The translations under genes were made by a program, and so were the position numbers. Below, in pieces: positions 1-53,359 of a DNA stretch of 53,359 bases (position 1 is the first letter of the stretch; every line of letters begins with the position of its first letter). Origin of the DNA: Actinomycetota bacterium (lineage in GTDB: Bacteria > Actinomycetota > CADDZG01 > JAHWKV01 > JAOPZY01); assembly GCA_036495025.1 (NCBI GenBank), contig DASXNO010000026.1, positions 1 through 53,359 on the forward strand, written 5' to 3'. The notes below the pieces were generated by a model. That model was given only the letters and a program-made list of their open reading frames with translations. It had not been told where the DNA came from and made no database searches.

Positions 1-1089
1 ATCGCCAGCCCGACACCCAGCCCAGGGGGGACCAGCCCGGGCCTCGGACCCGCGTCGGCCGCGCAGGCGCCAGCGGTCACGTCGGCGGCCGGTGCTGCGG
101 TCTCCCCGACGGACACGCCCGCATCACCACCCATTCCACCGCTCCCGAACGCGGTGCCGCCGCCGTCACCCAGGCACGCCCCCGTCGTGGCGAAACCGCC
201 ACCGCCGCCCGCCCTCCGCACGACGCCGCCCCGGCCACCCCCCAGCTCCAACCCGATCCCGCCGCCGCCGCTGCCGCCGAAGGGCCAGCGGATCGCGTTC
301 ACGGGAACCATGAACGGGAGGCCGTCGATCTATGTCACCGATCCCACCGGCAGCGTCGTGATCCGGTTGACGAAGAGCCCGGTGGGCCAGGACTCGCAGC
401 CGGTGTGGTCACCGGACGGGTCGAGGATCGCCTTCACGAGCACGAGGGACGGCAGCCGGCAGGTCTACGTGATGAACGCCGACGGGAGCAACCAGCACCG
501 CCTGACCGACGGGACTGCCAACAACTACGATCCCGCCTGGGATCCGACCGGGGCCACGATTGCCTATGTGACCGACCAGGCCGGGACTCCCCAGATCTAC
601 GCGATCAGTGCCCTGGGGGGGAAGGGCGAGTACGCGGGCCCGACTCCTGCCCAGAACTACGCGACCTCCACGTTCGCGCAGCCCGTGTTCTCACCCGATG
701 GCCAGACGCTGGCGGCGACCGTGGTGCTCGGCGGCACGGTGGTCGTGACCTGGAAGGTCTCCGGCGCCCTCCTCTCCATCCTCAACATGCCCCCGATCCC
801 CCAGGTGCAGAACCCGGCCTGGTCACCCGACGGCTCGGAGATCGCCTACGGCAGCTCCAACGTCAACGTCCAGGTCTGGGTCATGGCTCCGGACGGGTCC
901 GCCAAGTCGGCCCTGACCGCCGGCCCGTCGAACAACACCGAGCCCCGGTTCTCCCCGACGGGGGATCGCGTCGTCTTCGTCACCGACCGGGTCGGGCTCC
1001 GGCAGGTGTGGTCGATGAACCGCGACGGGAGCCAGCAGACGCTGGTGGTCAACGTGCCGGGCGAGACCTACGATCCGTCCTGGGGATGA
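1..1089 (+). CDS. TolB-like PD40/WD40 beta-propeller repeat protein, 5' partial (Pro-rich linker, then repeats)
   Basis: Frame 1 is open from base 1; the track ORF starts at an internal GTG at 154. Five repeats resemble PD40 units, e.g. WSPDGSRIAFTSTRDGSRQVYVMNADGSNQHRLT, WSPDGSEIAYGS..VQVWVMAPDGS and FSPTGDRVVFVTDRVGLRQVWSMNRDGS. Third codon positions are GC-rich. Confidence 0.75.
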   Translation: MASPTPSPGGTSPGLGPASAAQAPAVTSAAGAAVSPTDTPASPPIPPLPNAVPPPSPRHAPVVAKPPPPPALRTTPPRPPPSSNPIPPPPLPPKGQRIAFTGTMNGRPSIYVTDPTGSVVIRLTKSPVGQDSQPVWSPDGSRIAFTSTRDGSRQVYVMNADGSNQHRLTDGTANNYDPAWDPTGATIAYVTDQAGTPQIYAISALGGKGEYAGPTPAQNYATSTFAQPVFSPDGQTLAATVVLGGTVVVTWKVSGALLSILNMPPIPQVQNPAWSPDGSEIAYGSSNVNVQVWVMAPDGSAKSALTAGPSNNTEPRFSPTGDRVVFVTDRVGLRQVWSMNRDGSQQTLVVNVPGETYDPSWG

Positions 1090-1283
1090 GGAGGTCGTGA
1101 CCCGTTGCCCCCGCCCAACCGCTTATCTTTAGTTCTCAAGGAGCGGCCTTCATCGTAGATGATCGAACACGTGTTTGCAAGTGGCCTGCATGCGGTTGGT
1201 CGGAAAAGTGTTCGCTGGGCGATCAACATCCTTGCCACCATTGCTGGCGAATCGCCTGCCTGCATACCATTGTCTAGATTGAT

Positions 1284-1931
1284 CTATGTTCTCGGGACCT
1301 GTAGCGACCCCCGCAAGGCCTCGCTGAGCCACCGGGCCGCCGCGGCCGGATCCTCCGCTTCTGTGAGCGCCCGGACGACGGCGACCCGACCCGCCCCGGC
1401 CCCGAGGACCTCCATCAGGTTCGAGCGGTCTATGCCGCCGATGGCGAAGAAGGGCTGGGCCGGGTGCTCGGCAGCGAAGCGGACGAGTTCCGTGCCCACC
1501 GCCGGGCGGCCGGGCTTGGTGGGCGTCGCGTAGACCGGGCCCACCGCAACGTAATCGGCCTCCGAGGAGGCGGCGGCAAGGACCTCCCCGGGAGCGTGCG
1601 TCGAGAGGCCGATCACGGCCTGGGGGCCCATCTGCCGGCGGGCCTCCGCCGGGGAGAGGTCCTGCTGGCCGACGTGGACCCCGTCGGCCCCGGCGGCGAT
1701 CGCAAGGTCCACCCGGTCGTTGACGAGGAAGAGGGCCCCGAACTCACGGGTGCGCCGCCGGACGACCGCGGCGAGCTCGAGGAGCGGCCGGGCTTCCAGG
1801 TGCTTGTCCCGGAGCTGCACGATGTCGACGCCGGCCTCGAGGACCCGGGGCAGAAACTCGTTCAGTGGCCCTGCCGGAGGATTCCCCGGCGTCACGAGGT
1901 AGAGCCGTGCGGCGAGAAGGCGTTCGTTCAT
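1284..1931 (-). CDS. thiE: Thiamine-phosphate synthase
   Basis: ThiE-like motifs: LYLVTPG, VDIVQLRDK, FLVNDRVDLAIAAGADGVHVGQ, GLSTH, DYVAVGPVYATPTKPG, FFAIGGI. ATG at 1931 is preferred (AGGGG lies 5-9 nt upstream) over GTG at 1946. Confidence 0.9.
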   Translation of the reverse strand: MNERLLAARLYLVTPGNPPAGPLNEFLPRVLEAGVDIVQLRDKHLEARPLLELAAVVRRRTREFGALFLVNDRVDLAIAAGADGVHVGQQDLSPAEARRQMGPQAVIGLSTHAPGEVLAAASSEADYVAVGPVYATPTKPGRPAVGTELVRFAAEHPAQPFFAIGGIDRSNLMEVLGAGAGRVAVVRALTEAEDPAAAARWLSEALRGSLQVPRT

Positions 1932-1980
1932 CGTGCCCCTGACCACAACTTGACCACAAAGGCATTCCCGCCGGACGTTC

Positions 1981-2018
1981 GGTGTGGATCGCGCGTATGC
2001 GCGCGATTCCGGACTACC
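1981..2018. repeat. Palindromic element copy A in the thiE leader (perfect 8-bp stem ATCGCGCG/CGCGCGAT at 1988-2007, plus conserved flank)
   Basis: 29/38 ungapped identities to the reverse complement of 12559-12596. Relative to the local transcript, both copies are in the same sense. Confidence 0.6.
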
Positions 2019-2034
2019 TTCCCTGCCAAAGGCC

Positions 2035-2070
2035 GAACATGGACCCGGACATGGGCCCGGACATGGAGGA
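2035..2070. repeat. 3 x 12-bp tandem direct repeat (GAACATGGACCC / GGACATGGGCCC / GGACATGGAGGA) upstream of thiE
   Basis: Read directly from the sequence. It sits between the upstream gene's terminator hairpin and the thiE leader palindrome. Confidence 0.7.
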
Positions 2071-2097
2071 AGGCCGGACCATACGGTCCGGCCTTCC
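2068..2097 (-). terminator. Intrinsic-terminator-like hairpin after the LPVTG protein gene
   Basis: Perfect 13-bp stem GGAAGGCCGGACC / GGTCCGGCCTTCC with a 4-nt loop, about 20 nt past the stop at 2117. There is no U-tract, which is common in high-GC actinobacteria. Confidence 0.6.
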
Positions 2098-2116
2098 GAA
2101 CTGAGCTGCGGTGTGT

Positions 2117-3859
2117 CTAGCCCTTGCTACCCATCAGGGCCTTGAAGCCACGGCGACCGAATGCGAGGGCGCCGAGGATGACGAGCAGGGCGACTGCGTA
2201 GTACCTGCCGGTCAGGCCACCCGTGACCGGGAGTGCCTGCCCAGTGCCGCCGCTGATCGTCGGGAGCTGGATCGTTGCCGAGCCCGCCGCGGGCACGGCG
2301 ATCGTCGACGAGCCCTGGGCGTTGCCGATGGCGCCGCTCGCCGTCACGCTCGCCTTCTCGGTGAAGGTCCCGCCTCTGGTGTTCGAGGCGACCTTCATGT
2401 GCACGACAAGGTCCTTCGTGGCGCCTGGATCCAGCGGTCCGACGTCGTTCCACGTGATGGTCGAGTAGGTGGTGGAGTCAGCCTTCGGGTCCTCACCGAG
2501 GATGCTGAACCGGACACCGGACGTGCCGGTGATGGTGTCCACGACCTTGACGCCCGTGAGCGTGCAGGCGTGGGGGTTGTGCACGTGGATGATGTAGTTG
2601 AAGGAATCGCCGGGGTTGACGTGATCCGGCTGCGCCTCCTTGCTGACGTCGACCTGGCAGAGGATGCCGCCCGGAGGAACCGTGGCGGCTGCCTCCATGT
2701 GACCGACCCGCACGTCGGCGAGACCGGGTGCATTCACCATGGCGAGGTCGACTTCACCCGAGACCGACGACCCGTCGGTTGCCGCCACCGGCGTGGATGA
2801 GGTGGATCCTCCGAGGGCGTGCGGCGGCGTGGCCACCGTGATGTGGATGAGGCCGAGGGGAATGTCGAGTCCCTGGCCACCAATGAGCTGCTGAGCGGTG
2901 ACGACGATCGGGGTGTTCTGGGTTGCCGGCGTCGCGATCGTCAGGATCGGCGTCGTGCCGGGCGTGCCGGCCGGAGGTCCGTACTGCATGTAGGCCTGGC
3001 CGGGAACACCGGTGGCGACCGCCGCGAGGCGGATCGGGCCGACGACCGTGATGGTCACGGCGCCGCCGAGCAGCCCGATCGGAGCGTAGGTCTGGACGTT
3101 CTCGGACATGAGCCCGACGCCCGTGCCGCCCCCGACCGGGTTGCCGTTGGTGTCGGTCTGCGGGACGAAGCGCGTGCGGGACGTGGTGGAGAGCTCACCG
3201 GGGGCGTTGACGACCGCCGTTGGGTTGGGCGAGCCGACCGCCGTGGCGTTGACGAGGTGGCCGAAGCCGTTGCTCATGTCCTGACCGAGCAGGCAGCCGT
3301 TGTTGCCCTGGGGATCGGTGTCCCAGCTGGCCTGGGCCCTACCCTCAGCAAGGGTGGCGTTCAGAACAGGGTCCAGGGCGAGGTTGGTCTTGTTGTCGAT
3401 CAGCCCGCTGTTCGGCGGGGCCGTGGCGGTTGCCTTCTGGGTGATGAGAGCGCTGGCCGTGGCGACCGGGTTGTTCTGGCCAATGCCCAGCTCGACGCCG
3501 GCACCCCGGGCGCCCGACTTCTTGGTGGGGTCAGCGGCCTGGATGACCGTGTTGACCTTGCTGTCGATCTGGTTGCTGAAGCCCTGCGAGTTCAGTGCCG
3601 CCCCTGCATAGGCCTGGTCAAGCTCGGCGAGCGTCGTCGGACCTTGGTTCAGGACGCCGGTGTGAACGACCATGCCGGAGGCGTAGCCGTTGAAGTTCGC
3701 CGAAGCCACAGGAGTCTGTGCGGGGGCGGGTGCCGCCAATGCCAGTACCCCTGCCACCCCCATCAGGGACACCGTAACTCCTGAAGCTAGAGCCCTCGAC
3801 AGAGTTCTCCGTGTCGTACTTGATGCCCCCACGCCTCCTCCTTCCTTCTTGGTCGTCAT
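2117..3859 (-). CDS. Secreted cell-wall-anchored surface protein (LPVTG sortase substrate, DUF11-like repeat near the C-terminus)
   Basis: N-terminal signal-like segment VSLMGVAGVLALAAPAPAQT. C-terminal sorting signal LPVTG followed by a hydrophobic stretch (YYAVALLVILGALAF) and a basic tail (GRRGFK). The start is uncertain: ATG 3859 is chosen, and the ORF also extends to ATG 3952. Confidence 0.85.
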   Translation of the reverse strand: MTTKKEGGGVGASSTTRRTLSRALASGVTVSLMGVAGVLALAAPAPAQTPVASANFNGYASGMVVHTGVLNQGPTTLAELDQAYAGAALNSQGFSNQIDSKVNTVIQAADPTKKSGARGAGVELGIGQNNPVATASALITQKATATAPPNSGLIDNKTNLALDPVLNATLAEGRAQASWDTDPQGNNGCLLGQDMSNGFGHLVNATAVGSPNPTAVVNAPGELSTTSRTRFVPQTDTNGNPVGGGTGVGLMSENVQTYAPIGLLGGAVTITVVGPIRLAAVATGVPGQAYMQYGPPAGTPGTTPILTIATPATQNTPIVVTAQQLIGGQGLDIPLGLIHITVATPPHALGGSTSSTPVAATDGSSVSGEVDLAMVNAPGLADVRVGHMEAAATVPPGGILCQVDVSKEAQPDHVNPGDSFNYIIHVHNPHACTLTGVKVVDTITGTSGVRFSILGEDPKADSTTYSTITWNDVGPLDPGATKDLVVHMKVASNTRGGTFTEKASVTASGAIGNAQGSSTIAVPAAGSATIQLPTISGGTGQALPVTGGLTGRYYAVALLVILGALAFGRRGFKALMGSKG

Positions 3860-4530
3860 ACCGACCCTTTGGTGAACCGGAGCCCTCCGGTTCGTCTGGC
3901 TCTGTTTCCCATCGGTGAAACTTTGTAGCCCGTTCTCTGTAGACAAACGCATGACGGACCGAAACTACATCGCCAAGTCATGGGGTTTGTCACGTACCGT
4001 GTCCGTTCGAGAAGATTGACCTCCTTGCGTTCGGGGACTTATACGACATACGACACGAACCAGTCAAAGGTTGGAACACGTCCAAAAACCTCCATTATTT
4101 GGGATTTTCAGGGCACCCCGACGAACGTCGCCTCGCCCTGGCCATTTGCCTAGTCACACGGCCGTGCTTCGGGTGGAACCCTAGCCGTCCGCCGGGGTGA
4201 TTCGCAAGCTTTTCGCGGCGCCGGTCCCGCCACCGGTGATCCCGCATCCCCAACCGCTCGAAAAGCGCCAGTCCGTCCCGGGGGCGCGCCCAGGCATTCG
4301 GGGGAGGGAGGCGTGAGCCGGACGGACGAAATTCTGCCCGGTTTGCCCTCTTTGACAGGGAGGTCGGATGATATTTCCGCTCTCGGCGACGTTTTGCCGA
4401 ATTTCGCGTGACCAGCCCGTGTGATTTCGGGGACCGGCCCGTTAATCCCAGTGAAAGGGCTAGTTAAAGTGCCCGAGAAGAGCTACCGATCACATCAACG
4501 GATCGGAAGACCGAGAGGAGGAACTGCTCA

Positions 4531-6030
4531 GTGAAACGGCTGGTGGTGGTACCCGTGGTGATGATCTTCCTGCTGGCAGCGCTCGTGCCAGCGGCCAGTG
4601 CCGACACCCCCAACGTTGTCTTCATGGGCCAGGGGCAGAGCAACGCACTCAACCTGTCGGTCCCGCTTCTCAACTCGCTTCCGACCAGCATCCTGAGCGG
4701 CATCCTGGGCAACCTCGGGTCACTCGGCAAGGGCATCACCGCGGGCCACACCGAGTCCACCTTCGAGGGTCTCTCCAACGCCTCGGTCAACGGCCTCGCC
4801 ATCGGCCTCTGCGGACTGCTCGGGCAGAACCTGCTCTCGCTCCCGGCCACCGGCGGAACCCTTCCGGGAACGCTGCCGGCCCTGGGCGGCCTGCCCAACC
4901 TCGGAGGCCTCTGCAGCGGCCAGACGCAGGCGACCTCGAGCTCGGTGGGTAGCCACGGCAGCACAACCCAGGCCTGCCAGGACCTGAACATCGCCATCCT
5001 CGACATCAAGACCGCGTGCTCGCAGTCCTACTCGACGATCGACGGCGGTCGTCCGGTCAGCCAGAACAACGCAGGCGTCGCCGAGATCGACGTCGCCCTG
5101 CTCCCGAACGTCCTCGGTGGGCTCGGCCTGAACAGCCTGCTCGGCAGCCTCGGCCTCGGCAACCTGCTCGGCACGACCACCACGGCAGGCTCCCTGCCGG
5201 TCGTCAGCCAGCTTCCCGTCGGCCCCCTCGTCGACAACCTGCTCAACGGCCTGCTGAAGGGCGTCGCAGGCAGCGCCGGCGTCCCGCTTGCCACGAACGA
5301 CCTCGTGAGCACGCTGACCAACACCCTGCAGCAGGTGCTCGGCAACGCCGGCAACCTCATCACGATCCGCCTCGGCGCCGGCTCGTCCGTCGTGTCGAAC
5401 AACGGGTCGGCCACGCAGGAGACCACGCAGGCAGCCGGCGCACACATCGGCCTCATCGCCGACCTCATCCAGATCGACGTGGGCGCAGCCAACTCCACGG
5501 TGAGCTGGAACGACGCAACCGGTCAGGCGAGCGGCGACGCTTCGCCCGCAATCGCCACCATCAAGATCGCCAACCCGCTTGGGGGCGCTCCCCTGCTGAA
5601 CCTCCCGCTGAGCCTCCCGAGCCTGAGCGGTCTGCTCGGAGGGCTGGGCGGCCTCACCCAGGCGGATCAGGCGGGCGACCTGACCCTGCTGGCCGGTACG
5701 CCGCTGGAGACCACGATCAAGATCGCCAGCGCAACGCCGCACCAGTCGGGCCGCAACGTCACCTCCTCGTCGGATGGTGTCTCGATCCTGGCCCTGAAGG
5801 GCCTGGGGGCCTCGACGCTCGGAGCCATGGACGGCGGTCTTCGCCTGCAGCTTGCCTCGTCGAGCGCCTCCGTCGCCGGTGACATCCTGAAGGTCCAGGC
5901 GGCTGCTCCCTCGCTTCCCATCACCGGTGGACGCAGCTATGTCTTCCTCGCCGGTGCTGCGTTCATGGCAGTTGCCGCAGCCCACGTCATCCGCAGCTCC
6001 CGGCGTCTCCGGGCGGGGGCGAAAGGCTAG
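4531..6030 (+). CDS. Secreted Leu/Gly/Ser/Asn-rich surface protein (LPITG sortase substrate)
   Basis: GAGGAGG lies upstream of GTG 4531. Signal peptide MKRLVVVPVVMIFLLAALVPAASA. C-terminus is LPITGG + SYVFLAGAAFMAVAAAHV + RSSRRLR. No domain recognised. Confidence 0.85.
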   Translation: MKRLVVVPVVMIFLLAALVPAASADTPNVVFMGQGQSNALNLSVPLLNSLPTSILSGILGNLGSLGKGITAGHTESTFEGLSNASVNGLAIGLCGLLGQNLLSLPATGGTLPGTLPALGGLPNLGGLCSGQTQATSSSVGSHGSTTQACQDLNIAILDIKTACSQSYSTIDGGRPVSQNNAGVAEIDVALLPNVLGGLGLNSLLGSLGLGNLLGTTTTAGSLPVVSQLPVGPLVDNLLNGLLKGVAGSAGVPLATNDLVSTLTNTLQQVLGNAGNLITIRLGAGSSVVSNNGSATQETTQAAGAHIGLIADLIQIDVGAANSTVSWNDATGQASGDASPAIATIKIANPLGGAPLLNLPLSLPSLSGLLGGLGGLTQADQAGDLTLLAGTPLETTIKIASATPHQSGRNVTSSSDGVSILALKGLGASTLGAMDGGLRLQLASSSASVAGDILKVQAAAPSLPITGGRSYVFLAGAAFMAVAAAHVIRSSRRLRAGAKG

Positions 6031-6078
6031 GCGGCCGGTACCAGGGACCAAGGAACAGCCTGAGTTGTCAGGGCAACG

Positions 6079-6795
6079 ATGAGCAAAGAAAGGCAGAGGG
6101 ATCGCCGAGTGACGTATCGAGCGACCCCGAAGGCTCGGCGTGCGCTCGCCACCATCCTGTCGTGTCTCGCGATAGCGATGGTGGCGGGCGCCGTGGGTCT
6201 CCTCGGGTACCCCACGTACACGAATATCCGAGCCAGCCGGGAGCAGAAGGCCCTCCGCACGGAGTTCCTGACGTCCGCCAAGCTGAAGCAGGCCTACCAG
6301 GCGGCCTCCTCCGGGGGCGCCTCGGGGAGCAAGGTCACGCTCGCCGAGGGTTCCGCGGTCACCCGCATCCAGATCCCCAAGATCGGCCTGGACACGGTGG
6401 TGGTCCAGGGCACGTCCGACCAGGCCCTGGCGGCCGGGTCGGGGCACTACCCGCAGACTCCCCTGCCGTGCTCGCCGCAGGGCAACGTGGGGATCGCCGG
6501 GCACCGGACGATGAACGGTCACCCGTTCCAGCGCCTCGACCAGCTGGCCGCGGGCGACAAGGTGATCCTGACGACACCGTTCCAGACGTGCACCTACCAG
6601 ATCCTGGCGAGCGTCGACGGCCACGCCAACCCGTACGTCACCGATCCCAACGACTGGACCGTCATCGCCCAGACACCAAAGCCGATGCTCACGATGAGCA
6701 CCTGCACACCCGAGGGAACCGCACGCCAGCGCCTGGTTGCCCGCGCGCAGCTCGTCTCCACGACCAGCACGGTTCCGGGTGCCTCGGTCAAGTAG
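6079..6795 (+). CDS. Sortase (class E-like), copy 1
   Basis: N-terminal TM anchor. Motifs IPKIGLDTVVVQGTSD, AGHRTMNGHPF (catalytic His), LTMSTCTP (TLxTC Cys) and QRLVARA (Arg). Confidence 0.9.
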   Translation: MSKERQRDRRVTYRATPKARRALATILSCLAIAMVAGAVGLLGYPTYTNIRASREQKALRTEFLTSAKLKQAYQAASSGGASGSKVTLAEGSAVTRIQIPKIGLDTVVVQGTSDQALAAGSGHYPQTPLPCSPQGNVGIAGHRTMNGHPFQRLDQLAAGDKVILTTPFQTCTYQILASVDGHANPYVTDPNDWTVIAQTPKPMLTMSTCTPEGTARQRLVARAQLVSTTSTVPGASVK

Positions 6796-6895
6796 CTGCC
6801 ATGAGGCAGAAATATCCAAGTAGCGAACAAAAGTGCCGAGGTAGCAGAATTGACCGCCTGTCAAAGAGCCGCAGCTCAGAGGAGGGGCCCACACC

Positions 6896-8050
6896 ATGAA
6901 CGCCAAACGTCTGCTCGGGTCCCTCGCCGTTGCCGGGACACTCGCCGCTGCATCGATCGGTACCGCAGCTCCGGCGTTTGCCGCACCGCACATCGCCTTC
7001 ACCCTGACCCCGTCCGACGGGACCGAGGTGCCGGGCAAAACGCTCGACGCCCACGGGATCCGGGTCGCGGTATCGGCAAAGTCGGACTGCTTCGGCCTCT
7101 GCTCGATGGCGAGCCTCTCGTTCACCGTCAAGGACCCCGACGGCAACACGGTGGCCTCGGGCTCGGCGCCGTCGAACAACAGCAACTTCATCTCGGCCAG
7201 CACCACCTGGGACACGCAGCCAACCGCCAAGAAGAACGGCAATTACACGTTGGCGGCCACGGCAGCCCAGGGAGGCGTACTCGGCCTGGGGCTGACCACG
7301 AGCCCGGCCCCCGAAACCCAGCAGGCAACCCTCAAGGTCAACAACCCGCCGGTCGCCCCCACCGGGATCCAGACGGCACTCGACGCCGCGGGCGTCCCGG
7401 TGGTCAGCTGGAGCCCCAACCCGGAGCCCGACATCAAGGGCTACCAGGTCTACCGGTCCGACGGGGCACTCCAGAGCGGTCTCATCCCCGGCACCTCCTT
7501 CCGGGACGCGAACGCACCCACGGGGCAGGCCCTCAGCTACAAGGTGGCCGCCCTCCGCTTCAGCCCCGTTGACCAATCCGGCCTGATCGGCTCCGCAACC
7601 TCCGCCCAGACGGCGGCCATCACCGCTCCCGTGCCGGCAGGCGCCGCGGGCCCTCAGAACGCCGCCACGGCGGACCCGGCGAAGGGCGGCGCCGCCTCCG
7701 GCCCGATGAAGCAGCCCGTGACCCTCAGCCCGGCCAAGCCGGCGCCGATCGCCGCCCCGACGCTGCCGACCCGAGTGGTGCAGCTGCCCCAGCCCAACGT
7801 CATTCAGTTCGCCCCGCTGCTGCCCTACTCCGGCAAGGTCCCCGAGGTCCCCGTGAACTCGAACGTGCCGCCGCCCGTCGCTGCCCAGGCCGACCAGGGC
7901 CAGTCGACGGCGGTGGTCATGCCCGGTGGTGCGAACAACAAGGTGACGCCCGTCGATGCCATCAAGTACGTGGCGGCCGCAGCCTTCCTGATCGTCGCGG
8001 CGGTCCACGTCACCCGCTTCGCCCGCAAGATCCGCAACGCCCCGGTCTAG
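6896..8050 (+). CDS. Secreted Ig-like + fibronectin-type-III protein with Pro/Ala stalk and C-terminal TM anchor, copy 1
   Basis: Signal peptide ending APAFA. FN3-like NNPPVAPTG...VSWSPNPEPDIKGYQVYRS...SFRDANAPTGQALSYKVAALRFSP. C-terminus is a hydrophobic segment followed by RFARKIR. Paralogous to 9070-10197. Confidence 0.8.
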   Translation: MNAKRLLGSLAVAGTLAAASIGTAAPAFAAPHIAFTLTPSDGTEVPGKTLDAHGIRVAVSAKSDCFGLCSMASLSFTVKDPDGNTVASGSAPSNNSNFISASTTWDTQPTAKKNGNYTLAATAAQGGVLGLGLTTSPAPETQQATLKVNNPPVAPTGIQTALDAAGVPVVSWSPNPEPDIKGYQVYRSDGALQSGLIPGTSFRDANAPTGQALSYKVAALRFSPVDQSGLIGSATSAQTAAITAPVPAGAAGPQNAATADPAKGGAASGPMKQPVTLSPAKPAPIAAPTLPTRVVQLPQPNVIQFAPLLPYSGKVPEVPVNSNVPPPVAAQADQGQSTAVVMPGGANNKVTPVDAIKYVAAAAFLIVAAVHVTRFARKIRNAPV

Positions 8051-8107
8051 GCAACTCTGACCAGCCCTCCGTGCCTCAAGACCCTGAAGAGCGGGTAAAG
8101 TAGGCCG

Positions 8108-9073
8108 GTGCCACGGCGTGACTCTGGGTTCGCCGGCCACGCGGCCGGCGACCGGGACGTCGGCCGGGACGTCAAAAGCCAGGACGTCGACGAAATGACT
8201 CGAGCGGCAGGTCGGGGGGGAACCAGCATGGAGAATCCGCAAGACCCGAGCACCTCGCGCACGCCCGCTCCGGTCGGCGTGCTGAGCCCCGACACCGTCG
8301 GCACCGGCACCGGGTCGCGCTCCGGTTCAGGCCGAGGATCAGATCCCGGACGAGAGGACGGCCGCCACCGTCCCGGCCCACCCCCGCCCCCGGCTCCGCC
8401 GGTGGTCCCGGAGGGGTCCGGTCCACGCCGGCGCCGCCCACGCAAGCTGGCGGCGTTCCTGCTGCTCACCATTGCCGCCGCCCTCGTGCTCGTCGCTGTC
8501 GGCGTGGGGGGCTACCCCTTCTACACCGACTTCCAGGCGGCCCGGCACCAGCGGGCACTGAAGAGCCAGCTCGATCAGGCGGCAAAGAACGGGGCGGACC
8601 GGACGAAGCTCCTGGACCAGTACAAGAACCGCTCCTTCGCCGTCGGCAGCCCGGTGACACGGATCCTCATCCCCAAGCTGGGGGTCGAGACCGTCGTCGT
8701 CGAAGGTACGTCTGATGAAGCTCTCGCCGCCGGGGCTGGCCACTACCCGCAGAGCCCGCTTCCGGGTGATGCGGGCAACGTGGCGATCGCGGGGCACCGT
8801 ACGATGAACGGCCACCCGTTCGGCGACCTCGACAAGCTCGTCCCGGGCGACCAGGTCATCCTGCAGACCCCCTTCGCCACGTACAACTACAAGATCGTCC
8901 CGGGCTTCGACGGGCACGCCAATCCCTGGGCCACCAGCCCGGAGGACTGGACAGTCATCTCCGTCACGACCCAGTCGCACCTGCTCACGCTGACCACCTG
9001 CAACCCCAAGGGTCAGCAGACCCAGCGACTGGTCGCCCGCGCAGAGATGGTCTCGTCGCAACCTGGCACATGA
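8108..9073 (+). CDS. Sortase (class E-like), copy 2, with a Pro/Gly-rich N-terminal extension
   Basis: Motifs IPKLGVETVVVEGTSD, AGHRTMNGHPF, LTLTTCNP and QRLVARA. The start is uncertain, with alternative ATGs at 8195 and 8228. Confidence 0.88.
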   Translation: MPRRDSGFAGHAAGDRDVGRDVKSQDVDEMTRAAGRGGTSMENPQDPSTSRTPAPVGVLSPDTVGTGTGSRSGSGRGSDPGREDGRHRPGPPPPPAPPVVPEGSGPRRRRPRKLAAFLLLTIAAALVLVAVGVGGYPFYTDFQAARHQRALKSQLDQAAKNGADRTKLLDQYKNRSFAVGSPVTRILIPKLGVETVVVEGTSDEALAAGAGHYPQSPLPGDAGNVAIAGHRTMNGHPFGDLDKLVPGDQVILQTPFATYNYKIVPGFDGHANPWATSPEDWTVISVTTQSHLLTLTTCNPKGQQTQRLVARAEMVSSQPGT

Positions 9074-10197
9074 TCCACCGGGCCTCCGCCGCGCAGCGCT
9101 GGCTGCTGCTCGCAGCCTGCGCCGTGGTGGTCGCCGCAGCGGCTGCGGCCGTGCCGGCGTCCGCCGCTGCCGACCCCTGCACGAGCACGCAGACCTCCCA
9201 GCTCGACGTCTCCATCACCATCTGGCAGCCGGCCCCCGACACGCCGGCCGCCGATGCCCACCGGTGCACTCCCCCGTCGGGATCGACCCTCACCGGGTCC
9301 TGGAACATCCGGCTCGATGCCCTGAGCCTCTCGTCGCTCAAGAGCTTCTCGGTGAGCATCGCTCCGGTGGACCCGTCCATTCCGGGCCTCCCGCCCAGCG
9401 CCACGACGTCACGGACCTATCCCCTCGTCGTCGTCGGCAACGGGAAGATCGGCGACACGATCGAGATGCCCTGGGACACCGGGTCGATGCGGTACAACGG
9501 GACCTACCAGATCTCGGCCACCGCGGTCTCGATGCTGAACAGCACCACCCATGCCGTGGTCGGCGACCTGCGCATCAACAACCCTCCCGCCCAGCCCCCG
9601 GGTGCATCGGCAAGCCTGGACGGCACGGTGCCGGTGCTCAACTGGACCGCCAACTCCGAGCCTGACCTGATCGGCTACCGGATCCTGCGCTCCTCGAATG
9701 GCGGAGCCTATGCCCCCGTGGGGACGTCGCCGGGCAACAGCTTCCGGGACACCAAGGCGCCGCAGGGCCAGCCGTTGAAGTACGAGATCGTGGCGCTCCG
9801 CGCATCGCCGGTCGATGCCAGCGGCATCGCCTCGGCGGCATCGCTGCCCAGCGGCGCCATCGTCGCGGCCCCGCCCCCGGCAACGCCGGCCGCTGCGGCC
9901 CCGGCCCCGGTCACGAGGGCAACGACAGGGTCGACCTCCAACAACGCCCCCGCCCAGGATCCCTCGAGCACGTTTGCCCCGACCCTGCCCTTCGCCCAGG
10001 CGGTCCCCACGTCCACCGCCACGCTGCCGGACGCCCCGGCTCCCAGCGGCGCCGCAGCCCTCCCGGGTGAGGGCGGCGGCTACGCCAAGACCACCCTGGC
10101 CCACAAGCTGCCGTACCTGGCGACGGCCATCTTCGTCGTCCTGGTCGCCTTCATGATCTTCCAGTACGCCCGCCGCCTCCAGAAAGGCGACGCCTGA
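9070..10197 (+). CDS. Secreted Ig-like + fibronectin-type-III protein with Pro/Ala stalk and C-terminal TM anchor, copy 2
   Basis: ATGA start/stop overlap with sortase 2. Signal peptide ...VPASAAADP. FN3-like NNPPAQPPG...LNWTANSEPDLIGYRILRS...SFRDTKAPQGQPLKYEIVALRASP. C-terminal TM followed by ARRLQK. Confidence 0.8.
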   Translation: MIHRASAAQRWLLLAACAVVVAAAAAAVPASAAADPCTSTQTSQLDVSITIWQPAPDTPAADAHRCTPPSGSTLTGSWNIRLDALSLSSLKSFSVSIAPVDPSIPGLPPSATTSRTYPLVVVGNGKIGDTIEMPWDTGSMRYNGTYQISATAVSMLNSTTHAVVGDLRINNPPAQPPGASASLDGTVPVLNWTANSEPDLIGYRILRSSNGGAYAPVGTSPGNSFRDTKAPQGQPLKYEIVALRASPVDASGIASAASLPSGAIVAAPPPATPAAAAPAPVTRATTGSTSNNAPAQDPSSTFAPTLPFAQAVPTSTATLPDAPAPSGAAALPGEGGGYAKTTLAHKLPYLATAIFVVLVAFMIFQYARRLQKGDA

Positions 10198-10214
10198 GGG
10201 GGTTCCCGAGGTTC

Positions 10215-10229
10215 GTCGTCTATCGCGCG
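10215..10229. repeat. Half-copy (B) of the thi-associated palindromic element
   Basis: GTCGTCTATCGCGCG is the exact reverse complement of 12582-12596. The two copies bracket the riboswitch-thiOSG unit. Confidence 0.5.
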
Positions 10230-10276
10230 GCCTATACTTCGTCGAGCACTCGGGGAGCTTTCCTTCTCCCCGGCCC

Positions 10277-10358
10277 CTAGTGGGCTCGGGGAGAGAGGCT
10301 GAGAGGTGGGTTCGCCCACGACCCGTTGACCTGATCGGGACAATGCCCGCGAAGGGAT
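10277..10358 (+). promoter_or_regulatory. TPP (THI-box) riboswitch controlling thiO-thiS-thiG
   Basis: CUCGGGGAG...GGCUGAGAGG(10299-10304 CUGAGA)...ACCCGUUGACCUGAUCGGGACAAUGCCCGCGAAGGGA matches the conserved THI-box core. The 3' GAAGGGA overlaps the likely SD, 9 nt before the thiO GTG. Boundaries are approximate. Confidence 0.85.
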
Positions 10359-10365
10359 GTGATCG

Positions 10366-11552
10366 GTGGAGACCATTGTGGTCGGGGGCGGTGTCATCGG
10401 CCTCGGGATCGCCTGGCGCCTGTCCCAGCGTGGCCGCGAGGTCCTCGTCCTCGACCGGGCAGAGCCGGGTTCGGGCGCCTCGTACCACGCCGCCGGGATG
10501 CTCGCCCCGATCACCGAGGCAACCTTCGGCGAGGACGCCCTCCTCCGCCTGAACCTGGCCAGCGCCGCGGCCTACCCGGCCTTTCTCCGGGATCTTGCCG
10601 CTGCGACCGGGCGCTCGCTGCACTCTGGTGCCCCCGGGACCCTCTTCGTCGCCCTGGACCGCGACCAGCTCGAGGCCCTCGAGCGCCTCTACGAGTTCCA
10701 GCGCGGGCTCGGCCTCCCGGTGGAGTGGCTCCCGGGCAGCCGGTGCCGGGAGCTCGAGCCGGCCCTGCACCCGGCGGTGCGCGCCGGCATCGGGACCGAG
10801 GAGGCCGAGGTCGACCCGCGCGCGCTCACCGCCGCCCTCGGGCACGCGGTGGCCGCAGCGGGGGGGCGGGTCCGCAGTGGCGCCGAGGTCGCCGGGCTGC
10901 TCTGGACGGGTGACCGTATCGCTGGGGTGGTGCTCACCACCGGCGAGGAGATTGCCACCCCCAGCGTGGTGCTGGCGGCCGGGTGCTGGTCCGGTGGCAT
11001 CGCCGGTGTGCCGAGGGAGGTGGCGGATGCCGTTCGGCCGGTGAAAGGCCAGATCCTCCGCCTGCGGCCCCGCCCCGGCGAGGCCCTCCCGATCCGCCAC
11101 CTCCTGAGGACCGAGGACGTCTACCTCGTTCCCCGGAGCTCCCCGGCGCGCGGCGACGAGATCGTCGTAGGGGCGACGGTCGAGGAGCAGGGGTTCGACA
11201 CCTCGCTCACCGGCGGCGGTGTCTACGAGCTGCTGCGGGCCGCCATCGACGTGGTCCCGGGCGTCCGGGACATGGAGCTGGCGGAGGCATCTGCGGGCCT
11301 GCGGCCCGGCAGCCGTGACAACGCTCCCCTGCTCGGCCCCGTGCCCGGCCCCCCGTTGGGCCCCGGGTCCGATCGAGGGTCCGATCGAGGGTCCGATCGA
11401 GGGGAGGCCGCCGGCCTCGTGGTGGCGACCGGCCACCACCGCAACGGCATCCTGCTCACCCCCGTGACTGCCGACGCTATCGCCTCGGTGGTCTGCGAGG
11501 GCACGGTTCCCGAGGTCGTTGCCCCCTTCCGTCCCGACCGGTTCGCCCGCGC

Positions 11553-11562
<10 letters not shown>
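10366..11562 (+). CDS. thiO: Glycine oxidase (FAD-dependent), thiazole biosynthesis
   Basis: N-terminal dinucleotide fold VVGGGVIGLGIAWRL..G..V.VLDR. DAO-family length. Sits directly upstream of thiS-thiG and behind the TPP riboswitch. Confidence 0.88.
11365..11400 (+). repeat. Perfect 3 x 12-bp in-frame tandem repeat (GGGTCCGATCGA) inside thiO, encoding (GSDR)x3
   Basis: Read directly from the sequence. In frame with thiO ((11365-10366) is divisible by 3). Confidence 0.9.
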
Positions 11563-12538
<976 letters not shown>

Positions 12539-12558
12539 ACCTGAGGGCCGGCCACGAG

Positions 12559-12596
12559 GATAGTCCGCGATCGCGCAAATACGCGCGATAGACGAC
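12559..12596. repeat. Palindromic element copy C (7-bp stem hairpin 12570-12589) between convergent thiG and the TetR gene; possible bidirectional terminator
   Basis: GATAGTCCGCGATCGCGCAAATACGCGCGATAGACGAC. Related to 1981-2018 (29/38) and to 10215-10229 (15/15, inverted). Confidence 0.6.
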
Positions 12597-12633
12597 TAAC
12601 CTCCACGTCCGACCCCTGCCGGGGCAGCGGGAG

Positions 12634-13296
12634 CTACCGAACCTCTCCCTCGCTGCCGGGGTCGTGGGGCAGCTCCCCCATCAGCGGCGCCAGCATGGGG
12701 GCCAGCTTGCCCGCGGTCTCGAACAGGGCCTCCGCCCGGGAGTGGTCGTGGTCGAGGTGCGAGAGCAGGTCGACGCCGAGATAGAGCGCGATGATCCCGA
12801 AGGCCAGCGGCCGGGGCTGGATGACGCCGCCGAGCAGGCTGCCGAGCAACGACCCGGCCAGCAGGTCGGAGAGCTCGTCCTCGACCAGCTCGACCCACGG
12901 CTCCATGCGGGCCACGACCTCGGGTCCGAGGTCGGGCCTCGCCAGGCTCCCGGCGATCAGCTCCGAGATGATGGTGATGTGGCCGGTCTGCAGGTCCTCG
13001 CGGTACAGATCGGTGGCCATGCGAATCCGGTCCTCGATCGTGCCCGGGCGCCGGACCGCCTCCCGGTACCGGGCCATCCGCTCGGCGCTGGTGCGGTCGA
13101 GGGCCGCGAGGAGCAGATCGTTCAGCGTCCCGAAATGGTAGAAAATCAGCGCCTGGTTGAAGTTACCCCGCCGGGCGATGGCTCGGGCGCTGGTCCCCGC
13201 AAACCCCTCCTCCTTCAGGGTCTCCAGGGCAGCCGCGACGATCCGCTCCTTCGTCGTCGCAGGTAACTGGTCACTTTGAGCGGATGGTTTGAGCAT
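12634..13296 (-). CDS. TetR/AcrR-family transcriptional regulator
   Basis: HTH region TKERIVAAALETLKEEGFAGTSARAIARRGNFNQALIFYHFGT. ATG 13296, with GGAGGAG upstream, is preferred over TTG 13332. Confidence 0.88.
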   Translation of the reverse strand: MLKPSAQSDQLPATTKERIVAAALETLKEEGFAGTSARAIARRGNFNQALIFYHFGTLNDLLLAALDRTSAERMARYREAVRRPGTIEDRIRMATDLYREDLQTGHITIISELIAGSLARPDLGPEVVARMEPWVELVEDELSDLLAGSLLGSLLGGVIQPRPLAFGIIALYLGVDLLSHLDHDHSRAEALFETAGKLAPMLAPLMGELPHDPGSEGEVR

Positions 13297-13403
13297 TTGC
13301 TCAATACTCCTCCGATCACGTCGCTCTGTCAAGACATCGCGAAGGTGTCGGTCCGTACTCGCTAGCTTTCAAAAGATGCATTCGCCATGACAGGTCCGCT
13401 AGG

Positions 13404-14483
13404 ATGCCCCAGGAACGGAAGGGGGGAGGTCCTATTAGAGGCTTCGTCGTCAGTCTGCTCGCCGTAGGGTTGTGGCTCGTCGTCATCGCCGCAGTCGCAT
13501 GGATGGTGCACGCAACGCCCGACTCCAACCGCAGCATCCAGCGCTTCCGCAAGGCTCGCCGGAGCCTTGCGCCGCAGGGTCGCCGCCACCGGGCACCAGC
13601 GCCGTCAAGGTCAGAGACGTCCACCGTGGTCGTGATGGCAACGCAGCGCCGGAGCCGTAGCCACCGCGTGATCGACCTGCGGGAACGCGACCCCGACCCC
13701 CGCCCCGCACGCTGGCCGGCCGACGGCTGGTCGCTCGGCAGCGTCGCCCCGAGCGGTCCTCGCATCGCGTGGGCGACGTCGGGCCCTTCTTCGTCGGTGC
13801 GGACCGACGCCCCGGTCGAGGTCGAGGCCTCCCGTCCTGTGCGCCACGAGGTGGATCGCCCGTCGAGGCCCGAGGCCGCCCGGAGTGCCCGCCCCGGCCC
13901 CGGGCGCATGTCCCCGCGGCCCACGTCCTCCCTACCGCCGTTGCCCCCGCTGCCGAAGTCGAACGTTGCCGCAAGGAACCAGCCGCGGAGGCCTGAGGCG
14001 GCCGTCAAGGCGCCCGACCGGAAGCCGGCGGCGCCGAGGCCACACGTGGCCGGGCCCCGAGGGGGCGTTCCAGCACGCCAGCCCGCTTCAGCACGCCAGC
14101 CCGCTTCAGCACGCCAGGCAGCCCTGGGGCGCCAGGCAGCCCCGCGGCCCGCGCCCAAACCGGTGGCGAGAGAACCGGTCCGGAGGGGCTCGCTCGACGA
14201 GCGCCGCTCTACCGCCACCGGCCAGGCGGCGCGCCCGGCGGCGCCGGCTGAGGGCTCCGGGCGCTGGCGGGTCATCGACCTGACGCCCGAGCCGAAGCCA
14301 AAGCAGCGCTCGATCCCGGCTCCGCCACCCGCACGCATGCCCGGTGGGCGCCGGGAAGCCGACGTCCAACGTTGGGGGCTCGCCGCAGGGGCCGAGGCGC
14401 AGGGCGCACCCGGGCCGATGCCTGCAGTCTTCAGGCTCGACCCGCTGCACGCTCGCAACGGGTCAGGATCGCGCGCCCGATAG
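13404..14483 (+). CDS. Hypothetical membrane-anchored, Arg/Pro-rich, probably disordered protein
   Basis: One N-terminal TM (FVVSLLAVGLWLVVIAAVAWMV). Third codon positions are GC-rich in this frame. Internal 18-bp tandem repeat at 14073-14117 (ARQPAS x2.5) and a recurring RVIDL motif. Divergent from the TetR gene. No known domain recognised. Confidence 0.5.
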   Translation: MPQERKGGGPIRGFVVSLLAVGLWLVVIAAVAWMVHATPDSNRSIQRFRKARRSLAPQGRRHRAPAPSRSETSTVVVMATQRRSRSHRVIDLRERDPDPRPARWPADGWSLGSVAPSGPRIAWATSGPSSSVRTDAPVEVEASRPVRHEVDRPSRPEAARSARPGPGRMSPRPTSSLPPLPPLPKSNVAARNQPRRPEAAVKAPDRKPAAPRPHVAGPRGGVPARQPASARQPASARQAALGRQAAPRPAPKPVAREPVRRGSLDERRSTATGQAARPAAPAEGSGRWRVIDLTPEPKPKQRSIPAPPPARMPGGRREADVQRWGLAAGAEAQGAPGPMPAVFRLDPLHARNGSGSRAR

Positions 14484-14503
14484 GAGGCTCCGGCGGGAGA
14501 CGG

Positions 14504-15397
14504 GTGCTCGTCGGCACCGCCTCCTGGACCGACAAGTCCCTTGTGGAGAGCGGGCAGTTCTACCCCCCCGAGGCCAAGAAACCTGAGGACCGGCTCCGCT
14601 ACTACGCAAGCCAGTTCCCGATCGTGGAGGTCGACTCCACCTATTACTACCCCCCGACCGAACGCAACGCCGCCCTCTGGTCGGAACGTACACCCGCAGA
14701 GTTCACCTTTCACGTCAAGGCCTACTCGCTGCTCACCCAGCACCCCACCCGCCCAAACTCGCTCGCCGAGGACCTCCGGGCGGAGCTGCCGGCCGAGCAC
14801 CGCGACAAGCGCTTCCTGTACGCGTCACACCTCCCGGCCCACGTCGTCGACGAGGTCTGGGAGCGATTCCGGGACGCGCTCATGCCCCTGCATTCCGCCG
14901 GCAAGTTGGGCGCGATCCATTTCCAGTTTCCGGAGTGGTTCCTGCCCGGCAAGGAGAGCCGCGCCTACATCCTCGAAGCGGTCGAGCGCCTGCCCGATTA
15001 CCGGATTGCGGTCGAGTTCCGCAACGCCACCTGGATGAACGAGCGCAATGCAGAGCGCACCCTGGGCTTCCTCACCGAGCATCGCATCCCGTATACCTCC
15101 GTCGACATGCCCCAGGGGTTCCGCTCGAGTATGCCCCCGGTGGCCGCTGCGACCGCACCCGACCTGGCCTACGTCCGGTTCCACGGCCGCAACGTCGAGG
15201 AGTGGAAGCGCAAGCACGACACCGCCACCCCACGGTTCGCCTACCTCTACACCGAGGACGAACTGGCCGAGTGGGTGCCAAGGATCCAGCAGCTCGCCAG
15301 CGAGACCCAGGAGGTGCATGTCCTGATGAACAACTGCTACCGGGACTACGCGGTCGTCAACGCGCGCCAGCTCGCAAGCCTGCTGACCGAGGAATAG
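14504..15397 (+). CDS. DUF72 (YecE/UPF0759) family protein
   Basis: VLVGTASWTDKSL...FYP......RL.YYA..F..VEVDSTYY is a typical DUF72 N-terminus. GTG 14504 is chosen, just after the stop of the preceding gene, with GGGAGA upstream. Confidence 0.8.
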   Translation: MLVGTASWTDKSLVESGQFYPPEAKKPEDRLRYYASQFPIVEVDSTYYYPPTERNAALWSERTPAEFTFHVKAYSLLTQHPTRPNSLAEDLRAELPAEHRDKRFLYASHLPAHVVDEVWERFRDALMPLHSAGKLGAIHFQFPEWFLPGKESRAYILEAVERLPDYRIAVEFRNATWMNERNAERTLGFLTEHRIPYTSVDMPQGFRSSMPPVAAATAPDLAYVRFHGRNVEEWKRKHDTATPRFAYLYTEDELAEWVPRIQQLASETQEVHVLMNNCYRDYAVVNARQLASLLTEE

Positions 15398-15413
15398 GGC
15401 AGGAGCCTGCGCT

Positions 15414-15971
15414 ATGCAGCATGGGGAGGCGCTCCGGCTGCACCAGGGTCTCGGAGGGGTGGTGCATGCACTCTTCGCAGCGTTCGGAGGAGGCGGGTTG
15501 GAGCTGTCCCCCGCCACCCAGGGTCCGCCCGACGACGCGGTGCTCGGCATGGTCACGACGCCGAAGGAGTTCGTCCCCGCGGCCGCGGCCTCGGGCGCAC
15601 GGTTGGAGATCCATGCCGTGCAGGACCTCGAGGGCCTCGAGGATGCCCGGCAGGTGGCAATCGCCGGCGATGGGAGCGGCCCGCTGCTGGCGCTGTACGA
15701 GCCCGAGGTCGCGGCGATCCCGGGGGTCAGGATCTACGTGGGACGAGTGGAGGGCCGGCCGGTCACGACGGCCACGGGCTGGACGGCCAACGCGGCGACC
15801 GGCATCTTCCAGGTGGCGACGCCGCCGGCCCACCGCCGGCGCGGGTACGGCGGGGCCGTCACGAGCCGGGCGGTCCTCGATGGGTTCGCCGCAGGCGCCG
15901 ACCTGGCGTGGTTGCAGCCGAGCCCCTCCGGCGAGCGGCTCTACCGAAAGCTGGGCTTCCGCCAGGTCTGA
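15414..15971 (+). CDS. GNAT-family N-acetyltransferase (probable)
   Basis: C-terminal acetyl-CoA motif region: VATPPAHRRRGYGGAVTSRAV...LQPSPSGERLYRKLGF. Confidence 0.65.
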   Translation: MQHGEALRLHQGLGGVVHALFAAFGGGGLELSPATQGPPDDAVLGMVTTPKEFVPAAAASGARLEIHAVQDLEGLEDARQVAIAGDGSGPLLALYEPEVAAIPGVRIYVGRVEGRPVTTATGWTANAATGIFQVATPPAHRRRGYGGAVTSRAVLDGFAAGADLAWLQPSPSGERLYRKLGFRQV

Positions 15972-15995
15972 GCCCGCTTGCAGCCTGGGACTCCG

Positions 15996-16607
15996 CTACG
16001 GCAGGGCGTTGGCGGCGGGGACGGCGTCGGTCATCAGCCAGGTCCCGTTGCGCAGCTCCAGGGTCTCGGTGAACTGCACCGGATCCCGGCCCGGGACCGT
16101 TGCGATGAGTGCTCCCGACTCGCCGTACTCCGGATAGGGGTCGATCTTGTCCGTCACCCGGAGGATCGCCGCGTTGGCGGTGGCCAGTTCCACCTCGACC
16201 GCCGTCACCTGCATCCCCGCCCCCCCGAGGGTCTCGTGGGTGGCGAGCAGGCGGTCGATGGTCGCCTTCACCTGGGTGAAGCACTGGCAGTGCTCGGAGT
16301 AGGCCTGAGAGAGGAGGTCCACCCGGCGCTCCCGGACTGCCTGGTTGGCGACGTCGTAGATGTGTCGCATGACGCCCTCGAACTCTGCCTGCCTCGGGTT
16401 GACCACCGTAGGTTTGCTCTGCGGGCTGAAGCCGAGCAGGCCCTTCGGGCCGACCTCGACGAGGATCGTCACCCCACCGAAGACCAGGAGGCAGGCGAGG
16501 AAGATGGCGGCCCCATGGCGGCGCAGCCAGGAGCGGTCGAGCTTTTCCTCGTCGTCGCTGTCGATGCCCGGGTGGTAGCCGCGCCCGGGCGGGTCCTGGA
16601 CCCTCAC
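15996..16607 (-). CDS. Hypothetical single-pass membrane protein, last gene of the tad operon
   Basis: 4-nt overlap with the upstream tadG-like gene. TM segment AAIFLACLLVFGGVTILV. No domain recognised. Confidence 0.6.
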   Translation of the reverse strand: MRVQDPPGRGYHPGIDSDDEEKLDRSWLRRHGAAIFLACLLVFGGVTILVEVGPKGLLGFSPQSKPTVVNPRQAEFEGVMRHIYDVANQAVRERRVDLLSQAYSEHCQCFTQVKATIDRLLATHETLGGAGMQVTAVEVELATANAAILRVTDKIDPYPEYGESGALIATVPGRDPVQFTETLELRNGTWLMTDAVPAANALP

Positions 16608-17065
16608 GACGACCTCGCAGCAGCGGTGGAGCTCACGTGGAGGGACACGGGCCGGTCGCCGAGCAGCAGGCGCAGCAAGAGCAGGTGCACCTGTCCGTCC
16701 GCGCTCACCGTCACCTCCGATCGATCCTGCGCGACCACGATGTCCACGCTAGAGACTACTAAAGAGCCCTTGTCGGCCTGGGTCGCGATGCTCGCCCGTG
16801 CCCGCCCGGCGGCGTCCGCGGGGTCGAGCCGGACCAACCCGCGACGGGCGGCATCGAGATCCAGGCCGGCCGCTCCCGCCAGCGACGCCGAGTCCGCGAG
16901 ACCGGCGAGGGCCTGGCGCTGCGAGAAGACGCGCCACAGATCCAGGCTCACGCCCCCGAGGACGACCAGCAGGAGGCAGAGCCCCAGGAGCCAGATGGTG
17001 AGGAAGCCCCGGTCCTCCTCAAGGCGCCGTGTTGGCCCGCACCGTATCGGGTGACTGGTCTTCAC
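16604..17065 (-). CDS. TadG-like (Tad_N) pilus assembly / pseudopilin-like protein
   Basis: N-terminus DRGFLTIWLLGLCLLLVVLGGVSLDLWRVF..RQ.L...ADSASLAGA is typical of the TadG N-terminal domain. Overlaps its neighbours by 4 nt. Confidence 0.75.
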   Translation of the reverse strand: MKTSHPIRCGPTRRLEEDRGFLTIWLLGLCLLLVVLGGVSLDLWRVFSQRQALAGLADSASLAGAAGLDLDAARRGLVRLDPADAAGRARASIATQADKGSLVVSSVDIVVAQDRSEVTVSADGQVHLLLLRLLLGDRPVSLHVSSTAAARSS

Positions 17066-17517
17066 GGCCCGCTGCGATAGGGGTCGACGCGCTCCGAGAA
17101 CGAAGCGGTCAGGGGGAACGAGCCAACGCTGCCGAGGAACGGGATCGAGACCGCGGGGGTCTCGACGGTGACCCTCGCGGTGACGAGGCCGCCGCGGGCG
17201 AAGCTGGACCCCGGCTCCCAGGACACCCTGAGGTCCCTGGCGGGGTCGAGGCCGGCGTCGGCGACCACCGTGCCGGCGGCGGCCGCACCCTGCTCGGGCG
17301 AGTCGGCGATCACGCCGGTGCGGGCCGCCTGCTGGGCGGCGAGGCGGGCAAGGTTCTGGCGGGCGAGCCAGGTCGGCAGGGTCAGCACGATGAGGGCGAC
17401 CGGCAGGACGAGCACGGCCAACCCCAGGACCAGCTCCAGGGAGACATAGCCGTGCTCGGCACCGAGGCCGCGGTGGGCGGCTCCACGAACTCCACGGCCG
17501 TGACGGGTTGAGGTCAC
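17062..17517 (-). CDS. TadE-like pseudopilin
   Basis: G/YVSLELVLGLAVLVLPVALIVL resembles a prepilin-type N-terminus with Glu at +5. GTG 17517 forms a GTGA overlap with the upstream stop. The track ORF extends to 17583. Confidence 0.7.
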   Translation of the reverse strand: MTSTRHGRGVRGAAHRGLGAEHGYVSLELVLGLAVLVLPVALIVLTLPTWLARQNLARLAAQQAARTGVIADSPEQGAAAAGTVVADAGLDPARDLRVSWEPGSSFARGGLVTARVTVETPAVSIPFLGSVGSFPLTASFSERVDPYRSGP

Positions 17518-17930
17518 GGTGCGGGCTCGACGGCGGCGGTGGCCGTCGAGGTGAACGACCAGTCGGGCATCGGCCTCAGCCACGCCTTGAAGCGCCCCCT
17601 CGCACTGGCGTCGAGCCGGCCCCCGGTCTGCGTGCAGGCGATCGAGACGCCGGCGCCCATCGAGCCCTCCCGGCCACCGAGGAGATCGGTGATGACCTGC
17701 TGCGCGGCAGCCTGGCAGGACGCCACGGGGGTCGCCGTCCGTGCGCCCTGCCGGACCCCCTGGTCGACCGCCGCGCGGACGACGCCCTGGCCGTACTCGA
17801 AGACGATGAGGTTGGTGATCGCCACGAGCACGACCATGGAGATCAGCACCGCCATGACGTATTCGATGGTGACGAAGCCGCCACTCCCATCTCCGCCCGG
17901 ATCCGGTCGACTAGTGCATCGCTCGCTCAA
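17514..17930 (-). CDS. TadE-like pseudopilin
   Basis: GG/FVTIEYVMAVLISMVVLVAITNL resembles the G/xxxxEY Flp-type processing motif. The start is uncertain: TTG 17930 is the only in-frame start candidate upstream of the motif that I checked, and the track ORF extends to 18092. Confidence 0.65.
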   Translation of the reverse strand: MSERCTSRPDPGGDGSGGFVTIEYVMAVLISMVVLVAITNLIVFEYGQGVVRAAVDQGVRQGARTATPVASCQAAAQQVITDLLGGREGSMGAGVSIACTQTGGRLDASARGRFKAWLRPMPDWSFTSTATAAVEPAP

Positions 17931-18075
17931 TGGCGTTCTGGATTTCCGTGAGGAGGTTGATCCCCATGAGGCGGAGCGCCCCCCAGATGACGACGAGCGC
18001 TCCGATTGCCATGGCGGCGTTGCCGAGCAGCTCGGCCGTCGAGAACCCGCTCGGGTCCTCCAGGACCTGGAGCAT
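17911..18075 (-). CDS. flp: Flp-family type IVb prepilin
   Basis: 54 aa: MLQVLEDPSG/FSTAELLGNAAMAIGALVVIWGAL... The G/FSTAE site has Glu at +5, followed by a hydrophobic helix. Located between tadC and the tadE-like genes. The start (ATG 18075 versus TTG 18138) is uncertain. Confidence 0.75.
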   Translation of the reverse strand: MLQVLEDPSGFSTAELLGNAAMAIGALVVIWGALRLMGINLLTEIQNAIERAMH

Positions 18076-18134
18076 CCGGTGCCACAGGACAACCAGGCGC
18101 AGCGAGGTGTTGTCCAAGTTTTCCCCCGTTCCCC

Positions 18135-19082
18135 TCAATGCAGTCCAAACACGATACGTGGAATCGGCGCCAGGATGAACAGCAGCATCACCGGGGCCAG
18201 CAGGGCGATGATCGGCACGAGCATCGCCGCCCGCCGCCGCGTCGCCGCCTTCTTCAGGTCCTCCCGCCGGTCGTCGCGGATGTCCTCGCTGAAGGCGAGC
18301 AGCGCCGCCGCCACGTCCACGCCGCGCTCGGTTCCCGCCGCCAGCAGCTCGTAGGTGCGAGCGGCCTGGGGCTCGGCGGTCAGGGCGGCCGCTCGGGCGA
18401 AGGCCTCCCGGGGAGACGTGCCGCCCGCGATCATCCGCAGCACCTCCGCCAGCTCCTCGACGACCACCCCGGACCCCCGAGCGACGATCCGCTGCGTGGC
18501 CTGGATCGGCCCCCCTCCCGTCTTGATGTGCATGGCCAGGAGCTGGTTGACCGTGTAGAGCTCGACCCGGAGCCGCTCCCGCCGCAGCGCACTCCCCCGG
18601 TCGAGGCGACCGCGCCAGCGGGTGGCCCCGACGATGAAGCCGAGCCCTCCGAGCACCAGCACGACCGCGGCCGACCCCCAGAGGAGGAGCCCCGCCCCGA
18701 CGCCAGCGCCGGCACCGAGGGCGGAGGCGCCGAGCTGGCGGACGCGGTACTCCTCGGGGCTCAGGTCGCGGTAGCCGGCCTGCCGGAGCATCAGGCGCAG
18801 CCCCTGGTCGGAACGGGCGTCGAGCAGGCCGCCCAGCCAGCCCGCCACTGCCAGCACCGGGGGCCCGAAGAGCCGGCGGAACGTGCTGCCGGACAGCCAG
18901 GCCTCCTCCCCGGCGAGATCGGGGATGTCGGCGCTGCGTCCCAGCCGGGAGCGGGGGATCAGCGTGTAGGGGCGGACCCGGGAGGCGAGCCGCGGCGTCG
19001 GCCGCACGATGAGGCCCGCGGCGGCCGCGGCCGTCACGCCGGCGAGGATCGATGCGAGGGCGATCCTCCCGTCGGGCAGCAT
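18135..19082 (-). CDS. tadC: Type II secretion system F-family membrane protein TadC
   Basis: 315 aa starting at MLPDGRIAL. T2SSF-like helices. Position follows tadB. The longer track ORF (to 19844) runs out of frame through tadB and was trimmed. Confidence 0.8.
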   Translation of the reverse strand: MLPDGRIALASILAGVTAAAAAGLIVRPTPRLASRVRPYTLIPRSRLGRSADIPDLAGEEAWLSGSTFRRLFGPPVLAVAGWLGGLLDARSDQGLRLMLRQAGYRDLSPEEYRVRQLGASALGAGAGVGAGLLLWGSAAVVLVLGGLGFIVGATRWRGRLDRGSALRRERLRVELYTVNQLLAMHIKTGGGPIQATQRIVARGSGVVVEELAEVLRMIAGGTSPREAFARAAALTAEPQAARTYELLAAGTERGVDVAAALLAFSEDIRDDRREDLKKAATRRRAAMLVPIIALLAPVMLLFILAPIPRIVFGLH

Positions 19083-19087
19083 GCCAC

Positions 19088-19972
19088 TCACCGCGGCCCC
19101 CCCGGCGAGCCGAAGACCCGCTCCTCCATGGGGTCTCGGGACAGTCGCTCGACGATCCAGAGGCCGAGCAGGCTGATCCCTGCCGCGACCATGATCACCA
19201 CGACGCCGGCGCCCGTCCGGTAGAACTGCCGGAACGGACCTTCCGAGGCACACAGCAGCACGAGCACGAACCACGGCAAGGCGAAGACGGCACGGCTGTT
19301 GATCTTCGGCTCGAGCCGGTCCGAGGCGATCTCCTCCAACGTCTTCAGGTCCTTGCTCGTGGCCTCTGCGAGGTCTCGCAGGACCTCGGTCACGATGCGG
19401 CCGCCCCGTTCGTGGGCGAGGAGCAGCACCTCGATCACCCGGTCCGACGTCGAGTCCGAAAGCTGGCCCTTCACCACCTCGAGGGCCGCCGGCACCCCCA
19501 CCATCCGGGCCCCCACGGCGAAACGGCTGAAGGCCAGGCGCAGCGGCTCGGGCCCGTTGGTCGCAAGGCTGGCGATGGACTGGTTGAGCGACATCCCCGA
19601 CTGAATGCCGCCGACGATGTGGCGGATCCCGTCGGGCCACGCCGCCTGCAGCTCCAGGAGCCGCCGGGCACGCCGGTGCCCGAAGTAGGCGCGGGGCAGG
19701 AGGCCGAGCGCCGCGGCCGGCACGATGGCCACGACAGGGCTCCCCGTGATCGCGGCAACCACGGCGAAGGACAGCGCCCCGGCCGCCAGGGAGCCCACGA
19801 CGAACTGGGCGACGGAAAGGTCGGTGCCCGCCTGGAGGAGCCATACCTGCCGTTCGGTGCGGCTTCGCCGCGGTACCCGGAGCCGCCTGCCCATCCGGGG
19901 CAGGTAGCCGGTGAGCAGCCCGACCGCCAGGTACGCCACCACGCCCATCGCCAGCGAGGCCAGCAGGATCAC
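19088..19972 (-). CDS. tadB: Type II secretion system F-family membrane protein TadB
   Basis: GTG 19972 forms a GTGA overlap with the tadA stop. TM-rich T2SSF-like product. The track ORF upstream of this point overlaps tadA in another frame. Confidence 0.8.
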   Translation of the reverse strand: MILLASLAMGVVAYLAVGLLTGYLPRMGRRLRVPRRSRTERQVWLLQAGTDLSVAQFVVGSLAAGALSFAVVAAITGSPVVAIVPAAALGLLPRAYFGHRRARRLLELQAAWPDGIRHIVGGIQSGMSLNQSIASLATNGPEPLRLAFSRFAVGARMVGVPAALEVVKGQLSDSTSDRVIEVLLLAHERGGRIVTEVLRDLAEATSKDLKTLEEIASDRLEPKINSRAVFALPWFVLVLLCASEGPFRQFYRTGAGVVVIMVAAGISLLGLWIVERLSRDPMEERVFGSPGGPR

Positions 19973-21297
19973 CGGTACGTGCCCTCCGGCCCGGCGCCGG
20001 AGAACGGCGCCTGGATCCGACCCTCCAGGATGGCGGTCATCGTCGTGCCCTCGGGCAGGGAACGCTCGATGAGCTCGACCTCCGGCGGGTACGCGCCCGT
20101 CCAGACCAACGGTTTCCCCAGGGCCTCCCGGACGAACATCGGCTCGGTCGAAAAGTCGTCGGTCATGGCGGGCACGACGGCGAGCACCTCCATCACCTGC
20201 CGGCGGGCCTCCTCGTCGGGGCCGAGGCGGTTGACGTCGTCGCGGTCGAGGTGCACGACGAAGTCGAGGGCGGTCGAGAAGACCTTGCGGACGATCGACT
20301 CGCCGACGTTCTCGCCGGCCATGATCGCGGCGTTGACAAGGGCGGTGAGGGCGTCCCGGGCCGAGTTGGCGTGCACGGTGCACAGGAAGCCGCAGCCGGC
20401 GTTGATCGCCCGCGTGAGCTCGAAGGCCTCCGCCCCGCGGACCTCCCCCACGACGATGAGGTCGGGCCGCATGGCGAGCAGGAACTTCACGAGGTCCCGG
20501 AGCGAGATCTCCCCGCTGCCGTCGAGCGCCGGGGGGCGGGCCTCGTAGTACGAACCGTGGGTGATGGGCGCGGACAGCTCCCGGATCTCCTCGGCGGAGC
20601 GGATGCAGTGGTTGGCCGGCGTGGCGGCGAGGAGGGCGGAGAGCAGCGACGTCTTGCCTGCCCCCGGAGGACCGGACACGATCAGGCTTCGGCGCGACTG
20701 CATCACGGCCCAGAGGAATGACGCCGCCGCCGTCGACAGCGAGTCCCGCTCGAGCAGGTAGGGCAGGGTCTCCTTCCTGAGGGTGTACTTGCGAAGGGTC
20801 GCCGAGAGCCGGTCGGCGACGGGCGGGATGGCAGCCGAGAGGCGTGCTGCCCCCTGCAGGACCCGGGCCTGCACGAGCGGGGACTTCGCGTCGAGGTGGC
20901 GCTGCGTCTCCGACAGGAGCTGGTCGATCACCTGACGGTTCTCCGCCTCGGTGGTCGGGGCAGCCAGGCCGCGCAGGCGCCCGCCCTGGTCCAGGTACAG
21001 CACCCGGTCGCCCTCGATGAAGATCTCCTCGACGTCCGAGCGTCCGAAGAGTGACGACAGGGGCCCGAAATCGCAGATGGCCTGGGTGATCCGGCCCACC
21101 ATGGCCCCCGGGTCCGACAGCGCCATCCCCCCGGCCCCCAGGGTGCCGGCGTGGGCGGCCCGCTGGTAGCCGTCGACGGCCTTGACCACGAGCGCCCGCA
21201 CCGCCTCGGTGTCGGCCCGGGGATCGAGCTTGGCTTCCTCGACCGCATCGAGCGCGGCCCGGCGGATCGAGGCGTAGGCGTCGGGCGGCGCCTTCAT
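19969..21297 (-). CDS. tadA: CpaF/TadA secretion ATPase
   Basis: Walker A VSGPPGAGKTSLL. Asp/His-box region LRDLVKFLLAMRPDLIVVGEVRGAEAFE. Size typical of CpaF (442 aa). Confidence 0.92.
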   Translation of the reverse strand: MKAPPDAYASIRRAALDAVEEAKLDPRADTEAVRALVVKAVDGYQRAAHAGTLGAGGMALSDPGAMVGRITQAICDFGPLSSLFGRSDVEEIFIEGDRVLYLDQGGRLRGLAAPTTEAENRQVIDQLLSETQRHLDAKSPLVQARVLQGAARLSAAIPPVADRLSATLRKYTLRKETLPYLLERDSLSTAAASFLWAVMQSRRSLIVSGPPGAGKTSLLSALLAATPANHCIRSAEEIRELSAPITHGSYYEARPPALDGSGEISLRDLVKFLLAMRPDLIVVGEVRGAEAFELTRAINAGCGFLCTVHANSARDALTALVNAAIMAGENVGESIVRKVFSTALDFVVHLDRDDVNRLGPDEEARRQVMEVLAVVPAMTDDFSTEPMFVREALGKPLVWTGAYPPEVELIERSLPEGTTMTAILEGRIQAPFSGAGPEGTYR

Positions 21298-22550
21298 GCC
21301 GGGTCGTTCCCGGCGAGGACGCGGTCCGCAAGGCCTTCGACGGCCCTGGTGAAGGGACCATGGGCGACGAGCTCCCCCCGCCAGGCAGCCTTCTCGACCG
21401 CAGGGTCCAGGGGAACGACGGTCAGCGATGCCGGCGCGTAGTTGCGCAGGAGCTCGGCCTCGACCTCCCCGCGGACGAAGCGGCTCGCCGGCGCCCGGTT
21501 CACGACCAGGTGGACCGGCCTGCCGGGGGCGAGGACGACGACGTCGGCGATCCAGGCGACGAGGCGGGCCACGCCGACGGGCGTCGCCATCCCGACGCCG
21601 ACGACGACGTCGGCCGCCGCGAGCACCTCCCGGGTGACGCCGTACCGGTCGGCGGCACCAACGCGGGCGAGGTCCTCGGTGTGTGCACCGACATTGACGA
21701 CCACGTGGTCCCGCAGACCGCGCAGCTCGGCGACAACCTCGGCCGCCTCCTGTGGCCGCACCTGGGGCCAGTCCCCCGGGTTGGCCAGACCGGCGAGCAG
21801 CTCGAACCCACCTGCGGCCACCGGGAGGAGCGCGTCGTGAAGGCGCCCTCCGCCGTGGAAGACGGCATCGATGGCGGTGCGGATGTTGGGGATCGGCGGG
21901 AGCCCCAGCCGCTGCGCAAGGGAGGGGACCACCTCGTCGGCGTCGACGAGCAGGGAGGTCTCCCCCCGTCGCCGCCCGGCGCGCGCGAGCTCGACGGCGA
22001 CCTCGCTGGCGCCGCAGCCGCCCGGCGGGCCCCCGACGGCGCAGACGCGGCCGCGGAGTCCGTGCACCGGGTGACCGATGCGGGGATGTCCGGGGCTCCC
22101 GGCGCCTTCGAGACTCGCCTCGATGGCGGCCAGCTCACCGTCGCGGACGGGTGAGGAGCGGGCCGACGACGGGGGCGTCAACTTGGGCGTCAACCTGGGC
22201 GTCGAGGGAAGGATCCTGGCGATCTTGCGCACGTACTCCTCGGCCGGCGCGCGGTCCTCGATGACGTCGTCGACACCCAGCTCGAGCAACCGGTCCTTGC
22301 CGGTGGGCTCGTCGGGATCGTAGACGCCGAGGATCTGGCGGCCCCGGCGCCGGAGCTCGGAGACGAGGCGGGCGTCGAGGAACGAGGTGACATCCTCGGC
22401 GATCAGCACGTCGAACTCCTCCTCGAGGCACACCCGGCGGTCGACCACCCGCAACCGGACCCGGCCCCCACCGTGGTCGGTGACGTGGCGGACCACCCGG
22501 TTGGCCCATTCGCGCGGGGAGTAGACGACGGCAAGTTCCGGCTCGGCCAC
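21294..22550 (-). CDS. CpaE/TadZ-like (Ssd-type) protein: receiver-like N-domain + ParA/MinD-like domain with a degenerate Walker A
   Basis: The N-terminal ~120 aa resemble a receiver fold. The C-terminal domain starts VCAVGGPPGGCGASEVAVELA, where a MinD/ParA P-loop (KGGxGKT) is expected. 4-nt overlap with tadA. Confidence 0.7.
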   Translation of the reverse strand: MAEPELAVVYSPREWANRVVRHVTDHGGGRVRLRVVDRRVCLEEEFDVLIAEDVTSFLDARLVSELRRRGRQILGVYDPDEPTGKDRLLELGVDDVIEDRAPAEEYVRKIARILPSTPRLTPKLTPPSSARSSPVRDGELAAIEASLEGAGSPGHPRIGHPVHGLRGRVCAVGGPPGGCGASEVAVELARAGRRRGETSLLVDADEVVPSLAQRLGLPPIPNIRTAIDAVFHGGGRLHDALLPVAAGGFELLAGLANPGDWPQVRPQEAAEVVAELRGLRDHVVVNVGAHTEDLARVGAADRYGVTREVLAAADVVVGVGMATPVGVARLVAWIADVVVLAPGRPVHLVVNRAPASRFVRGEVEAELLRNYAPASLTVVPLDPAVEKAAWRGELVAHGPFTRAVEGLADRVLAGNDPA

Positions 22551-22574
22551 CCTGGTCCCCCCTTCGCTCCGGCC

Positions 22575-23207
22575 TTATCCGGTACCGGGAGCCCCGGCCA
22601 CCCGGATGGCGAACTTGCCGCCGGACGTCGCCGCGAGGACCGACTCCGCGATGGCCGGGTCGGCCACGGCGACATCGATCCGGACGCTGGTTGCACCGAG
22701 CGAGCGGTCGCTGCCGCTGTCGGGTGCCTTGAGCACGACGAGTCCGGGCACCAGCAGTGGCTGGCCTGCCTGGGTGACGGCCACGAGGTCGATCCTCGAG
22801 CCCGGCACGAGCGCCGATGCACCGCCCGGGATGGTCTGGGGATCGACGGTGATGGCCATGCTCGGCGGGGGCGGCGTCGCAGGGCGGAACTGCTGGCGGG
22901 CGACGAGCTGGCCTTTCTTGATGTCGACGACGGCGACCTCGCCGCTCATCCCGCCGGCCTCCTTCGGCGTGAGGATCCCCGAAAGGGCCGAGGACGGAGC
23001 CTTGACGTCGGTCGTCGCGAACAGCGAGGTGGTGACGACCTGCCCGGCGTGGATGTCCTCGGCGGCAACGCTCTCCTCGGTCCCCACCCCCGCAGCCTGG
23101 CGGAGGACCGCATAGGTGAGCACCGTCGCCAGCAGTCCCGCCACGATCATCACGACGTGCCCGGTCGACAACCGCCGGCGTCCGGCTGCCGGTGGAGGCA
23201 AACCCAC
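22575..23207 (-). CDS. cpaB: CpaB/RcpC-like Flp pilus assembly protein (SAF domain)
   Basis: N-terminal TM VVMIVAGLLATVLTYAVL, then a SAF-like segment VAAEDIHAGQVVT. First gene of the tad operon. Confidence 0.7.
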   Translation of the reverse strand: MGLPPPAAGRRRLSTGHVVMIVAGLLATVLTYAVLRQAAGVGTEESVAAEDIHAGQVVTTSLFATTDVKAPSSALSGILTPKEAGGMSGEVAVVDIKKGQLVARQQFRPATPPPPSMAITVDPQTIPGGASALVPGSRIDLVAVTQAGQPLLVPGLVVLKAPDSGSDRSLGATSVRIDVAVADPAIAESVLAATSGGKFAIRVAGAPGTG

Positions 23208-23391
23208 CTCGGGGCCACCCCGGCCCAGCTCCGATTGGTCAGTACGAGACGTATGTCGCCCCCGTCATACTGGAATCTCCTTGCACACGCCAAACCGTTC
23301 GGCTAGCATCTTAGAAGATCCTATTGTCACTTAGTAGGGGTCAGTGGTGATCTGCGATCCATTAGAAGCGCTCTAGCCTGTCCAAGGGAGA

Positions 23392-23667
23392 ATGAGTATG
23401 TCCGTGCAGTCCAATGACCTTCCCACCCGGGCTCGGGCCGAGGACTATCCGCTCGTGATGGACGTCCCGCTCGTGGCCGAAATGCTGTTGACGGACGCCA
23501 ACCAGGTGCGGAAATGGGCCAATGCCGGCCTCATCCCGTGCCACCGCGTGCCTGGCACCCGCAAGTACCGCTTCCTCCGAGACGAGATCCTGGGTTGGCT
23601 GAAGGAGCTCCCCAGCGCGTCCGCCGACGACGAGGAGGAAGAGGAGACCACCCCAGCCACCTCCTAG
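23392..23667 (+). CDS. Excisionase/MerR-like HTH_17 DNA-binding protein
   Basis: VPLVAEMLLTDANQVRKWANAGLIPCHRVPGTRKYRFLRDEILGWL matches the 'helix-turn-helix, excisionase family' pattern. Acidic tail. Confidence 0.75.
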   Translation: MSMSVQSNDLPTRARAEDYPLVMDVPLVAEMLLTDANQVRKWANAGLIPCHRVPGTRKYRFLRDEILGWLKELPSASADDEEEEETTPATS

Positions 23668-24212
23668 CCCCCGAGGTCGCTGCAGGGACCCGCCGTCCTG
23701 ACAAAGGCCAGGGACGTCAGCGGTACGAACCACTCCGGCGCTGCCGTCTCACCGACGGCGAAGTGATCGGATCCCACAAGAGCCACCGGGCCGAGGATTG
23801 GCTCGTCGGACCCGGCGAGACCGGCCTCGATCGCCTCACCAGAAAGGTGGAGCTCTAGCAGCCTGGCCCGCAGGCTCACTGCTCCCCCGCTCGAACCTCG
23901 CCTTCCGCCGGACCGAGCTCGCTTGACCACCCGCATGCCTTGCAGGGTCTTCAAGTTGACGTCGACTCGCCGGGGCTGGGTGTCAATGGTGACGACGTCG
24001 CTGCCGACGGCCATGATGTGCCCCACGAACCTGCGCTGACCAGCGTCGATGGCGACGGTATCCCCGTGGGCCATCAACTCCCGGGCGACGTCGGCCACGT
24101 CCCGGTGCATCGCCGCCGAGACGGCCGCCTCCCGTTCAGCCTCCTCGGCCTCGAGGCGCAGCTCGGAGCGGATCGCGGCGGCCACGTCCTCGAGATCCCC
24201 CTGCATCGCCAT
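23664..24212 (-). CDS. Hypothetical protein with an internal duplication
   Basis: GC-rich third codon positions. Two related segments (TVAIDAGQRRFVGHIMAVGSDVVTID and AIEAGLAGSDEPILGPVALVGSDHFAVGE). No family recognised. Confidence 0.55.
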   Translation of the reverse strand: MAMQGDLEDVAAAIRSELRLEAEEAEREAAVSAAMHRDVADVARELMAHGDTVAIDAGQRRFVGHIMAVGSDVVTIDTQPRRVDVNLKTLQGMRVVKRARSGGRRGSSGGAVSLRARLLELHLSGEAIEAGLAGSDEPILGPVALVGSDHFAVGETAAPEWFVPLTSLAFVRTAGPCSDLGG

Positions 24213-24291
24213 GACCCCTCAAATGCCCCACATCGGGGTCGCGACTCTAGCATCGGAGTCCCACCCGGAGCCAGCGCGGGTCTGCCGGGAC

Positions 24292-25236
24292 CTAACCGGC
24301 CCCCAGACGGGCGGCGGCGGCCCGGTACTGCTTGCCCGCGTGGTAGGAGGAGCGCACCAGGGGGCCGGACTCGACCCAGGCAAAGCCCAGCTCCTCGCCG
24401 ATGCGGCGGTACTCGGCAAACTCGTCGGGATGGACCCAGCGGTGCACCGGCACGTGGTGGTCGGCGGAGGGCGACAGGTACTGGCCGATGGTCATCAGGT
24501 CGACACCGGCAGCCCTAAGGTCGCCGAGGGTCTCCACGACCTCCTCGAAGGTCTCGCCCATGCCGACGATGATGTTCGACTTCGTGGGGATCCGGGGCTT
24601 CAGCTCCTTTGCCTGGCGGAGCACGTCGAGGGAACGCTCGTAGCGGAAGCCGGGGCGGATGCTGCGGTGCATCCGCCGGGAGGTCTCGATGTTGTGGGCG
24701 TAGACGTCGGGCTCGGCGTCCATGACGATGGCGATGGCGGCCGGGTCGCCCTTGAGGTCGCCGGTCAGCACCTCGACCCGGCAGTCCGGCACCCGTTCCC
24801 GGATGGCGCGGATCGTCGCCGCCCAGATGCCGGCGACGACCTGCGGCGCAGCGTCGTCCCGTTCGACGCCCGTCACGACGGCAAAGTGCAGGCCCATCCG
24901 CTCCACGGCCTCCGCTACCCGGAGCGGCTCGCCGGGGTCGAGGGGACCGGGCCTGCCGGTGGCGATGTCGCAGAACCCGCACCGGCGGGTGCAGAGGCGG
25001 CCGAGGATGAGGAAGGTCGCCTCACGGGCCTCCCAGCACTCGTAGACATTCGGGCACGACGCCTCCTCGCAGACCGTGTGCAGCTCGAGGCCGCGGACCA
25101 GGCCCTTCAGGTCGAGATAGTTCGGCCCGGTCCGCAGGCGGTTGCGCAGCCACGGTGGGCGTGGCGGGCGTCGAGGCGCCGCCTCGCCCAGGTCGGAACG
25201 GGTCGGGATCGAGGCTCCCATAAAGACGTGGGTCAC
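24292..25236 (-). CDS. lipA: Lipoyl synthase (radical SAM)
   Basis: CEEASCPNVYEC (auxiliary cluster) and CTRRCGFCDI (CxxxCxxC radical-SAM motif). LipA-like length. Confidence 0.93.
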   Translation of the reverse strand: MTHVFMGASIPTRSDLGEAAPRRPPRPPWLRNRLRTGPNYLDLKGLVRGLELHTVCEEASCPNVYECWEAREATFLILGRLCTRRCGFCDIATGRPGPLDPGEPLRVAEAVERMGLHFAVVTGVERDDAAPQVVAGIWAATIRAIRERVPDCRVEVLTGDLKGDPAAIAIVMDAEPDVYAHNIETSRRMHRSIRPGFRYERSLDVLRQAKELKPRIPTKSNIIVGMGETFEEVVETLGDLRAAGVDLMTIGQYLSPSADHHVPVHRWVHPDEFAEYRRIGEELGFAWVESGPLVRSSYHAGKQYRAAAARLGAG

Positions 25237-25451
25237 AAGCCAACCTTAGTGCACCTTCGAAAAAGTTCCACGCGTGGCCACGCGCGAGCTCTGCGATCCT
25301 CGCAGGGTTTTCCCGGGTGGCCCGGTCTGGCCGGGCTGCTGGTCGTCGTCATCGGACTGAGCGCGCACTGAGGCATACTGGGGCGCGGATTTGGCGCGCC
25401 CACCGGAGGGTGACGCTCACAAGGAGGCCGGATTTGCCACGCGCGGAGAAC

Positions 25452-25943
25452 ATGGTGGTCATCGCTGTTCCCATCACGGAGGTTTTCGCCTACATCGCCG
25501 ACGGGACCAACAACCCGCAGTGGCGACCGGGGGTCATGGACATCATCCCGCCGGAGGACGGCCCCGACGAGGGCGCCGTCTACGGCCAGGGACTGCGGGG
25601 CCCCAAGGGCCAGCGCATCGACGGCGACTACCGGATCACCGACTACCAGCCCCCGAACCGGATCGCCTTCGAGGTGATCGCCGGGCCGGCACGGCCGACG
25701 GGCGCCTTCGACCTCGAGGAGCCGGTCGCCGGAGCGACGATGGTCCGGTTCAGCCTCGACCTCCAGGGCAAGGGCCTGATGAAGGTGCCGATGCGCTTCG
25801 CCGGCAAGGTGATCGAGCGCCAGATGCGGGCCGAGGTCGACTGCCTCTCCCGGCTGAAGGACCAGCTGGAAGCCGGGCCGTATGAGGAGGAAGCGGCGGA
25901 CGAACCGGAACCCGAGGCCGCGAGCGACACGCCCGAGGCCTAA
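25452..25943 (+). CDS. SRPBCC/START-like (polyketide cyclase-dehydrase family) protein with an acidic tail
   Basis: MVVIAVPITEVFAYIADGTNNPQWRPGV... is typical of SRPBCC ligand-binding proteins. ATG 25452 with GGAG upstream. The track ORF's N-terminal 45 aa are Arg-rich and were trimmed. Confidence 0.65.
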   Translation: MVVIAVPITEVFAYIADGTNNPQWRPGVMDIIPPEDGPDEGAVYGQGLRGPKGQRIDGDYRITDYQPPNRIAFEVIAGPARPTGAFDLEEPVAGATMVRFSLDLQGKGLMKVPMRFAGKVIERQMRAEVDCLSRLKDQLEAGPYEEEAADEPEPEAASDTPEA

Positions 25944-25957
25944 TCCCTCAGGAGGCC

Positions 25958-26944
25958 TCAGTAGCGGGCGAGTTCCCGCATCTCGGCGTAGATCTGGTCC
26001 GGTGTCGGTAGGAAGAACTCCTCCAGCACCCTGGAGTACGGGGTGGCGGGCACGTCGGGGCCGCCGATGCGAACCACCGGGGCGTCGAGGTCGTAGAAGA
26101 GCTCTTCGGCGATGCGCGCACTGATCTCCGCCCCCACGCCGAGGGTGCGGTTGTCCTCGTAGACAATCATCGCCTTGGAGGTCTTCGTGACGGAGCCGAA
26201 GATCGCCGGCCAGTCCATGGGCGCCACGCTCCGGGGATCGAGCACCTCGGCCTCCAGGCCCTCCTCCTGCGAGAGCCGCTCGGCGGCGGCGAGGCAGTGG
26301 TGCAGCATGAGGCCGTAGGCGATGACCGTGAGGGCATCGCCGTCCCGCTTGATCTCGGCCTTGCCGATCGGGATGTCGTAGTCCTCGTCCGGGACCTCGC
26401 CCGTGACCACGCGGTAGCACTTCTTGTGCTCGAAGTAGAGGACCGGGTCGGGGTCGTAGAGCGCCGAGCGCAGCAGCCCCTTGGCGTCGTAGGGCGTCGA
26501 CGGCATGACGATCTTCAGCCCCGGCACGTGGGCGAACAGCGCCTCCACCGATTGCGAGTGGTACAGCCCCCCGTGGACGCCGGCGCCGTAGGGGGCCCGG
26601 ATGACGATGGGGCAGGTGAAGTCGCCGTTGGAGCGGTAGCGCAGGCGCGCGGCCTCCTGCACGATCTGGTTGAAGGCCGGGTGGATGAAGTCGGCGAACT
26701 GGATCTCGATGATGGGGAGCAGGCCGCCGAGGGCCATGCCGATGCCATGGCCGACGATCGAGGACTCCGCCAGCGGCGTGTCGATCACGCGCTCCTCGCC
26801 GAACTTCTCGACGAAGCCCTCCGTGGCCCGGAACACCCCACCGCGGGTGCCGACGTCCTCGCCCAGGATCAGCACGCGCTCGTCGCCCGCCATGAGGTCC
26901 CACATGGTGTCGTGGATGGATTTGATGAGACTCTTCTTCGCCAT
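25958..26944 (-). CDS. 2-oxoacid dehydrogenase E1 component, beta subunit
   Basis: MAKKSLIKSIHDTMWDLMAGDERVLILGEDVG..GGVF..T.G....FGEERVIDTPLAE. Transketolase-like pyrimidine-binding and C-terminal domains. Confidence 0.9.
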   Translation of the reverse strand: MAKKSLIKSIHDTMWDLMAGDERVLILGEDVGTRGGVFRATEGFVEKFGEERVIDTPLAESSIVGHGIGMALGGLLPIIEIQFADFIHPAFNQIVQEAARLRYRSNGDFTCPIVIRAPYGAGVHGGLYHSQSVEALFAHVPGLKIVMPSTPYDAKGLLRSALYDPDPVLYFEHKKCYRVVTGEVPDEDYDIPIGKAEIKRDGDALTVIAYGLMLHHCLAAAERLSQEEGLEAEVLDPRSVAPMDWPAIFGSVTKTSKAMIVYEDNRTLGVGAEISARIAEELFYDLDAPVVRIGGPDVPATPYSRVLEEFFLPTPDQIYAEMRELARY

Positions 26945-26987
26945 GACCTGTTTTTCCTTCGACGTGGGAGGACGACCTTGCGGGGCT

Positions 26988-28034
26988 CTACTCGGCGTAG
27001 ACGTGGCGCAGTGCGTCCTCTGGAGCGGGATACGGGGCTTGGTCCACGTACTGCACCGCCTCGGCCAGTTCCGTCTTGATGGTGTCGACCAGTGCCTTGA
27101 TCCCGGCCTCCGTGACGACCCCGTGCTCCTTCAGGTACGACTGGAACCTCGGGATGGGGTCGAGCGCCCGGGCCCGCTTCACCTCTTCTTTGGATCGGTA
27201 GGTGCGGTCGTCGTCGTCGGACGTGTGCGGCGCGTAGCGGTAGGTCTTGGCCTCGATGAGGGTGGGGCCCCCACCGCCGCGGGCCTTGTCGACGGCAGCC
27301 TTGGTCACCTCGTAACAGGCGATCACGTCATTGCCGTCCACCACGTGGCCCTCAAACCCGTAGCCGGCCGCCCGGTCGGCAACGTTCTCGATGGCCATCT
27401 GCTTGGTCTGGGGCACGCTGATGGCGTACTTGTTGTTCTCGCACACGAAGATCACCGGCAGCCGGTGGATCCCGGCGAAGTTCATGGCCTCATGCCAGTC
27501 GCCCATCGACGTTGCCCCCTCGCCGAACCAGCACATGACGACGGCCGGCTCCCGGCGGTACCTCACGGCGTAGGCGAGCCCGACCGCGTGGGGGACCTGC
27601 GTGCCGATCGGCGACGACCCGCTGATGATCCCGAGCCGGTGGGATCCCCAGTGCGAGGGCATCTGGCGGGCGCCGTTGCAGGGATCCTCCGCCTTGGCGT
27701 AGACGCCGAGCAGCACGTCGCGCACCGTCAGGCCGGCGACGAGGACCACGCCGAGGTCGCGGTAGTACGGGACACAGAAGTCCCCCAAACCCCGGTCGAG
27801 GGCGTACGCGGACCCTACCTGGCAGCCTTCGTGACCGGCGGAGCTCACGACGAAGGGTGCCTTGCCCTGGCGGTTGAGCGCCCACATCCGCTCGTCGAGC
27901 ATGCGCGCGGTGAGCATGAAACGGTGGAGGTCGAGGAGCTGGCCTTCGTTCAGGTTCGCAAGCTCGTGGCGCGCCTTCGGGAGCTGCGGGGTCCGCTCCA
28001 TTGCTCGCTCGGGGGCTCGCTCAGCGTTGGCCAT
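26988..28034 (-). CDS. 2-oxoacid dehydrogenase E1 component, alpha subunit (TPP-binding)
   Basis: LLDLHRFMLTARMLDERMWALNRQGK..F..S..GHEG. TPP motif region FGEGATSMGDWHEAMNFAGIHRLPVIFVCENN. Confidence 0.9.
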   Translation of the reverse strand: MANAERAPERAMERTPQLPKARHELANLNEGQLLDLHRFMLTARMLDERMWALNRQGKAPFVVSSAGHEGCQVGSAYALDRGLGDFCVPYYRDLGVVLVAGLTVRDVLLGVYAKAEDPCNGARQMPSHWGSHRLGIISGSSPIGTQVPHAVGLAYAVRYRREPAVVMCWFGEGATSMGDWHEAMNFAGIHRLPVIFVCENNKYAISVPQTKQMAIENVADRAAGYGFEGHVVDGNDVIACYEVTKAAVDKARGGGGPTLIEAKTYRYAPHTSDDDDRTYRSKEEVKRARALDPIPRFQSYLKEHGVVTEAGIKALVDTIKTELAEAVQYVDQAPYPAPEDALRHVYAE

Positions 28035-28830
28035 CGATGGTCCCTACTCTTCCGCCAGGGGTGCCCGGCTTGCGAGAAAACGGAAGGATCCTGGCTTCTT
28101 CCCGCATTGTAACCCCAGGTAAACCAACGACGGCGGCAGGCCCCGGATCGACGTCGTGGGCGAGCTCGAGCCCGAGCTCCGAGGCAGTCCGGTGCCGCAC
28201 CGTGGCGCCCAGGATGGCGGCCAGCTCGGCCACCACGGCGTCCTGCACCGCCTCCATCGGCGGGGCGGAGCCGAGGAGCCGCTCCAGGGACGTCACCTGC
28301 ACGGCGGGGATCCCGCAGGGGACCATCCCGGCGAAGTACGAGAGGTCGGTCGTCACGTTCAGGGCAAAGCCGTGCTTGGTGACGCCGCGGGAGACATTGA
28401 CCCCGATCGAGGCAAGCTTCTCCTCCCCGACCCAGACTCCGGTGAGCCGCTCCCGACGGTCCGCCAAGACCCCGAAGCCGCGCACGGCACCGATCAGCGT
28501 CTCCTCGAGCGAGCGGAGGTACGCGATCACATCCGGATCCCGGAGTCCCAGCACGGGGTACCCGACGAGCTGCCCCGGGCCGTGGTAGGTGATGCTGCCA
28601 CCCCGGTCGCACTCGAAGACCTCGATCCCCCGCTGCGCAAGGGCGTCCAGCGACAGCAGGAGGTGCTCGGCCGAGAAGCGGCGGCCGAGCGTGTACACGT
28701 GGGGATGCTCAAGCAGCAACATCACGTCCTCGGACTCCCCGGCCACCCGCCGGCGGTAGAGCTCGTTCTGCCACTGCAGGGCGGGCCCGTACCCGACGGT
28801 GCCGGCAACGACCACGGTGAGCGTCTTCAT
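28021..28830 (-). CDS. lipB: Octanoyl/lipoyl transferase
   Basis: LLLEHPHVYTLGRR, RGGSITYHGPGQLVGYP, KLASIGV.V..GVT.HGFALN. Its start abuts the E2 stop, and its 3' end overlaps the E1alpha start by 14 nt. Confidence 0.9.
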   Translation of the reverse strand: MKTLTVVVAGTVGYGPALQWQNELYRRRVAGESEDVMLLLEHPHVYTLGRRFSAEHLLLSLDALAQRGIEVFECDRGGSITYHGPGQLVGYPVLGLRDPDVIAYLRSLEETLIGAVRGFGVLADRRERLTGVWVGEEKLASIGVNVSRGVTKHGFALNVTTDLSYFAGMVPCGIPAVQVTSLERLLGSAPPMEAVQDAVVAELAAILGATVRHRTASELGLELAHDVDPGPAAVVGLPGVTMREEARILPFSRKPGTPGGRVGTIDGQR

Positions 28831-30300
28831 TTACCGGCCTGGCAGGTAGGCGCTCAGGTCTGGGGCGAAGTCGGCCTGCTCGAGCTGACTCTTGAGCTGC
28901 GAGAGGTACCGGGCAGCCTCGGCGCCGTCGATGATGCGGTGGTCCCACGACATCGAGAGGAACACCATGTGCCGGATCGCCACTGCGTCGTTCCCGTCAT
29001 CGTCCGTGACCACCACGGGTCGTTTTGCGACTGCGTCGAAAGCGAGGATCCCTGCCTGTCCCTTATTGATGATCGGCACGGACATGATCGAACCAAAGGG
29101 CCCGGGGTTCGTAATTGTGAACGTTCCGCCCTTGACGTCGTCGGGCTGGAGGCGTTTGGTGCGTGCCCGCTCGGCCAGGTCGCGGATGGACCGGGCGAGG
29201 CCGACGAGGTTCATGCCGTCGGCGTTCTTCAGCACCGGGACGATCAACCCGTTCTCGAGGGCGACCGCGATCCCGAGGTTGACGTAGTGCTTGCGGGTGA
29301 TGGTCCCGTCGCCGTTCCAGGTGGCGTTCACCTGCGGGTACCTGAGCAGCGCCTGGGTGACTGCCTTGGCGACGAAGGGCATCCAGGTGAGCGAGAAGCC
29401 TTCCCGCTCCTTGAAGGCCCCCCCGGCCTGGCGGCGAAGGTTGAAGATGCGGGTCATGTCGACCTCGACCGCGTTCCAGGCCCGGGCCGTCTCGAGGTTC
29501 GAGGCCACCATGTGCTCCGCGATCGACTTGCGCATGTGGGAGACGGGCACGACCTCGTCGCCACCGATCGGCGGGGCGGCATAGGCGACGGCTGCCGCAG
29601 GCGCCGGCTCGGGGGCTGCCGCCGGGGTGGGGATCTGTGCGGCCGGGGCAGCCGGGATGGGCTGCGGAGCCGGCTCGGCGGGCGGCTCGGCGACCGGCAG
29701 CGGTGCGGCGAGGACGTCCTGCTTGGTGATGCGGCCCCCGGTGCCGGTCCCACGGACCGTCGCCAGGTCGATGCCCCGCTCGTTGGCAAGCTTGCGGACC
29801 AGGGGCGACAGCACCCCCCGGAGGGGCTCGTCCGCAGCGGGAGCCGCCTCGGCGATCCGCGCCGCCGGTGCCACGGACTGGCTCGCGGCAGCGGGGCGCG
29901 CCGCCGGGGGGGCAGGCTGCGGGGGCGGCGAGGCCGCGGCGGGCCGCTCGGCGGGCGCAGGCGCCGGGGCCGGGGCGGGGGCCTCGCTGGCCTGGGGTGC
30001 CGGAGCGGGAGGCTTCTCGCTCTCGGGCGCTGACGGGGCGGCGGCAGGCGGCGCAGCCTCGCCCGCGCCGGCGATCTCTGCGATCACGGATCCGACGGTG
30101 ACGGTCTCCCCTTCCCCTGCGTGGATCCGGCTGACGGTCCCGGACACGGGGGAAGGGATCTCGCTGTCGACCTTGTCGGTGGACACTTCGACGAGCGGCT
30201 CGTCCATGCCGACGGACTCCCCCTCACGCTTCAGCCAGCGCGTGATGGTGCCCTCGACGACGGTCTCGCCGAGTTGCGGCATCTTGACTTGTGTCGCCAT
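28831..30300 (-). CDS. Dihydrolipoamide acyltransferase (E2) of a 2-oxoacid dehydrogenase complex
   Basis: Lipoyl domain MPQLGETVVEGTITRWLK.EG..V....PLVEVSTDKVDSEIPSP. Ala/Pro linkers. Subunit-binding domain SPLVRKLA.ERGIDL..V.GTG.GGRI. Catalytic motif SMSWDHRIIDGA. Confidence 0.92.
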   Translation of the reverse strand: MATQVKMPQLGETVVEGTITRWLKREGESVGMDEPLVEVSTDKVDSEIPSPVSGTVSRIHAGEGETVTVGSVIAEIAGAGEAAPPAAAPSAPESEKPPAPAPQASEAPAPAPAPAPAERPAAASPPPQPAPPAARPAAASQSVAPAARIAEAAPAADEPLRGVLSPLVRKLANERGIDLATVRGTGTGGRITKQDVLAAPLPVAEPPAEPAPQPIPAAPAAQIPTPAAAPEPAPAAAVAYAAPPIGGDEVVPVSHMRKSIAEHMVASNLETARAWNAVEVDMTRIFNLRRQAGGAFKEREGFSLTWMPFVAKAVTQALLRYPQVNATWNGDGTITRKHYVNLGIAVALENGLIVPVLKNADGMNLVGLARSIRDLAERARTKRLQPDDVKGGTFTITNPGPFGSIMSVPIINKGQAGILAFDAVAKRPVVVTDDDGNDAVAIRHMVFLSMSWDHRIIDGAEAARYLSQLKSQLEQADFAPDLSAYLPGR

Positions 30301-30374
30301 GGTTCACTCTCCTGGAAGTCTGTGGCCGGTTCGATGATCCTACCTGCGAATTGATCGCCCCTACACTTAGACGC

Positions 30375-30746
30375 GTGACCAGGCTCGCGCGAGACGAGTT
30401 CGAAGTATTGGTCGGCGAGGCGCTCGACGAGCTGCCTCCCGAGCTCATGAAGGCGATCTCGAACGTCCAGGTCGTCGTCCAGGACCTCCCCGGACCGGAG
30501 TCCGCGGGGGCACGCGTCGCTCCCCACGCCATCCTCCTCGGCCTCTACACCGGCATCCCGCTCACGCAACGGGGCATGGGCTACGCCGGGGTCCTGCCGG
30601 ACCGGATCACGATCTACCAGGACAACATCGAACGGGTGGCCCCCACGCCCGAAGCCATCCGGGCCCAGGTGCGCCAGACGGTGCTCCACGAGTTCGCCCA
30701 CCATTTCGGCATCAGCGACGAGCGCCTGTCCGAGCTGGGCTGGTAG
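30375..30746 (+). CDS. Zincin-like metallopeptidase family protein (DUF1025/Zincin_1-type)
   Basis: EFEVLVGEALDELPPELMKAISNVQVVVQD...HEFAHHFG (HExxH). GTG 30375 is chosen so the N-terminus matches family-typical length. Confidence 0.7.
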   Translation: MTRLARDEFEVLVGEALDELPPELMKAISNVQVVVQDLPGPESAGARVAPHAILLGLYTGIPLTQRGMGYAGVLPDRITIYQDNIERVAPTPEAIRAQVRQTVLHEFAHHFGISDERLSELGW

Positions 30747-30756
30747 CCGACGGGAA

Positions 30757-31683
30757 TCAGCGCCGGGCCCGCCCAGCCTCCCTGACGGCAACGATCCGAG
30801 CCATCCGCCCGACGAGTCGCACCGGATCGCGAACCTGGATCTCCGTGACGGGAACGATCAACCATCCTTCGCCGAACAGGTCGAGGTTGCGCTCGCAATC
30901 GGCGGCCCACTCCGGGAGTGTCGAGTGGTGCTTGTAGCTGTGGGCCTCGAAGCCCGTCGAGACAAAGGGGTAGGCGGTGTCGGGGTACCGCCAGCGCCCA
31001 TCGGAGAGCTGCACCGGGTATTCGAAGTGGGGTTCGGGCAGCAGGCCGGCCTTGTAGGCGTCGAGTGCGATCGTCTCGAGCCGGCGCTGCAGATCGCTGT
31101 CCACGTGGCGGCTGCGACCCTGGCGTTCCTCGAGCACGTGGAAGAGCCCTCCGGCTCCCTTGCGCCCCGTCGTGCCCAGTGCCCGGAGCCGGTTCGTCAG
31201 AAGGGCCAGCGGTACCTGGCGCCTGGCAAGGACGTGGTCGACCAGCACGGGAGCCATGTCCGGTACCTGGAGGGACACATCGATGACCGTTCGAGCGAGC
31301 GACGTCACCGGTATCCCGGCCCGGTGACAGCGGTCCACCGGCTGCAAATAGCAGGTCCGGTGGACCTCGAAGCCCTTGAGGATCACCTTTCGGTGCTGCG
31401 GAATGATCATCTCGAGCCTCGGCTCGATCTCCGGCAGCCGCCACAGCGCAGCGGCCGCCCGATGGGAGGCGATGCCATCCCCGGCAAGGCATCCCGCCAT
31501 CAGGGCCTGCTCCCATGTCTGGGGCGCTCCAACGCGGCGGTAGACGCCCTGGTACACCCGCTGCCAGTCGTCGCTGCTCGCCAGCCAGCGCCATGCGGCA
31601 GGCGAGACACCCGCACTGAGGGCCTGCTCCCGGGAGATCAGTCCATGTTGCGATGCAGTGAGGGTATGTAGTGCATCGTTCAC
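30757..31683 (-). CDS. AbiEi-like N-terminal domain + DUF559 (Vsr-like endonuclease fold) protein
   Basis: ASQHGLISREQALSAGVS...W.R...G.W.RV..GVY. The C-terminal region is typical of actinobacterial DUF559 proteins. GTG 31683 or 31689. The upstream part of the track ORF was trimmed. Confidence 0.6.
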   Translation of the reverse strand: MNDALHTLTASQHGLISREQALSAGVSPAAWRWLASSDDWQRVYQGVYRRVGAPQTWEQALMAGCLAGDGIASHRAAAALWRLPEIEPRLEMIIPQHRKVILKGFEVHRTCYLQPVDRCHRAGIPVTSLARTVIDVSLQVPDMAPVLVDHVLARRQVPLALLTNRLRALGTTGRKGAGGLFHVLEERQGRSRHVDSDLQRRLETIALDAYKAGLLPEPHFEYPVQLSDGRWRYPDTAYPFVSTGFEAHSYKHHSTLPEWAADCERNLDLFGEGWLIVPVTEIQVRDPVRLVGRMARIVAVREAGRARR

Positions 31684-31789
31684 GAGCACAGAGTAACAAA
31701 GACCAGTGAGGCTTTGCGGGTTAGGTAATAAAGTGCTGCTATAGCTGACAAACTTACCTAACCTCGGGATGGAGAACCCCTCGGTCGCC

Positions 31790-33169
31790 TCAGCCGAGGG
31801 GCGTCCCGGCGGTCTCCATCGTCTCCCGGTAGGCCGCCGGCAGGGCGAGGTCGTTCTCGACGGCAACCTTGCCGGTGATGGCCTCCACGAGCACCGTTGC
31901 CGGCGCGCCGTTCAGGTAGGGGGTCAGGTCCACGCTGCTGCGCTGCCCCGGCGTGACCGCCACCCCGGCGAGGGCGGCCGGCGCCACGGGGCCGGCCATC
32001 GTGAGGATCGTCACCCTGCAGACGGCCCGGCCCGCACCGTCGGCGACGAGGGCCAGGGTGTCGGTGCCCCCGGCGGTCGAGCCGGCGGCGACCATCCAGC
32101 GGGTGGCGGTGGCCGGGACACCCTGGACGGTGTGGTAGGCGCCCTGTGGCCCCACCGTCAGGCGCTCGACCACGACGGGCACGCCGTTGGTCGAGGTGAG
32201 GATCGTTGCGTGCCGGGTCCCGCCCGGGACCTGGTCGGACACCTTCAGCGCCTTTCGGCCCCCGGCCGGAACGGGGACGTCCTGCACCCCCACCGGGCCG
32301 GTCCCGCTCTCGACCAGGTAGACGGTGCTGACCAGCGCCTCGTGGTCGCTCGGGTTGGCGACGACGATGTCCTCCTCCCCGGAGGCGGGGACCTCGCCGC
32401 CGGGCAGCAGCCACTGGGTGGTCGGCGCGGCCGTCCCCACGTCGAGGCCGATGCCGCGTGCCCCGTCGCGGGCGGCGACCCGCATCAGTTCGCCGACGAC
32501 GACCCGCCCCCGTGACGCCGTGACGTCCAGGCCGACCGAGGCCGTCTGGGGGAAGAAGTCGCCGAGGAACACCGACGTCTGGGAGCGTTGCGGGATCTCG
32601 ACGTGGCTGAGGCCCGAGGGGACCTGGTCGCCGCTGTCCGTCAGCACGCGCACCGTCACGACCGCCTCCTCGAGGAAGGGGTTCGTCACGAGCAGGTAGG
32701 TGTCGTAGCCGGGAGCCGTGCTGGCGATCGGGAAGAGCCACCGGGTGCCCGGCTGGCGGCTGCACCGGCCGGTCGCTCCGCCGATGCTCGGGGCAAGCAC
32801 GGAGACATGGCTGCCGGTGGCCCCGCCGAAGGCCTCGACCGTGACGGGCACGTTGGCGGCCGACGGGGCGGCGGGGAGGCCACCGAAGGTCCCCGCCCCG
32901 AGGTCGGCCTCGCTGGTCGCTCCCGACGCTCCCGTCCCGGAGCGACGCACGTGGACCGGCCCCGTGCCGAGGTTGGCCGTCCAGACGGTGGACCCGAGGC
33001 CCTGCGCCGTGGGGGCCGGGCAGTACCAGGCCTCCGAGAGGGGTGCCGTCGTCACCGAGGGGGCCACCGGCGTCGCGGCGGTCTTCGACGGCACGAGGCC
33101 GTCGAGCGCCCAGGAGCCACCCATGATCAGGACGATCACCAGCGCGAACGTGAGCTCTGCCCGCCGCAT
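31790..33169 (-). CDS. Secreted/membrane-anchored beta-rich protein, DUF5719-like (assigned from remembered synteny with large actinobacterial GT2 genes)
   Basis: 459 aa starting at MRRAELTFALVIVLIMGG (TM/signal anchor). Its ATG overlaps the upstream TGA by 1 nt (TGATG). GC-rich third codon positions. The upstream 500 aa of the track ORF are out-of-frame shadow and were trimmed. Confidence 0.6.
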   Translation of the reverse strand: MRRAELTFALVIVLIMGGSWALDGLVPSKTAATPVAPSVTTAPLSEAWYCPAPTAQGLGSTVWTANLGTGPVHVRRSGTGASGATSEADLGAGTFGGLPAAPSAANVPVTVEAFGGATGSHVSVLAPSIGGATGRCSRQPGTRWLFPIASTAPGYDTYLLVTNPFLEEAVVTVRVLTDSGDQVPSGLSHVEIPQRSQTSVFLGDFFPQTASVGLDVTASRGRVVVGELMRVAARDGARGIGLDVGTAAPTTQWLLPGGEVPASGEEDIVVANPSDHEALVSTVYLVESGTGPVGVQDVPVPAGGRKALKVSDQVPGGTRHATILTSTNGVPVVVERLTVGPQGAYHTVQGVPATATRWMVAAGSTAGGTDTLALVADGAGRAVCRVTILTMAGPVAPAALAGVAVTPGQRSSVDLTPYLNGAPATVLVEAITGKVAVENDLALPAAYRETMETAGTPLG

Positions 33170-36100
33170 CAGGCACGCTCCTGACGGGAGCCGTCCGTCC
33201 CCTGGGCCCCAGACGTCGGAGTGATGACCCGGACCCGGGAGCTCGGGGGCCGGACATAGGGCCGCTCGACCCTCGGCGGCAGGAGCGGGGGCGGCGCCTG
33301 GCTCTGCGCCTTGGGCATCCTGGCCGAGAACGCCATGACGAGTCCAAGCACGACCAGCACCCCTCCCACGATCACCCAGACGATACGGATCCACTCTCCG
33401 GCGTAGCCGATCCGAAGGGTCCCGGCGACGCCGGCCGGCACGGTGAAGCCGTTGGCCCAGCCGAATATCGGCGCATGCCGCAGGTCCTGGACCCCGACGC
33501 TCGCCTGCCACCCCGGGCTGTAGACCTCGCCCAGGACAACGGTGCGGGGCGAGGTCGCCGCCGGCACGCGGCCCGAGAAGGACCCCGGCGACGTGCGGTC
33601 CAGGCCGGTGCCCACCGGTAGGGGGGGCCACTGGGTCCGCAGGATCGCCTCGGGGTCGGTGCTGCCGCTCGCGGCTGCCGGTTCGAGGGGCGGCGGCGCC
33701 AGGGCAGCGATCGGGAGGGATTCGAGGTTGGTGTAGATGTCGGCCTGGGCGAGCTGCTGGGTCAGGGCGAGGTCCTGCTGGAGGACGACGGCCTGCATCG
33801 TCGAGGCGTCCCCGTGGTCGACGACGACGAAGCGGATCCCTGCGGTCGCCAGCAGGTGACCGGCCAGATGGGTGCGCCTCCCCACCAGTGCGTCGAGCGT
33901 CTTCGACAGCCAGGCAACGCCCGGGCCGCCGCCCGGCGGCGCGACGTCGAGCAGGGAAAGACCGTCGGGGCCGGTGACGAGGTAGGGCACCGTCCTGTCC
34001 GGCCGCAGCCCCGGGCGCAGGGCGTCGACGAAGCGCTTCCCGAGCCAGAGGACGCGGAACTGGTTGTCGCTGGTCGCGGAACCCTGCACGGCGGCAAGGG
34101 CCGCCGACTCCGGACCGGTCCCCGTGACGGCGCTCGACGGGGGTGCGCTCCACGAGAGCAGCACCGGCACCCAGCCGCCCAGCACGGCGGCGGCCGAGAG
34201 GATCGCCGCGCCGGCCCCGACCGTGTGGCGCAGGCCTGCCGCATGGCGGGGGAGGTCCTGGGTGAGGCCGGCAACGAGGTAGCCGGCGCAGGCGGCCAGG
34301 GCGACGAGCGGCGGCACGAACCAGAGGGCCGGCGAGACGACCGGGGCGGGCAGCCATCCCTTGGCGACGAGACCGGCCCACAACCCGAACACCGCGATGA
34401 CGCTCGCCAGCAGGCGGACCTCGCGCCGGCGCGAGGTCGAGACGACGAGCAGCGCTCCTGCGGCGATCGCCACGGCGGCGAGCCCGGCGAAGGCGGAGAC
34501 GCCCGGCGTCAGCAGCAACGCATGCGCAAAGCTCACCGGGGACCAGAGGGGCCGGAGGGCGTTGCCGCCGCCGGGACCGGCGAAGAGCGGGCCGAGGATG
34601 GCCCCATGGGGCTGCAGGGCCTCGAGCGACCACGGGACGAGGAGCAGGGCGGCGACGGCGGACGAGCCAAGGAGCCATGCCAGCCGCCGTGGCCCCCCCG
34701 CCAGCGAGGGATGCTCCCGCAGCGCCCGGAAGCCGGCGACGAGCCAGAGGACCACGATCGCCACGAGTGCGCTTGGCGCCAGCGCGACGACGACCGCACT
34801 CAGCAGGGCCAGGCGCATGGCCTGGCGGGAGAGGGCGTCGGAGGAGGAAGGCACCGCGGGGCGCACTCCTCCGCCCGGGGCACCCGGGGGGGCCGCGCCC
34901 GGGGCGGGACCGAGCATCCGCAGGGCCATCTCGAGGAGGTACGGCGTCGCCGCGTAGAGGGCCAGCGCCCCGAGGTCCCCGGTCACCATGGTCAGGCGCA
35001 TGGCCGGGGCCAGGGCATAGACGCCGACCGCCACGATCCTGGCCGCGACGCTGGTCGTCCGGCGCTTGACGAAGCGGTTGATGCCGAAGAGCCCGAGGGC
35101 AACCAGCAGCCCGACCAGCAGCTTCTGGGCGGTGGCCGCGTTGCCGAACGAGGCGATCGCCACCAGCCAGAACAGCGGCAGGGCAGGCGATGGCGCCCCC
35201 GTCGTCCCGAGCCCGATGTCACGCCAGCCGGCGAAGTAGTCGCTGAGGAGCCGGTGGGTCTCGACGGGGAACGGCCACAGCGTCCCGGCCCCCACGGGGG
35301 CTCCGAGGAACACGTGGCGGGCGGCGATCAGCAGCACAAAGCCGATCGCCAGGGAGGACAGCACCGACGCCGACCGGGCCCACCGCCCGAGGCGGTCGGC
35401 GATGGCGCCCGGGGTCAGATGCGCAAAGGTCTTGGCGCCGAGCCGGACGGTCTCCTCTCCCCACTGCAGGAGCCGGCGCTCGAGGAAGATCCGGGCGCGC
35501 GGCAGGTCCCGGACCATGTAACGCCGCACCCTCCGGTCGGACACCTTCCGGCGGCGCTGGATCGCCCGCCGCCGCCGGGCGACGTCCGGCAGGGTCTTGA
35601 GGAACCACCCGTACGCCCGCAGGTACGGCGGGATCTCGTCGAAGCGCCGGAGGGTCGCCAGCAGCACCATCTCGGCACAGAGCACGCCGGTGTAGAGGGC
35701 GACGAGCAGGGGGACCCGCGTCGTGGAGGTGTTCTTGGCAATCGTGCGGAGCCGGTTGCGCCGGGTGAAGTACCGGATCGACTGCTCCGGCGGGCCGTCG
35801 CGCCGCCCCGTCGCCATCGCGACCGCATGGTAGAAGTACGCCTTCGGGGCCACGACCACGGGGAACCCCAGCATCCGGGCGCGGATGCAGAGGTCCAGGT
35901 CCTCCCCGAACAGAAAGTACGCGGGGTCCCAGGAGCCTCCTCGCTCCACGGTTGCCCGGCTGACGAGCATGCAGGCGCTCGTGACGAACAGAACGTCCCT
36001 GCGGACGTCGTGCTGGCCCTGGTCGATCTCACCTTCCTCGAGGCCCGACACCGGGTAGCCGAACTCGTCGGCCGACATCCCCACCTCGAGCAGCACCTCG

Positions 36101-36507
36101 GGCTCGTCCCACGAAAGGCCCTTGCCGCCGACCACCCCGGCCTCGGTCTCGAGGGCCGAGGCGACGAGGAGGCCGACGCAGTCACGGTTGAGGGCAACGT
36201 CGTCGTGGATGAACAGGTAGTACTCGGCCCTCCGGGCATCCGGGGAGACCTCGAGTGCCCGATTGGCGGCCGCCCCAAAACCGACATTGCGACCGAAGTG
36301 CATGACCGAGGCGGTGGGGAGCAGCCGTTCGACCAGGCCGGGCACCAGCTCCCGGTCCTCGGAGGCGTTGTCGACCACGACGACCTCCAGGGCGGGATAG
36401 GACTGGAGCGCAAGCGATTTGAGGCATCCGGGAAGCCAGGGACCCCCGTTGTGCGTCACGACAATCGCCAGGACCAGAGGCCAGGGGATTGCGTCCGGCT
36501 CGGTCAT
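33169..36507 (-). CDS. Large bifunctional-looking glycosyltransferase: N-terminal GT2 (GT-A) domain fused to a ~750-aa polytopic membrane domain
   Basis: LVLAIVVTHNGGPWLPGCLKSLALQSYPALEVVVVDNASED..., a DD motif (FIHDDVAL) and FGEDLDLC. Many hydrophobic helices follow over the remaining ~750 aa. ATG 36507. Confidence 0.8.
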   Translation of the reverse strand: MTEPDAIPWPLVLAIVVTHNGGPWLPGCLKSLALQSYPALEVVVVDNASEDRELVPGLVERLLPTASVMHFGRNVGFGAAANRALEVSPDARRAEYYLFIHDDVALNRDCVGLLVASALETEAGVVGGKGLSWDEPEVLLEVGMSADEFGYPVSGLEEGEIDQGQHDVRRDVLFVTSACMLVSRATVERGGSWDPAYFLFGEDLDLCIRARMLGFPVVVAPKAYFYHAVAMATGRRDGPPEQSIRYFTRRNRLRTIAKNTSTTRVPLLVALYTGVLCAEMVLLATLRRFDEIPPYLRAYGWFLKTLPDVARRRRAIQRRRKVSDRRVRRYMVRDLPRARIFLERRLLQWGEETVRLGAKTFAHLTPGAIADRLGRWARSASVLSSLAIGFVLLIAARHVFLGAPVGAGTLWPFPVETHRLLSDYFAGWRDIGLGTTGAPSPALPLFWLVAIASFGNAATAQKLLVGLLVALGLFGINRFVKRRTTSVAARIVAVGVYALAPAMRLTMVTGDLGALALYAATPYLLEMALRMLGPAPGAAPPGAPGGGVRPAVPSSSDALSRQAMRLALLSAVVVALAPSALVAIVVLWLVAGFRALREHPSLAGGPRRLAWLLGSSAVAALLLVPWSLEALQPHGAILGPLFAGPGGGNALRPLWSPVSFAHALLLTPGVSAFAGLAAVAIAAGALLVVSTSRRREVRLLASVIAVFGLWAGLVAKGWLPAPVVSPALWFVPPLVALAACAGYLVAGLTQDLPRHAAGLRHTVGAGAAILSAAAVLGGWVPVLLSWSAPPSSAVTGTGPESAALAAVQGSATSDNQFRVLWLGKRFVDALRPGLRPDRTVPYLVTGPDGLSLLDVAPPGGGPGVAWLSKTLDALVGRRTHLAGHLLATAGIRFVVVDHGDASTMQAVVLQQDLALTQQLAQADIYTNLESLPIAALAPPPLEPAAASGSTDPEAILRTQWPPLPVGTGLDRTSPGSFSGRVPAATSPRTVVLGEVYSPGWQASVGVQDLRHAPIFGWANGFTVPAGVAGTLRIGYAGEWIRIVWVIVGGVLVVLGLVMAFSARMPKAQSQAPPPLLPPRVERPYVRPPSSRVRVITPTSGAQGTDGSRQERA

Positions 36508-36565
36508 GCTCAGCAAGGACCGAGGGGGGGATTGGGGAGGCGCGGCGGGAGAAGAATGTGGGGAA

Positions 36566-37705
36566 TTATAGGGATGGTTTGCGCCCGCGGCGGCCGTGGC
36601 GGCCCGCATCGCTCTCGACCGGGACCGGAACCGGATCGGGCGGGCCGGACACGTCGTACGGTCCGGACGTCCCCGGGAGGTGGATCCCGGCGGGAGGCGC
36701 CCCGGCCCCGTCAACGTCCGGCGGCAGGGCTGGGAGGCCGCCGTCGCGTGTTGGGGCCCGGCCGGCGTCTCGTCGCTGCCTGCGGTTCTCCTCCGCCTGG
36801 CGCAGGCCGGTGGCGATCCGTTTCTGCTCGCGCGGCCTGGCGATCCCCGCAAACTCGTTCAGGAGGTCGGACAGGATCTGGTCGCGCTGGCGCTCGAGGC
36901 GCTCCTCTCGCTCGGCCAGCCGGGCCAGCAGCGACCCCTGGGACACCGCAAGCTCGGATGCCGCGCGGACCAGCCGGCTCTGCACGACCTGCAGGATGCG
37001 TCCGACGGGGTCCAGGGCCTTCAGGATGGATTCGGCGACCTCCTGCTGGCGGGCATCGATGCTCTCGCCAACCTCTCTCAGGGCGGCAACGGTCGCCGCC
37101 GCGAGGTCCCCGTCGCGGTGGTCGACCGCCTCGAGACGGTCGGCGACGGACCGGGCGTGCGCGGCAACAGTGCTCTCGAGGCCGCCGACCCGGTTCGCGA
37201 GCGCCGCCATGCCTTCCTGGGTGCGCCATTCGACGGCTTCGAGGGAGCGGGCGATGCCGTCGAGCTTGACGGTCAGCGCCTTCTTGAGGGCTGCCTGCTC
37301 GCCCTCCAGGAGCTCGATGCGGTGCTGGAGGAACTCGATCGACTCCTGCCGGGCGGCGAGAGCGAGGCGGCCGTCGAGCAGGTCGATGACGGCCTGCTCC
37401 CGGTGCTCGACGACGCTGCGCACATCGTCAAGCTCGGACCGAACGGCATCGACGGCATCCCTGGACGCCTGGAGGACCGTCAGGAAGCTCTGCTGCTCAC
37501 GCTCCTGCTCCTCGATCGCCGACTCCAGCAACTTGTCGAGGCGGCTGTGAAAGCCGACGTCGCCGAGGGTGACATCGTCCACACCGGTACCTACGGCGCC
37601 GGGCTCCCCAGCGCCGGGGTGCTCACCTGCGATGGCGTCCCACCTGGATTCCCTCCTGCGGATTCCCCCGTTACCTGCCGGTCCGTGCGCGTTGCGAGAC
37701 CCCAT
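36566..37705 (-). CDS. Hypothetical coiled-coil protein, first gene of the GT2/DUF5719 operon
   Basis: Long heptad-like E/L/A/R/Q-rich region (LDKLLESAIEEQEREQQSFL...IELLEGEQAALKKAL...) and a Pro-rich tail. GC-rich third codon positions. The start is uncertain (ATG 37705, with other in-frame candidates). Confidence 0.6.
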   Translation of the reverse strand: MGSRNAHGPAGNGGIRRRESRWDAIAGEHPGAGEPGAVGTGVDDVTLGDVGFHSRLDKLLESAIEEQEREQQSFLTVLQASRDAVDAVRSELDDVRSVVEHREQAVIDLLDGRLALAARQESIEFLQHRIELLEGEQAALKKALTVKLDGIARSLEAVEWRTQEGMAALANRVGGLESTVAAHARSVADRLEAVDHRDGDLAAATVAALREVGESIDARQQEVAESILKALDPVGRILQVVQSRLVRAASELAVSQGSLLARLAEREERLERQRDQILSDLLNEFAGIARPREQKRIATGLRQAEENRRQRRDAGRAPTRDGGLPALPPDVDGAGAPPAGIHLPGTSGPYDVSGPPDPVPVPVESDAGRHGRRGRKPSL

Positions 37706-37945
37706 TTTCGCAGACCGCACCGCCGATGCCACGAATCTGGAGGTGACGGCTGTCAGTTTGGCTGGCCCGGCAGGCGATTGTGAAATTCGGTAGAAAAACG
37801 GACCAAAATGCCCCCCGTCCGTTCCGGTCACGCACGCCATCACTTACAATCGGGACCGCCTTGCGCTCGAGAGCGGGCAGAGCAATCTCTGTGGTGTTGG
37901 GCGAATACTCGCAGGGACCGGCCGGAAATAACGGAGGGGGCATGA

Positions 37946-39217
<1,272 letters not shown>

Positions 39218-39244
39218 GGACAAGGCTCTCGGCCACCAACGAAT

Positions 39245-40879
39245 GTGACCGATACCCACAACCCCGCCATCCGGGAAGACCCCCACAGCGGCAACGGCGA
39301 CGGCCGTGAGGGGAGCGACGACCTCGAAACCCAGGTCCTCGACAAGCTCGGGGGCGGCGTTGCTGCGGCACCCACAAACGGGAACGGCAATGGCACGGCA
39401 GCGCCACCCGCGGAAGTCCCCGCCGGGAGCGCCTTCAGCCCAACACCGAGCGAGCCGCTCACCGCCCCGGTCCCCGAGGGGCCCGTCCCCGAAGGCCCGG
39501 TCCCCGAGACCAAGCCGAAGCCGGAGGCGCAGGGCATTCCCGGCGAGGCCCCGGTCGTCACCGAGCCGGTGCCGATCATTCGCCCGCTTCCCCCCTACGC
39601 AGGTCGGGACCGCCGCACGCGGAAGGAGACACTCGTCACGACGCTGGTGGCAGTCGTCGGTCTCGCCGTGCTGATCCCCGCCGCGCTCTACGTCTTCACG
39701 AATCCACCGACATGGCCGGGCACGCTCCAGCCGGCCGCCCAGGTCGACCTGAACTTCGCCCGCTCGGGTTCGATCGTGGCCGTCCTCGTCAAGTCGGGCG
39801 ACCATGTGAAGAAGGGGGACATCCTGGCCCGGCAGGACGACGTCGCCGTCAACCTCGCCCTTTCCGCCGCCGAGGCCACGCTTGCCGCCGATCAGGCCCG
39901 GCTGGCGGCGCTGGGGACACCGGCCGGGTCGAGCCCCGACCCCAAGATCCAGGCCGCTCTGGACAAGGCCCAGAAACAGCTCGATGCCGTCAACGCTGCC
40001 TCGTCGGGTTCCAAGCAGTCCGCGGAGCTTGCGCTGAACGTCACCCAGCAGGACCTCGCCAGCGCGCAGGCCGACCAGAGCCGGGACCAAGGGACCTTCG
40101 GCACCGATTGCCCGCAGGGCGCGACCGGACCCCTGGCGCCCGGGCTCCCTGCGGGGACGCCGAACTGCACGTCGCAGGACGCCCAGGTGACACGTGACTC
40201 GGAGGCCGTCACGCGGGCCCAGCTCCGCCTCCTGCAACAGCAACAGTCGACCCAGCAGGCCGAGCAAGCCGCCGCGAGCTCCCAGACGCTCGCCCAGAGC
40301 CAGCTCTCCCTGGCCCAGGCCTCCGCTCGTCCAACGGGCAGTGTGGCAACGCCCCAGGATGTGGCGGCGTTGCAGGCGCAGATCGCCGCGGACGAGGCCA
40401 ATGTGGCCTCCGAGTACGCAGCCGCGCAGCAGGCGGTGCTGACGGCGCCGATGGATGGTGTGGTCGCTGGCGTCGATGCCCTCCCGGGCGACTTCGCGGG
40501 GCCGGATGGTGTTCGCACCTACAACCGCTCGGTGACGCCGGCGACCCAGCCGTTCTCGCTGCTCGCACCCTCCGGTGCCGGCTCGGGCTCGTCACCGCAG
40601 ACCAGCTTCCTGCCGGTGGCGCAGATCTACGGAACCGGCGGGTGGCTGGTGGTGGCCCAAGTCGGGGAGCACGACGCGCTGCGGGCGCACGAGGGCGAGC
40701 GTGCCGATGTCCGCCTCGCCGGGGTGGGACGCCACACGTTCCCCGCCCGGGTCTCCCAGGTGATCGGCCAGCCGCTCCGGTCCGCAGGCGCGGTGGTCTA
40801 CAACGTGGTGCTCAAGCTCGATACCGTCCCCATGCGGGTCCTCCCCGGAATGAGCGCGCGCGTCCAACTCCATCCGTGA
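39245..40879 (+). CDS. HlyD/membrane-fusion-protein-type periplasmic adaptor with a long disordered N-terminal tail
   Basis: ~150-aa Pro/Gly-rich tail (PVPEG x3), one TM (LVTTLVAVVGLAVLIPAALYV), a lipoyl-like segment (GSIVAVLVKSGDHVKKGDILARQD), a Q/A-rich coiled coil, and ...VLTAPMDGVVAGV... followed by a beta-barrel-like C-terminus. Confidence 0.75.
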   Translation: MTDTHNPAIREDPHSGNGDGREGSDDLETQVLDKLGGGVAAAPTNGNGNGTAAPPAEVPAGSAFSPTPSEPLTAPVPEGPVPEGPVPETKPKPEAQGIPGEAPVVTEPVPIIRPLPPYAGRDRRTRKETLVTTLVAVVGLAVLIPAALYVFTNPPTWPGTLQPAAQVDLNFARSGSIVAVLVKSGDHVKKGDILARQDDVAVNLALSAAEATLAADQARLAALGTPAGSSPDPKIQAALDKAQKQLDAVNAASSGSKQSAELALNVTQQDLASAQADQSRDQGTFGTDCPQGATGPLAPGLPAGTPNCTSQDAQVTRDSEAVTRAQLRLLQQQQSTQQAEQAAASSQTLAQSQLSLAQASARPTGSVATPQDVAALQAQIAADEANVASEYAAAQQAVLTAPMDGVVAGVDALPGDFAGPDGVRTYNRSVTPATQPFSLLAPSGAGSGSSPQTSFLPVAQIYGTGGWLVVAQVGEHDALRAHEGERADVRLAGVGRHTFPARVSQVIGQPLRSAGAVVYNVVLKLDTVPMRVLPGMSARVQLHP

Positions 40880-41829
40880 CCCGGACCTCGGCCCGGGGGA
40901 CCTGGCGGGCTCTGCTCGGGTTGGTCCTCCTGCTGGCCTGCACCTGCACACCGAAGCCCTCCAAACCCGGCGCTTCGAAACCCGGGGCCTCTCCCCCCAC
41001 CTTCGCCACACCTCCGCCGTCCGGCCCGGCGATCACGCCAGCGAGTCCGGGGGCATCCTCGTCCGTGCTCCCCTTGCACCTCGAGAAGCCGGTCTGGCTC
41101 ATCGCAGCGTCGGCACTCTCATCGCTGGTGCGCCTCGACAGCGACGGAACCGTGACGAGGCGCTGGTTTGCCGACAACCGCACCCTGGTGATTGCAGGAC
41201 CCGGCGCCGCCATGCCCGCGGGTTGGACGAACCGCGTGCTGTCGCTCACCAGCCTGGACGCGATCCGCCTGGCCCTCGCCCAGGGGGTCCCCCCCGACGT
41301 CCGCGCCATCCTCTACGACGTCGAAGCGTGGTCGTTGACCCCCATCGCCGAGCAGGCCAACCCCGTCGGATCGATCGCAACCGCGGCCAGGCTCGTCCAC
41401 GGGGCGGGCCTGCAGTTCATTGCGGCACCCGGCGTCGACCTGATGGGCAGGCTCCATCCGGGACAGGGCCCCTACTACCGGAGCTACGTCGCCACCCGGT
41501 TCGCCGGGGCTGCGTCCGATTCGGCAGACATCTTCGTCGTCCAGGCCCAGACGTACCAGAACGACCCGGCCACCTATGGCACCTTCGTGCGTCAGGTGGC
41601 GGCGCAGGCGCGCGCCGCGCACCCCGGTGTGCTGGTCCTCGCCGGACTCAGCACCGGTCCCCACGGCGAGCCAACGACCGCCGACGCCATGCTGGCCGCC
41701 GTCGCCGCCACCGGCGGAACCGTCGACGGGTACTGGCTGAACATTCCCGGCCCCGGTCCCCAGTGCCCGGCCTGCGGGCCGCCGAACCCCGGCATCGCCC
41801 TCGAGTTCCTGCGCAAGCTCGGCGCCTGA
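40876..41829 (+). CDS. Lipoprotein, possibly a TIM-barrel glycan-hydrolase-like fold (weak)
   Basis: GTG 40876 forms a GTGA overlap with the adaptor stop. Lipobox LLLAC followed by a (KPSKPGAS)-type linker. The mature part has alternating beta/alpha character with ILYDVEAW and FVVQAQ motifs. The family call is only a resemblance. Confidence 0.55.
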   Translation: MTRTSARGTWRALLGLVLLLACTCTPKPSKPGASKPGASPPTFATPPPSGPAITPASPGASSSVLPLHLEKPVWLIAASALSSLVRLDSDGTVTRRWFADNRTLVIAGPGAAMPAGWTNRVLSLTSLDAIRLALAQGVPPDVRAILYDVEAWSLTPIAEQANPVGSIATAARLVHGAGLQFIAAPGVDLMGRLHPGQGPYYRSYVATRFAGAASDSADIFVVQAQTYQNDPATYGTFVRQVAAQARAAHPGVLVLAGLSTGPHGEPTTADAMLAAVAATGGTVDGYWLNIPGPGPQCPACGPPNPGIALEFLRKLGA

Positions 41830-41839
41830 GGATGCGTGC

Positions 41840-43789
41840 GTGATCGATCTGCGAGGCCTGGTCCTCTACCTCGCCACCTTCGCCGTCGTGGCGGCCGTGA
41901 TGGCGCGCTCCATCACCAAGGCGCCCCCCGATGACCAGGGCGACGGCCTCGCCGTCGTGGCGCTGCCGGCCCCATCGAAGCGCAACCACCTGCGCACCGG
42001 GATCCTGCTCGGGGTGGTCGGCGCATTCGTCGTCGCGTATCTCGGCTTCCGGTCCCCGAAGGTCGACGAGGTCTACCGCAGCCTCGTCGCGGCGATCGCC
42101 AGGCTGATCGTCGGGGACGCCCCCACGGTGGCCAGGACCCTGCAGGGGGTCGGGTTCGGCCTGCGTTTCCTCGCGCTCGCGTACCTCGTGGGCCTGGCGG
42201 TGGCCGTCCGGGCCGACCTCGGGCGACGGCTGATCGTCGCCTTCAACGTGGTGTGGCTGTTCGTCCTCTTCGTCCTGACCGACGTGGCGGTGGTGATCAT
42301 CGCCGCCGTCACCGGTCTGGCGCCGGGGTGGGCGGGCGTGCTGCGCACGGGGCTGTCGCTCATTGCCATCGTCGTCATGGACGGCCGGGTGTTGCTCACC
42401 ACGTTCCAGCTTCCTCGGCCGACCACGCTCCCCGTCGAGCCCGGCCGGCCGCGCTCGGACACGGTCGTGACGTGGACGGTGCTCGTCGGCGTGACGGGAC
42501 TGGGCGTGGCCCTCGCCGTGTACGCCTTCAGCCCCTACGTCCCTCCCAGCCTGTGGGTCCTGCTGGCCGGCTATTGCGTCTTCCCGGTCTTCCTGATCTC
42601 CGGGCGCGTGGTCCTGGCGGGGCTCAACGCGTTCTTCCACGCACCCCCGCCGGTCGGGCTGCGGCGACCTGCCATCGACGTGATCATCCCCGCCTACAAC
42701 GAGGAGGGGGGCCTGGGCGACACCCTCCTGTCCATCGACCGCGCCGCCGAGGTCTACGGAGGGCCCGTCTGCGTGATCGTGGCCGACGACGGCTCGACGG
42801 ACGCCACGAACGAGCTTGCCAACCGGGTCATCGCCAACTTCCGGGCTGCGACCGGCATGGTGGTGGGGTCGGGCCACCGGGGGAAGGCGTGGGCCCTCAA
42901 CACCGCCCTCTCCCATACGACGGCCGACATCATTGTCCGCATCGACGCCGACGTCGTGATCCACGAGGAGTCCCTCCTGTACGCCCCCGGCTGGTTCGCC
43001 GACCCCGCCGTCGGCAGCATCTCGGCGATGACGCTGCCCAACCACCAGGAAACCTGGTACGCCCACCTGCGCATCTTCGAGGCCCTCCTCGAATTCGGCC
43101 TGTGCCGCCGCGGGGATCAGGTGGTGGACGGCATCGGCTGCGTGCCGGGCACCTACACGGCGTTTCGCCGCCGGCCCGCGATGGACGTCGGGGGGTTCGT
43201 GATGGGGATGAACGGGGAGGACGCGGACCTGACCATGCAGCTCGGCCGGCTCGGGTACCGGGCCGTGCTCGACCCCCGCATCCGCATCTTCGAGGACGTC
43301 CCGAGGACGTTTGCCGAGTTCATCGAGCAGCGCACCCGCTGGAGCCGGGGTGAGGCGCAGATCTTTGCCCGGCACCTCCCGTTCCGGGTCGGGTTCGCCG
43401 GGCCCCGCACGTGGTTCACCCTGTTCCGGGTGTACTCCCGCCGGATCACCTCCCAGCTCCGGGCCCCGCTCATCATGCTCGCCCTCGCCGCGTCGATCCT
43501 CGCACCCACGGCCCGCCACACCCTGGGCGTGGTGCTGACGCTCAACGTGATCGTGATCGCCCCCATCTTCGCCCTTTTCTTCGTCCTCGCCCTGTACCAC
43601 GGGCAACTGCGCGAGCTGCGCTACCTGCCGCTGTACTTCCCGTTCCAGATGGCCCGGCGCCTGGCGAAGTTCGAGTCGACACTCTCGCTGCCCACTCGCC
43701 CCTCCCCGTCGCTCCTGCGCAGGCGGATCCCCGGAAGCCCGCACCCCTCCCCTGCGCCGGCGCCCCAGCCCGTCTCCCTCCGGTCGTAG
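41840..43789 (+). CDS. Processive family-2 glycosyltransferase (polysaccharide synthase-like) with N- and C-terminal TM bundles
   Basis: DVIIPAYNEE, ADDGSTD, RIDADV (DxD), NGEDADLT (TED-like) and QRTRWSRG (QxxRW). Multiple TM helices lie before (~250 aa) and after the catalytic domain. Confidence 0.85.
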   Translation: MIDLRGLVLYLATFAVVAAVMARSITKAPPDDQGDGLAVVALPAPSKRNHLRTGILLGVVGAFVVAYLGFRSPKVDEVYRSLVAAIARLIVGDAPTVARTLQGVGFGLRFLALAYLVGLAVAVRADLGRRLIVAFNVVWLFVLFVLTDVAVVIIAAVTGLAPGWAGVLRTGLSLIAIVVMDGRVLLTTFQLPRPTTLPVEPGRPRSDTVVTWTVLVGVTGLGVALAVYAFSPYVPPSLWVLLAGYCVFPVFLISGRVVLAGLNAFFHAPPPVGLRRPAIDVIIPAYNEEGGLGDTLLSIDRAAEVYGGPVCVIVADDGSTDATNELANRVIANFRAATGMVVGSGHRGKAWALNTALSHTTADIIVRIDADVVIHEESLLYAPGWFADPAVGSISAMTLPNHQETWYAHLRIFEALLEFGLCRRGDQVVDGIGCVPGTYTAFRRRPAMDVGGFVMGMNGEDADLTMQLGRLGYRAVLDPRIRIFEDVPRTFAEFIEQRTRWSRGEAQIFARHLPFRVGFAGPRTWFTLFRVYSRRITSQLRAPLIMLALAASILAPTARHTLGVVLTLNVIVIAPIFALFFVLALYHGQLRELRYLPLYFPFQMARRLAKFESTLSLPTRPSPSLLRRRIPGSPHPSPAPAPQPVSLRS

Positions 43790-43831
43790 GGGCCGGAGGG
43801 AGACGCTGCCGTCTGGCTATAGTCGAGTGAC

Positions 43832-47545
<3,714 letters not shown>

Positions 47546-47562
47546 GCAGGCGGGTCGCCCCC

Positions 47563-49920
47563 TCAGGTCAGGACCGGCTGAGGGGTCTCCAGGATCCTGT
47601 AGAGCGTGCTACGGCGGGCCCAGGGCCGGTCGATCGCCCCGATCAGGACCTTCATCTCCTCCGGCGGCAGCTCCTGGCCGTGCGATGCCCCCGCCGCCCG
47701 GGAGATGTTCTCGTTCATGAGCGTGCCACCCATGTCGTTGCAGCCTGCCTTCAGGGCCAGCTGCGAGCCGGCGGTCCCCATCTTCACCCACGACACCTGG
47801 ATGTTCGTGATCCACGGGTGCAGGGCCAGGCGGCCGACGGCGTGGATCTTGAGGGCCTCCTCGAAGGTCGGTCCCTGGCGGGCCTTGCCCTTCAGGTAGA
47901 TGGGCGCCCCCATGTGCACGAAGGGCAGCGGCACGAACTCGGTGAAGCCGCCGGTGTCCTTCTGGATGTCGCGCAGCACGCCCAGGTGGCGGGCCCAGTT
48001 CCGGTAGCCCTCGACGTGGCCGAACATGATCGTGGTCGTCATCGGCAGACCAAGGCCGTGGGCGGTGCGGGCGACCTCCGACCACTGCGCCGTGTTGACC
48101 TTGTCCGGGCAGATGATCGCCCGGACCTCGTCGTCGAGAACCTCGGCCGCGGTGCCGGGCAGGCTCCCGAGGCCCGTGTCCTTCAACTCCCAGAGGAAGT
48201 CCCGGACGCTGACACCCTTCGTGGCGGCCCCCTGCCAGACCTCGAGGGGGCTGAAGGCATGGACGTGCATCGACGGCACGGCGCTCTTCACCGCCCTGAC
48301 CACGTCGAGGTAGAAGTCGCCGGTGAACTCCGGGTGGATCCCACCCTGGAGGCAGACCTCGGTGGCTCCCTTCAGCGCCGCCTCCCTGGTCCGGGTGGCG
48401 ATGTCCTCGAGGCTGAGGAGGTACGGGTCGCCCCGGAGGTTGAGCGACTTCGGCCCCTTGGAGAAGGCGCAGAAGCCGCACCGGAAGTAGCACATGTTGG
48501 TGTAGTTGATGTTGCGGTTGACGACGAAGGTCACCGTGTCCCCGCAGATCTCCCGGCGCAGGTCGTCGGCGGCCGTCGCCAGCTCCTCGATCTCGGGGCC
48601 ACGGGCCGCCAGCAGGGTGACGATGCTGTCTTCGTCCAGCTCCTCCCGCGAGCGTGCCCGCTCCAGGGCGCGCTGGAACTCGGGCCGGAGGCGAACGGCG
48701 GCGGAGCCCGTCCAGTACGAAGCCGGCACCGACCCGCCCGGCAGCACGGCCGGCGGCGAGGCGATGTCGCCGGCCCGCCACCCCGCCTCCCGGCCGAGGC
48801 CCGAGCCGTCGGCGAGCGCCAGCACCTTGGGTCGCACCGGCTTGGAGACCCAGGCCGGGTCGAGGGCGTAGCCGGGGTAGACGGTGAGACGGGGAACCAG
48901 CAGGAAGCCGGCCTCCTCGGTCACCGCCCGGAGCTGCTCGATCTCGGGCCAGGGAGCCTCGGGGTTGACGTGGTCGATCGTCACAGGCGAGACACCGCCC
49001 CAGTCGTTGATCCCGGCGCCGAGGTAGCTTCCGAGGACCTCCGCGGACTCGGCAAGGTTCGGCGGCGCCTGCACGCTCATCCCCGGCCCCAGGATGAGGC
49101 GAGCGAGCGCGACCGTGCCCAGCATCTCGGCGGTGGAGGGCTCGGGGTGGTCGTGCATCGGCGTGCCCGCCTTCGCCCGGAAATTCTGGACGATGACCTC
49201 CTGGACATGGCCCCACCGCTCGTGGGACGCACGGATGGCGAGCAGCGTGTCCGCCCGGTCCTGCCAGGTCTCGCCGATGCCGATCAGCAGGCCGGTGGTG
49301 AACGGCACCCTGCGGCGGCCGGCCTCCTCGAGCATCGCCAGCCGGACTGCGGGCTCCTTGTCCGGCGACCCGTGGTGGGGCATCCCCGGTTCGCCGAGCC
49401 TGGGCGACGTCGACTCGAGCATGATCCCCATGGACGGGGCGACCTCGCGAAGCTTGTCGATCTCGTCACCGGAGAGGATGCCCGGGTTGATGTGGGGCAG
49501 CAGGCCGGTCTGGTCCAGCACGGCCCTGGCGGCCGCGGTGAGGTACTCGACCGTCGTCGCATGGCCCATGGCGGCGAGCTCGTCCCGGGCAAGGCGGTAC
49601 CGCAGCTCCGGCTTGTCGCCGAGGGTGAAGAGGGCTTCCCGGCACCCGGCAGCCGCTCCCGCCCGGGCGATGCCCAGGACCTCGTCGAGGCTCAGGTACG
49701 CCCGGCGGCCCTCGATGGGTGGCCGTGCGAACGTGCAGTAGTGGCACACATCCCGGCACAGCTTGGTGAGCGGGATGAAGACCTTGGGCGAGTAGGTGAC
49801 GACGTTGCCCCAGCCGGCGTCCCGGGCGCCGGCTGCCGCAACGAGCAACTCGCCGTCGAGAGGATCCTCGGCTAACCGTTCCGCCCACGCCAGGGCCTCG
49901 GCCCTCGTCACCACTGGCAT
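47563..49920 (-). CDS. fbiC: FO synthase, fused CofG+CofH (two radical-SAM domains)
   Basis: 785 aa. Two CxxxCxxC motifs (CRDVCHYCTF and CYFRCGFCAF). Typical length for fused FbiC. Confidence 0.92.
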   Translation of the reverse strand: MPVVTRAEALAWAERLAEDPLDGELLVAAAGARDAGWGNVVTYSPKVFIPLTKLCRDVCHYCTFARPPIEGRRAYLSLDEVLGIARAGAAAGCREALFTLGDKPELRYRLARDELAAMGHATTVEYLTAAARAVLDQTGLLPHINPGILSGDEIDKLREVAPSMGIMLESTSPRLGEPGMPHHGSPDKEPAVRLAMLEEAGRRRVPFTTGLLIGIGETWQDRADTLLAIRASHERWGHVQEVIVQNFRAKAGTPMHDHPEPSTAEMLGTVALARLILGPGMSVQAPPNLAESAEVLGSYLGAGINDWGGVSPVTIDHVNPEAPWPEIEQLRAVTEEAGFLLVPRLTVYPGYALDPAWVSKPVRPKVLALADGSGLGREAGWRAGDIASPPAVLPGGSVPASYWTGSAAVRLRPEFQRALERARSREELDEDSIVTLLAARGPEIEELATAADDLRREICGDTVTFVVNRNINYTNMCYFRCGFCAFSKGPKSLNLRGDPYLLSLEDIATRTREAALKGATEVCLQGGIHPEFTGDFYLDVVRAVKSAVPSMHVHAFSPLEVWQGAATKGVSVRDFLWELKDTGLGSLPGTAAEVLDDEVRAIICPDKVNTAQWSEVARTAHGLGLPMTTTIMFGHVEGYRNWARHLGVLRDIQKDTGGFTEFVPLPFVHMGAPIYLKGKARQGPTFEEALKIHAVGRLALHPWITNIQVSWVKMGTAGSQLALKAGCNDMGGTLMNENISRAAGASHGQELPPEEMKVLIGAIDRPWARRSTLYRILETPQPVLT

Positions 49921-50025
49921 CCGGGGACCCTATCACCGCCGTGGTCCGGGGGCAGGCGCACCCCCTCATGCTTCCCCGATCCCGGCTACGGCACGCCCCC
50001 TCACGCAGGACGCTACCCTGACGCC

Positions 50026-50961
50026 GTGGCGGTGGCGGTGCTGGCGGGAGGTGTGGGGGCGGCCAAGTTCCTTCGGGGGCTCGTGGCGACGATGCCGGCC
50101 GCCGAGGTCACCGTCATCGGCAACACCGGCGACGACGCCGTCTTCCATGGCCTGTACGTGAGCCCCGACCTCGACATCGTCACGTACACCCTCGGCGGGA
50201 TCGTCGACACCGACAAGGGGTGGGGGGTCGCCGGCGACACCCGTCACGCCCTCGACCAACTGGGCCGCCTCGGCATCGACACGTGGTTCTGGCTGGGCGA
50301 CAGGGACCTCGGCACGCACATCGCCCGCACGATGTGGCTGGCCGAGGGTCTGCCACTCTCGGCGATCGCGGAGCGGATCCGGGTGGCGCTCGGCGTCGGC
50401 GCCCGGATCCTGCCCATGAGCGACGACGAGGTCCGCACCCACTTCGTCACGAGGGCCGGGACCGAGCTCGAGTTCCAGGACTACTTCGTGCGCCACCACC
50501 ACGCCGAGGACATCGCATCGGTGAGGTTCGAGGGCGCCGTCGCAGCCCGGCCCGGACCGGGGGTGATCGAGGCGATCGAGCTCGCCGAGCGCGTGATCGT
50601 CTGCCCCTCGAACCCCGTGGTCAGCATCGGTCCGATCCTGGCGGTGCCGGGGATCCGGGAGGCACTGCGGGCGGTCCGGGGCAAGGTCGTCGCGGTCTCC
50701 CCCATCGTCCAGGGGGCGGCGCTGCGGGGGCCCGCCGACCGCCTGCTGCCGGTCGTGGGGGCCGAGGCCAGCGCGGCGGGCGTCGCCGGACTCTACGCCG
50801 ACATCTGCGCCACGTTCGTGGTGGACCGCCGCGACGCCGGTGAGGCCGCGAGGATCGAGGCCCTCGGTCTGCGGCCGGTGCTGCTCGAGACCGTCATGGA
50901 GACACCCGACGTGGCGGCGGCGCTGGCGAAGGAGATCCTGGCGCTCGATCTCGCCGGATGA
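50026..50961 (+). CDS. fbiA: 2-phospho-L-lactate / enolpyruvyl transferase (CofD/FbiA)
   Basis: VAVLAGGVGAAKFLRGL, GNTGDD, YVSPDLD...YTL. CofD-family length. 4-nt overlap with cofE. Confidence 0.9.
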   Translation: MAVAVLAGGVGAAKFLRGLVATMPAAEVTVIGNTGDDAVFHGLYVSPDLDIVTYTLGGIVDTDKGWGVAGDTRHALDQLGRLGIDTWFWLGDRDLGTHIARTMWLAEGLPLSAIAERIRVALGVGARILPMSDDEVRTHFVTRAGTELEFQDYFVRHHHAEDIASVRFEGAVAARPGPGVIEAIELAERVIVCPSNPVVSIGPILAVPGIREALRAVRGKVVAVSPIVQGAALRGPADRLLPVVGAEASAAGVAGLYADICATFVVDRRDAGEAARIEALGLRPVLLETVMETPDVAAALAKEILALDLAG

Positions 50962-51689
50962 GCAATGCCGAGGCCGGGCCCGCCGGCCCGGTCGTCCTGC
51001 TGCCCATCGTGGGGATCCCGGAGGTCTCGCCGGGAGCGGACCTCGGCAACCTCATCGTCGAGGCCGCCACCGCATCGGGCATCGAACTGGCCGACGACGA
51101 CGTGCTCGTCGTCACCCACAAGGTCGTGTCCAAGGCCGAGGGCAGGATCCGGGAGGTCCCCCCCGACGACGTCGACGCCCGGCATGCGATCGCCGAGATG
51201 GAGGCCGCGAGGATCGTGCGCCGCCGCAGCGGTCTGATCATCGCCGAGACGAGGCACGGCTTCGTCTGCGCCAACGCCGGCGTCGACGCCTCCAACCTCG
51301 AGCCCGGGCAGGTGAGCCTGCTGCCGGTGGACCCCGACAAGTCGGCCCGGCGGCTGCGGGCGAGGGTCCGCCAGCTCACCGGGCACGCCCCCGCCCTCAT
51401 CATCACGGACACGTTCGGGCGCGCCTGGCGGATCGGCCAGACCAACGTCGCGATCGGGGTGGCCGGCATGCTGCCCGTGATGGACTACCGGGGCTCGGTC
51501 GATCACTTCGGCGTCGAGCTCAAGGTCACGACCATCGCCGTCGCCGACGAGATCGCCGCCGCCGCCGAGCTGGTCATGGGGAAGGCCGACCGCGTCCCCG
51601 CCGCCGTTGCGAGGGGGGTGCGGTACCGGCGGGGCCGGGGCAACGCACGGGCGCTGGTCCGCCAGGCGGAGGACGATCTCTTTCGATAA
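50958..51689 (+). CDS. cofE: F420-0:gamma-glutamyl ligase (CofE domain only; no FbiB C-terminal nitroreductase-like domain)
   Basis: VVTHKVVSKAEGR, GFVCANAGVDASN and ITDTFGRAWR.GQTNVAIG are CofE hallmarks. The product is only 243 aa. Confidence 0.88.
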   Translation: MSNAEAGPAGPVVLLPIVGIPEVSPGADLGNLIVEAATASGIELADDDVLVVTHKVVSKAEGRIREVPPDDVDARHAIAEMEAARIVRRRSGLIIAETRHGFVCANAGVDASNLEPGQVSLLPVDPDKSARRLRARVRQLTGHAPALIITDTFGRAWRIGQTNVAIGVAGMLPVMDYRGSVDHFGVELKVTTIAVADEIAAAAELVMGKADRVPAAVARGVRYRRGRGNARALVRQAEDDLFR

Positions 51690-51903
51690 CCGGGGGAGAT
51701 AGCCCGGGAGATTAACCCCGGGGGCGGGAATATACTCGCTCGTCCGCGCTTTGTAGCCATCACCGGGACCGGTGGGTTCTATTCACAGCCGGCTTCCAGG
51801 CGCTCCTCAGCCAGGGATCATCCTCCTGAGGGAATATGCGCGTAGTCCTTTGTGTTCTATTGGGTACCAACAACATGCGAAGAGAAGTGTGAAAGAGGCG
51901 AAG

Positions 51904-52782
51904 ATGGCGACAACGGCGAAGAAAGTAAAGACCCGGCGGAGGCCTCGCCCCGAGGGAGGTCCGGCTCCCGCAGGCGCGGACAGCGTGGGCCTGTTCCTCC
52001 ATGAGATTGGCCGCTATCCCCTCCTGACGAAGGAGGAGGAGGTCGAGCTGGCCAAGCGCGTCGAGGAGGGCGACACCCAGGCCAAGGACCGCATGGTCAC
52101 GTCGAACCTCCGTCTGGTGGTGTCGATTGCCAAGCGGTACCAGGGACAGATGCCCCTGGGCGACCTTGTCCAGGAGGGCATCATCGGGCTGATGCGGGCC
52201 GTCGACAAGTTCGACTGGCGCCGCGGGTTCAAGTTCTCCACCTATGCGACGTGGTGGATCCGGCAGGCGATCGGACGGGCGATCCAGACCCAGTCGAGGA
52301 CCATCCGGATCCCGGTGCACCTTGCCGAGCGGGAGTGGAAGGCGTGGGCAGCGGAGCGGAGCCTGACGGCCGAGCTGGGCCGCGACCCGACGGACGAGGA
52401 GGTGGCCGAGGCCGCCCGCATCACCGTCCCCGAGCTGGAGCGGCTGCGCCAGACGGCCCGCATCGTCGCGAGTCTCGACCAGCCGGTCGAGGAGGGCGGC
52501 GAGACGGAGCTCGGCGAGCTGGCGGCATGGGAGGGGCCAGACCTCGAGGACCAGGTCCACTCGGCCATCGAGGAGGAGTCGGTCCGCAAGGCCCTCGACC
52601 ACCTGTGCGAGGCCGAGCGGGAGGTCATCCGTCTGCGGTATGGCCTCGACGGGGAGCCGGTCACCCTGCGGGAGGTCGGCAAGCTGCTGGGCGTCAGCCA
52701 CGAGCGGGTACGGCAGCTCGAATCCTCGGCCCTGGAGCACCTGGCCCGCGTTGCGGAGATCGAGGCCCTGCGGGTAGCGTAA
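51904..52782 (+). CDS. RNA polymerase sigma-70 family factor (group 1/2-like; regions 1.2-4, no long region 1.1)
   Basis: LFLHEIGRYPLLTKEEEVELAKR, NLRLVVSIAKRY, DLVQEGIIGLMRAVDKFD...G.KFSTYATWWIRQAI, IRIPVH, and region 4 LREVGKLLGVSHERVRQLE. ATG 51904 with GAAAGAGG upstream. Confidence 0.9.
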   Translation: MATTAKKVKTRRRPRPEGGPAPAGADSVGLFLHEIGRYPLLTKEEEVELAKRVEEGDTQAKDRMVTSNLRLVVSIAKRYQGQMPLGDLVQEGIIGLMRAVDKFDWRRGFKFSTYATWWIRQAIGRAIQTQSRTIRIPVHLAEREWKAWAAERSLTAELGRDPTDEEVAEAARITVPELERLRQTARIVASLDQPVEEGGETELGELAAWEGPDLEDQVHSAIEEESVRKALDHLCEAEREVIRLRYGLDGEPVTLREVGKLLGVSHERVRQLESSALEHLARVAEIEALRVA

Positions 52783-52806
52783 GAGACAGCGCTCAGCACC
52801 GAATTG

Positions 52807-52834
52807 CGAGGCACCCTCCGGGTGCCTCGTTTTT
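52807..52834 (+). terminator. Rho-independent terminator after the sigma factor gene
   Basis: CGAGGCACC-CUCC-GGUGCCUCG, a perfect 9-bp stem, followed by UUUUU. Confidence 0.85.
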
Positions 52835-52875
52835 CATGTCCGCCCCTTCTGGCTCGACTTAACCATGATTTCCCC

Positions 52876-52904
52876 TTGTAAACCAAACTAATAGGTATTA
52901 CAGT
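52876..52904 (+). promoter_or_regulatory. Candidate sigma-70-type promoter (TTGTAA-17 nt-TACAGT) for the downstream cupin-like gene
   Basis: Read from an AT-richer patch. The -10 hexamer fits actinobacterial TAnnnT. Prediction by eye only. Confidence 0.35.
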
Positions 52905-52935
52905 GCCAAGGTCAGGAACGCACGTATTGCTCCCG

Positions 52936-52968
52936 CCTCCTTTGAACCTCCTTTGAACCTCCTTTGAA
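52936..52968 (+). repeat. Perfect 3 x 11-nt tandem repeat CCTCCTTTGAA (anti-Shine-Dalgarno mimic)
   Basis: Read directly from the sequence. Lies 28 nt upstream of ATG 52996. Confidence 0.9.
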
Positions 52969-52995
52969 GCGGGTAGCCAAGCGAAAGGAAGGTGG

Positions 52996-53359
52996 ATGCG
53001 CAGCGCACTGATCCAGCCGGACCTCCTCTCCCCGCCGGCGTCGCAGAGCCCCGGCGAGTTCGGCACGATCCCCGCCCTGGGCCTCGGGATGCTCGCGGAC
53101 ATTGCGGCGGGGCTTGCTTCTTCCTTTAAGGCCGAGACCCGGGCGGAGGCCGGAGCCGAGGCCCGGCCGGAGGCTGGGGCGGAGCCCTTCACGTCCTTCG
53201 TACCGGCCGCCCGGGACGCCTTCGAGGAGATCGAGTGGCAGGGAGGTGAGCTGCGGCGCTTTGCCCGCCTGCTGCACACGCCGGCATACGAGGCGTGGCT
53301 GATAGCATGGGACGCCGCCGCCGACCTCGAGCTGCACGATCACGGCGGCTCCCAGGGGG
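52996..53359 (+). CDS. Cupin / cysteine-dioxygenase-type-I-like protein, 3' partial (runs off the window)
   Basis: GAAAGGAAGGTGG precedes ATG 52996. The frame is open for 121 codons to the window end, so it is absent from the ORF track. It ends ...YEAWLIAWDAAADLELHDHGGSQG, resembling the CDO-family 'W.PGQ.S.IHDHG.S' cupin motif. Confidence 0.6.
   Translation, partial: MRSALIQPDLLSPPASQSPGEFGTIPALGLGMLADIAAGLASSFKAETRAEAGAEARPEAGAEPFTSFVPAARDAFEEIEWQGGELRRFARLLHTPAYEAWLIAWDAAADLELHDHGGSQG

Follow-up and report, generated by a model that had tools for sequence, protein, structure and literature searches.

The 53,359-nt stretch of DNA analysed here (the window), from a high-GC bacterium of the Gram-positive type, carries a four-gene unit in the order sqdB-adaptor-lipoprotein-GT2, co-directional on the forward strand at 37946-43789, that we regard, with a probability of roughly 60%, as a synthase-dependent module for glycan synthesis and export in a cell without an outer membrane. 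The product of this module may contain sulfoquinovose. The homology of the module proteins is described below, and every mechanistic function proposed for them is one that we infer.

Layout of the unit and its proteins

The original prediction of three tightly coupled co-directional genes proved exact on direct reading of the sequence. The open reading frames at 39245-40879 (544 aa), 40876-41829 (317 aa) and 41840-43789 (649 aa) are joined by a GTGA overlap at 40876-40879, which combines the TGA stop of the adaptor gene with the GTG start of the lipoprotein gene, and by a 10-nt spacer (41830-41839) that separates the lipoprotein stop codon from the GTG start of the GT2 gene. All three genes are as described, but the unit extends to four with the upstream sqdB orthologue, which the prediction had left out. 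The GC3 values of the adaptor, lipoprotein and GT2 frames (0.86, 0.87 and 0.94, against 0.70 overall) indicate that all three are genuinely coding; the upstream extension of the lipoprotein frame (40642-40875) is not, with a GC3 of 0.45. As predicted, no ABC, RND or MFS pump was found among the window frames scanned with Pfam (those outside 30.7-33.2 kb, a segment without a convincing coding frame), and two sortases and Tad/T2SSE/T2SSF genes are encoded in the window.

The first gene of the unit, sqdB (37946-39217, forward strand, 423 aa), stops 27 nt short of the adaptor gene. In a phmmer search of the PDB, residues 8-392 of its product matched Arabidopsis SQD1 (1i24/1qrr) with 544 bits, and the product matched the NCBIfam model NF041015 at 468 bits, below the cut-off of 575, with the next-best model, GalE, at just 37 bits. 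Both catalytic motifs, GTMGEYG at residue 149 and YHLSK at residue 187, are preserved, and judged by these matches and motifs the protein is a full-length, catalytically intact SqdB/SQD1 orthologue, that is, a UDP-sulfoquinovose synthase. In sulfolipid synthesis SQD1/SqdB acts with SqdX/SQD2 (GT4) or SqdD. The window gene resembles those systems in its length, motifs and score to SQD1, whereas its neighbours in the window, and those of its counterparts in related loci, encode a GT2 synthase, a TIM-barrel lipoprotein and a membrane-fusion protein (MFP). The scanned frames of the 53 kb window yielded no GT4 or GT8 gene as an alternative sulfoquinovosyltransferase candidate.

The adaptor (39245-40879, forward strand) exceeded the Pfam cut-offs for Biotin_lipoyl_2 (30.9 bits; cut-off 29.8) and HlyD_3 (24.3 bits; cut-off 22.2), and matched NCBIfam TIGR01730 (RND_mfp) at 66 bits, below cut-off. 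A profile of its family (A3) recovered from the PDB a TriA/TriB fusion (6vej, 90 bits), MacA (3fpp/5nik, 84 and 82 bits), MexJ, EmrA and HlyD, and by these comparisons the protein is a genuine MacA/EmrA-type MFP, in agreement with its prediction as an HlyD-type adaptor. Topology prediction places a Pro/Gly-rich cytoplasmic tail at 39245-39628 (128 aa; 19% Pro, 12% Gly) before a single transmembrane (TM) helix at 39632-39688 (residues 130-148), preceded by RDRRTRKE. The helix is followed by a lipoyl half-domain, then by a long alpha-hairpin rich in A and Q (39857-40444; residues 205-400 are enriched in A, Q, L and S) with a tip loop bounded by Cys289 and Cys308 (40109-40168), and finally by a beta-barrel (40613-40876). 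The tail had been called unusual, but a long cytoplasmic tail is ordinary in this family (its median length ahead of the TM helix is about 100 aa). The adaptor had also seemed odd in a cell without an outer membrane, and no pump or TolC gene recurs near related loci. An MFP in a monoderm is not paradoxical in itself: 5xu0, among the PDB matches, presumably comes from a Gram-positive bacterium.

The lipoprotein (40876-41829, forward strand) bears the lipobox LLLAC at residues 18-22 (40927-40941) of its signal peptide, with a Cys conserved throughout its family, followed by a Pro/Ser-rich linker (40942-41085) and a region (41086-41826) that is confidently modelled by AlphaFold2 (AF2) as a (beta/alpha)8 TIM barrel, with eight strand/helix repeats, a mean pLDDT of 85.8 and values mostly above 90 for residues 70-317. 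Acidic and aromatic residues at the barrel strand ends are invariant in the family, including D148-x-E150 (41317-41325), and a CPAC motif lies at 41764-41775. As predicted, the family is unrecognised: the sequence had no match in Pfam, NCBIfam or the PDB, a Foldseek search of the PDB with the model returned just generic TIM barrels (TM-scores 0.3-0.45), and the barrel could be assigned to no CAZy, Pfam or PDB family. This orphan family nevertheless comprises 1851 representative clusters at E <= 1e-3, and some of its members elsewhere carry an additional ricin-B, fucose-lectin or Big_7 (Ig) domain in the same protein.

The GT2 protein (41840-43789, forward strand) matched Glyco_trans_2_3, Glyco_tranf_2_3 and Glycos_transf_2 in Pfam, and also Glyco_transf_21, the ceramide glucosyltransferase type, at 39 bits. 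Its N-terminal part, which comprises about seven TM helices (41840-42637) and contains an invariant DDxGDG loop (41930-41947), precedes a GT-A domain (42668-43375) and C-terminal interface/TM helices (43376-43684). After the GT domain come just two to three helices, giving about ten membrane helices around it in all, and we found no structural precedent for the 7-TM N-terminal domain. The processive motif set expected of this polytopic enzyme is present (DDGS 316, DAD 369, GED 459, QRTRW 497) and invariant in 34 family members (alignment A1); the GED(x)DLT-type motif we take to resemble the HAS/NodC/chitin-synthase version. The best PDB sequence match, with 123 bits where BcsA scored 72, was PcManGT (6yv7), a small crenarchaeal mannosyltransferase for which we know of no demonstrated polymerisation. 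In a Foldseek search with the AF2 model (mean pLDDT 86.1, pTM 0.86), CvHAS 7sp7 ranked first, with an E-value of 2.6e-14 over 425 aligned columns and a TM-score of 0.62 relative to the target; next came BcsA, PcManGT and XlHAS1. The HAS/BcsA alignments span about 425-590 columns, beyond the GT-A domain alone. The predicted structure is nearest to processive, channel-forming synthases (CvHAS, BcsA and Xenopus HAS1), and processivity, a glycan channel and a polymeric product are putative features of the enzyme.

Co-conservation, sqdB neighbours and gene fusions

The comparison set comprised 80 GT2 loci from GTDB species genomes, mostly of uncultured Actinomycetota. By tblastn, 68 of these have the adaptor gene within 2.5 kb of the GT2 gene, and ORF clustering gives 72. 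The lipoprotein gene lies no more than 4 kb away in 62 loci, and 53 loci carry the two together. The genes are oriented in nine or more different ways; most often they are divergent, with the adaptor gene next to the GT2 gene and the adaptor and lipoprotein genes pointing away from it. The trio was found with varying gene orders in MAGs of Acidimicrobiales, Streptosporangiaceae, Solirubrobacterales, Mycobacteriales and Dormibacterota. The adjacency of adaptor and GT2 holds across several orders and reaches into at least one further phylum. Among 126 flanking genes in 79 matched families, SqdB-type epimerases were the commonest family, GtrA-like genes adjoin 5 of about 75 loci, and ABC, MacB/FtsX, RND, MFS and OEP families were absent from the 25 commonest, each of which occurs at least twice. 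In these relatives the adaptor gene adjoins the GT2 gene rather than a pump gene. Our searches detected no c-di-GMP or other regulatory domain for the module. The gene set is widely conserved but unstudied.

A SqdB-like gene occurs within 5 kb in 11 of the 80 GT2 loci (~14%), and about 12 loci scattered over the GT2 tree have one flanking the module. These cases fall at six or more distinct places in that tree, come from two SqdB clades and show differing arrangements. The module is accompanied by SqdB also in the metagenome loci L083 and L106, and L081/L082 retain the window gene order; just two of the 80 closest metagenomic SqdB homologues adjoin the adaptor/lipoprotein/GT2 module. The closest homologues elsewhere, from soil metagenomes, pair with GT2-type transferases and LPG_synthase_TM genes, not with GT4. 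In two MAGs (L052, 3635-6181; L001, 54-2477) a single frame joins a SqdB-like domain through a linker and a TM helix to an MFP, placing the SqdB-like domain at the cytoplasmic end of the adaptor; YxxxK is changed to FxxxQ in these fused domains, which are probably inactive as judged from this replacement. In another MAG (P0115/L048) the GT2 is in frame with a TIM-barrel protein (37% identity, E 2e-41), but the lipobox is intact at the junction, and this fusion could therefore be read-through or an assembly error.

Relation to known GT2 systems

HAS works alone and BcsA with BcsB, and neither uses an MFP. CvHAS (7sp7), Xenopus HAS1 (8smm) and BcsA (4hg6/7lby) share the GT-A core, interface helices and QxxRW with the GT2 model, whereas sequence identity is just 14-20% and the TM helices are differently numbered and arranged (seven N-terminal and two to three C-terminal in the window GT2).

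The BgsB (MFP)-BgsA (GT2) pair, which makes mixed-linkage beta-glucan in Sinorhizobium, requires TolC, and needs the BgsB adaptor for polymer production, had been named as the sole parallel (PMC13438883). Like the window, it has a GT2 synthase gene downstream of an adaptor gene, together with the D, D, D, QxxRW motifs, but it belongs to a diderm, is TolC-dependent and binds c-di-GMP at the BgsA C-terminus (PMC13438883); unlike the window module, it has neither a lipoprotein gene nor a sugar-nucleotide synthase gene, and our homology searches did not bring up BgsA as a specific relative. Two other systems are architecturally closer (PMC4436075, PMC12430437). The cyanobacterial extracellular cellulose system, XcsA (GT2)-XcsB (HlyD-like MFP)-XcsC (endoglucanase) with TolC (Maeda et al. 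2018, cited in PMC12430437), is likewise a three-gene operon for a membrane GT2, an HlyD-type adaptor and an extracytoplasmic glycan-active enzyme, and involves neither BcsB nor an ABC/RND/MFS pump. Compared with Xcs, the window module has no PilZ and no outer-membrane factor, lies in a sortase-bearing context, has a different 7-TM N-terminal GT2 domain and an attached sqdB, and its third protein is the orphan TIM-barrel lipoprotein rather than a recognised endoglucanase. In Pseudomonas alginate synthesis, the GT2 Alg8 directly contacts Alg44 (PilZ plus MFP-like co-polymerase), a single-pass protein with an MFP-like outer part and a regulatory or ligand-binding cytoplasmic part (PMC4436075), the same layout as the SqdB-like::MFP fusions. 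The cytoplasmic domain is PilZ in Alg44, in contrast to a disordered tail in the window adaptor and a SqdB-like domain in its relatives; alginate export continues via AlgK, AlgX, AlgG and AlgE to an outer-membrane porin, and its donor is GDP-mannuronate rather than the UDP-sugars proposed here.

Alternative readings and proposed function

It is possible, though we doubt it, that the trio is a glycan synthase module using common donors (UDP-Glc, UDP-GlcNAc) beside an sqdB that merely feeds membrane sulfolipid or another glycoconjugate. The ~86% of GT2 loci without sqdB within 5 kb and the location of most close SqdB homologues away from the module are consistent with this reading, as are weak HexNAc hints from the GEDxDLT motif, the top structural match to HAS and the D-x-E at the end of barrel strand 4, like that of GH18/GH56-type enzymes. 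However, the repeated adjacency across the GT2 tree, the SqdB-adaptor fusions, the short same-strand gap in the window and its lack of a GT4/GT8 candidate in the scanned frames argue for sqdB as part of the unit.

Rather unlikely, in our judgement, is a GT2 that adds a single sugar (e.g., beta-sulfoquinovose) to polyprenyl phosphate or a membrane lipid, with the adaptor and lipoprotein processing the glycolipid outside (glycolipid export or extracytoplasmic glycosylation). Such an enzyme would fit the top sequence match to PcManGT, the Glyco_transf_21 match, given that D/D/D/QxxRW is found also in non-polymerising GT21 enzymes, and the GtrA-like genes beside some loci; the pairing of close SqdB homologues with small GT2 and LPG_synthase_TM genes suggests lipid-linked sulfoquinovose chemistry. 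Yet in the model comparisons HAS and BcsA outrank ArnC-like lipid-carrier GT2s (alignments of 425-590 columns, where the latter reach about 300), the GT domain is flanked by about ten membrane helices, and an obligatory MFP partner and lectin-fused TIM-barrel relatives fit a polymer better than a lipid. Recurrent GT2 adjacency through rearranged gene orders and across taxa, the lack of a recurrent transporter family among flanking genes and the sugar-nucleotide enzyme domain fused to the adaptor in two MAGs make it highly improbable that the adaptor is a conventional MFP of efflux or secretion with an ABC or MFS partner encoded elsewhere, next to the GT2 by shared regulation or chance, even if its nearest sequences are drug-efflux MFPs (TriA/B, MacA, MexJ), close homologues are annotated as 'AcrA' or 'HlyD family secretion protein', and the pump search in relatives covered the flanking genes.

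The uncharacterised synthase-dependent polysaccharide secretion apparatus originally proposed is thus supported by the GT2 modelling, the co-conservation and the lack of a recurring pump. [quoted passage not shown] The MFP, held by its one TM helix, may dock SqdB or the synthase with its disordered cytoplasmic tail, and its oligomer over the synthase exit could act as co-polymerase and/or conduit across the wall zone without TolC; a comparable role has been proposed in diderms for Alg44, BgsB and XcsB. The membrane-tethered TIM-barrel lipoprotein would be a carbohydrate-active enzyme, most likely a hydrolase, that trims, releases or remodels the emerging chain in the manner of XcsC, BcsZ or PslG. 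If correct, this module would represent a monoderm variant of GT2- and MFP-based glycan secretion, until now described in diderms.

Gene arrangement and conservation of the module

Three coupled, co-directional genes had been proposed from the sequence, and the ORF listing, direct reading of the junctions and GC3 agree that these genes are real and correctly placed. The ORF listing gives the adaptor, a membrane-fusion protein (MFP), at 39245-40879 (+; 544 aa) and the membrane-integrated family 2 glycosyltransferase (GT2) at 41840-43789 (+; 649 aa, start codon GTG), with the lipoprotein between them at 40876-41829 (+; 317 aa if its start is placed at the GTG overlapping the adaptor stop). Read from the sequence, the first junction is a GTGA overlap at 40876-40879 (...CAT CCG TGA / GTG ACC...), and at the second the lipoprotein stop TGA (41827-41829) is followed by 10 bases and the GT2 GTG at 41840. 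GC3 was 0.86 in the adaptor, 0.87 in the lipoprotein and 0.94 in the GT2 frame; in the 5' extension of the lipoprotein ORF (40642-40875) it was 0.45, and this extension is therefore non-coding. A fourth gene (37946-39217, +), absent from the original prediction, stops 27 nt short of the adaptor gene; by sequence it is an SqdB orthologue. A scan of 37400-44300 for sigma-70-like promoters and intrinsic terminators returned none, which is uninformative because the genome is 70% GC (window G+C about 70%), and an Rfam scan found no riboswitch near the module. Elsewhere in the window, thiamine genes are preceded by a TPP riboswitch (RF00059; 10241-10374, +), which exceeds the gathering score with 56.4 bits, and the ORFs of the 1-21 kb region include ThiG and a DAO-type oxidase.

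A Pfam scan of the window ORFs identified two sortases, which indicate a Gram-positive-type wall, together with T2SSE/T2SSF/TadE-like genes; the whole set fits the monoderm envelope that had been proposed. Among the ORFs of the 53-kb window that were scanned, none matched an ABC, RND or MFS transporter, and neither these ORFs nor the recurrent neighbourhoods of the module showed a TolC-type or porin outer-membrane exit. Two genes diverge from sqdB. One (33169-36858, -) encodes a 1229-aa protein in which about 12 TM helices come after a GT2 domain (residues 129-345); the other (36566-37843, -) encodes 425 aa without a Pfam match. The two ORFs overlap by about 290 nt as listed, with provisional start positions. 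The closest relatives of the window locus, L081 and L082, carry genes of comparable size, position and strand (a likeness of layout only), and tblastn with the two proteins gave no homologue in any of the other 80 loci. These two genes may form a second glycan system.

Conservation was scanned in one genome per GTDB species, giving 338 GT2 relatives, of which the best 80 loci were analysed. Nearly all of these 80 come from MAGs, assigned to Acidimicrobiales, Streptosporangiaceae, Solirubrobacterales, Mycobacteriales and other Actinomycetota as well as Dormibacterota; the only cultured organism is Acidithrix ferrooxidans PY-F3. Using tblastn with the window proteins, the adaptor was found within 2.5 kb of GT2 in 68 of the 80 loci (72 by ORF clustering), a lipoprotein homologue within 4 kb in 62, and both partners in 53, such that the co-conservation expected of the trio was recovered. 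The commonest layout was divergent, with lipoprotein and adaptor transcribed away from GT2 (<lipoprotein <adaptor / GT2>; 36 of 80 loci), others being adaptor> <lipoprotein GT2> and GT2> adaptor> lipoprotein>. The window gene order is rare among the 80 loci, and the close relatives L081, L082 and L083 share the full order sqdB-adaptor-lipoprotein-GT2-metH. Several MAGs hold two paralogous GT2-adaptor(-lipoprotein) sets (L011/L013, L032/L036, L053/L080, L027/L071, L023/L066, L014/L078 and L058/L065), and in one MAG a single contig carries both copies, separated by about 125 kb. In Acidithrix ferrooxidans (L075, 6015-13476), a 573-aa adaptor adjoins a 669-aa GT2, followed by galK, galT and a DeoR regulator on the opposite strand, with no lipoprotein homologue detected nearby.

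Other genes that recur beside the module have housekeeping roles (kdpABC/E, glyA, coxLS and an ABC-F protein); KdpABC and the ABC-F protein (cluster c37) were considered as exporters and rejected as housekeeping neighbours near some loci. In a Pfam census of 126 flanking genes from about 75 loci, Epimerase/GDP_Man_Dehyd ranked top (nine genes, SqdB-like), followed by KdpA, SHMT, PG_binding_1, HAD and GtrA, and no ABC, MacB, RND, MFS or OEP family appeared among the top 25 of 79 families listed. The lack of a transporter partner noted in the window thus extends to these listed flanking families, and on the question of whether the adaptor pairs with a pump in relatives, it adjoins GT2 in 68-72 of the 80 loci and no pump recurs.

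Predicted architecture of the module proteins

The assignment of the first gene to the HlyD-type adaptors is supported by Pfam matches above the gathering threshold (GA) to Biotin_lipoyl_2 (30.9 bits, GA 29.8; residues 174-196) and HlyD_3 (24.3 bits, GA 22.2; residues 457-527), and its NCBIfam matches, each below cut-off, are all to MFP families (RND_mfp, HlyD, MdtN, EmrA, DevB and MacA). A profile of 36 adaptor-family members (A3) also matched solved MFPs in the PDB, led by a TriA/TriB fusion (6vej, 90 bits) and MacA (84 and 82 bits), and including MexJ, the "membrane-fusion protein" 5xu0, EmrA, LipC and HlyD. The predicted architecture is accordingly that of an MFP, with a split lipoyl domain carrying an alpha-helical hairpin, then a beta-barrel. 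A single hydrophobic helix (residues 130-148) follows the basic cluster RDRRTRKE, and by the positive-inside rule the protein is predicted to be anchored N-terminally, with its bulk outside the cytoplasm. The 128-aa N-terminal tail, rich in Pro, Gly, Ala and Glu, had been called unusual; tails of this kind are common across the family (median about 100 aa before the TM helix, at least 100 aa in 31 of 62 members), these lengths being upper estimates as ORFs were taken from the first start codon. Apart from two SqdB fusions, a Pfam scan of the long adaptor N-termini found no domain (PilZ, GGDEF or other).

The A/Q-rich hairpin of the window adaptor (residues ~205-400) is much longer than the family consensus and ends in a Pro/Gly-rich loop between C289 and C308 (DC...NC; window 40109-40168). 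The tip of another long-hairpin adaptor (L106, 1302-2792) is likewise flanked by cysteines (AC...AC), and these Cys pairs suggest a disulfide-closed tip in place of a TolC-docking one. By our own calculation, a hairpin arm of about 80 residues at 1.5 Å per residue would span about 12 nm, which fits a tube reaching into the wall.

GT2 matches the Pfam families Glyco_trans_2_3, Glyco_tranf_2_3 and Glycos_transf_2, and the synthase motif set recognised at the outset (D, DxD, GED and QRTRW) proved invariant in 34 full-length relatives of 36-87% identity, as D317 (DDGS), D369xD371, GED 459-461 and Q497RxRW501. Also invariant is a DDxGDG motif (residues 31-36; window 41930-41947) in a short beta-hairpin loop between TM helices 1 and 2, which by our topology count would face the cytoplasm and for which we know of no counterpart in HAS or BcsA. 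The AlphaFold2 model (pLDDT 86.1, pTM 0.86) comprises about seven N-terminal helices, a GT-A domain (279-512) and interface/TM helices (522-615). Foldseek ranked Chlorella virus hyaluronan synthase (CvHAS) first (E 2.6e-14, 425 columns, TM-score 0.62 on the target), followed by E. coli and Rhodobacter BcsA, PcManGT and Xenopus HAS1 (XlHAS1), the matches to CvHAS, BcsA and XlHAS1 having E values of 1e-14 to 1e-10 over 425-590 aligned columns. ArnC and other lipid-carrier GT2s ranked far lower. The modelled fold is thus that of the solved synthases, with a GT-A domain on interface helices and a TM bundle, and the predicted 7-TM N-terminal domain is novel. By sequence, GT2 belongs to no named synthase family, falling below the NCBIfam cut-offs for PgaC_IcaA (109 bits against 422), CelA (63 against 699) and NodC (62 against 550).

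The N-terminus of the lipoprotein reads MTRTSARGTWRALLGLVLLLAC followed by T, and its signal peptide ends in the LLLAC lipobox identified previously, the Cys of which is conserved in the family (consensus ...AGC). A Pro/Ser linker leads to a domain of eight strand-helix repeats, predicted by AlphaFold2 as a TIM barrel (pLDDT >90). Invariant residues lie at strand ends (W74, D148-x-E150-x-W152 with D148 and E150 on strand 4, Q223-x-Q225, S259 and W287-x-N289), and the family also has a CPxC motif. The description of this protein as one of unrecognised family holds, with no sequence match in Pfam, NCBIfam or a PDB profile search with the family alignment (A2) at E<=10; one family member matches GH114 at E 0.05, with no other CAZy-type Pfam match. 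The family comprises 1851 clusters at 50% identity (E<=1e-3), without annotation, and a profile search of 1.84 billion proteins returned only family members among the best 150 listed, with no bridge to a known family. Foldseek matched generic TIM barrels only (TM-scores 0.3-0.45), among them PEP-mutase/isocitrate-lyase, triosephosphate isomerase, aldolases and, at rank 33, one chitinase, and a specific enzyme identity by fold was therefore rejected. Among the family members P0310, P0286, P0257 and P0249-P0254, there are fusions to a ricin-B lectin (P0310), a fucose-specific lectin (P0286) or Big_7 (P0257), and some proteins contain two tandem barrels. Since lectin fusions are typical of carbohydrate-active enzymes, we regard the lipoprotein, with moderate confidence, as a probable glycan hydrolase or modifier.

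In three relatives, single ORFs span parts of the module. Two of these ORFs, L052 3635-6181 (+; 848 aa) and L001 54-2477 (+; 807 aa), share the domain order SqdB-like SDR, linker, basic cluster, TM helix and MFP. The linker in both is of low complexity, about 150 aa long and enriched in Gly, Ala and Pro, and it stands where the window adaptor has its Pro/Gly tail; by analogy, that tail may be an arm on which the SqdB encoded by its own gene docks. In both fused SqdB-like domains YxxxK is replaced by FxxxQ, so that the domain is probably an inactive nucleotide-sugar-binding module rather than an enzyme. In the third (P0115; L048:7914-10766, +; 969 aa), GT2 continues in frame into a barrel of the lipoprotein family (37% identity to the window lipoprotein, E 2e-41). 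This junction retains a basic stretch and a lipobox (LVVGC), and the ORF could therefore be a true fusion or else a read-through or assembly artefact; we give it less weight.

SqdB and a possible sulfoquinovose link

The SqdB orthologue of the window matches Arabidopsis SQD1 (1i24) with 544 bits over residues 8-392 and retains the catalytic Thr (GTMGEYG) and Tyr-His-x-x-Lys (YHLSK). Its score against NCBIfam NF041015 (468 bits) is below the cut-off of 575 and more than ten times that of any other SDR model. An SqdB-like gene lies within 5 kb of GT2 in 11 of the 80 loci, with L006 additional by ORF clustering. These module-linked proteins form two clades, a window type (55-62% identity to the window protein) and a divergent type (~40%) that retains T and Y-H-x-x-K, and NF041015 is by far the best model for every one of them (312-468 bits). 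SqdB-bearing loci occur at at least six places on the GT2 neighbour-joining tree, and the position of SqdB relative to the module varies; this repeated, independent adjacency argues for a functional link between sqdB and the module.

In the reverse test, the 80 closest SqdB homologues from metagenomes (59-95% identity) were inspected and only two had the module beside them, which weakens any general claim; that sqdB always marks the module is rejected. One of the two, L083, is of the same lineage as the window; the other, L106, has the order sqdB-adaptor-GT2-lipoprotein, its adaptor matching A3 with an hhalign probability of 99.9%. The commonest neighbours of high-GC soil SqdB genes (L084-L161) are small Glycos_transf_2 proteins (14/81 neighbours) and LPG_synthase_TM membrane proteins (12/81), not the GT4 enzyme SqdX. 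GT2-type enzymes seem to be the normal users of UDP-sulfoquinovose in the SqdB clade of the window, and this neighbourhood hints at an undescribed route of sulfoquinovose use. That the product of the window module contains sulfoquinovose is plausible, at somewhat under even odds.

A candidate monoderm glycan secretion system

On the basis of how the genes are arranged and co-conserved, of their homology, conserved motifs and predicted folds, and of the observed fusions, we propose that GT2 would polymerise and translocate a beta-linked glycan, the MFP would oligomerise above it as co-polymerase or conduit, the lipoprotein would process the emerging chain, and SqdB would supply the sugar donor. 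The module would thus be a monoderm variant of synthase-dependent glycan secretion with an MFP, representing a large uncharacterised family, a reading to which we assign a probability of roughly 0.6. Synteny, motifs and the synthase-like predicted fold favour the synthase-dependent polysaccharide secretion suggested originally, which the sqdB gene extends. A more specific version, in which the module makes and exports a sulfonated beta-glycan of or with sulfoquinovose, the adaptor tail holds SqdB (by a covalent fusion in some lineages), the HAS-like synthase is fed directly and an MFP tube replaces the outer part of the diderm systems, is considerably more speculative and, on balance, unlikely.

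The main rival is that GT2 is a single-addition lipid glycosyltransferase, which is supported by PcManGT being its best sequence-level PDB match (123 bits vs 72 for BcsA), by a GT21 Pfam match and by the GtrA/LPG_synthase_TM contexts. By predicted fold, the synthases CvHAS and BcsA rank above PcManGT. The adaptor could alternatively serve a pump encoded elsewhere and unlinked to the module, an explanation that is unlikely because of the adaptor-GT2 synteny and the fusions among module parts.

The BgsBA system, a diderm GT2+MFP pair that requires TolC (PMC13438883), had been named as the only parallel; this does not stand, as Alg8/Alg44 is also a GT2+MFP pair of diderms (PMC4436075) and a cyanobacterial operon encodes XcsA (GT2+PilZ), the HlyD-like XcsB and the endoglucanase XcsC, working with a TolC-like channel (PMC12430437). 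The window locus shares the three-part logic of XcsABC, and its GT2 and MFP genes are adjacent and co-conserved (68-72 of 80 loci). It differs in having no PilZ match on any module protein in the Pfam scan and no other recognised c-di-GMP module, and in place of the XcsC glucanase it has an orphan TIM-barrel lipoprotein (62/80 loci) with no hydrolase-family match. Unlike the diderm systems, the locus lacks an outer-membrane factor, its GT2 belongs to no named family and has a predicted novel 7-TM N-terminal domain, and SqdB is attached in the window and fused in relatives, the SqdB-like::MFP fusions of L052 and L001 resembling the PilZ-MFP layout of Alg44. Compared with classic MFPs, the adaptor has the predicted lipoyl, hairpin and barrel elements and an anchor, but no transporter or TolC partner in the window or in recurrent neighbourhoods. 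The searchable literature yielded no actinobacterial or Gram-positive GT2+MFP system, an absence that is not proof, and no sulfoquinovose polysaccharide; no MFP neighbour is mentioned for the Gram-positive mixed-linkage glucan (MLG) synthase of Romboutsia.

Almost all that has been established about synthase-dependent polysaccharide secretion comes from diderms, in which an MFP or BcsB, together with a pore in the outer membrane, forms the path past the inner membrane. Our analysis indicates that a GT2 paired with an MFP is widespread among soil Actinomycetota and Dormibacterota that are uncultured, with 338 relatives in the GTDB species genomes and often more than one paralogous set in a genome. 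The pairing occurs without an outer-membrane part and with an orphan TIM-barrel family of about 1850 clusters, and the module would give a function to a large "hypothetical" protein family. Sulfoquinovose is currently attributed mainly to the sulfolipids of phototrophs; if sqdB does feed the synthase, a polymeric form of this sugar would be made by Gram-positive bacteria of soil, a testable and potentially important link. The sulfonated-glycan reading, if true, would mean that soil Actinomycetota use sulfoquinovose on a large and so far unrecognised scale, and would provide the first example of a synthase-MFP conduit for a glycan in a monoderm and, to our knowledge, the first bacterial sulfoquinovose polysaccharide. 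The presence of the adaptor-GT2 pair in the cultured Acidithrix ferrooxidans PY-F3 opens the model to testing, and the window module would represent a compact four-gene cassette for a possibly anionic polymer.
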